This document shows, in pieces, positions 1 to 41,102 of a stretch of 41,102 nucleotides of DNA. Made by a program: the position numbers and the translations under genes. The notes under the pieces are model-generated. The model saw only the letters and a list, made by a program, of their open reading frames with translations. It was not told the DNA's origin and did not search any database. The stretch is from an uncultured Synergistales bacterium. Lineage in GTDB: Bacteria; Synergistota; Synergistia; Synergistales; Aminobacteriaceae. Positions within the stretch are counted from its first letter, which is position 1, and every line of letters begins with the position of its first letter. The DNA lies in NCBI GenBank assembly GCA_937897575.1, contig CALCQG010000081.1:1-41102 (forward strand), given 5' to 3'.

Positions 1-1161
1 AAAGCGGTCGAGGATGACCCCCGTGCCCCACTGGAAGACCACGATGCCAAGCACGCCGATCATGTTCATGGCGCCGAAGACGACGCCTCGTTCGTCCGGC
101 GGGGAGCAGGCCGTCACTGCGGCCAGGGAGAAGACCCCCCGGACGCCGGATGCCAGGCCCAGGACGAGGGTGGCAAGGCCGGCCAAGGGAAGGGAGCACC
201 CCCACCGCACGACGGCGAGGAGGAGGAGCCAGCAGAGCGCGTTGGCTATGCTCGCCCGGCGGACCGCCCGTGGCAGACGCTCTTTGGTCAGCACGATGCC
301 GCTGGTGAGCATGGGGCCGAGCATCCCTCCCACGCCGACGAGGGAGCTCCAGAACCGGGCGGCCCCAGCGGACCCTTGGAAGGCGGCGTGGAACCACGGG
401 GCGCCCCACAGCGCCTGGAAGGTCATCACGGAGGCCGTGGAGACGGCCCAGAGGATCTGGAGCGCCCTCGTCCTCCGGTTGCGGAAGATCAAGCCGATGG
501 CCTGCCCGATGCCCGTGAGGATGGAGATGGCGCCGCGATGCTCCGTTTTTCCGGCGGTCCGCCGGACGACATCGTCCCCTGAACGGCGAAGGAGGAAGAG
601 GGCCAGGATCAGGGGCAGCCCGGCCAGGAGGGCGAAGGTGGCCGTCATGCCGAATCGTTCGATCACGAAACCCAGAGGGGCGACGGCCAGGATGGAGCCC
701 AGGCTCGAGCAGGTGATGGTGATGGCGGCGTAGAAGCAGTACCGCTCCGACGGAAAGGCAAAGGACTGGTAGACGAGGGCGGCGGAGTACATGGGGGCGA
801 TGGTGAGCCCCGACAGGAGACGCCAGACCCCGAGCGTGAGGGGTGTCCGGGAGACGATCATGGGCAGACAGGAGAGAACAGTGAACAGAAGGGCCCAGAA
901 GACCACCCGGACGGGCCCGTGGCGGTCGTGGAGCGTGCCCGATACGGGTTGCATGAGGGCATAGGTGTAGAAGTGCAGGCTCGACAGGAAGCCGACGAGG
1001 GACGCGCTCATGCCGATGCGCTCCCCCTCGATGGGGAGCACCACCGTGGCCGAGATCCGGAAGAAGGAGGCCAGCAAGAACGCCCCGGCCAGGAGGAGGA
1101 AGACCGGGACGTTCGGGTCGACGATCAGGGATCGGAGAGTGCCTTTGGACGAGCCCGCCAT
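1..1161 (-). CDS. MFS transporter (3' end runs off the window)
   Basis: Not in the ORF track. Read by hand from ATG at 1161 (GGAG upstream): MAGSSKGTLRSLIVDPNVPVFLLLAGAFLLASFFRISATV...YALMQPVSGTLHDRHGPVRV. This has an MFS motif A variant (GxxxDRxGxxR) and many hydrophobic helices. Confidence 0.85.
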   Translation of the reverse strand, partial: MAGSSKGTLRSLIVDPNVPVFLLLAGAFLLASFFRISATVVLPIEGERIGMSASLVGFLSSLHFYTYALMQPVSGTLHDRHGPVRVVFWALLFTVLSCLPMIVSRTPLTLGVWRLLSGLTIAPMYSAALVYQSFAFPSERYCFYAAITITCSSLGSILAVAPLGFVIERFGMTATFALLAGLPLILALFLLRRSGDDVVRRTAGKTEHRGAISILTGIGQAIGLIFRNRRTRALQILWAVSTASVMTFQALWGAPWFHAAFQGSAGAARFWSSLVGVGGMLGPMLTSGIVLTKERLPRAVRRASIANALCWLLLLAVVRWGCSLPLAGLATLVLGLASGVRGVFSLAAVTACSPPDERGVVFGAMNMIGVLGIVVFQWGTGVILDRF

Positions 1162-1402
1162 AGAGGCTCCTTTCGTTGTCCTGCTCCTTCGCGGGGCTGT
1201 CAGGGGCGCTGCCGCGCGACGAGCCGACGGATATGGGAACAGAATACCATAGACCCGCTCTTCCCGCTCCGGCTGTGAAGAGAGGTCTCTCCGCTGCCAA
1301 AGCGCCGTCTCAAAAGAAAAAGACGAGAACACCCACTCCCCGGCGACGGCGTGCAGAAAGCGGCGAGATCAGGCTGCGGCGATCGGCCTCACGGCGTTCG
1401 GG

Positions 1403-3403
1403 TCAGGGCCTCTCCGTCTTCTGTGGTTCCGGCTTCGGCTTTCTGAAGAAGCGGACGACCTCCGCGTTCTGCTCCGGCGTCCCGGCCACGCCGATGTAGT
1501 CCCCTACGTGCAGTTCGAAGTCGCTGCCCGGATTGGGGATGAGCTCGCCGTCCCGCTGAACGGCCGCCACGGAGATGCCGAGGGTCTCCCGGATCCCCGC
1601 CTCGGAGAGCCGTTTCCCCGCCACGGGGTTCCCCTTGTGGATGTACACCCACTCCATGGCCATCATGTTCGTCGAGGACTGGAGGCTGTTCATGGCCTCG
1701 TACTCGGGGAACTTCCCGAAGACGGTCCCGTAGACCGTCCGCCTCATGGCCTCGATCTCCCTGTGAACGGCCGTGGCCACCATGCCGAAGTGGAGCAGCG
1801 TCTCCCTGGCCATCTCGATGGAGGCCTCCAGGTCCGGCTGGACGATGTCGCCCACGCCGTGATCCCTGAGGATGGAGACATCCTCCTCGCCGGCCGCCCA
1901 GGCCAGGATCTCCGCCTTCGGGTTTTGTCTCCGGATGCCCTTGATGACCTCCACGGTGCCCATGCCCTCGGAGGTCGTCATGACGACGAGCCGCGCAGCG
2001 TCCGTCTCGGCGGTCTGAAGAATCACGTCCTGGCTGGGGTCGCCGAGGATGAGCGACAGGCCGAGCTCCTTGCCCCGGAGGAAGTCCGAGTGGTTCGGCT
2101 CGATGATGACGTAGGGGATGTCGAAGCGCCGCAGCGCGTTCGCCAGATAGCGGGCGAGGGCTCCGCCCCCCGCGAGGAGCACGTGGCCGGAGAGCTTCTC
2201 GTCCGGAAGGTTCAGGGAGCGGATGTTCGACGATCCGCCGTTCCTCTTTATCCGCGAGTAGATGGGGCCCACGAGCCCCGACACGATCGGGGCGGCGATC
2301 ATGGAGAGGACCACGGCGTTCAGGGCGATGGAGTACTCCACCCGCCCCATGTATCCCGACGTCATGGCCGTCTGGAGGACGATGAAGGCGATCTCCGAGA
2401 TGGGGACCATGGTGAGGAGGGATGCCAGCGGGATGATGTTCCGGTACCCGAAGAGGTAGGTCACGGCCGAAAGAATGACCCCGCGCAAGAGGGTGGCGGC
2501 CGCCATGAGGAAGAGGGTGACCCCCGCGTGGGATGCCAGGACCTTCGGGTCCAGGAGCATGCCGATGGAGACGAAGAACAACAGGGAGAAGACGTCCCGG
2601 AGGGAGGTGATGTCCGAGAGGGCCCGCTTGCCGTAGTCCGACTCGCTGAGCACTAATCCGGCCATGAAGGCGCCGAAGGCGAAGGAGAGCCCGAAGGCGT
2701 AGGTCAGGTAGCCTATGCCCAGCCCGAGGGCCGTGATGGTCAGGATGAAGAGCTCCTGGGACTCCCACGTCGCAACGAACTTCAGGACCATGGGAATGGC
2801 CCTCGACCCGGCGTACGCCATGACCGCCACGAACCCGACCACCTTCAGGACGGGCGAGAGGACGCCCAGGACCGACAGCTCCGTGCCGAGCAGGCCGATG
2901 AGCAGCACCATGAGGGGGAGGACCATGATGTCCTGCACGATGGACATGCCAAGCATGACGCGGCTCGACAGGGTGCCGAGCTGCCCTCTGGACGCCAGGG
3001 TCTTCATGATGACCGACGTGCTGGACGACACGATGGAGACGGCGAACCACATGGAGGGCACGGCACCCCACCCGATGAACCGGCCGAGAGCGTAGCCGAT
3101 GAACAGCGTGAGGAAGACCTGGATGGCCGCGCCGCCGATGGTCACGTCCCGTATGGAGGCGATGCTCTTCATGGAGAACTCGAGTCCGAGGGAGAAGAGG
3201 AGCAGCGCCGCCCCCACCTCCGCGAGCCCGGCAACCTGATCGGGGTCGGTGATCGTGACGCCGCCCGTGTAGGGGCCTATGACGATGCCGGCGATGATGT
3301 AGCCGAAGATGAGCGGCTGGTTCAGCCGCTTCGCGACGATGCCGCCGATGAGTCCGGCTGTTACGACGATGATGAGATTGATGGCAAGGTCCATGGGAGC
3401 CAC
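1403..3403 (-). CDS. CPA2-family cation:proton antiporter (Kef/RosB-like) with TrkA-N and TrkA-C (RCK) domains
   Basis: 666-aa ORF with ~13 TM segments, LLFSLGLEFS, QD motif and FGAFMAG. Soluble C-terminus has GDPSQDVILQ (TrkA-N) and LSEAGIRETLGISVAAVQR...PGSDFEL (TrkA-C). Confidence 0.9.
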   Translation of the reverse strand: MAPMDLAINLIIVVTAGLIGGIVAKRLNQPLIFGYIIAGIVIGPYTGGVTITDPDQVAGLAEVGAALLLFSLGLEFSMKSIASIRDVTIGGAAIQVFLTLFIGYALGRFIGWGAVPSMWFAVSIVSSSTSVIMKTLASRGQLGTLSSRVMLGMSIVQDIMVLPLMVLLIGLLGTELSVLGVLSPVLKVVGFVAVMAYAGSRAIPMVLKFVATWESQELFILTITALGLGIGYLTYAFGLSFAFGAFMAGLVLSESDYGKRALSDITSLRDVFSLLFFVSIGMLLDPKVLASHAGVTLFLMAAATLLRGVILSAVTYLFGYRNIIPLASLLTMVPISEIAFIVLQTAMTSGYMGRVEYSIALNAVVLSMIAAPIVSGLVGPIYSRIKRNGGSSNIRSLNLPDEKLSGHVLLAGGGALARYLANALRRFDIPYVIIEPNHSDFLRGKELGLSLILGDPSQDVILQTAETDAARLVVMTTSEGMGTVEVIKGIRRQNPKAEILAWAAGEEDVSILRDHGVGDIVQPDLEASIEMARETLLHFGMVATAVHREIEAMRRTVYGTVFGKFPEYEAMNSLQSSTNMMAMEWVYIHKGNPVAGKRLSEAGIRETLGISVAAVQRDGELIPNPGSDFELHVGDYIGVAGTPEQNAEVVRFFRKPKPEPQKTERP

Positions 3404-3662
3404 CTCGGATTCCGGATGAAATAGGCAACCCCAGTATTGTCACACAAAGAGGGGAATTTTCAAGCCGTCGCCGGGGAACGGGCGGATAGTCCCACTGTTT
3501 CAGGGGCGCATCAGTCGACAGGAAGGACCGTCTGCGGGAGGAAAGGCAGTGGTATTCGATATTGGATTATTGATCATTCCTTTTTTGCATGATATATAAT
3601 AGGGTAGAATATCAAGTATGGTGCCGTGCAGGGACGTCCGTACGGCGGAAAGGAGGCCTTTC

Positions 3663-4376
3663 GTGGCTGGTGCAAGCTGCAACAGGGAGGTTCCACAGGT
3701 CGAGGGCGCGGGGACCAAGCCCTCCGAGCGACAAGAGGAGAAAAAGGAGGCCGTTCGCATGGGCGTGATGGTGGGGGAGAAGGCTCCGGATTTCACGGCG
3801 CCGGCGTACTACAAGGGGAAGTTCACCACGGTGAAGCTGTCGGACTATCTCGGCAAGTGGGTGGTCCTGTGCTTCTACCCGGGCGATTTCACCTTCGTCT
3901 GAGCGACTGAAGTGTCGGCGGTCGCCGACAATTACGATAAGTTCCAGAAGCTCGGCACGGAGGTCATCTCCATGAGCGTGGACAGCCAGTTCGTCCACAA
4001 GGTGTGGAACGATACGGAGCTCTCCAAGATGGTCGACGGCGGCGTGCCCTTCCACATGGCCTCCGACGGCGGCGGCGTCATAGGGACCATGTACGGCGTG
4101 TACAATGCCAAGAGCGGCGTGGACGTCCGCGGGCGGTTCCTCATCGACCCCGACGGCGTGATCCAGGCCATGGAGGTTCTGACGCCCCCGGTGGGCCGGA
4201 ACGTGGCCGAGACGCTGCGGCAGATCGCGGCCTTCCAGCACGTCCGCGAAACGGGCGGCAAGGAAGTGACCCCCTCGGGGTGGACGCCGGGCGGCAAGGT
4301 CCTGAAGCCGGGCGAGGACCTCGTGGCCAACGTCTGGAAGTTCTGGAACCCCAAGGACGTCTACGATAAGAAGTAG
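3663..4376 (+). CDS. prxU: Selenocysteine-containing peroxiredoxin (PrxU-like, AhpC/TSA family); TGA 3900-3902 read as Sec; alternative start ATG 3759
   Basis: The track ORFs 3618..3902 and 3912..4376 are in the same frame. Joined, they give [13 protein letters not shown], with TGA exactly at the peroxidatic Cys of the FYPxDFTFVCPTE motif. [10 protein letters not shown] and VGRN motifs follow. AGGAGG precedes both GTG 3663 and ATG 3759. Confidence 0.92.
3913..3930 (+). promoter_or_regulatory. Bacterial SECIS hairpin
   Basis: TGTCGGC-GGTC-GCCGACA: a perfect 7-bp stem with a G-initiated loop, starting 10 nt after the in-frame UGA. Confidence 0.8.
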
Positions 4377-4398
4377 AAGCCCTGAACCCTGAGGTGCG

Positions 4399-4424
4399 GG
4401 AGGCTCTTCGGAGCCTCCTTTTTT
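4399..4424 (+). terminator. Rho-independent terminator after peroxiredoxin
   Basis: GGAGGCTC-TTCG-GAGCCTCC followed by T6. Confidence 0.9.
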
Positions 4425-4493
4425 ATGCCCGCTCCCCGGCGAGAAAGGGCTCGAAGGGGTACAATGGGGCGGTCAGTCCGAAAGAGAAGGAGC

Positions 4494-5600
4494 GTGGCAA
4501 AGTTGACGGTCAAACCGAAGGGAACCTGGATGCACCGATTTCTGGTCAACCTCCTCACCGTCGTCCTCGCCGTCCTCGTGTTCTGGGTGCTCGGCTTCCT
4601 CGTCGAGGACATCGAGTCGATCCCAGGGCCCAGGTACGAGACGATCGAGGCACAGTTCGCCGATCCCGGGCTCGCGGCGAGGGACAAGGCGCTCGCGTCG
4701 GAGATGGAGGACCTCGACCGGGCCATATCGGCCAAACGGGACGCGATGCAGATCCTCAAGGACGGGTCCGACAACCTGCAGAACACGATCAACCAGCTGA
4801 TCGAACTCCAGAAGCTCTCGGTCCAGAAAGACGTCCCCCTCGCCGCAGCGGAGCGGGAAAACCTCTCCGAGAGCCTCGCCCGGTTCCTCCGGAGCCAGGA
4901 GGAGTATCAGGCCCGAAACGCCGAGTTCTCGGCCCTCGTGGACAAAAAGCGGACCCTGGAGGCGGAGCGGGTCGAGCTCGACAAGGTGCTCAGGGAGAAG
5001 GCCGAGCCCGTCGGGCGGGAGTACCGCCGGCAGCGGGAGAAGCACGATCTCTACCTCGCCGGGCTCCAGCTCCTCGTCCTCCTGCCCCTTCTGGCGGCGG
5101 GGGCCTACCTGATCGTCCGGAAGAGGGAGAGCCTCTACTTTCCTCTCTTCCTCGGCTACGGCGCGGCGGTGCTGCTGAAGATAGGCCTCGTCCTCCACAC
5201 CTACTTCCCGTCGCGGTACTTCAAGTATATCTTCGCCGCAGCCCTCCTCGTCGCGGTGGCCAAGCTTCTTGTGCACTTCATCCGGAGCATCGCCTTCCCG
5301 AAGGCCCAGTGGGTGGAGAAGCAGTACCGCGAGGGGTACGAGCGCTTCCTCTGCCCCGTGTGCGAGTTCCCCATCCGGCGCGGGCCGAGGAAGTACCTCT
5401 ACTGGACGCGGCGCACGGTGCACAAGGTCCCCCTGCCCGAGGGGACGGCCGAGGAGGAGCCCTACACCTGCCCCTCCTGCGGCACCACGCTGTTCGAGAA
5501 GTGCGATGTGTGCGGCGACATCCGGTACGCCCTCCTGACCTCCTGCCAGCACTGCGGCTCGGAGAAGAAAGAGGAACCGACCGTCCCGGACGCGGAGTAG
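4494..5600 (+). CDS. Hypothetical membrane protein: N-terminal TM, long coiled coil, 3 TMs, C-terminal zinc ribbons (4 CxxC)
   Basis: GTG 4494 follows AAGGAG (ATG 4530 also possible). Heptad-rich region, then CPVC, CPSC, CDVC, CQHC. Confidence 0.75.
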   Translation: MAKLTVKPKGTWMHRFLVNLLTVVLAVLVFWVLGFLVEDIESIPGPRYETIEAQFADPGLAARDKALASEMEDLDRAISAKRDAMQILKDGSDNLQNTINQLIELQKLSVQKDVPLAAAERENLSESLARFLRSQEEYQARNAEFSALVDKKRTLEAERVELDKVLREKAEPVGREYRRQREKHDLYLAGLQLLVLLPLLAAGAYLIVRKRESLYFPLFLGYGAAVLLKIGLVLHTYFPSRYFKYIFAAALLVAVAKLLVHFIRSIAFPKAQWVEKQYREGYERFLCPVCEFPIRRGPRKYLYWTRRTVHKVPLPEGTAEEEPYTCPSCGTTLFEKCDVCGDIRYALLTSCQHCGSEKKEEPTVPDAE

Positions 5601-5623
5601 ACCCAGGAGCCACGGCACGAGTG

Positions 5624-5661
5624 CACGGTGAAGGGCTCGGCAGGAGCCCTTCACCGTGTTT
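5624..5661 (+). terminator. Terminator-like hairpin
   Basis: CACGGTGAAGGGCTC-GGCAG-GAGCCCTTCACCGTG: 15-bp stem with a short T tail. Confidence 0.65.
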
Positions 5662-5720
5662 CGGATCAGCCCGTCGGGGTATAATACGGGGTATGGAACG
5701 GTTTTTGATCGGAGGTCTGC

Positions 5721-6479
5721 ATGAGATTTGTTCTGTATAACGTCCGGTACGGGACGGGGTCGGGGATTCACTATCATCTGCCCGTCCCCTATTCGGGCTG
5801 TCTCCGGAGGACGGAGGGCGCCTTTCTCCGGATCGCGGAGTACGTTGCGAAGCTGTCGCCCGACATCGTCGGGCTCGTGGAGGCGGACCTGGGGTCCTTC
5901 CGGCAGAACGGCTGCTGCCAGCCCGGGACCATGGCGTCGAAGATGGGCGGGACGCACTTCTCGGCCTGCCAGTATCGCCCGGGGGCGGCGCTCTCGCGGA
6001 CGCCCCTGCTCAAGTCCCAGGGCAACGCGGTGGTGACGAAGCTCCCCGTCCTGTCGACGACGGCCCACTCCTTCCGCCGGGGGATCAAGCGGTCGCTCCT
6101 GGAGGTTGAGTTCGATGAGTTCATCCTCTATCTTGTCCATCTCTCCCTGGGGTACCGGGTTCGGACGAAGCAGATCGCCGAGCTCGCCGAGCGGTGTGCG
6201 GCGGCGGAGAAACCCATGATCGTCGCCGGGGACGGGAACACCTATGCCGGGCGGAGAGAGTTCTACCCCCTGATCAAGGCCCTCCGGCTGCGCAACGCCA
6301 ACGCGGAGAACCTGCCGACCTATCCGAGCAGCATGCCCACCCTGCCGCTGGACTTCGTCCTCTACAGCCGGGGCATAGTGGTCGACGAGTTCCGGGTCCC
6401 CCGGGTGCGCTTCTCGGACCATCTGCCCGTGGTCTGCGACTTCCGGGTCCTCCCCCGAGGGGAGGGCAGGACGCCATGA
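5721..6479 (+). CDS. Endonuclease/exonuclease/phosphatase (EEP) family protein
   Basis: YNV, DIVGLVE, HLSL, GDGN, LDFVL and SDHLPV motifs. RBS GGAGG; TATAAT at 5680-5685. Confidence 0.9.
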   Translation: MRFVLYNVRYGTGSGIHYHLPVPYSGCLRRTEGAFLRIAEYVAKLSPDIVGLVEADLGSFRQNGCCQPGTMASKMGGTHFSACQYRPGAALSRTPLLKSQGNAVVTKLPVLSTTAHSFRRGIKRSLLEVEFDEFILYLVHLSLGYRVRTKQIAELAERCAAAEKPMIVAGDGNTYAGRREFYPLIKALRLRNANAENLPTYPSSMPTLPLDFVLYSRGIVVDEFRVPRVRFSDHLPVVCDFRVLPRGEGRTP

Positions 6480-7921
6480 CCCCCTGGGCGCTGCTGTACT
6501 ACCTCTACGACCTCTCCTCTTTCTGCATCCGGCTCTTCATGCTCTTCTATCTGCCCCTGAAGCACAGCCCGACGACGGCCACGTCCTGGCTGCTCGCCGT
6601 CTACCTGTGGCCCTGGCCCGTAGCGGTGCTCTACGCCGTCTTCGGCTCCACGTCCCTCCCCGCGGAGCGGACGGTCAGGCATGAAAAACTGCTGTCGAGC
6701 ATCGAGAAGGACAGTATGGGCTTCAGAACCCTGGTGCGGGACCCCTGCCCCGATCTCCCCGAGGACCTCTGCCGCTTCGCCGGTCTGGGGAGCACCATGT
6801 CCAACATGAACGTCACCGGCGGCAACGACTTCCAGATTCTCACGGAGAACGAGGAGTTCCTCGGCCGGCTGGCGGGCGACATCGAGAGGGCGCAGACCTC
6901 CGTCAATTTGCAGTACTACATCCTCTCGCGGGACAAGGCCACGGAGGTCTTTTTCGCCGCCCTCGAGAGGGCGGCGGGCCGAGGCGTCTCCTGCCGGCTT
7001 CTGGTGGATGCCGTCGGATCGAAGAAGTTTCTCAAGCGAGCGGCGAAGAGGCTTCGGAAAAGGGGCGTGCGCGTGGAGATGGCCCTCGAACCGAGGATAT
7101 TCCGGAAGTCCCCCATCACCGCCCGGTACGACCTCCGGAATCACCGAAAGATCGCCGTCATCGACGGCCTCGTGGGGTACACGGGGTCGCACAACGTCAT
7201 CGACTGCGCCTACGACGGCAAGGCCAAGGGACGGCAGTGGCACGACCTCACCCTTCGTCTCACGGGGCCCGTGGTCTCCCAGCTTCAGGGGGTCTTCACC
7301 GAGGATTGGTATGTCGAGACGAGGGAGCTTCTCTCCATCGAGCGGAACTTCCCGACGCCCCTCCGGACGGGCAACGCCGTGATCCAGTCCGTCCCCAGCG
7401 GACCGTCCTACCCCCTGCAGAACTATCAGCGCCTTGTCGTCTCGGCCCTGCACCGGGCGAAGGAGCGCATCGTCATCACCACCCCGTACCTCATCCCCGA
7501 CGACGAACTGCTGCACGCCCTCGAGACGGCGACGCTGAGCGGCGTCGAGGTACAGCTCGTGGTCCCGGAGCGGGGGGACCAGTTCATCGTCGGCAGCGCG
7601 GCCAAAGCCTACTACGATGTGCTGTTCGACATGGGCGTGGCGATCCACCTCTACCCCGACGGTATCCTGCACTCCAAGACCATGACCGTGGACGACGATC
7701 TCGCCTTCGTCGGGACGAGCAACTTCGACATCCGGTCCTTCGCGCTCAACTTCGAGATCAACCTCGTCCTCTACGGCCCCGAGGAGACGGAGGCCATCCG
7801 CTCCGTCCAGAAGGACTACCTCGCCCGCTCCTACCGCCTGACCTCCGAGGAGTGGGGCGAACTGCCCTTCTATCGGCGGGCCATCTACGGCATCACCAAG
7901 CTCTTCAGCCCACTCTTGTAA
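6476..7921 (+). CDS. cls: Cardiolipin synthase (PLD superfamily)
   Basis: Two HKD motifs (RNHRKIAVID, LHSKTMTVDD) and two N-terminal TMs. The start overlaps the EEP stop (ATGA at 6476-6479). Confidence 0.92.
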   Translation: MTPWALLYYLYDLSSFCIRLFMLFYLPLKHSPTTATSWLLAVYLWPWPVAVLYAVFGSTSLPAERTVRHEKLLSSIEKDSMGFRTLVRDPCPDLPEDLCRFAGLGSTMSNMNVTGGNDFQILTENEEFLGRLAGDIERAQTSVNLQYYILSRDKATEVFFAALERAAGRGVSCRLLVDAVGSKKFLKRAAKRLRKRGVRVEMALEPRIFRKSPITARYDLRNHRKIAVIDGLVGYTGSHNVIDCAYDGKAKGRQWHDLTLRLTGPVVSQLQGVFTEDWYVETRELLSIERNFPTPLRTGNAVIQSVPSGPSYPLQNYQRLVVSALHRAKERIVITTPYLIPDDELLHALETATLSGVEVQLVVPERGDQFIVGSAAKAYYDVLFDMGVAIHLYPDGILHSKTMTVDDDLAFVGTSNFDIRSFALNFEINLVLYGPEETEAIRSVQKDYLARSYRLTSEEWGELPFYRRAIYGITKLFSPLL

Positions 7922-8270
7922 TCCGTCGGATACCGGTGTTATCATCGGTGTGAAAGATAAACCGTGCAATCACATCCGATCGCCTGTGAGCACCTGCGGC
8001 GCTGTTTGTGCAAACCGGGTGTCCTTTGGAAGGGACCAAGAGGCGCTGACGACCCTGCGGCATTTACCCGTGCCGCAGGGCATTGAAGAGAGAACGTCCT
8101 GTCCTGAACGGGACGTTCCCGCTTTTCAAAGAAGGAGGTATGCGAAAAACATCCTGTTTTCCCGGTCGCGCTTCGTTTCCGCTCTCTTTGGTTTTGATCG
8201 GTTTTTCTTCGTCGGTGCATGAAGAGTCCGATGAGAAGAGGAACCCACGTTTGAAAGGAGAGGTAACCCT

Positions 8271-9692
8271 ATGAACGCGAAAGAACCGAGAAAGGCGACA
8301 CTGGCGGAGGCCCTCGTCACGTTCGTCCTGCTCATGGTCATCATGGCCCTGGGCATCGTCCGGTACGGTCTCGATCCCCACATCCCCATGTTCTGCGGCG
8401 TCATCATCGCGGCCCTCATGGCCATGCATCTCGGCTATCCGTGGCGTGCCATCGAGGACTCCATGATCGCCGGCATCAATCGCGCCATGCAGTCCATCAT
8501 CATCCTGGCCATCATCGGCATCCTGATCGGCGTCTGGATGGTCTCGGGCGTCGTGCCGACCATGATCTACTACGGGCTGAACATCCTGTCGCCCAAAATA
8601 TTCCTGCCGGCCGCGCTGCTGATCTGTTCCATCACCTCCCTCGCCACTGGGACGTCCTGGGGGACGGCGGGGACCATGGGGGTGGCCCTCATCGGAATCG
8701 CCCACGGCCTGGGCGTCCCCGTCGCGGTCGCGGCGGGCGCCATCATCTCGGGAGCCTACTTCGGCGACAAGATGTCGCCCCTGTCGGACACGACGAACCT
8801 CGCGCCGGCCATGGCGGGCACCGACGTCTTCACCCACGTGAAGTTCATGATCCCCTCCACGGCCGTCGCCTATATCATCACCCTCGTGGGCTACAGCGTT
8901 ATCGGGAGCCGGTACGGGAGCGCCGGAGCCAGCCTCGAGAGCGTGCAGGCGATTCAGAACGGGATCGTCGCCCAGTTCACGGTCAGCCCGTTCCTTCTGA
9001 TTCCGCCCCTCCTCGTCATCGGCGCCATTGCGAAGAAGATGCCGGCCATCCCGGGGATCGTCCTCGGCATCCTGTCGGCGGCCGCCCTGGCCCCCATCTT
9101 CCAGCACGCGTCCATGGGCGACATTTTGGGGAGCGGGTATGGCGGCTATGTGAGCGAGTCGGGCGTCGAGGTGATCGACGAGCTCCTGACCAAGGGCGGG
9201 CTCGAGGGTATGATGTTCTCCATCTCGCTGACCATGATCGCCATGATGTTCGGCGGCATCGTGGAGATGACGGGGCAGCTCGAGGCCATCGTCGAGAAGA
9301 TCCTGAAGTTCTTCAAGGGGGCCGCCGGACTCGTGTTCGCCACGGAGCTCACGTGCGTCTTCAGCAATATCACCATGCCCGAGCAGTACATCTCCATCGT
9401 GATTCCGGGGCGGATGTACGCCAAGGCCTACCAGGACATGGGGCTCCATCCGAAGACCCTGTCCAACGCCCTGGAGGGGGCGGGCACGGTGACGAGCGCC
9501 CTCATCCCCTGGAATACCTGCGGCGTTTTCCTGACCACGGCGCTGGGGGTGAGCACCGCCCAGTACTGGAAGTGGTGCTTCTTCAACATCTCCATGCCCA
9601 TCACCGTCGTCGTCATGGCCTTTATGGGCATCACCGTCGCCTATATGACCGAGGACGAGAAAAAGATCCTGGCGGAGACGGGCCGGGTCTGA
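8271..9692 (+). CDS. nhaC: NhaC-family Na+/H+ antiporter / amino-acid transporter
   Basis: ATGTSWGTAGTMG, SGAYFGDKMSPLSDTTNLA and LIPWN signatures. RBS AAGGAGAGG. Confidence 0.92.
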   Translation: MNAKEPRKATLAEALVTFVLLMVIMALGIVRYGLDPHIPMFCGVIIAALMAMHLGYPWRAIEDSMIAGINRAMQSIIILAIIGILIGVWMVSGVVPTMIYYGLNILSPKIFLPAALLICSITSLATGTSWGTAGTMGVALIGIAHGLGVPVAVAAGAIISGAYFGDKMSPLSDTTNLAPAMAGTDVFTHVKFMIPSTAVAYIITLVGYSVIGSRYGSAGASLESVQAIQNGIVAQFTVSPFLLIPPLLVIGAIAKKMPAIPGIVLGILSAAALAPIFQHASMGDILGSGYGGYVSESGVEVIDELLTKGGLEGMMFSISLTMIAMMFGGIVEMTGQLEAIVEKILKFFKGAAGLVFATELTCVFSNITMPEQYISIVIPGRMYAKAYQDMGLHPKTLSNALEGAGTVTSALIPWNTCGVFLTTALGVSTAQYWKWCFFNISMPITVVVMAFMGITVAYMTEDEKKILAETGRV

Positions 9693-9725
9693 GGCGTCCC
9701 GATCCCGGAAGCCGGCGCAGAGAAG

Positions 9726-9765
9726 GCGGTGCGGGAGGGGAATTTTCCTCCCGCATCGCTTTTTT
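9726..9765 (+). terminator. Rho-independent terminator after nhaC
   Basis: GCGGTGCGGGAGG...CCTCCCGCATCGC followed by T6. Confidence 0.85.
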
Positions 9766-9818
9766 GTGCAGTACAATACGGTGAGGTAGCCAGCGTGCGC
9801 CCGGAGGGACGATATCTC

Positions 9819-10721
9819 GTGAACATAAGCGTTCTCGGCATAGTGTACAGCCTGTCGGCGGCCCTCGTATGGGGGACCGTGCCGGTGGTCTACCGGTTCT
9901 GCATGGTGCGGGGGTCGCCCTTCAAGCTGCAGGCCTTTCGGGGCGTCGGATTTCTCGTCTTTGCCGTGGTCATCGCGCTCGTCCTTCCTGAGATCGTCCC
10001 CGCCCCCGTCGTCACCATCGTCGTCGCGTCGTTGGGAGGGCTCTCGGCCAACCTCGTGGGGGACACCCTCTTCATGTACGGCATCCGGCACATCGGGGCG
10101 AGCGCTTCGGCCGCCGTCGCGGGAACGTACCCCCTGTTCGCCTCGCTCCTGTCCGTGGTGCTCCTTCGCGAGCCTCTGACCGTCGGGATCATGGCGGGGA
10201 TAGGGTGCGTCCTCGGAGGCCTCTTCCTGTTCCAGTCCAGGGAACGGGGGACCTTCGCCGAGATTCGGCCGGGCGATGTCCGGATCGGTCTTTTGCTCTC
10301 CCTTCTGACGGCCCTGTTCTGGGGCATGAGCTTCGTCGCCTCGCGATGGGCCATCACCAGAGGGAACATCACGGCACCGGGCATCGTCTTCTGGCAGGCC
10401 ATCTCGTTTTTCGCCGCGTCGTGGCTCTCTTGGGGCGTCCTCTGGGAGCGATCGGAAAGGAGGGAGCCCTTCGTGCGGTGGCCTCTGCGCGAGACGATCG
10501 CTATGCTGAGCGTCGGTGCGCTCTCCCTTGGGCTTGCGGGAGGGCTCTCCTCGGCCGCCCTTAAACATGCCCCGGCGTCGGTGGTCACCCCGATCTCCGC
10601 CACGGGCCCGATCATCACCGCCTTCTGGGGGCGTCTTCTGCTCGGGGAGCGGCTCGGAGCGCGGCAGTGGGTTGGCATCGGGCTGATCCTGGTGGGCGGC
10701 GCGCTGCTCACCCTCGGGTAA
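9819..10721 (+). CDS. DMT/EamA-family transporter
   Basis: GTG 9819 follows GGAGGG. About 10 TMs in two EamA repeats (LREPLT, LLLGERL). Confidence 0.88.
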   Translation: MNISVLGIVYSLSAALVWGTVPVVYRFCMVRGSPFKLQAFRGVGFLVFAVVIALVLPEIVPAPVVTIVVASLGGLSANLVGDTLFMYGIRHIGASASAAVAGTYPLFASLLSVVLLREPLTVGIMAGIGCVLGGLFLFQSRERGTFAEIRPGDVRIGLLLSLLTALFWGMSFVASRWAITRGNITAPGIVFWQAISFFAASWLSWGVLWERSERREPFVRWPLRETIAMLSVGALSLGLAGGLSSAALKHAPASVVTPISATGPIITAFWGRLLLGERLGARQWVGIGLILVGGALLTLG

Positions 10722-11087
10722 CGCCCTCCTCATTCGATTCCTCCGTCGTGTTCAGGCAGCGGAGGGGATGACGCTTCTTCTCTTGATATCCTTCCTCTGT
10801 TGGACTTGTGGCGCGATTCTTGACAAGACCAGGTGAAGCGAGTATATAAGGGTGAAATGGGGTACTATTGCCGTCCCCATATGCCTTTCACACTATTCAC
10901 TTCTTTTCGGGGAGATGATCATTGCAGGCGGGGAGCGAAAATTGACACCGGACGCGGGAAAACAGTCCGTATCTGTGCTGTTGGTCTGTTGTCGTCCGAC
11001 GACGCGGAAGCGGTACGAAGAGAGAGGCCGATGTCCGGGCATCCTTCCGTTTGGTCTCTCGCAGTGTGAATCAAGGAGGGTAGGGTC

Positions 11088-12839
11088 ATGAATATATTGG
11101 TTGCCATCGGAATAGGCTCGCTGATTCTGACGATCGCTTATTTCACCTATGGAAAGTTCGTCTCCCAGAAAGTCTTTATGCTTGATGACAAGAACGTGAC
11201 ACCGGCCGTCGAAATGGAGGACGGCGTGGACTACGAGCCCATCGACGCGAAGTTCCTCGCGGGGCAGCACTTCTCGGCCATCGCGGCGGCAGGTCCGATC
11301 ACTGGGCCCATAATTGCCGGCCTGACCTTCGGCTGGGTCCCGGCGTTCATCTGGATCGTCCTCGGAACCATCTTCATCGGTGCCGTTCACGACATGGGGG
11401 CCCTGGTGGCATCCCTTCGGAACAAGGCCTGCGGCATCGCCGAGACCATGCGCAAGTACGTCTCGAAGAGGGTCTGGATTCTCTTCAACCTCTTCATCTT
11501 CTTCACGCTGATCATGATCATCGTGGCCTTCACGGACATCACCGCATCGTCCTTCGTGAACGTGATCGACCTCGGCGACGGGTTCACCGTCGGCGGAGGC
11601 GCCACGGCCACATCGTCCATCCTCTACCTGATCCTGCCCGTCATCATGGGCTTCGTGCTGAAGTACACGAAGATGAGCCTCAACGTGGCCACCCTGATCT
11701 TTCTGCCTCTGGTGGCCCTTTCGATCTGGGTCGGCCCCTACATTCCCTTCAATCTCCAGGCGTTCCTCGGGCTCGATACCCCGCAGGCGGCCCAGAAGGT
11801 ATGGAACCTCCTGATCATCGCCTACTGCTTCATCGCGGGCATCGTGCCGGTCTGGGCTCTTCTTCAGCCCCGCGGTCACCTGGGCGGTTACTTCCTGTAC
11901 GCCACGATGATCGTCGCCTTCATCGGGATCGTGTTTGGAGGCTTCCCCACGCAGTACCCCTCCTTCACCCACCCCTTCGGAAGCGACAACTTCTGGACGC
12001 CCATGTTCCCCATGCTGTTCATCACCGTGGCCTGCGGCGCCTGCTCGGGGTTCCACAGCCTGGTGAGCTCGGGCACCACGTCGAAGCAGCTGAAGAAAGA
12101 GACGGACGCGAAGCCCATCGGCTACGGCATGATGCTCGCCGAGGCCGTCGTGGCCCTCATCGCGCTGGGCACCGTCATGATGCTCCCCAAGGGCGACCCT
12201 CTGACGTCCCGGTCCCCGAACTTCATCTACGCGTCGGGGCTCGGCTCCTTCATGGAGCTCATCGGCATCAGCAAGGCCTTCGGCATCTCCTTCGGCCTCA
12301 TGGCCTTCACGACCTTCGTCTATGACACGCTCGACGTCTGCACCCGGCTCGGCCGGTACATCATCCAGGAGCTCACGGGGTGGCAGGGCTGGGGCGGCCG
12401 GATACTGTCCGGCGCGCTGATCGGCGGCCTTCCCCTCATCCTCATGTCCGTCAACCTCACGGACCCGGCCGGCAAGCCCGTTGCGGCCTGGAGCCTCTTC
12501 TGGAAGACCTTCGGCTCGTCGAACCAGCTGCTGGCCGCTCTGGCCCTCGTCGGGATCACCGTCTGGCTCCAGAGGACGTCCAAGAACCCGAAGGCCTGGC
12601 TCGCCACGTTTCTTCCGTCCGTGTTCATGTTCGTCATGAGCACCTGGGCGCTGGTCAAGACCTTCATCTCCTACACCTTCAAGGACGGCGCCTTCGTCAT
12701 GCCCGCCGGCACGAACACCATCGTCCCGGCCGTCTCCCTGATCTACATCATCCTCGCCATCTGGGTGGTCATCGAGTGCGCCCCGGCCATAATGAAGAAC
12801 GCACAGCACCCCGGGCAGGGGCTTGAGGCACAGGCCTAG
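11088..12839 (+). CDS. cstA: Carbon starvation protein A family (peptide/pyruvate transporter)
   Basis: DGVDYEP, GQHFSAIAAAGPITGP, LLQPRG, ITVACGACSGFHSLVSSGTTSKQL and FGSSNQLLA motifs. Confidence 0.93.
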   Translation: MNILVAIGIGSLILTIAYFTYGKFVSQKVFMLDDKNVTPAVEMEDGVDYEPIDAKFLAGQHFSAIAAAGPITGPIIAGLTFGWVPAFIWIVLGTIFIGAVHDMGALVASLRNKACGIAETMRKYVSKRVWILFNLFIFFTLIMIIVAFTDITASSFVNVIDLGDGFTVGGGATATSSILYLILPVIMGFVLKYTKMSLNVATLIFLPLVALSIWVGPYIPFNLQAFLGLDTPQAAQKVWNLLIIAYCFIAGIVPVWALLQPRGHLGGYFLYATMIVAFIGIVFGGFPTQYPSFTHPFGSDNFWTPMFPMLFITVACGACSGFHSLVSSGTTSKQLKKETDAKPIGYGMMLAEAVVALIALGTVMMLPKGDPLTSRSPNFIYASGLGSFMELIGISKAFGISFGLMAFTTFVYDTLDVCTRLGRYIIQELTGWQGWGGRILSGALIGGLPLILMSVNLTDPAGKPVAAWSLFWKTFGSSNQLLAALALVGITVWLQRTSKNPKAWLATFLPSVFMFVMSTWALVKTFISYTFKDGAFVMPAGTNTIVPAVSLIYIILAIWVVIECAPAIMKNAQHPGQGLEAQA

Positions 12840-12859
12840 CGTCACACAACCGTCGGAAC

Positions 12860-12889
12860 GCAAGGGCCGGCCTGAAGGCCGGCCCTTGC
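12860..12889 (+). terminator. Hairpin after cstA (no U-tract)
   Basis: GCAAGGGCCGGCC-TGAA-GGCCGGCCCTTGC: perfect 13-bp stem. Confidence 0.55.
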
Positions 12890-12928
12890 AGCATAGGGTT
12901 CTCCTCAGCAATGGGAGGGGTACGACAC

Positions 12929-12956
12929 AAAAAAGGGGCCGCTGGACGGCCCCTTT
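12929..12956 (-). terminator. Terminator for the SRPBCC gene
   Basis: AAAGGGGCC-N7-GGCCCCTTT; the A-run gives a U-tract on the minus strand. Confidence 0.75.
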
Positions 12957-12979
12957 ATGCTGTTCCGGAGGTCGGAGCC

Positions 12980-13609
12980 CTATTTTTTAGGGTGACGCCC
13001 TTCGGCGTGCGGGTCCGTCTCCTTCGGTTCGTCGTCATGGTCTTTACGGGGCGACGAGTGTCCGCAGCAGCGTCCCTCAGCGTGCGGGTCCGTCTCTTTC
13101 GGCTCGTCGCATGACCCGGCCGAGCAGTCGCACTCCCCTTCATCGCACTCGCAGCATGCGTCGGCGTCGTAGAGGATGTCGTCGAGATTTTCGAGGCCCG
13201 CCGAGAAGAGGTCGAAGACGGCGTCCATGGTCGCCTCTTCGGCATCAGGGTCGGTGCAGTCGAACTCGGCCTCCCACTCGACGAAGGTCTCGTCCGTCGA
13301 GGCCACGGGGTAGAGGGTCATGGTCGACACGTAGTCGTCGATCTTCAACTCCGATTCGATGATGGAGTAGGAGAGGGAGGCGTCCAGGTCGGACAGGGAG
13401 AGAAGCTGCTCCCTCATCTGCCGCCCGTCCTCCATGACGAGGCGCCGGACGCTGCCCACGCAGGTCGTGCAGTCCGCGTCACACCCCTCCTCGATCTCGC
13501 TCGAAGCCACTCCGGGCAGCCAGTGGGGCAGGCCGTTGAAATCCCGGACCAGGGACCATACAATCTCTATCGGAGCCGATACGACGGTGCTGTAATACAC
13601 TCTGGCCAT
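12980..13609 (-). CDS. SRPBCC/polyketide cyclase-like protein with a Cys/His/acidic C-terminal tail
   Basis: VSAPIEIVWSLVRDFNGLPHWLP...GSVRRL...REQLLSLSD...YS fits Polyketide_cyc2. Tail is DACCECDEGECDCSAGSC...CCGH. RBS AAGGAGG. Confidence 0.85.
   Translation of the reverse strand: MARVYYSTVVSAPIEIVWSLVRDFNGLPHWLPGVASSEIEEGCDADCTTCVGSVRRLVMEDGRQMREQLLSLSDLDASLSYSIIESELKIDDYVSTMTLYPVASTDETFVEWEAEFDCTDPDAEEATMDAVFDLFSAGLENLDDILYDADACCECDEGECDCSAGSCDEPKETDPHAEGRCCGHSSPRKDHDDEPKETDPHAEGRHPKK
12995..13108 (-). repeat. Two 39-bp intragenic copies encoding DEPKETDPHAEGR (12995-13033 and 13070-13108)
   Basis: Codon-by-codon comparison: identical peptide, 6 nucleotide differences, all at third codon positions. 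Confidence 0.95.
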
Positions 13610-13713
13610 CTCTTCGTTCCTCCTTAGACATGAAATTCAGATTGCCCTTCGTTCCGTCCCGTCGTCTCGTCGACATGGGGCGTGCCGCCTCACTAAACCA
13701 CAAAAAGAGGAAA

Positions 13714-13727
13714 CTGTCCATGGACAG
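13714..13727. promoter_or_regulatory. Perfect 14-bp palindrome CTGTCCATGGACAG (candidate operator)
   Basis: Lies in the divergent SRPBCC/glyA intergenic region. A related GTCCAT-N4-ATGGAC occurs at 16594-16609. Confidence 0.4.
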
Positions 13728-13878
13728 AATACCTCATGATCGTGACGGAAGTGTACCAATTTCCCGACCGCTGCGCGGATCTTTGGAAAGTGAGCCCCCC
13801 TGCACGTCCGGGCGGAGTTGCGTTAGAATAAACACAATGAGCGGGGTGCAACAACACCATAAAGGAGTGGATCGGACA

Positions 13879-15135
13879 ATGCTGAAGCACACTCGGTCTT
13901 CGGACAGGGCGCTGTACGACATCTGTGCGGAAGAGCTGGAACGGCAGGAGCACAACATCGAGATGATCGCGTCGGAGAGCACCGTCCCCATCGAGGTGAT
14001 GGAACTGAGCGGCTGTATCTTCACCAACAAGACGCTGGAGGGGTACCCGGGGAACCGGTTCCAGGCGGGATCTCACATTGCGGACAAGCTGGAGATCCTG
14101 CTCAACGAACGGGCGAAGGCCGTATACGGCGCCGAGCACGTGAATCTGCAGCCCTATTCCGGATCGACGGCCAACTACAGCGTCTACGCAGCCATCCTGA
14201 AGCCCGGCGACCGGGTGCTCAGCATGCGTCTCGACCAGGGCGGACACCTGACTCACGGGAGCCCGGCGAACTTTCTGTCCAAAGTCTACCAGTTCGAGTC
14301 CTACGGTGTGCACCCCGAGACGGAGGTCATCGACTACGACGCCCTGGAGCGGAAGGCCCGGGAGTTCCAGCCGAAGTGCATCATCTCGGGCGGCAGCTCC
14401 TACCCCAGGCTCATCGACTACAAGCGGATCTACGATATCGCGCAGTCCGTCGGGGCATACCACATGGTGGACATGGCCCACATCGCCGGACTGGTGGGGG
14501 CGGGGGTCATCCCGAGCCCCGTGCCCTACGCCGACTTCGTCTCGTCCTCGACGACGAAGACCTTCTGCGGGCCAAGAAGCGGTATGGTGCTCTGCAAGGC
14601 CGAACACGCCAAGAAACTCGACAAGGGCGTGTTCCCCGGCGCCCTGGGCTCCATGCACCTCACCACCATGGCGGCCAAAGCCTGGTCCCTGAAGTATATG
14701 CAGTCCGAGGCCTTCAGAACGATCATGGCCCAGGTGCTCGTCAATGCGAGGACGCTGGCCGAGGCGCTCGCGAAGCACGGGTTCCGGATCGTCAGCGGAG
14801 GGACGGACAACCACATCGTGATGGCGGACCTGCGGCCGAAGAACATCTCCGGCACGGTCTTCCAGAATGCTCTGGACAGCGTCGGCATCACGGTGAACAA
14901 GAACCAGATCCCCAACGACCCTGCAAGCCCCTTCGTGACGAGCGGCGTCCGGATCGGCCTGACGTCCACCTCCCAGCGCGGTCTGAAGGAACCCGAGATC
15001 CGACGGATCGCCCGGATCATGAGCGACGTGGCGGACAGCCCCGATGACGCGGCCGTCCTGGATAAGCTCCGCAGCGAAGCCCGTGAGCTGATCGCGGCCT
15101 TCCCGCTCTATCCGCCCCACACCTTCGACGACTGA
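13879..15135 (+). CDS. glyA: Serine hydroxymethyltransferase-family PLP enzyme with atypical motifs (alpha-methylserine/D-alanine hydroxymethyltransferase-like)
   Basis: SHMT landmarks: EGYP, GGHLTHG, DMAHIAGL, GGTDNH, NKNQIP. Deviations: IASES, NKTLEGYPGNRFQAG, SSTTKT, GSMH. ATG 13879 follows AAGGAG. Confidence 0.85.
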   Translation: MLKHTRSSDRALYDICAEELERQEHNIEMIASESTVPIEVMELSGCIFTNKTLEGYPGNRFQAGSHIADKLEILLNERAKAVYGAEHVNLQPYSGSTANYSVYAAILKPGDRVLSMRLDQGGHLTHGSPANFLSKVYQFESYGVHPETEVIDYDALERKAREFQPKCIISGGSSYPRLIDYKRIYDIAQSVGAYHMVDMAHIAGLVGAGVIPSPVPYADFVSSSTTKTFCGPRSGMVLCKAEHAKKLDKGVFPGALGSMHLTTMAAKAWSLKYMQSEAFRTIMAQVLVNARTLAEALAKHGFRIVSGGTDNHIVMADLRPKNISGTVFQNALDSVGITVNKNQIPNDPASPFVTSGVRIGLTSTSQRGLKEPEIRRIARIMSDVADSPDDAAVLDKLRSEARELIAAFPLYPPHTFDD

Positions 15136-15164
15136 CGTCGTACAACGAAGCGGCGATTTTCACG

Positions 15165-15199
15165 GATGAGGGGCGCGGAAGCCGTCCGCGCCCCTCATC
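15165..15199. terminator. Hairpin between the convergent glyA-like and nrpR-like genes
   Basis: GATGAGGGGCGCGGA-AGCCG-TCCGCGCCCCTCATC: 15-bp perfect stem. Confidence 0.65.
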
Positions 15200-15241
15200 G
15201 TACTTGCCGCCTCTGTCCGGAACGCGCTGGGAGAGGGTGCT

Positions 15242-16255
15242 CTATCGGAGCGAGGGGTCGTCGAAGAAATCCTGAACGGGGCGCATCAGCTCGGCCCTGT
15301 AGATATTCTGGCTGATGGAGAGGTTCTCGGTGATGCCCTGTTCGATGAGGGGGGCGAAGAAGTTGCCTCCGCCATAGAGCAGCATGTACCCCTTGCTCCT
15401 GTCCTTGTAGGACATCTGATAGGCCGTCGGGATCGTGGGCTTCAGCTCGACGACGTCGGAGAAGAGGGTTTTGTCCGAGGCGTCGAGGATGCTCTTGACC
15501 TCGTCGAAGTATATGGATGGAAAGGCTTTGATGGCTGCGGTCACGATGCCGGTGCCGCTTCGCAGGATGTCGGAGACGGAGGTGTACCCGCCCCGTATGA
15601 GAAGTTCGCCCGGGCTCAGCGTCGTCCCCGTGTGGGAGATGATGTCCGTGATCCCCGAGGGCGCGTTGTCCTCGATCCGGAGGAGAAAGGTGGCCGTGGT
15701 CTCCGTGGGGATCCTCATCTTGTGGAGCAGGATGTCGAAGTTCCCGCTGGAGACCCCGATCAGTGCGTTTTTCCCGTCGGGGATATCGTGGTTCCATATC
15801 CGCTCGCCGGCCTTCAGGATGGCCAGCCTGGACGAGAGGATGACCCGGCTCTTGGCCATCTCGAGCAGTATCTTCATCGCCCGGTCCATCTTCTCCTCCC
15901 CGACGAGCAGGGTGTTGACCATGATGGTCCCCCTCCGCTTCTCCGAGGAGTAGTCGCAGTCCAGTGCAAGGCGCTCCGTCTCGGCGGCCAGCCCTCCCAC
16001 CCTGTCGAAGACGAGCATGGTCTTCGCCTTGGCCACGCCCTCCTCCGAGAGGACGAAGCCCCGGTTGCCGAAGCGCTGGACGAGACCCTTCTCCTCCAAG
16101 CTTGTGATGTGGTAGCGGATGGTCCTCGTCTCGATGCGGATATCCTTTTTCTCGAGCGCCTCCTGGAGTTTTTTCGGAGTGTGCATCCTGCCCGAAAAAT
16201 AAAGGATACGGATGATCTCGAGGACCGTCTCGGGCATTGCCTTCTGGTCGAACAT
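15242..16255 (-). CDS. nrpR: NrpR-family transcriptional regulator (winged HTH + DUF128/NRD domain)
   Basis: N-terminal LEIIRIL...RTIRYHITSLEEKGL...GFVLSEEG winged helix. Then VFDRVG, GTIMVN, IISHTGTTLSPGELLI, TSV, GGGN and IEQGI, typical of DUF128. ATG 16255 follows GGAGG. Confidence 0.8.
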   Translation of the reverse strand: MFDQKAMPETVLEIIRILYFSGRMHTPKKLQEALEKKDIRIETRTIRYHITSLEEKGLVQRFGNRGFVLSEEGVAKAKTMLVFDRVGGLAAETERLALDCDYSSEKRRGTIMVNTLLVGEEKMDRAMKILLEMAKSRVILSSRLAILKAGERIWNHDIPDGKNALIGVSSGNFDILLHKMRIPTETTATFLLRIEDNAPSGITDIISHTGTTLSPGELLIRGGYTSVSDILRSGTGIVTAAIKAFPSIYFDEVKSILDASDKTLFSDVVELKPTIPTAYQMSYKDRSKGYMLLYGGGNFFAPLIEQGITENLSISQNIYRAELMRPVQDFFDDPSLR

Positions 16256-16585
16256 GGTCACCGCCTCCCATCCCTGCACTGAGGGCACAAAGGCGCCTGC
16301 AGCGGGTTTTCTCCCTCTCTTTTACCACGTTTTTCGCCATTTTGGTATATTGTCCCACTCTTGCTGCAAATGACCTTCGGCCCGGGACTCTCTCCCCGGC
16401 GAAACAGTGCGGCACGCGCGTCACGCATTTCCAGGCCGAGACCAGGATATGACGCTCGTCTTGTTTCGTCTCAACGCACCCCATGAAGGCGCGCAGGTGT
16501 CGACACAGGTGTTCTCTGCGGGCTGCTTCGGCTTGCGGTGGTATCGTCCCCCGTTGTTTTCCTCGCCCTTTGGAAGCAGAACTTC

Positions 16586-16615
16586 TTGACAATGTCCATT
16601 GCGATGGACTAGAGT
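16586..16615 (+). promoter_or_regulatory. Sigma70-type promoter with a palindrome in the spacer
   Basis: TTGACA-N18-TAGAGT; the spacer contains GTCCAT-TGCG-ATGGAC. Confidence 0.5.
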
Positions 16616-16954
16616 TCAACAGGGTGGCAATGTGCTTCCACCCTTGATGTGTCCCCGGATTTCTCCTCCGGCGCATCGATGTTTCGTCCCTCTCGATGAG
16701 AGCGGAAGAAGAGCTGTGTGGCGAGCGCGTTCGATAGTTTTGGTCGGTGTTATGAGATAAACGTCGTCACGACGAATGAGTTATGTTATGTCCCGATTTT
16801 CTCTCGGAGAGGCGGAAAAAGATGACCGAGTTGTCGGCAGAGACGGGCTGCCGTTCCGTTCTCCGAGGTTCGGTCGTGTCTCATGCAAAGCCTGGTGGTT
16901 TGACGGTGACGGGGCGCGCGAAGAGCGCGGAAAAAAGAAGAGGGGTTGAGGGGG

Positions 16955-17956
16955 ATGGCGAAGCGCTTTTTTCTTGCGCTGTTGCTGATAGCGGCGATTT
17001 TTTCGATTCGCTGCACGGCGGAAGAACGGGTACACCTCAATATGGGCAGCACGTCGTCGTCGTCGGGTATCTATGCCTGGTGTGTTGCCGCAGCCAATGC
17101 CATCAACGCGTCCGGTACGGGGCTCTACGTCACGGTGGTCGAGAGCGGGGCGGGCATGGACAACCTCCGGAAGGTCCGGGACGGCGTCTTCGACTTCGCC
17201 CTGGCGGTGGACCTCCCGGGAACTCTCCAGCTCTACAAGGGCACGGATACCTTTCAAGGGGCCCCCTACCCGGAGATTCGGTGGCTCTTCCTGAGGAACA
17301 TCTTCGCAGACCGACTCTACGTCCTGAGGGATTCGGGCATCAGAACCTTCGGAGACCTGTCGGGGAAGCGCTTTTCCCCCGGCATCCCGGGTTCCACGTC
17401 CGCTACGCTCGTCATGCAGTACGATCGCCTTCTCGGGACGGGCATCCAGATGGTCCCGTCGACGCTGGGGGACGCCCTCAACGCCCTCAGGGAGCGGCGG
17501 ATAGTGGGGCTTCAGAAGTCCAGCGGACTGGATGCGATCGACGCCTCCCTCGTGGAGGTCAACCTGACGACGCCCCTCACGGTGATCGGCTACTCCGAGG
17601 AGGACGTGCGCCGGATCCAGGCCGTCCTTCCTCACATGACCTTCCTGCGGCGGGAGAAGGGGAGCATCGCCGACTTCCCCGACGTGGGCCCCATATGGGA
17701 GGAGGCGCCCATTGCCGGCGCAGTGGCGACGAGCGCCATGCCCGAGGACGTGGGCTACCGGATCGTCAAGGCCTACGTGGAGAAGTTCGATGAGATCGCG
17801 GCCGCCTACGGCCCGATCCGGGGCTTCGACCCGGTGCGGGATTACTTCGAACAGGCAGGTGAAGACGTGGTCCCGGCCCATGCCGGACTGATCCGGTACG
17901 CCAGGGAGCAGGGCATCCCCGTCCCCGACCGCTTCCTCCCGCCCGAATGCCGGTGA
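16955..17956 (+). CDS. TAXI-family TRAP transporter solute-binding protein
   Basis: Signal peptide, then MGSTSSSSGIY, ESGAGMDNL, DSGIRTFGDLSGKR and PAHAGLIRY motifs. Confidence 0.88.
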   Translation: MAKRFFLALLLIAAIFSIRCTAEERVHLNMGSTSSSSGIYAWCVAAANAINASGTGLYVTVVESGAGMDNLRKVRDGVFDFALAVDLPGTLQLYKGTDTFQGAPYPEIRWLFLRNIFADRLYVLRDSGIRTFGDLSGKRFSPGIPGSTSATLVMQYDRLLGTGIQMVPSTLGDALNALRERRIVGLQKSSGLDAIDASLVEVNLTTPLTVIGYSEEDVRRIQAVLPHMTFLRREKGSIADFPDVGPIWEEAPIAGAVATSAMPEDVGYRIVKAYVEKFDEIAAAYGPIRGFDPVRDYFEQAGEDVVPAHAGLIRYAREQGIPVPDRFLPPECR

Positions 17957-18008
17957 CTGAGGCGATTCTCCAAAGGACGTCACGTTCCAGGCTGCCCGGG
18001 GTGCCGTC

Positions 18009-19898
18009 ATGACCGCGGAGCGGTTTCCCGAGCAGGCGCGGCGGAGGGTTCTCTTCCTCCTCAGCCTCTCCTTCGCCGTATTTCAGCTCGCCGTCCCCAT
18101 CCTCTTCACGGGTTTTCTCGACATCCAGCTCAGGGCGGTTCACATCGCCCTTGGCTTGTCCGTGGCCCTCCTTTCCGCCCCGACGGGGAGATGGCGGGGT
18201 GCAACAGAGGGCGTCATGATCGCCGTCCTCGTCGCCGCCAACGTCAATGCCTACAGGGAGGCCCTCGCCATCTACATGGGGGGCACGCCGTCGGGCGGGT
18301 GGGACGTGATCCTCGGCGTCTGCCTGATCCTTGTGGTCCTCGAGAGCGCGCGCCGCACCGTCGGGCTGGTCATCCCCACCATGGTAGCCCTGCTGATCGC
18401 CTACATTTATTTCGGCGAGGCCTTCCCCGGAATATGGAAGCTGAAGGGCATCGGACTCCGCTTCGTCGTCGACTCACTCTACTATTCCCCCCTGGGCATA
18501 TACGGCAGCGTTACGGGCATGTCCGCCACGTTCATCGCCATGTTCGTCATCTTCGGCTCACTTCTGTCGTCCACGGGGGGAGGAAAGACGTTCATCGACA
18601 TCGCCATGGCCCTGACGGGTCGCTACCGGGGCGGGCCGGCCAAGGCGTCCGTGGTGGCGAGCGCCCTGTTCGGCAGCATCTCGGGCAGCTCCATCGCGAA
18701 CGTCATGGTGACGGGCAACTACACGATTCCCCTGATGATGAGAATGGGGTACAAACCCGAGTTCGCCGGCGCCGTGGAGGCCATCGCCTCATCCGGAGGC
18801 GGCATCACGCCGCCTCTGATGAGCGTGGCGGCGTTCATGATGGCCGAGTTTCTGGGCATCTCCTATTTCAGGATCATCGGATACGCGCTTCTGCCCTGCC
18901 TTCTGTACTACACGGGGGTCCTGAGCGGAGTCCACTTCCGGACCCTTCGCATGAACATCGGACGTCTGCCCGACGACGAGATCCCCCGATGGAGCAGCGT
19001 CCTGTCGGCGGGGAGATTGACGGGGCTCCTGATTCCCGTCGGCCTGCTCATCGGCCTGACCGCACGGGGGCAACCCCTTCAGCTGGCCGGTCTGTACGCC
19101 GTTCTGGCCACCTTGGCGATCTTCCTGGTGACGGGCGTCGTGACCGGACAGGGTGGTGAAAGGGTACGGTCCATCATCGCCGCTCTGGCCGACGGAGGCG
19201 GGGATGTGGCCCGGATCGTGCCCATCCTGGTCTCGGTGAGCATGCTGGTGAACCTCGTGGGGATAGCGGGCATCGCGCCCAAGATCAGCGGCCTGATCCT
19301 GCAGGTGGGGGACAGGAACCTCTACCTCTCGCTGCTTCTGGCGACCGTCGTCCCCTTCACCCTCGGGACCTCTCTCCCCGTGATCCCCACCTACGTGCTC
19401 TCCGTGTCCATTCTTATCCCTCCGCTCTCCCGGATCGGAATAGACCCCGTTGCCGCCCACTTTTTCTTCATCTACTGCGCCGTCCTCGGCGGTGTAACCC
19501 CGCCCGTCTGCACAACCGCCGTGGCGGCCGCGGGGATCGCGAAGGGGGACTGGCTTCTGACGGGGCTGAATGCCATGCGCCTCGGGGCCGTGGCCTTCAT
19601 CCTTCCCTTTTTCTTCGCCCTCAACCCCGCCCTCGTGGGACGGGCTCCGTTCTACGACGTTCTTCTCAGCGGTGGGGCGGCGTTCATCGGGACGATCGGC
19701 ATCGCCTACGGCCTCTTCAGCTATCGGCTCCCTCGCCTTCTGAACGCCGTACTCTGCGCCGCCTTCATCGTGGGGGGGACGCTGCTGCTCTTTCCCGGAG
19801 AACTGCTGCCGGCCATCGGCGTCGTGACAGTCTGCGCAGCCTTTATCACCGACAGGATGACGGAACGACGAAGGAGGCAAAACACCCCGCTGTCTTGA
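18009..19898 (+). CDS. TRAP transporter fused 4TM/12TM permease (DctQM)
   Basis: GGPAKASVVASALFGSISGSSIANV, AGAVEAIASSGG and VTPPV motifs; 629 aa, hydrophobic. Confidence 0.92.
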   Translation: MTAERFPEQARRRVLFLLSLSFAVFQLAVPILFTGFLDIQLRAVHIALGLSVALLSAPTGRWRGATEGVMIAVLVAANVNAYREALAIYMGGTPSGGWDVILGVCLILVVLESARRTVGLVIPTMVALLIAYIYFGEAFPGIWKLKGIGLRFVVDSLYYSPLGIYGSVTGMSATFIAMFVIFGSLLSSTGGGKTFIDIAMALTGRYRGGPAKASVVASALFGSISGSSIANVMVTGNYTIPLMMRMGYKPEFAGAVEAIASSGGGITPPLMSVAAFMMAEFLGISYFRIIGYALLPCLLYYTGVLSGVHFRTLRMNIGRLPDDEIPRWSSVLSAGRLTGLLIPVGLLIGLTARGQPLQLAGLYAVLATLAIFLVTGVVTGQGGERVRSIIAALADGGGDVARIVPILVSVSMLVNLVGIAGIAPKISGLILQVGDRNLYLSLLLATVVPFTLGTSLPVIPTYVLSVSILIPPLSRIGIDPVAAHFFFIYCAVLGGVTPPVCTTAVAAAGIAKGDWLLTGLNAMRLGAVAFILPFFFALNPALVGRAPFYDVLLSGGAAFIGTIGIAYGLFSYRLPRLLNAVLCAAFIVGGTLLLFPGELLPAIGVVTVCAAFITDRMTERRRRQNTPLS

Positions 19899-20068
19899 AC
19901 GGCACGCCCCTGCATACCCCTTTCGGAATGAACGATTCTCTCCCCGGACACCATAAATATACATACTATTCTTTCTACGGAAGTTTTATCCGACAAAACT
20001 CTCCTATCGTTGCAGCCATGCCCTTCGTCGTATTTTGCCGAGTCGGTGATTATACGTGCTTGTCCTGC

Positions 20069-20098
20069 TTGACAAAGGGAGAGAACGTGCTGTAGAAT
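20069..20098 (+). promoter_or_regulatory. Sigma70-type promoter
   Basis: TTGACA (20069-20074), N18 spacer, TAGAAT (20093-20098). Confidence 0.7.
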
Positions 20099-20110
20099 TT
20101 AACAGACAAC

Positions 20111-20124
20111 GGAAATTGACTTCC
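20111..20124. promoter_or_regulatory. NrpR-type operator GGAA-N6-TTCC
   Basis: cGGAA-ATTGAC-TTCC, 12 nt downstream of the -10 box. An nrpR-like gene lies 4 kb away. Confidence 0.45.
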
Positions 20125-20312
20125 TAATATATGCGTCGCGGATTCTTTCGCGAACGAACGGCTCTCCCGGCCCGTTTGTTTCCAGGCAATCACCCCCCTG
20201 TGGCGGAGCGTCGAGGGTCGTCGTAGGAGAAAAGAAGACCGTCCGAGAAGAATGCATCGCCTTCCTGCGAACGGTGCGTCCTCTGGACATCGGAGGAAAG
20301 GGGGAAAGACCA

Positions 20313-20405
20313 ATGGGTGCCAAGATATTCTTGCTTGCCATAGCTGTTTTTCTGGTGCTCGGGATTATCTTCAGCAATAAAAAGAAGCCCGATGAGAACG
20401 TGTAA
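20313..20405 (+). CDS. Small single-TM peptide, 30 aa (MGAKIFLLAIAVFLVLGIIFSNKKKPDENV)
   Basis: Purine-rich RBS GGAGGAAAGGGGG. 16-residue hydrophobic core followed by KKK. Promoter upstream, terminator directly downstream. Too short for the ORF track. Confidence 0.7.
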   Translation: MGAKIFLLAIAVFLVLGIIFSNKKKPDENV

Positions 20406-20421
20406 CACAACACGCCCCGTC

Positions 20422-20481
20422 CCGGTGGAGAAGAGTCTGGAGAGGTTTCCCCCTCGCCTCGTTTTCTCCACCGGTTTTTTT
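20422..20481 (+). terminator. Terminator after the 30-aa peptide gene
   Basis: CCGGTGGAGAA (20422-20432) pairs with TTCTCCACCGG (20464-20474), followed by T7. Confidence 0.75.
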
Positions 20482-20735
20482 GTCTAGAACCGAGGGGTCG
20501 GACATCCACGTCTCATTGTCCTCCTCGAAGAGCGAGGAGGGCTTCTCGGGTCGCCTCTCTGTGCGACCAGCAGCTGCGTTACCCCCCCGTCGTCGGTCGC
20601 CCGCGCTGCAGCCCTACGACGAACGAAGCGTCGACCTGATCGCGTGGGGAGCGATGCACCGGGTTGCTGTCCGCCCGTGATCCGCGAAGAAGGAACGGAC
20701 GTGCCATGTGCCAGGAGGAGGGAGGTGCGTTTCCC

Positions 20736-20846
20736 ATGAACCCGCCGCCGATGATGAACAAAGCGACGATCATATGGCTTGCCATTATGGCTGTAATCGG
20801 GGTCGTCATGATCACGATGAAGCTCAGGACGAAGAACAGAGGGTAG
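20736..20846 (+). CDS. Small single-TM peptide, 36 aa (MNPPPMMNKATIIWLAIMAVIGVVMITMKLRTKNRG)
   Basis: Strong RBS AGGAGGAGGGAGGT. Hydrophobic helix followed by the basic tail KLRTKNR. Confidence 0.7.
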   Translation: MNPPPMMNKATIIWLAIMAVIGVVMITMKLRTKNRG

Positions 20847-20930
20847 ATGCGCGGGAACGGGATGACCGGTCCCGGAGGTTTGGCTCGCTCTTCGACGCTC
20901 AGGGCGGGTTTTGAGAAAGGGATCTGGATG

Positions 20931-20975
20931 AAAAGCGCCCCCGGGCCGGAGTGTTCCGGCTCAGGGGCGCTTTTT
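20931..20975. terminator. Bidirectional terminator
   Basis: AAAAGCGCCCC-CGGGCCGGA-GTGT-TCCGGCTCA-GGGGCGCTTTTT between convergent genes. Confidence 0.8.
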
Positions 20976-21005
20976 CCACATGGAGTCCTTTCTTTCGCCT
21001 TCTGA

Positions 21006-21326
21006 TTACAGGTAGTCGCAGAGGTATTCGCAGGGCGTAGCACACTTGAACTGATAGGAGGAGTTCCCCGGAACGTCGAAGTCCTCCCCGGCCGTGACGG
21101 TGCGCCATTTCGTCTCGCCCGGGAGCAGTATCTCGGCCGTCCCGTTGGTGATGTGCATGACCTCCGGCTGGTCGGTTCCGAAGGTGTACTCACCCGGAAG
21201 GAAGACGCCGACGGTCTTCCGCGTGCCCTTCTCGTCGTACACCGTCCGGCTCTGGACCTTGCCGTCGAAGTAGATGTTCGCAAGCAGGCCGATCTCCACG
21301 TTCTTCAGGGTCTTCCCTCTGTTCAT
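21006..21326 (-). CDS. ppnP: Pyrimidine/purine nucleoside phosphorylase (DUF1255)
   Basis: ANIYFDGKVQSR, KTVGVFLPGEYTFGT, FDVPGNS and YLCDY motifs. Confidence 0.92.
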   Translation of the reverse strand: MNRGKTLKNVEIGLLANIYFDGKVQSRTVYDEKGTRKTVGVFLPGEYTFGTDQPEVMHITNGTAEILLPGETKWRTVTAGEDFDVPGNSSYQFKCATPCEYLCDYL

Positions 21327-21403
21327 GGACGCATCACTCCTTGTGAAATTATGAACGGATCGTCCTTATTATACTGCATCCCGCGACGACGAGAATATAG
21401 GAT

Positions 21404-21946
21404 TCAGACCGACGCCCCCAGGGTGAAGGCCTCTTCGAGGGCCTCGGCGTTCTCGCTCGCCGGGAGACTCCCCGTGGAAATGCCCAGAGAGCCGATAAAA
21501 TCGATCTCGAGGTATTCGCAGATGCAGCGGAAGGTGCTTTTCAGGAGCTCCGCGCCGGAATTGTGATCCTCCCCCTCGTAGGTCATGAGGAGAAAGAGCT
21601 TTTTACCCTGCAGGGCCGAGTAGTCCAGCGCGTAGAGGCGGTCCAGGTAGAGCTTCACCTGGGCGGGCATGGACCACCAGTAGATGGGGAAGGCGAAGAT
21701 CAGGAGATCCGCCTTGGTGGTCAGGGAGTAGAGCTTCTCCATATCGTCGGGGATGACGCATTCGCCGGTGCCCTTGCCGTCTTTCTTGCACCCGTTGCAT
21801 GAGGTGCACGGCGCGATCTTTTCCCCGTGGAGCCAGACCATCTCCCCCTCATGGCCTTTCGAGGCGAGCCCGTCAAGGAAGGAGGAGAGTGCGACCGCCG
21901 TATTGCCCGTCCGTCGTGGACTTCCAAAAAGAGCGAGGTATCTCAT
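21404..21946 (-). CDS. Flavodoxin-like iron-sulfur flavoprotein (NADPH-dependent FMN reductase family)
   Basis: GSPRRTGNT, CTSCNGC...C-DDM and PIYWWSMPAQVKLYLDR motifs. Confidence 0.88.
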   Translation of the reverse strand: MRYLALFGSPRRTGNTAVALSSFLDGLASKGHEGEMVWLHGEKIAPCTSCNGCKKDGKGTGECVIPDDMEKLYSLTTKADLLIFAFPIYWWSMPAQVKLYLDRLYALDYSALQGKKLFLLMTYEGEDHNSGAELLKSTFRCICEYLEIDFIGSLGISTGSLPASENAEALEEAFTLGASV

Positions 21947-22040
21947 CCCATCATCTCCTTTGCTGTTGCTCTCTTGTGACAAGTGTACATCGTCGCGGTC
22001 CGGGTGAAAAGCGACCGGGTGCCGGGAGAGGAAGCATCCT

Positions 22041-23213
22041 CTATTCCCGTGAGTAGACCACCTCGCCGTCGATCATGGTCCGCACCACGTGGCTCCGAGC
22101 GTCGAGGGGGTCGCCGTCCCAGAGGACGAGGTCGGCGTCCTTGTCCTTTTCGATGGAGCCGAGGCGCCTCTCGATGCCGAGATGTTCCGCCGCCGACAGG
22201 GTCACGGCTCTCAGGGCCTCGTCGCGGGGGAGGCCGGCGCGGACGGCGAGGGAGAGGCACACGGAGAGATGCTCGATGGGGATGACGGGGTGGTCGGTGA
22301 TGATGCAGAAGTGAACCCCCGCCCTCCAGAGGGCCACGGGCGTCTCCCAGGTCTTGTTCCGAAGCTCGAGCTTGGTCTTCGCCGAGAGCGTCGGGCCGAT
22401 GGCCGCCCGCACCTTTTTCTCCGCGAGGAAGGGCGCGATGAGATGCCCCTCGGTGCAGTGCTCGATGGTGTAGGCGAGGTCGAACTCCTCCGCGATGCGG
22501 ATGGCCGTCGCTATGTCGTCGCTTCTGTGGGCGTGGATGCAGAGGGGCAGGTCGCCGTCGATGACGAGGGAAAGGGCGTCGAGGCCGATATTCCGCTCAT
22601 AGCCCTCGCTCTTGCTCTTGGCATTGATCTCCTTGATCCGGTAGTTTCCGGCGTTGACGAAGGCCTGGCGGAGGAGGGCGGCGCTCCCCATCCTGGTGTT
22701 GGGCAGCTTCTGCTTCGCCTTGTACACGCGCACGGGGTTCTCGCCGAGGGCGGCCTTCATGGATGAGGGCGCCTTCACGATCATCTGGTCGATGGTCCTC
22801 CGGACGCCGCCGTGAACGGTGCAGGTCTTGATGATGGCGCCCTGGCCTCCGATCACGTTGCCGCTGCCCGGGAGGGTCTGGACGCAGGTGACCCCTCCGG
22901 CCAGGGCATCGGCGAAGGCCGTATCGTCCGGGTAGACGGCGTCGATGATGCGAAGCTGCGGCGCGATTGGGTCCACCATGTCGTTGGAGTCGCCCATGTC
23001 CTCGGGAAAACCCTCGCAGTAGGTCCCGATGTGGGTGTGGGCGTCGATGAAGCCGGGTGTGACGACGCAACTCCTTCCGTCGATCACATCGGTGGCGTCC
23101 TTCGGGTCGAGCCCCGGCTCGACCCGGGTAAACTTCCCGTTTTCTACGAAAACAGTGGCGTTGGAGAGGGTCTCTCTTCCTGTTACAAGGGTACCGGCCA
23201 GAATGGCTTTCAT
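22041..23213 (-). CDS. Metal-dependent amidohydrolase (imidazolonepropionase-like superfamily)
   Basis: PGFIDAHTH, KAALGENP, HAHRSDDI, EH, TDHP and GSIEKDKDADLV motifs. ATG 23213 follows AAGGAG. Confidence 0.9.
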   Translation of the reverse strand: MKAILAGTLVTGRETLSNATVFVENGKFTRVEPGLDPKDATDVIDGRSCVVTPGFIDAHTHIGTYCEGFPEDMGDSNDMVDPIAPQLRIIDAVYPDDTAFADALAGGVTCVQTLPGSGNVIGGQGAIIKTCTVHGGVRRTIDQMIVKAPSSMKAALGENPVRVYKAKQKLPNTRMGSAALLRQAFVNAGNYRIKEINAKSKSEGYERNIGLDALSLVIDGDLPLCIHAHRSDDIATAIRIAEEFDLAYTIEHCTEGHLIAPFLAEKKVRAAIGPTLSAKTKLELRNKTWETPVALWRAGVHFCIITDHPVIPIEHLSVCLSLAVRAGLPRDEALRAVTLSAAEHLGIERRLGSIEKDKDADLVLWDGDPLDARSHVVRTMIDGEVVYSRE

Positions 23214-23341
23214 GGGTCGCGGATCTCCTTTCCTGTGTGCAGGCTGTCTGTGTATTGTATCGCACGAGAGCGCAGAAGAACAAAAAAAGAGGGTCATGAT
23301 GCTGATGAATACTCACCAAAACAGGGTGACTGTTCTTCGCC

Positions 23342-23379
23342 AAAAAATAGCCTCCGCCGCGGGAAAACGCGGCGGAGGT
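23342..23379 (-). terminator. Terminator of the gcv operon
   Basis: GCCTCCGCCGCG-N6-CGCGGCGGAGGT stem with A6 on the plus strand (U-tract on the minus strand). Confidence 0.8.
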
Positions 23380-23408
23380 TCAGGCGAATTACAAAGGGCA
23401 GGATTTCT

Positions 23409-24770
23409 TCAGGCCTTTGCCTCCGCCGCCCTGGCGCAGGCGTCCCTGAAGCACTCGCAGAGGGTGGGGTGGGCGTGGACGGTGCGGGTCACCTCTTCGG
23501 CGGTCATCCCCTTCGCGACGGCGAGGGTCGCCTCGCCGAGAAGGGAGGCCGCCTCGGGGCCCATGATGTGGACGCCGAGGATCCTCCTGTCCGATGCCCT
23601 GGCGACGATCTTCACGAAGCCGTCCCCCTGCCCCAGGGCGAGGGCCATGCCGTTTGCCGCGAAGTAGGCCTTGGCCGTCACGACCTCCTCCCCCCGGCTC
23701 TTCGCCTCCTCCTCGGTGAGCCCCGTCACGGCCACCTCGGGGTCGATGAAGATGCAGGAGGGGAGGGCGTCCATGTTCACACGGTAGGGATCGCCGGTCA
23801 TGTCCCCCACGGCAGCGAGGGCCTGGTACTCGGCCAGGTGGGCCAGCATGGCCCCGCCGGTGCAGTCGCCAATGGCGTAGACTCCCTCCACGGACGTCCT
23901 CATGGCTTCGTCCACCGCGATGGCCCCTTTTCGGACCGCCACGGAGCTCCCCTCGAGGCCGAAGCCGTCCAGGATGGGGTCCATGCTGGACGCCACGATG
24001 AGGGCGTCGCACCGCTCCTCGAAGGGGACGTCCTTCTCGGTGCCCGAGAGGGTGAGTCCCCCGTCCGATTCGACGGCCCGGATGAGGGTGACGTAGTCCC
24101 GCATGACGGTCTTCCGCCCCTTCAGGGCCTTGACCACGGCCTTCTTGACGTCGCCGTCCATCCGGCGAAGGACCTGGTCCGAGTGCTTGAGGAGCACGAC
24201 CTCCTTGCCGAGCCCCTGGAGCATCATGGCCATCTCCAGGGCGATGACCCCCGCGCCGAGGACCGCAACTCGCTTCACGTCCTGGTTCTGTCGGGGGTCC
24301 CAGAGCAGAGGGGCAGTGATGGCCCAGTCCCCCGTGAAGATCTTCGCCCCCCTGTTCCCCTCGAACTCCGGCAGCACCGACCGGGCCCCCGTGGCGATGA
24401 GGAGCCTGGCGGCGGTAAGGTCCTCCGTCGTGCCGTCCGCTTTCCCGACGGTGATTCTCTTCTCGCCCTCCCACTGGGTGACGGTGCCGTGCCCCCTGTA
24501 GACCGGGACTTTGGCCATGCGAAGGGCGGTGGTGGTCCCCTGGCGAAGCTTGTTCACCACGGTCTCCACCCGGTCCCAGAGCCCCTCCCTCGTGCCGTGT
24601 CCGCCGATGATGTGGGCGTACAGCGCCTTCGTGGGGATGCACCCCCTGTTGAGACACGTTCCTCCAAGCTGGTCCTTCTCAACCAGCGCCACCTTCATGC
24701 CCCGGGCAGACGCGAGCTCGGCGGCCTTCTGGCCTCCGGGCCCCCCGCCGAGGACCACGAGATCGTACAT
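23409..24770 (-). CDS. lpdA: Dihydrolipoyl dehydrogenase (glycine cleavage L protein)
   Basis: GGGPGG FAD motif, GGTCLNRGCIPTK redox disulfide and HPTLCE; located in the gcv operon. Confidence 0.93.
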   Translation of the reverse strand: MYDLVVLGGGPGGQKAAELASARGMKVALVEKDQLGGTCLNRGCIPTKALYAHIIGGHGTREGLWDRVETVVNKLRQGTTTALRMAKVPVYRGHGTVTQWEGEKRITVGKADGTTEDLTAARLLIATGARSVLPEFEGNRGAKIFTGDWAITAPLLWDPRQNQDVKRVAVLGAGVIALEMAMMLQGLGKEVVLLKHSDQVLRRMDGDVKKAVVKALKGRKTVMRDYVTLIRAVESDGGLTLSGTEKDVPFEERCDALIVASSMDPILDGFGLEGSSVAVRKGAIAVDEAMRTSVEGVYAIGDCTGGAMLAHLAEYQALAAVGDMTGDPYRVNMDALPSCIFIDPEVAVTGLTEEEAKSRGEEVVTAKAYFAANGMALALGQGDGFVKIVARASDRRILGVHIMGPEAASLLGEATLAVAKGMTAEEVTRTVHAHPTLCECFRDACARAAEAKA

Positions 24771-24868
24771 GATGTCCTCCTCCTTCGAAAAGGACGGGGG
24801 CCGCGCAGGGGCTCCCCGTCCTCGTTGATATCACGGTGTCCCGTGGTTCGGGACGTTCCTGTTCCCGC

Positions 24869-26344
24869 CTACTCCTGGTCGAACTGCCAGGTGAGTATGG
24901 GTTTTCGGGCCGCGGTGGTCTCGTCGGGCCTGGAGACGGGGGTTGTCAAGGGCAGATCGTGGAACGCCTCGGGGCCCTCCTGACGGGCTTTGGCGACGAT
25001 AGTCTCCATGGCTTCGACGAACCGGTCCAGGGTCTCCCGTGATTCCGTCTCGGTGGGCTCCACCATGAGGGCCTCCGGGACGATGAGGGGGAAGTAGACC
25101 GTGGGCGGATGGAACCCGGCGTCGATGAGGGCCTTGGCCACGTCGAGGCTCGTCACCTTGGTCTCGGCCTTCAGGGGCCCGCCGTTCAGGACGAACTCGT
25201 GCATGCAGTGCCCCTTGTGGGCCATGGGGTAGAGCGCTGAAAGCCTCTTCGCCAGGTAGTTGGCGTTGAGCACGGCCATCTCCGCTACGTCCCGGACCCC
25301 ATCGGGCCCGAGGCTCATGATGTACGTGTAGGCCCGGACGAGGACGCCGAAGTTGCCGTAGAAGCTCCGGATCCTTCCGATGGTCTTGGGGTGCACGTTC
25401 TGCCCTTCGAGGTGGTAGGCGCCGTCCTTGAAGGCGATGACGGGCACCGGGAGGAAGGGGACGAGCTGGGCTTTGACGCCCACGGGGCCGGCCCCCGGGC
25501 CGCCGCCGCCGTGGGGGGTGCTGAAGGTCTTGTGGAGGTTGAGGTGGAGGACGTCGAAGCCCATGTCGCCGGGGCGGACCTTGCCGACGATGGCGTTGGC
25601 GTTGGCTCCATCGTAGTAGACGAGGCCTCCCGCCTTGTGGATCGTCTCGGTGAGTTCCAGGATATGACGCTCGAAGATCCCGAGGGTGTTGGGGTTCGTG
25701 AGCATGAGCCCCGCCACGGTGTCGTCCATGAGCCCCTTGAGGGCCTCCAGGTCCACCATGCCCTCGCTGTCCGACGGGACCTCCACCACGTCGAACCCCG
25801 TGACCGAGGCCGACGCCGGGTTGGTGCCGTGGGCAGAGTCCGGGACGATGATCTTGGTCCGTTTCATATCGCCCCGGCTCTCATGCCAGGCCTTGATGAG
25901 CATGAGCCCCGTCTGTTCGCCGTGGGCCCCCGCCGCCGGCTGGAGGGTCACGGCGTCCATCCCGGTGATCTCCGCGAGCATGGCGCCGAGGGAGTGCATG
26001 AGCTCCAGCGCCCCCTGGACGGTGTTCTCGGGCTGCAGGGGGTGGATTCTCGAGAAGCCCGGCATGCGGGCGGCCATCTCGTTGAGCTTCGGGTTGTACT
26101 TCATGGTGCACGAGCCGAGAGGGTAGAATCCGTCGTCCACGGAGAAGTTCATCTTCGAGAGCCCCGTGAAGTGACGGACCACGTCCACCTCGGCCATCTC
26201 GGGCAGCCGGGGGGAGTTCTCCCGGCACATGGTCCCGAGGATTCCGGCGCAGTCCACCTCGGGGACGTCAAGGTCGGGAAGGGTGAAGCCCGACCGCCCG
26301 GGGCGGCTCGTCTCGAAAAGTGTGTCCATGGGTGTCTTTTTCAT
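24869..26344 (-). CDS. gcvPB: Glycine dehydrogenase (decarboxylating) subunit 2
   Basis: [38 protein letters not shown] and EPTETES motifs. Confidence 0.97.
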
Positions 26345-27693
26345 CGCTTGTCACCTCCCGCGACCGCCACGAGCCGGTCGATCTCCTCTTTGGTCCGCTG
26401 CTCCGTCACGGCGAGGAGCCATCCGTTCGCAAGCTCCGGGTAGTCCCGTCCCAGGGGGTACCCCCCGAGGATTCCGGCGTCCATCAGGCGGCCGTTCAGT
26501 CGGTCCACGGGCTCGTCGCAGAGGAGGACCGTCTCTCTGAACGCTGGGACCTTCGGGAAAGCCCGCGTGAACTTTCCGGTCCTCTCGAGGGCCTCCACTG
26601 CGTAGGCCGTTTTGGCCATGATCTGACGCCCGATCTCCCGGAGCCCCTTCGGCCCCATGAGGCTCAGGTACACCGATGCCGCGACGATGCACAGGTTCTG
26701 GTTGGAGCAGATGTTGGACGTGGCCTTCTCGCGGCGGATGTGCTGCTCCCGCGCCTGGAGCGTGAGGACGTAGGTCCGCCGCCCCTCTCTGTCGACGGTC
26801 TGCCCGCAGATCCTTCCGGGCATCCTTCTCATGAGGGGTTTGTTCACGGCGATGAACCCGAAGGCCGGGCCGCCGAAGTTCAGGGAGTTCCCCGCGGACT
26901 GCCCGTCGCCCACCACGATATCCGCGCCGTACTTCCCCGGCGCGTCGATGCTGCCGAGGGTGAGGAGGTCCGTGTTGACCACGAAGAGGGCGCCGTTCTC
27001 GTGAGCCAGCGCGCCGAGGGCCTCGAGGTCCTCCACTACGCCGAAGAAGTTGGGCGACTGGACGACGAGGGCTGCCACGTCCCCCTTGGCGAGGCGGTCT
27101 CCAGCGGCCTTCCGGTCCAGCCGTCCGTCCGCCCACGGGGCCTCCTCGCAGGTGAGCCCTCTGCTCCAGCAGTAGGTTCGGATCACCTCGCGGGTCTGGG
27201 GGTGGGTGTTTTTCGCCACGAGGATATGGGTCCTCTTCGAGACGACGGACGCCATCACGGCCGCCTCGGCGGTGGCCGACGCCCCCTCGTACATGGAGGC
27301 GTTGGAGACCTCCATGCCCGTGAGCTCGCAGACCATGGTCTGGTACTGGAAGATGGCCTGGAGGGTGCCCTGGGCCACCTCCGGCTGGTACGGGGTGTAG
27401 CTGGTGGTGAACTCGCCTCGGGACACTATGGCGTCCACCGCCGCGGGGATGAAGTGGTCGTAGGCGCCCGCGCCGAGAAAGCACGGAATGTCGTCGGCGT
27501 TTTTGTTCCTCCGGGAGAGCCCCTGGAGATGGCGTATCATCTCGGGCTCCGAAAGGGCCTTGGGGAGCCTGGGGAGCTCCTTCTGCAGGACCTGCCCCGG
27601 GACGTCGGAGTAGAATTCGTCCACGGACTCCACGCCCACGAATTCGAGCATGGCCCGCCGCTCGTCCTCCGTTGCTGGGATATAGCGACTCAT
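26341..27693 (-). CDS. gcvPA: Glycine dehydrogenase (decarboxylating) subunit 1
   Basis: [16 protein letters not shown] and [17 protein letters not shown] motifs. Confidence 0.97.
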
Positions 27694-27704
27694 GGCGTCA
27701 CCTC

Positions 27705-28103
27705 CTATTCGTTCTCGGCCTCCAGCTCCTCGACGAGTTTGGTGTAGGCCGCGGCATCCATCAGGCCGTCCAGCTCCCCTTCGTCAGAGAGCTCCATCTT
27801 GACGAGCCAGTTGGCGTAGGCGTCCTCGTTGAGAAGCTCGGGGGATTCGTCCAGCGCTTCGTTCACCTCGGTGACGGTGCCCGATACGGGGCTGAAGACA
27901 TCGTTGGCGCCCTTGACGGACTCCACGACGACGAAGTCCTCGGCGGCCGCCACAACTCTCCCCACCTCGGGGAGCTCCACGTACACCACGTCGCCCATGG
28001 CCTGCTGGGCGTAGTCCGTTATCCCCATGACCCCGACCCCGTCGGAGACGCTGATCCACTCGTGATCCTTCGTGTACTTCAGATTTTCGGGTACCTTTGC
28101 CAT
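27705..28103 (-). CDS. gcvH: Glycine cleavage system H protein
   Basis: YTKDHEW, GITDYAQ and VESVK (lipoyl-Lys) motifs. Confidence 0.97.
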   Translation of the reverse strand: MAKVPENLKYTKDHEWISVSDGVGVMGITDYAQQAMGDVVYVELPEVGRVVAAAEDFVVVESVKGANDVFSPVSGTVTEVNEALDESPELLNEDAYANWLVKMELSDEGELDGLMDAAAYTKLVEELEAENE

Positions 28104-28112
28104 TCCTCTCTC

Positions 28113-28204
28113 CTCCTTAATGATATGGTGTATTCTGCGGGTACCGGGTCGGCATTCTTCCGCAGCCTGACTGCTCTTCTCCTTAATGATATGGTGTATT
28201 CTGC
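28113..28204. repeat. Exact 26-bp direct repeat CTCCTTAATGATATGGTGTATTCTGC (28113-28138 and 28179-28204) containing the gcvH RBS
   Basis: Read directly from the sequence; period 66 bp. On the minus strand it ends in TAAGGAG. Confidence 0.95.
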
Positions 28205-28226
28205 CGTGTATCGGACTCTTCGCCTG

Positions 28227-29342
28227 TCAGCTTCCCTGTTTTCTCGAGTAGTAGGGGCGTTTGACCACGACGCCCTTCCTGGCCTTGTCCCGGATGACCA
28301 CCCAGAGGTTCTCCCCCGCGGCCGGTACAGGGGGGGCGACGTAGCAGGAGGCGATGTTGGCGTCGAGAGACGGGGCGTACCCGCCGGACGCCACGAACCC
28401 CACGATCTTTCCGGTCTCGTCGGCCACCTCCATCCCCTGCCTGGGGACACCCTTGTCCTCCATCCGAAGGGGCACGAGACGCCGTTTCGGCCCCTCCTCC
28501 TTCTGGCGCTTCAGGGCGTCCCGGCCGATGAACCCGCCGGGCTTGTCCACCTTCACGAAGAAGCCGTACCCCGCCTCGATTGGGCCGATCTCGTCGGTGT
28601 ACTCGTGCCCGAAGAGGGGAAGCCCGGCCTCGAAGCGGAGGCTGTCCCTGGCCCCGAGGCCGATGGGAAGCAGTCCGTCGGGAGCACCCGCCTCCATGAC
28701 GGCGTCCCAGAGCTCGGCGCCCCTGTCCCAGGGGACGTATATCTCGAAGCCGTCCTCGCCGGTGTACCCCGTCCTGCTGACTAGGGCCGGGATGCCGGCG
28801 ACGTGGACGCCGTCCACGAAGTGGAAGAAGGCGACGGTCGAGGGGTCGAAGTCCGCGATTCTGGCGAGGATGGCCTCCGCCTTGGGGCCCTGGAGAGCGA
28901 CCTCCGCCGTCTCGTCGGAGATGTTCCGGAGGGCGACCCCCTCCCGGGGCAGATGGCTCGAGAACCACTGCCAGTCCTTGTCCACGTTGGCGGCGTTGAC
29001 CACCAGAAGGTACTTCTCCTTGTCGTACCGGTAGACCAGAAGGTCGTCCACCACGCCGCCCGCCTCGTTGCACATGATGTTGTACTGGACCTGGAAGTCC
29101 TTCATGACCGTGATGTCGTTCGTCACGAGGGAGGAGACCCAGGCCTCCGCCGCCGGACCCTCCACGAGGATCTCTCCCATATGGGAGACGTCGAAGAGTC
29201 CGGCGTCGCTCCTGACGTTCAGATGCTCCGTCTTGATGCCGGTAGGCTCGTACTGAACCGGCATGTCCCACCCGCCGTACTCCACCATTCGTCCCTTCGC
29301 CGCCACGTGCCGTTCGTACATGGGGGTTCTCTTCACCGTCAT
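28227..29342 (-). CDS. gcvT: Glycine cleavage system aminomethyltransferase T
   Basis: GLFDVSHMG, SRTGYTGEDGFE and GLGARDSLRFEAG motifs. Confidence 0.97.
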   Translation of the reverse strand: MTVKRTPMYERHVAAKGRMVEYGGWDMPVQYEPTGIKTEHLNVRSDAGLFDVSHMGEILVEGPAAEAWVSSLVTNDITVMKDFQVQYNIMCNEAGGVVDDLLVYRYDKEKYLLVVNAANVDKDWQWFSSHLPREGVALRNISDETAEVALQGPKAEAILARIADFDPSTVAFFHFVDGVHVAGIPALVSRTGYTGEDGFEIYVPWDRGAELWDAVMEAGAPDGLLPIGLGARDSLRFEAGLPLFGHEYTDEIGPIEAGYGFFVKVDKPGGFIGRDALKRQKEEGPKRRLVPLRMEDKGVPRQGMEVADETGKIVGFVASGGYAPSLDANIASCYVAPPVPAAGENLWVVIRDKARKGVVVKRPYYSRKQGS

Positions 29343-29349
29343 TCCCTCC

Positions 29350-30372
29350 TCACTGTTCTCTCGGCTCCGGATGGAGCGCGTTCTCCAGCCATCGAGCCAC
29401 GTCCGCCGCCTCGGCGGAACGGGGCGCCACCCCTCGGACCGCTTCGGCCAGGACCTCCCACCGGAAGGGAAGTCCGTCGAGGGCCGTGGCGATGGCGCAA
29501 ATCCTCTCGCCGTCCATGGCGTCCGAATAGAGCACGGTATTGCATACCCTGCCCGAGATCACGTCGAACCGAAGATCGGCGAGCCCCCATTCGAACCTGC
29601 GGCGCACCGTGACGCCACAGGGCGGGGATTTTCCGTAGATCCATTCGGGGTCAGAGTATCTTCTCCGGGTCGCCTCGAAAGCCTCATTCGCGGGGAACCC
29701 CGACTCCCGAGCCACGTCCTCATGGGGGTACTCCTCGAGGAACCGTTTTTCCAGGGCGAGGCGAAGCGCCTCCATATCCAGGCCCGGCGCAATCTCACCA
29801 AGGTTGATCACCCGGGACTCCACAGACCGGACGCCCTTGGACCGCAGCTTCTCCGGATCAACCTGGAGGTACCGGGAGAGGCGCTCCATGTCCACCGACA
29901 CGAGAAGCGTGCCGTGATGAAGGCCGCAGTGTCGTTTGAGCTGGTAGGCGTTCCCGGAGAACTTCCTCCCGCGGGCGAGCAGGTCGTTTCTGCCGGAGAA
30001 CTCCGCCTCGATCCCGAGCTCCGCCAGAGCGCCGAGAATGACCCCGAGCTGACGATTCATATTATAGAGGGTCCTCGGCATAATGAAAGAGAAGTTCAGG
30101 TTGCCCAAATCGTGGTATACGGCCCCTCCTCCGGTGGATCGGCGGGCGAGGCGTCCCCCCTCTTTTTCGAGGAGCTCCAGACGACACTCGCTCCAGGCGT
30201 TCTGGTTTCGCCCGATGACCACCGTATGGGCGTTCTGCCAGAGGTAGAGCGTTGCCTCGTCCTCCGGGCACAGGTCCACGAGGTGCTCCTCCAGGGCGAG
30301 ATTTGCCCAGGGGTTTGTCTCGAGAGAACGGACGAGGCGCAGTCTCTTCATCTTCGGTGTACCTTCCGTCAT
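29350..30372 (-). CDS. lplA: Lipoate-protein ligase A
   Basis: NLALEE, VIGRNQN, RRSTGGGAVYHDLGN, GRNDL...KFSGNA and HHGTLL motifs. Confidence 0.95.
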   Translation of the reverse strand: MTEGTPKMKRLRLVRSLETNPWANLALEEHLVDLCPEDEATLYLWQNAHTVVIGRNQNAWSECRLELLEKEGGRLARRSTGGGAVYHDLGNLNFSFIMPRTLYNMNRQLGVILGALAELGIEAEFSGRNDLLARGRKFSGNAYQLKRHCGLHHGTLLVSVDMERLSRYLQVDPEKLRSKGVRSVESRVINLGEIAPGLDMEALRLALEKRFLEEYPHEDVARESGFPANEAFEATRRRYSDPEWIYGKSPPCGVTVRRRFEWGLADLRFDVISGRVCNTVLYSDAMDGERICAIATALDGLPFRWEVLAEAVRGVAPRSAEAADVARWLENALHPEPREQ

Positions 30373-30417
30373 AGGGATACCCCCTTGTACGGGAGCATAG
30401 CACAGGAAGCGTGAAAT

Positions 30418-30437
30418 ATATACCTATTAGGGTATAT
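30418..30437. promoter_or_regulatory. Operator-like inverted repeat ATATACC-N6-GGTATAT
   Basis: Perfect 7-bp arms in the AT-rich divergent promoter between lplA-gcv and the hydrolase. Resembles CsoR/RcnR/CstR-family TACC...GGTA sites. Confidence 0.5.
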
Positions 30438-30518
30438 CAATACGACACAGCGTCGGTTCGGATGATGCTATCATTGAGCGCAGGTCCTTCGGACACTTCC
30501 GTAGCGAAAGGATGCCAC

Positions 30519-31331
30519 ATGACACACTCCTGGCACACGCTCCCTCGCCCGGACGGGGCTGCCGTCCGATGGCGGAGCGAGGGCAACGGCGATCCCCTGC
30601 TGCTTATCCCCGGGTTCGGAGGGGACGGAACCTGCTGGGGAGGGCTCTTCGGGAGGGCGCTTCTGAGAAGGGGCGTGGCCCCCGTGCTCTACGATCAGCG
30701 AGGGCTGGGGGGCGAGTTGCCGGGAGACGGAGACCCCGCCATGGAAGAGTACGCCAGCGACGCCGCTGCGGTCCTGGAAGCTCTCGGAGCACCGTGTTCC
30801 GTCCTCGGCTGGTCCATGGGGGCCACGGTGGCCCTTCTCCTTGCCGTCAAACGCCCCGAGTTGGTTCGGGCGCTTGTCCTCTGCTGCGGGACGGCGGACC
30901 ACCCCGCCCTGGTCCGCCGTTTTCCCGAACGGTTCAGGGTGCTCCTGGACGAGGAGGCCCCCGTGGAGACGGTCTCCGATGAGGTCCTTCGGCTCACAGT
31001 GCCACCGTCGTGGGAGAAAAATCCGGCCATGATGCGATCTCTGCGCCGTTCGTCCCGGTCCTTCTTCTCCCGGCGGGAGCGGGGGATCCGGGCCCAGCAG
31101 AGGGCTCTCCGGAGGGCTCCCTCCCTTGCCGCTTCCCTCGGGGCTGTCCGAATCCCTTCGTTGGTCATCGCCGGGGAGAGGGACCGCCTTATCCCTCCCG
31201 GGGAGGGGGAGGCCCTCGCCCTCGGACTTCCCCGGTCGAGGCTGGAGATCCTGCCCGGGGGCCACGGCCTGATCTATGAGAACCCGGAAAATGTTGCAAA
31301 GCTCGTCTCCGATTTTCTCGGGGGCGTGTAG
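30519..31331 (+). CDS. Alpha/beta fold hydrolase
   Basis: LLLIPGFGG, YDQRGLG, GWSMG nucleophile elbow, GERD and GGH. Start codon uncertain. Confidence 0.88.
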   Translation: MTHSWHTLPRPDGAAVRWRSEGNGDPLLLIPGFGGDGTCWGGLFGRALLRRGVAPVLYDQRGLGGELPGDGDPAMEEYASDAAAVLEALGAPCSVLGWSMGATVALLLAVKRPELVRALVLCCGTADHPALVRRFPERFRVLLDEEAPVETVSDEVLRLTVPPSWEKNPAMMRSLRRSSRSFFSRRERGIRAQQRALRRAPSLAASLGAVRIPSLVIAGERDRLIPPGEGEALALGLPRSRLEILPGGHGLIYENPENVAKLVSDFLGGV

Positions 31332-31364
31332 GCTGCCGGACATTCCGTAAAGGGGAGGATCGCT

Positions 31365-31814
31365 GTGTCCTATGAACGAAACGGAGAGACCGACTGCGTA
31401 GAGGGAGCGGCAACGGAGCTTCGCCCCGTCGGGGTTGTCCGATCCCCCTTCAGCTCGAGGGAGGAGTGTCCCAGGCAGGGAGACAAGGGGGGAGCGGATG
31501 GGGTGGTCCATATCTTCCCGGAGTTCTCGGAGGCCCTGGACGGCGTGGAGGAGGGGGACGAGGTTCTGATCCTCACGTGGCTCCACCTGGCGGATCGCAA
31601 GGTTCTGAAGGTCCACCCGAGAGGGGACAGGGCAGCCCCCCTTCGGGGCGTCTTCTCCACGAGATCCCCGGACCGGCCGAACCCCGTTGGGGTGCACCGG
31701 GTGACCGTTCGGGAAAGACGAGGGTTGTCCCTTACGGTTTTTCCGCTCGAGGCCGTGGACGGGACTCCGGTGCTGGACATCAAGTCGGTGCGAAGAGACG
31801 GAAGAGAGGGCTGA
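31365..31814 (+). CDS. tsaA: TsaA/TrmO-family SAM-binding protein (tRNA m6t6A37 methyltransferase-like)
   Basis: CPRQG, GVFSTRSPDRPNPVG and DGTPVLDIK motifs. Confidence 0.88.
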   Translation: MSYERNGETDCVEGAATELRPVGVVRSPFSSREECPRQGDKGGADGVVHIFPEFSEALDGVEEGDEVLILTWLHLADRKVLKVHPRGDRAAPLRGVFSTRSPDRPNPVGVHRVTVRERRGLSLTVFPLEAVDGTPVLDIKSVRRDGREG

Positions 31815-32259
31815 GCGCACCGCCGCGCGCCCGAATACCCTTCGATAGGGCCTCCGTGAAGGTTTGACCGCCCCCCGACCCTCTCCCAATCTCCGAGGGC
31901 GGTCTTCCCCGAATACGTGGCGCGGCAAAGGGTCGGATATAGAGTAGCTGATCTGTCGTGTGGACCTTCAAAGGCGTATTTGGTTGGAGGGGGAGGTACG
32001 ATTACAGAAAATCATGACGCCGCTCTTTTTCGTGCGCGAAATGTGGGGGCGCCGCTCGATGCAAAAGGATGCGCGATGACAGGGGAAAGATGTTTTGATT
32101 GTAATGCCTGAGAGGATTTGTAGAAATTGATCTGTTTTGAGGAAGAGACCGACAGGGGTGAAGTGTGAAGTCGCACTGACCCATGAAAGCTTAGGATCCT
32201 AAAGAACTTCGGTACTCGGAGAGTAAAAAATTTGGTTTTGAAGAAGGGGTTTGGACGAT

Positions 32260-32469
32260 ATGAGCGATGAGGAGATAGTATGTTATTGTTCGGATGTGAC
32301 GAGGAGACAGATCATCGATGCGTTACATGATGGTGCTGAGACAATGGAAGATATCAGAAGAATGACTGGTGCATGTACATTGGGGAAATGCAGGGAATTA
32401 AGCCCAAGAAAAAAATGTTGTTCACCGATAATCGTGAAGATCATAGAGGAATATAAAGCGAGTCGCTGA
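32260..32469 (+). CDS. BFD-like [2Fe-2S]-binding small protein
   Basis: IVCYCSDVT...GA...C...CC pattern. Start may be TTG 32251. GC is ~41% by hand count over 32281-32460. Confidence 0.8.
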   Translation: MSDEEIVCYCSDVTRRQIIDALHDGAETMEDIRRMTGACTLGKCRELSPRKKCCSPIIVKIIEEYKASR

Positions 32470-32927
32470 TAATACGCGCTTTGAGCGTGTCGGACCGGGA
32501 AATTTTGAATGTAGAGAAAGAGAATACATATGTTGAAAGGCGTTCCTACCCTTTGGGAGCTGGGCAGTTTGAGCAAGGGTACCTCCCATTCCCGATGCAC
32601 CACATGATGCAATCTAGAGATTTCGGGCAGAACTCATTTCGTCTTTATGGTCTTCGTCACCATGTAAAAATAGTATGCGAGGACCTGTACCAGGTCTTGT
32701 TTGGCACGGACGTACGACTGCTCTTCTCATGATACTTGGGACAATGAAAATCGTTGAATGGAATGGTGTATCCGTGGTATGGATCCGCCTTCGCCGCCTT
32801 CTCCAAGAAATGCAGAGCCATTCCGCATATGGCACGCATTCTGTTACAGAATGCCCGGTCCGTGACGCGCAAAAGAACCGCTTCGCACTTCGGGGCGCAC
32901 AGAAAGAGTTATCGGGAGGGATGAGAC

Positions 32928-33674
32928 ATGCCGTACGAGGAGTTTCATTTCTTTCTCAAGGACACCGTCCGCCAGAGCGTGGATTTTTCACAGACGAGGC
33001 AGAGCCTCGGGTACCCGCCGCCGGCGGTCCAGAAGCCTTGCGAGGAGGGCGCGAGACGGATCGCCCTGCCGCGCCCGGCTGAGTGGCGCGCCGTGAAGGA
33101 CGTCTCCGTGGCCGAGGCCATGGGGCGGCGTCGCTCCCTCCGCAAATACGCTTCCGCACCCCTCTCGCTGGAGGAGCTCTCCTTTCTGCTCTGGGCCACT
33201 CAGGGTTTTCGGGACAGGGAGAGCGACGCGCGGGTCTATCGGACGGTCCCGTCGGCTGGGTGCCGCCACCCCCTGGAGACCTACCTCGCCGTCCTTCGGG
33301 TGTCGGGGCTCGAGAAGGGGATTTACCGCTTTCTGCCTGTGGAGCACGCGCTCGTCGAAGTCGCCCGCCCCGAATCCCTCGAAGAGCGGACGGCCCAGGC
33401 CTGCCTGAACCAGCCCTTTGCCGGCCGGTCGGCCGTCACCTTCTTCTGGTCGGCCGTCCCGGAGCGGACGGAGTGGCGATACGCCGAAGCGTCGGTGAAG
33501 GTCATCGCCCTCGACGCGGGGCACGTGTGCCAGAACCTCTACCTTGCCTGCGAGGCCATCGAGGCGGGGTGCTGCGCCATCGCCGCCTATGATCAGGAGG
33601 CCGCCGACGCCCTGGTCGGCGTCGACGGCAGAAGCGAGTTCGTCATCTACGCTGCCCCGGTGGGGAAGAGGTGA
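32928..33674 (+). CDS. SagB/ThcOx-family nitroreductase-like dehydrogenase
   Basis: RRSLRKY, LSFLLWATQG, RTVPSAGCRHPLETY and LDAGHVCQNLYL motifs. Confidence 0.9.
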   Translation: MPYEEFHFFLKDTVRQSVDFSQTRQSLGYPPPAVQKPCEEGARRIALPRPAEWRAVKDVSVAEAMGRRRSLRKYASAPLSLEELSFLLWATQGFRDRESDARVYRTVPSAGCRHPLETYLAVLRVSGLEKGIYRFLPVEHALVEVARPESLEERTAQACLNQPFAGRSAVTFFWSAVPERTEWRYAEASVKVIALDAGHVCQNLYLACEAIEAGCCAIAAYDQEAADALVGVDGRSEFVIYAAPVGKR

Positions 33675-33876
33675 CGACACCCTGTTCTCCCCCCTCGGGT
33701 ATGCGTCCCGATCCGGGGAAGGTGGTCCTCTGTCGATGAAGGATCCTTCGGGCTTCGGGTATAATACGGGACGATAGAGCTACGATCTTATTCCGGCGTT
33801 TTCTCTCCCTGAAAGGGTGTCCTGCACTGTGCGAGGCAGGGGGGAGACGGACAATACTTTGGAGGAGACGATCATC

Positions 33877-35028
33877 ATGGGACTGCGACCGACATGGATG
33901 GAAGTACGGCTTGACAACATCAGGGCGAACTATCGCGCCATCAGGGCTTATGTGTCCGAGAAAAACGGCGGGGCCGACGTCCGCGTCTTCGGCGTCATCA
34001 AGGCGAACGCCTACAGCCTCGGCGCCGTCCCCGTGGCGTGGGCCCTCAAACAGGAGGGCATGGACTACTTCATCGTCGCCACCGTCGACGAAGCGTTGGA
34101 GCTCCGGGCGGGCGGCATAACGGACCCTGTCCTCGTGCTGGGGGCGTCGCCCTATGATGCGGTGGACCTCTACGTACGCCATGGAATCCGGGCCTCGGCC
34201 ACCGATCTCGAGATGGCGAGGGCCATGTCCAAGGCCGCCGTCCGCCAGGGCCGAAAGGCCTTCCTGCACGTCAAAGTCGACACGGGGATGGGGCGCATCG
34301 GCTTCCTGCCCGAGGAGATGCCAGGGGCCATCCGGGAGATCGCCTCTCTGCCGAACGTGGTCTGCGAAGGGATCTTCACGCACTTCGCCACATCGGACGG
34401 CGCGGACCTGGCCTATACCGATCATCAGCACGACGTCTTCCTGAAGGTGCTGAGTGCGGTGGAAAGGATGGGGCTGCGCATCCCCATCCAGCACTGCTGC
34501 AACTCCGGCGGGACGCTCTCCAGGCCGGAATGGGCCATGGGTGGCGTCCGCCCCGGGCAGTTAGTGGCCGGGATGTACCCCACGGAGGACGTGCCCCGTA
34601 CTATCCCCATCCTCCCCGGGTTTGCCTTCAAGACGAGGATATCGGCGATCCGGACGCTGCCATCGGGCAGCGGGATAAGCTACGGACTGACCTATACCAC
34701 CGGAAGCGAGGAGAAGCTCGCGGTGCTTCCCGTGGGGTACGCCGACGGCTTTTCGCGCGGCCTGTCGAACAAGGCCGACGTCCTCGTGCGCGGCCGACGG
34801 TGCCCCGTCGTCGGGCGAATCTGCATGGACCAGTGCGTGGTCAACGTGTCCCAGGTGGCTGATGCGGCCGTGGGGGACGAGGTCGTGCTGATCGGTCGAC
34901 AGGGTGCTGAGGAGATCACCATCTACGAGTACGCCAAGAGGCTGGAGACCATTGTCGCCACGGTGGGCGTCGCGATCACGAAGCGCGTCCCGCGCGTCTA
35001 CGTGGACCGGGCGGACGGAGAGAACTGA
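33877..35028 (+). CDS. alr: Alanine racemase-family PLP enzyme with atypical specificity residues
   Basis: VIKANAY (PLP Lys), DTGMGRIG, THFA, ISYG, VGYADG and GRICMD motifs. ATG 33877 follows GGAGG; TATAAT at 33760. Confidence 0.9.
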   Translation: MGLRPTWMEVRLDNIRANYRAIRAYVSEKNGGADVRVFGVIKANAYSLGAVPVAWALKQEGMDYFIVATVDEALELRAGGITDPVLVLGASPYDAVDLYVRHGIRASATDLEMARAMSKAAVRQGRKAFLHVKVDTGMGRIGFLPEEMPGAIREIASLPNVVCEGIFTHFATSDGADLAYTDHQHDVFLKVLSAVERMGLRIPIQHCCNSGGTLSRPEWAMGGVRPGQLVAGMYPTEDVPRTIPILPGFAFKTRISAIRTLPSGSGISYGLTYTTGSEEKLAVLPVGYADGFSRGLSNKADVLVRGRRCPVVGRICMDQCVVNVSQVADAAVGDEVVLIGRQGAEEITIYEYAKRLETIVATVGVAITKRVPRVYVDRADGEN

Positions 35029-35142
35029 CGAGACGGGAAAACAACAGGCGCAGCACAGAGGCTGCGGGGACGAAATTTTGAGGCGCGCCGTACCTCCTCG
35101 GAGCACGGCGCGCTCCTGCATAAAAAAGGAGGTTCTCCCACG

Positions 35143-35679
35143 ATGAACTGCGTTGTGATCACGGGAAGCCCGCACAGAGCTGGCACGACGGCCCTTCTGG
35201 CCGACGAGTTCGTCCGGGGGGCGTCGGAGGCGGGGCATGAGGTGTTCCGCTTCGACGCCGCCTTCGAAAAGATTGCCCCCTGTCTGGGGTGCAACAGGTG
35301 CAGGAGCGGCCGGTGCGTGCACGAGGACGCCATGGACGCGCTGAACCCCAGACTGCTCGCCGCCGAAACGGTCGTCTTCGTGACGCCCCTCTACTACTTC
35401 GGGATGTCGGCGCAGATCAAGAGGGTGATCGACCGCTTCTACGCCAACAACGAAGCGCTCAGGGAGAACCCGAGGAGGGGCATCCTCATGGCGGCCTGCC
35501 ACGACGCCGAGGACTGGGCGATGGAAGGGTTGGTCGCCCACTACAGGGCCATCCTCCGCTACCTGAACTGGACGGACGGCGGGGTGGTGCTGGCCAAAGC
35601 CTGTGGCACGCGAGGGGATGTGGAGAACTTGGAGTACCCCGCCCAGGCCTATCGGCTTGGCAGGAAGCTGGCCCCCTAG
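35143..35679 (+). CDS. Flavodoxin-like iron-sulfur flavoprotein
   Basis: GSPHRAGTT, CLGCNRC...C and PLYYFGMSAQIKRVIDR motifs. Confidence 0.88.
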   Translation: MNCVVITGSPHRAGTTALLADEFVRGASEAGHEVFRFDAAFEKIAPCLGCNRCRSGRCVHEDAMDALNPRLLAAETVVFVTPLYYFGMSAQIKRVIDRFYANNEALRENPRRGILMAACHDAEDWAMEGLVAHYRAILRYLNWTDGGVVLAKACGTRGDVENLEYPAQAYRLGRKLAP

Positions 35680-35819
35680 CAGATTTCCTTCCGCCCTTCT
35701 CGAGAAGAAGGGGTGGCGCGTTCATGGCAGGATTGAAGACGCGGGGCAGCCAAAACAGGCTGGCCCGCGTCTTCGATAGGATGGTTCTGCCGCAGTGAAG
35801 AGATATTTTCCTTGACATC

Positions 35820-35848
35820 TTGCATTTTACACTTCTCTGTACTATAGT
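35820..35848 (+). promoter_or_regulatory. Sigma70-type promoter for the APC permease operon
   Basis: TTGCAT-N17-TATAGT in an AT-rich patch; a TTGACA also occurs at 35812. Confidence 0.5.
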
Positions 35849-35896
35849 GCCAACTTAATATTATCGAGAAACTTTCATACGGAGAGGGGAAAGATC

Positions 35897-37258
35897 ATGG
35901 GTGAAAACGCAGGGGTGACAGGACAGGAGGCTCTCCATCCGGAGAGGACCTTCGACCGGAAGAAGCTGCTGATGATGTCCGTGGGGACCTTCGTCGGTTC
36001 GGGACTCGTATCCCTCATGGGTGTGGCGGCCGCCCGGACCGGGTATTCGGTGTGGCTTTCCTACATGCTCGCCGTCGTGGTGGGTTTTGCGTCGGCTCTG
36101 CCCTATTTCTGCATGTCCAGCGTGATGAACTTCAACGGCGGCGTCTACACCATCGCCTGCACCTTTCTCGGGCACAGGATGGGCGGTGCTTACGTGCTAC
36201 TTCAGGTCCTCTACGCCCTGATCCTGTCCATCGTCGGCACTGGCTTCGGGCTCTACATCCACAGCGTCTTCCCCGCGGTGAGCGCCCAGCTGAGCGCCGT
36301 TCTGGTCCTCGTCGTCTTCTGGGCCATCAACTGTCTGGGAACGAACATCATGGCGGGGATCCAGAAGTATTCGACCTATCTCCTGATAGCGGCCATGCTG
36401 GTCTTTTGCGCCATCGCCTTCAAAGATCTGAACCCAGCGGCACTGGACTTCAGCCACCCGGAGTTCTTCCTGCACGGCAGCGAGGGGCTTTTTGCAGCAA
36501 TGGCCCTCCTCGTCTTCTCAAGCCAGAGCTACGACAACAACGTCTACGTTTTCGGCCGATATACCATAAACCCGAGAAAAAACGTGCCCTGGGGCATGTT
36601 CTCGACCTTCCTCATCCTGCTGATCCTGTATGGCCTGTGCGGCATCGCGGCGGTGGGCGCCGTGGACCTCCAGACCTACGCCGGGAAACCTCTGACGGAC
36701 GTGGCGCGGGCCATTTTTTCCACGCCGGCGTTTATAGCCTTTATCCTCATAGGCCCCATTCTCTGCCTGACGACGACGGTGAACGGTTGCTACTGTGCCT
36801 TCACCATCAGTCTCGCCAAGTCGAGTGAGGACGGGTGGCTGCCCAGAAGTCTGAGCACGAAGAACCGGTTCGGCGCCCACTGGAAGATCCTGACCATCCT
36901 GGCTGCGGCCTGTATAACCCCTGTGTTACTGAACATCAGCATCGGACGGTTGACGAGCGCGACGACGCTTCTCGTCGGACTCTTCCAGGTTCCCCTGCTG
37001 GTCTCCTTCTGGGCTCTGCCGACCAAATTTCCAGAGGAGTTCAAGCGGAGCACGCTGCACCTCACCTCGGGGGTTTACAGGGCGAGCGTGCTCGTTGCAC
37101 TGGCCGCCCGATTCCTGATCATCTATTATTCCATCAGAAATCTGACCATGGCGACGACGGTAGGTGCCCTGATCGTCGCGGCGGCATGTTTCCTGTTCTC
37201 CTATCTGCGCTACGGGACGGGTATCCCCCGCGTGGAGAACAGCTACTTCTTCGATTAA
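35897..37258 (+). CDS. APC-family amino acid permease
   Basis: VGTFVGSG in TM1, GGVY, INPRKNVP and DGWLP...NRFGA motifs; ~12 TMs. Confidence 0.88.
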   Translation: MGENAGVTGQEALHPERTFDRKKLLMMSVGTFVGSGLVSLMGVAAARTGYSVWLSYMLAVVVGFASALPYFCMSSVMNFNGGVYTIACTFLGHRMGGAYVLLQVLYALILSIVGTGFGLYIHSVFPAVSAQLSAVLVLVVFWAINCLGTNIMAGIQKYSTYLLIAAMLVFCAIAFKDLNPAALDFSHPEFFLHGSEGLFAAMALLVFSSQSYDNNVYVFGRYTINPRKNVPWGMFSTFLILLILYGLCGIAAVGAVDLQTYAGKPLTDVARAIFSTPAFIAFILIGPILCLTTTVNGCYCAFTISLAKSSEDGWLPRSLSTKNRFGAHWKILTILAAACITPVLLNISIGRLTSATTLLVGLFQVPLLVSFWALPTKFPEEFKRSTLHLTSGVYRASVLVALAARFLIIYYSIRNLTMATTVGALIVAAACFLFSYLRYGTGIPRVENSYFFD

Positions 37259-37284
37259 GGATCTCATGAAAAAGGAGGCAGCTC

Positions 37285-39096
37285 ATGAACAGCTTCGTGA
37301 AGGTGATCCACGGGAAGCAGCACGAGGAGAACGCCTATTCAGCCATAGCGGCGGTGTGCACCGAACCCCTTGAAGGCAAGAAGGTCCTGCTGAAGGTCAA
37401 CACGGGCTTCAAGGGAGAGGCGCGCACGGGGCTCTGTACCAACCCCGATGTGGTGGCCGGGTTGATCCGGTTTTTCAAGGAGCGGGGCGCGCAGCGGATC
37501 ACCGTGGGGGACAGCTCCATCGTGGGCATCGACAGCATCGAGGCGTTGACGGCGGCGGGCATTCTCGAGGTCTGCCAGCGCCTTGGCGTCTACTGCGTGG
37601 ACCTGAACAGCTTCGACCCGGTGGAGAAGAAAATCCGGAACGGGCAGATGGTGGACAGCATCCTGTTCTCGTCGGCGCTCTTCGACAACGACATCGTGGT
37701 GACGGTCCCCGTCGTCAAGACCCACATGTACACGGGGGCCACCCTGGGGATCAAGAACATGAAGGGGTGCATGTACAAGAGGGAGAAGACAAAGCTCCAT
37801 CGGCTGAGCAAACCCCTTCCGGAGAACGCCCTGGGCCGGTCCCTGGACTACGGTCTGCTGGACCTGACGACGGTCTGCTACGCCGACTACTCCGTGGTGG
37901 ACGGGACGATCTGCATGGAGGGGTTCGGCCCCAGCGGTGGGACCCCCGTGGAGCTCGACGTTGTCCTGGCGAGCCGCGAGCCCATCGCCGCCGACCTGGT
38001 GGCTCTCCGACTCATGGGTATTCCGCTAGAGGACGTGGGGCACCTCAACATCATCTCGAAAGCCAGGGGCGTCTCCTATAACACGATAACCGTCGACCCG
38101 GCGGATTATGAACGATTTGGCAGGAAATTCGTCACGGCGGGGGAGGCGAAGCTAGGCATATCGTCGGGAACCCTCACCATGGAGGACGAATCGGCGTGCA
38201 GCGCCTGCCACGCCGCGCTGATCCAGTTCCTTCGGTACCATCTTCACGAGTTCGAGGGCGGGGAGCCCCGGACGATCTTTGCCGGAAAGGACGTCACGGA
38301 GGAGGCGATTCGTGCCGCGAAAAACCCCTGTCTCGTCGGGAACTGTACTGTGCAGTTCAAGGAGCTGGCCCCCTTCTGCAAAGGGTGTCCTCCTATCCCG
38401 TCGGAGATCACCAAGACCCTCAAGGGTGAGGCGGGGGTGTCCATCCGGTACCTCGGACACTCCTGCTTTCAGGTGCGATCCAAGGAGTACTCCATCCTCT
38501 TCGACCCCTTCCTGAGCCACAACCCACTGGCGGCCGTTCGGGCCGACGACGTCACAGCGACGGCCATCTTCGTCTCCCACGGCCATGATGACCACGTGGG
38601 GGACGCCGTCTCCATCGCGACGCGCTGCGGTGCCAGAGTGTACGCCACAGTGGAGACCGCCTCGCTCTTCCCGCAAGAGATCAAGCTGGAGGTGGGGCAG
38701 ATCGGCGGCGCGATCCGGACGGACTTCGGGCGGGTGAAGTTCCTCCCGGCGCTCCACGGCAGCGGCGTCGCAGGCGGGCTTGCCTGCGGGTTCCTGCTGG
38801 AGATCGAGGGGAAGAAGATCTACTACGCCGGCGATACGGGGCTCTCCGTCGAGATGTCCCTGCTGGCGGAGGAGAAGATCGACGTAGCCCTCCTTCCCAT
38901 AGGGGACCGCTTCACCATGGGGCCCGAGGACGCCCTCCGGGCGGTGCGGATGATCGCCCCGAAGACGGTGATCCCCATGCACTACAACACCATGCCGCCC
39001 ATAGAGCAGGACCCTCTGGTCTTCAAACAGCGAGTGGAGGAGGCCACGGACGCTCAGGTCGTCGTCCTAGACATCGGGGAGATCATGAGCATGTAG
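37285..39096 (+). CDS. Fusion protein: DUF362 domain + Fe-S module (CSAC...GNC...GCPP) + UPF0173-type metallo-beta-lactamase-fold hydrolase
   Basis: KVLLKVN, TNPDVV, VPVVKTH, TLGIKNMKG, VDGTICMEGFGP (DUF362). Then YLGHS, DPF, SHGHDDH, YAGDT, LPIG, IPMHY (MBL). One uninterrupted 603-aa frame. Confidence 0.85.
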   Translation: MNSFVKVIHGKQHEENAYSAIAAVCTEPLEGKKVLLKVNTGFKGEARTGLCTNPDVVAGLIRFFKERGAQRITVGDSSIVGIDSIEALTAAGILEVCQRLGVYCVDLNSFDPVEKKIRNGQMVDSILFSSALFDNDIVVTVPVVKTHMYTGATLGIKNMKGCMYKREKTKLHRLSKPLPENALGRSLDYGLLDLTTVCYADYSVVDGTICMEGFGPSGGTPVELDVVLASREPIAADLVALRLMGIPLEDVGHLNIISKARGVSYNTITVDPADYERFGRKFVTAGEAKLGISSGTLTMEDESACSACHAALIQFLRYHLHEFEGGEPRTIFAGKDVTEEAIRAAKNPCLVGNCTVQFKELAPFCKGCPPIPSEITKTLKGEAGVSIRYLGHSCFQVRSKEYSILFDPFLSHNPLAAVRADDVTATAIFVSHGHDDHVGDAVSIATRCGARVYATVETASLFPQEIKLEVGQIGGAIRTDFGRVKFLPALHGSGVAGGLACGFLLEIEGKKIYYAGDTGLSVEMSLLAEEKIDVALLPIGDRFTMGPEDALRAVRMIAPKTVIPMHYNTMPPIEQDPLVFKQRVEEATDAQVVVLDIGEIMSM

Positions 39097-39132
39097 GAGC
39101 ACCTCGACAGCTCCCAGAGCACACGCACACAA

Positions 39133-39175
39133 ATGACAGCGGCCGGAAGAGCAAATTCCTTCCGGCCGCTGTCAT
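39133..39175. terminator. Hairpin between convergent genes
   Basis: ATGACAGCGGCCGGAAG / CTTCCGGCCGCTGTCAT: 17-bp perfect stem. Confidence 0.75.
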
Positions 39176-39232
39176 AAAAGCTTTGTCTCGGCACGGATCG
39201 CCGCTCGAGGCCGCCGTCGCTTGCAGCGCGAG

Positions 39233-39727
39233 CTAGAGCGTGACGAACGTGATGGATCGGCCTCGCCCTTTGAGCACTCGCTCCAGTTCGGCGAAAGCCA
39301 TGTAAACCGTGGCGGTGTTGTCGTTGGGGTGAACGCCGACAAGGGGTTTCGAAGCAAGGTCCCGGTCGAGGACGACCTCCACGGAATCGCTCCCGTCGTT
39401 GAGCATCCCGAGGGGTGAGACCGCCCCCTTTGTCAGGCCGAGGTGTTTTTGAAGGCGCTCCTCCGAGGCAAAGCTCAACCGGGAGGCCCTGAGCTTCGCC
39501 GCCAGAGTACTGAGGTCTGCCTGCTTGTCATGGCAGAGCACCACGAGAAAATGGCGCTTTCCCGGGGCGTCCCGGAGGAAGAGGTTCTTGCAGACCTCGC
39601 CCCTCTTGTCGAGGCCGAGCCGCTCCATCTCCTCGATGGTGAAGACGGCTTCGTGCTCCTCCAACTCGAAGGCCACGCCCAATTCTCTGAGCTTCTGGAC
39701 CACGTCGTCCTTTGTCAGCATCGTCAT
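39233..39727 (-). CDS. YbaK/ProXp-ala (PrdX-like) trans-editing aminoacyl-tRNA deacylase
   Basis: HEAVFT, KNLFLRD, LSFAS, GAVSPLG and HPNDN motifs. Confidence 0.9.
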   Translation of the reverse strand: MTMLTKDDVVQKLRELGVAFELEEHEAVFTIEEMERLGLDKRGEVCKNLFLRDAPGKRHFLVVLCHDKQADLSTLAAKLRASRLSFASEERLQKHLGLTKGAVSPLGMLNDGSDSVEVVLDRDLASKPLVGVHPNDNTATVYMAFAELERVLKGRGRSITFVTL

Positions 39728-39894
39728 CGCCTCTCCCTCATATTCCGATTACACGACATGCTAGGATGGATGAGAGCAAAAGTCAACGAGTTTTTTAAAA
39801 CGCTGTAATAAATCTCCTTGACCGGGTTTTTGCACGAGAGGCGTATATTGATACCAGAACTTGTCCGATGGGCGAACAAGAGCGGAGAAGCGCA

Positions 39895-40153
39895 ATGAGG
39901 TTTGTAAGACGGGTTTGCCTGTCCGAACGCATCGCGTCGGCCATCGAGGTATTGATGCGCGAGGAGGATCCTCAGGGTCGAAACTGCTTTATCACAGGAC
40001 GAGGCGACGGAGAGCACGGGGTCGTTCATCGGCTCGGACATGATGTTCCACCGCAAGGGCGTTATTCCGTTCATCATGCTCGTGCTGGTGATCTGTTCAT
40101 TCTTTCCCGAAATCATCCTGTGGCTTCCAAGAAAGATGATCGGGGGCGCCTAG
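39895..40153 (+). pseudogene. Chimeric remnant: GntR/FadR regulator fragments fused to the C-terminus of a TRAP DctM permease
   Basis: MRFVRRVCLSERIASAIEVLMREE resembles a GntR N-terminus. In another frame, SFIGSDMMFHR (FCD-like DxxFH) runs into KGVIPFIMLVLVICSFFPEIILWLPRKMIGGA*, a DctM-type C-terminus. Confidence 0.6.
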
Positions 40154-40181
40154 GCGCGTGAATCCTCGATCCGGAGACAGG

Positions 40182-40213
40182 AGAATGGACCGGGTTGCCC
40201 GGTCCATTCTTTT
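40182..40213 (+). terminator. Rho-independent terminator
   Basis: AGAATGGACCGGG-TTG-CCCGGTCCATTCT followed by TTT. Confidence 0.75.
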
Positions 40214-40305
40214 ATCCACTGCACGAGAATTTTGATCCCTTGTCGAAAAGAGGTACACTGTTTCCGACAGGATATTCCTATGACCGAGAGAGAAAAGGAG
40301 AGAAG

Positions 40306-41102
40306 ATGGAGAAGACGAAACGATCGAAATGGTTCGCGGACCGACCCTTTGCTCTTCCCCCGGACAGGGTGCTGGAGGCGTTGGATACGTCCTCGGACGG
40401 GCTTGCGGGGGAGGAGGCACGGCGCAGGCTGGAGGCCGCGGGGCCGAACCGCCTGCCCGATCCGCCGAGGGAGAGTCTGTTCAGGCGTTTCCTCGTGCAG
40501 TTCAACAACCCTCTCATATACATTCTTATCGTCGCCTCGGCGGTGACGGCCCTGCTCGGAGAGAGGACGGACTCGGCCATCATCGCCGCTGTGGTGCTGA
40601 TCAACGCCGTTGTCGGTTTTCTGCAGGAGGGGAAGGCGGAACGCGCCCTGGAGGGCATACGGAAGATGCTCTCCCTTTCCGCTCAGGCGCTCCGCGACGG
40701 GGTGTGGGTGCAGGTGGACGCCGAGGCGCTCGTCCCCGGCGACGTGGTCCGCCTGCGTTCAGGGGACAGAGTCCCCGCCGATATGCGGCTTCTGGAGGCG
40801 ACGAATCTGCGGATCGAGGAGTCCGCGCTTACGGGGGAGTCTCTCCCCGCAGAGAAGGGAACGGAGCCAGTATCTTCCGATGCCGGCGTCGGCGACAGAA
40901 AGAGCATGGCCTACTCCGGCAGCCTTGTCGCAAGCGGCCAGGGGATCGGCGTGGTGACGGGAACGGGGATCGCCACAGAGCTCGGCGCGATCAGCAGGAT
41001 GATTCGCGATGTGGAGGAGGTCGACACGCCCCTTATCCGCCAGATGAAGCAGTTCGGGAAGGGACTCTCCCTTATGGTGGTCGGGCTTGCCGCCGTGATG
41101 CT
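40306..41102 (+). CDS. Cation-transporting P-type ATPase (type II, Ca2+/Na+-like); N-terminal part, runs off the window
   Basis: Read by hand: MEKTKRSKWF...EARRRLEAAGPNRLP...QFNNPLIYIL...QEGKAE...LVPGD...VPADMRL...ESALTGES. Confidence 0.92.
   Translation, partial: MEKTKRSKWFADRPFALPPDRVLEALDTSSDGLAGEEARRRLEAAGPNRLPDPPRESLFRRFLVQFNNPLIYILIVASAVTALLGERTDSAIIAAVVLINAVVGFLQEGKAERALEGIRKMLSLSAQALRDGVWVQVDAEALVPGDVVRLRSGDRVPADMRLLEATNLRIEESALTGESLPAEKGTEPVSSDAGVGDRKSMAYSGSLVASGQGIGVVTGTGIATELGAISRMIRDVEEVDTPLIRQMKQFGKGLSLMVVGLAAVM

Follow-up and report, generated by a model that had tools for sequence, protein, structure and literature searches.

The region between a TRAP-type permease gene and ppnP in an uncultured Synergistales bacterium carries two short open reading frames, ORF1 and ORF2, each predicted to encode one hydrophobic helix followed by a basic tail. 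Do the two peptides form a single system, such as the type I toxin pair or the transporter regulators proposed in an earlier note on this DNA, or are they separate genes that share an intergenic region? Our analysis favours, with moderate confidence, two independent microproteins, of which the ORF2 product would lie N-out/C-in with a conserved face packed on a larger membrane protein. In what follows, the window is the whole stretch of DNA that was analysed (41,102 nucleotides; contig C81 of this genome, labelled G000).

Organization of the locus

The features on which the analysis is based are the following.

18009..19898, plus strand: context, TAXI-type fused TRAP permease gene (TIGR02123)
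20049..20075, minus strand: promoter-like sequence TTGTCA-15-TATAAT, back-to-back with the ORF1 promoter and having the palindromic −35 element in common with it
20069..20098, plus strand: sigma70-type promoter-like site, TTGACA-18-TAGAAT, 11/12 consensus matches
20105..20312, plus strand: predicted ORF1 leader of about 208 nt, with the SD at 20293-20304
20313..20405, plus strand: ORF1, 30 aa, predicted single-helix membrane protein with a KKK tail; no homologue found
20422..20482, plus strand: intrinsic terminator 1, with an 11-bp outer stem and a U7 tail
20483..20735, plus strand: spacer or leader ahead of ORF2, with the SD GGAGGTG at 20721-20727 and a local hairpin pair at about 20500-20570
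20736..20846, plus strand: ORF2, 36 aa, member of a conserved Synergistota microprotein family, predicted helix at residues 9-35
20931..20975, both strands: bidirectional terminator common to ORF2 and the convergent ppnP
21006..21326, minus strand: context, ppnP nucleoside phosphorylase gene

Each of the two ORFs is preceded by a purine-rich SD. When the region was shuffled 300 times, only 2 of the shuffles held a promoter site with 11/12 matches anywhere. Terminator 1 has a z-score of −4.0 and a U-tail on the plus strand only, and the bidirectional terminator has z-scores of −6.0/−7.0 and U-tails on both strands. Genome-wide, 25 of the 2452 SD-led starts of 20-50-aa ORFs reach a hydropathy of at least 2.2 over 17 residues, and among all 2452 ORF1 ranks first and ORF2 seventh. 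The interval 19899-21005 holds two SD-led ORFs of this hydrophobicity, compared with none in any of 2000 dinucleotide shuffles (0/2000). The promoter, both ORFs, both strong RBSs and both terminators, all of which had been picked out in the earlier note, are real and beyond chance.

The same note had divided the locus into two units with long structured 5′ UTRs, a description that was not confirmed. A scan of leader 2 for a sigma70-like consensus promoter found none, which leaves it a putative 5′ UTR of its own at most. Structure is largely missing as well, since neither whole leader folds better than its shuffles (z of +0.47 for leader 1 and +0.61 for leader 2), the exception being a single local 71-nt piece of leader 2 that folds above chance (z −2.9). 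A 12-bp complement between the 5′ and 3′ parts of unit 2 is present and goes unused in the predicted fold. No match to Rfam was obtained for the window at the gathering score, and the weak E-value matches correspond to terminator hairpins.

ORF2 belongs to a conserved microprotein family

A search with the single ORF2 sequence gave matches in 22 of 200 other genomes; the match in one, lying in a long frame, was dropped as chance. A profile widened in two rounds to convergence, and built from 18 of the final 34 rows, places the family at 34 sites in 33 of 268 Synergistota genomes (E ≤ 1.1e-7; next match E 0.022). Rows from G175, G026 and G119 were left out as chance, and so were all matches at E > 0.02 in this profile search. 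Members are 27-36 aa in length with a single predicted helix, and they occur once per genome in 32 of the 33 carriers, the exception (G212) being a MAG with 7% contamination. Carriers fall in six genera of the organism's own bacterial family (g1, g3 with 9/10 genomes, g6 with 3/3, g7 with 4/4, g9 with 8/9 and g18 with 3/3), and the five carriers outside that family are four of the nine g25 genomes and the genome G236.

In all 22 members that were extracted, a GGAGG SD precedes the start codon and a stop follows at 27-34 aa. Of the 300 pairs among 25 members, 299 have a pN lower than pS (means of 0.26 and 0.70), a comparison in which finding members by protein likeness itself pushes pN downward. 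Members group by genus on a weak 81-nt tree, with 9 label changes where the minimum is 7 and the shuffled mean is 19.2. As judged from these sequence comparisons, ORF2 is a conserved, single-copy gene with purifying selection. The conservation and dN/dS check that the earlier note had called for comes out in favour of ORF2.

The conserved core of ORF2 begins at Met7 (20754). The upstream start at 20736 fits the SD spacing and is supported by the relative P0022, which has a similar N-terminal extension. Structure prediction yields one helix (pLDDT 86), and Trp8 in the core is invariant across three families of the order.

The peptide is of no recognised family, as had been supposed. Only 20 of 1.84 billion representatives match ORF2, and all are the ORF2 peptide. 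Comparison with Pfam, NCBIfam, PHROGs and the PDB gave no match above curated cut-offs, only compositional scores; the best ESM Atlas scores (0.84 and 0.79) were to clusters without a name. A fold search with the single helix gave no match, and the peptide was not found in the phage, plasmid and viral-contig collections. None of the papers listed in literature searches on Synergistota small proteins and type I toxins concerned these peptides, which small-ORF catalogues may nevertheless contain. By sequence, ORF2 is a family in no catalogue consulted, and it belongs to a known class of microproteins.

An extended −10 promoter lies 122-170 nt upstream of the gene in 21 of 30 ORF2 homologue loci. 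A Fur-like box matching 13/14 consensus positions occurs in 4 of 32 loci, ahead of the ORF2 homologue and close to its predicted start site. All four (L019, L035, L036 and L092) are from g7, and the box is not a family-wide feature. In g3 and g9 loci (e.g. L010, 1640-1870), a sigma28-like site follows the ORF2 terminator, and the gene behind it encodes 63-70 aa with no Pfam match. A flagellar link for ORF2 was also considered and rejected, as there is no flagellin in G000, G005 and G101, all of which carry ORF2.

ORF1 is likely a lineage-specific microprotein

No homologue of ORF1 was found. The lone match in the 200 other genomes lies within a 544-aa frame and is due to chance, and a search of 5.8 billion proteins returned ORF1 alone. 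Phage and plasmid collections gave no match, nor did an exact degenerate pattern in viral contigs. An entry of the ESM Atlas is identical to ORF1 and probably derives from this same genome. No ORF1-like gene was found downstream of TRAP orthologues or in the 15 stretches of relatives' genomes that surround TRAP and ORF2. ORF1 is likely a lineage-specific microprotein, and relatives may exist in sister species.

One 174-nt contig of an RNA library spans 20245-20418, including ORF1, with one synonymous change at codon 19. It is a weak hint of expression because it comes from one run that does not show strand or level, and in which DNA carry-over is possible. The absence of contigs over ORF2 or ppnP from RNA run X17 carries no weight either way.

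The two peptides are unrelated in sequence, as the earlier note had stated. ORF1 as an ORF2 paralogue was rejected, since 56 of 235 generic hydrophobic N-termini match its score on the ORF2 profile, hhalign gives a probability of 41%, and the DNA likeness (23 nt, 74%) is not significant. The peptides do not constitute a two-peptide system, because ORF1 has no homologue and is not an ORF2 paralogue. Nor do the ORF2-homologue loci that were read support the proposed pairing, as none of them has an ORF1-like partner.

Type I toxin features

The proposal of a new type I toxin pair made up of the two ORFs has some basis in design. Each encodes a small hydrophobic protein with one transmembrane helix and a polar C-terminus, and size, helix, tail and flank distance fit the criteria given in the excerpted text of PMC2887945. 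That text also names tandem copies and antisense RNA as hallmarks of such loci (PMC2887945), and the mRNAs are described, in the part of PMC6733600 that concerns them, as sequestering the SD, at times by a far-downstream 3′ anti-SD. No sign of these RNA hallmarks was found in the ORF2 family. SD accessibility equals that of controls (0.22 vs 0.24, p = 0.86; 31 loci and 81 control genes), and a 3′ anti-SD with z < −2 was seen in none of 30 members. Promoter-like sites on the antisense strand are present in 7 of 31 loci, where their positions are scattered and none is conserved, and 16 leaders of the family yielded no consensus pair. No above-chance complement to either mRNA was found elsewhere in the genome.

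ORF1 and ORF2 are not tandem repeats, and tandem or multicopy paralogues, which are common though not universal among such toxins, were not found. Nor did the mobile-element collections contain ORF2. In g25, moreover, the ORF2 homologue closes a two-gene unit. Vertical inheritance alone does not exclude a toxin, because type I loci can also be inherited vertically, according to the excerpts of PMC2887945. Overall, a toxin pair is highly improbable, and the toxin status suggested for ORF2 is not borne out.

A separate proposal takes only ORF1 to be a type I toxin, an orphan one checked by a 3′ anti-SD and an RNA from the divergent promoter, with ORF2 an unrelated neighbour. Consistent with this, ORF1 is lineage-specific, encodes 30 aa and has a leader of about 208 nt, and the loop of terminator 1 (20446-20460) contains a 15-nt, 87% complement of its SD. 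The duplex has a z-score of −2.2 and was equalled in 13 of 500 shuffles and by 1 of 120 control genes. Pairing of this far-downstream kind is among those described for type I mRNAs in the relevant part of PMC6733600. However, about 6% of control genes reach an anti-SD z < −2, and the full-length fold of ORF1 contains the terminator but no pairing between anti-SD and SD. Although SD accessibility was 0.01-0.08 in one folding window, occlusion was ordinary under a uniform protocol, in which 125 of 200 controls were as occluded or more so.

The divergent promoter-like site (20075-20049) has a perfect TATAAT, and a weak terminator-like site at 19902-19887 lies in line with it. Together they could yield an RNA of about 165 nt ending near 19887. 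The 15-nt spacer is short and atypical, however, and pairing of this RNA with the mRNAs was no better than for shuffles (6/60 and 9/60 shuffles). The 3′ anti-SD and the back-to-back promoter are toxin-like features of ORF1, and both are borderline. ORF1 also lacks a tandem copy and was not matched in the phage, plasmid and viral-contig collections, and we regard an ORF1 toxin as unlikely.

Gene neighbourhood and candidate partners of ORF2

Within its own bacterial family, ORF2 usually neighbours genes for an SprA-like protein, an M20 hydrolase, pgm and a NapH-like Fe-S membrane protein. In this genome the ancestral neighbours pgm, HPPS protein, FAH and NapH-like are present on contig C85 without ORF2, and the position of ORF2 in the window therefore looks secondary, the result of relocation. 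No neighbour gene is common to all carriers. A link to the SprA-related neighbour was rejected, as that gene was not found in this genome.

The earlier note had identified the adjacent transporter as DctQ plus DctM, which is corrected here to a TAXI-type fused TRAP permease, and had suggested its regulation by one or both peptides. In favour of this, 23 of the 33 genomes with ORF2 have an orthologous permease, which occurs in the six genera of the bacterial family that carry ORF2 and lies 4.6-20 kb from ORF2 in eight other genomes. Direct adjacency is unique to this genome, however, and outside the bacterial family the distributions are discordant, with 13 genomes having the permease without ORF2 and 5/5 ORF2 carriers lacking the permease. 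In addition, the gene next after the permease is PEP-mutase/isocitrate-lyase-like in 21 of 23 readable loci, and a small membrane ORF follows it in none (0/23). The adjacency of TRAP and ORF2 seems to have arisen as an older gene neighbourhood collapsed, and regulation of the transporter is very unlikely.

In the relative G017 (L178; compare 16946-19898 of the window), the genes around the transporter are PrpD-like, aconitase-like and PEP-mutase/isocitrate-lyase-like, which hints at a tricarboxylate substrate. In this genome the lyase-like gene no longer follows the transporter.

Another possible partner is a Na+-pumping decarboxylase (beta plus gamma/delta), of which ORF2 would be an extra membrane subunit. 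In 4 of 9 g25 genomes (L192-L195) the ORF2 homologue directly follows an orphan OAD_gamma (gamma/delta) gene ahead of a single terminator, and the two genes share one pattern of presence and absence; decarboxylase beta subunits occur in 41 of 45 hand-picked genomes. The g25 pairing is confined to one genus, though, and therefore counts as one event, and there is no OAD_gamma match in this genome. A stand-alone decarboxylase beta was rejected as the partner because the distributions do not match: the stand-alone second beta gene is missing in the carriers G008, G068, G153 and G236, and 15 non-carriers have it. The solved pump, moreover, is beta3-gamma3 plus alpha in the portion of PMC7274780 that describes it. 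Overall, a decarboxylase subunit is quite improbable.

Stand-alone Na+-decarboxylase beta genes without alpha or gamma neighbours are present in many Synergistota (L143, 466-1587, in G000:C112; L142, L147, L148 and L150). In G182 the orphan OAD_gamma gene of g25 is split in two pieces, and a g25 genome without the ORF2 family carries an SD-led 42-aa hydrophobic ORF (L150, 226, in G029:C69).

The NapH-like gene occurs in 31 of the 33 carriers. It is co-oriented with ORF2 within 0.14-3.7 kb in 16 of them, and it is located directly downstream of the ORF2 homologue in three g6 genomes. This co-occurrence inside the bacterial family is confounded by kinship and shared contigs. The gene is also found in 37 genomes without ORF2, none of the 20 NapH-like loci outside the family has an ORF2-like gene alongside (0/20), and two near-complete carriers (G120 and G008) lack it. 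The two genes are unlinked in this genome and in g25. By gene context, the most promising candidate for a partner of ORF2 is the NapH-like 4Fe-4S membrane protein, although a doubtful one.

Proposed roles of the two peptides

The reading that we prefer treats ORF1 and ORF2 as unrelated genes, likely joined by rearrangement. The positive-inside rule holds that a basic segment stays inside, and the basic tail after the helix would accordingly be expected to place the ORF2 product N-out/C-in. A binding surface is suggested because conservation is position-specific and the Trp is invariant across three families of the order; the peptide may bind a larger membrane protein through the conserved residues N2/W8/L9/I11/M12/I15 and act as its accessory or regulatory subunit. 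AcrZ, MgtS and KdpF are likewise single-pass accessory or regulatory microproteins. Small proteins with such roles are an established class that includes CydH/CydX, CcoQ/CcoS and MgrB, as set out in the excerpted text of PMC12648545. Against this preferred reading, ORF2 has no detected promoter here and lies behind a strong terminator.

It is also conceivable that the peptides have no specific partner and act as bulk membrane or stress microproteins, or that ORF1 is a young, barely functional ORF. The lack of a neighbour common to all carriers and of any ORF1 homologue would fit, but the invariant Trp and the position-specific conservation speak against a partnerless ORF2, and the complete, beyond-chance signal set of ORF1 speaks against a barely functional one. 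We consider these options improbable.

A bolder form of the partner model can be stated, although we rate it as speculative and improbable too. ORF2 would provide the NapH-like Fe-S protein of Synergistota with a small subunit that is otherwise missing, or would switch its activity; in this lineage it would have been relocated behind a newly arisen ORF1 and be expressed via terminator read-through, with the terminator loop able to pair with the upstream RBS.

Comparison with known systems

Three known kinds of element resemble these peptides. Type I toxins (TisB/ShoB/ZorO, Ldr/Fst, Hok, AapA) share their size, hydrophobic helix, polar C-terminus and long spacer before the start, and, for ORF1 only, the possible 3′ anti-SD. 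They differ in that the present locus shows no tandem duplication, antitoxin candidate, conserved SD occlusion or conserved leader fold, and in that the peptides were not found on mobile elements and have no Rfam or Pfam match at cut-off. The LPXTG anchor segment (TIGR01167) is weakly scored by 17 of 22 ORF2 members (best E 0.007) because a helix plus a basic tail is common to both, which makes the match compositional; unlike that segment, ORF2 members have no LPXTG motif and no passenger domain.

The closest likeness is to the stand-alone single-pass accessory or regulatory microproteins, among them AcrZ, MgtS and KdpF and also CydH/CydX, CcoQ/CcoS and MgrB, the latter as described in the excerpts of PMC12648545. 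They and ORF2 have in common a length below 40 aa, one helix, a basic tail, single-copy conservation within a clade and, in most relatives of ORF2, a promoter and terminator of their own. ORF2 differs from them in having no sequence match to any such protein in Pfam or NCBIfam, and it displays the characteristic features of a conserved single-pass protein of <50 aa with purifying selection. Conserved microproteins have often been found to act as subunits of membrane complexes or as their regulators, and no Synergistota microprotein of this kind was met in the literature searched. ORF2 adds to a known class and is not a new kind of system, the reading as a toxin pair having failed. As a single-copy gene of common digester bacteria it makes a defined target, with ranked partner candidates. 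If the NapH-like reading were true, electron flow in digester bacteria that ferment amino acids would have a microprotein, ORF2, as a control point.
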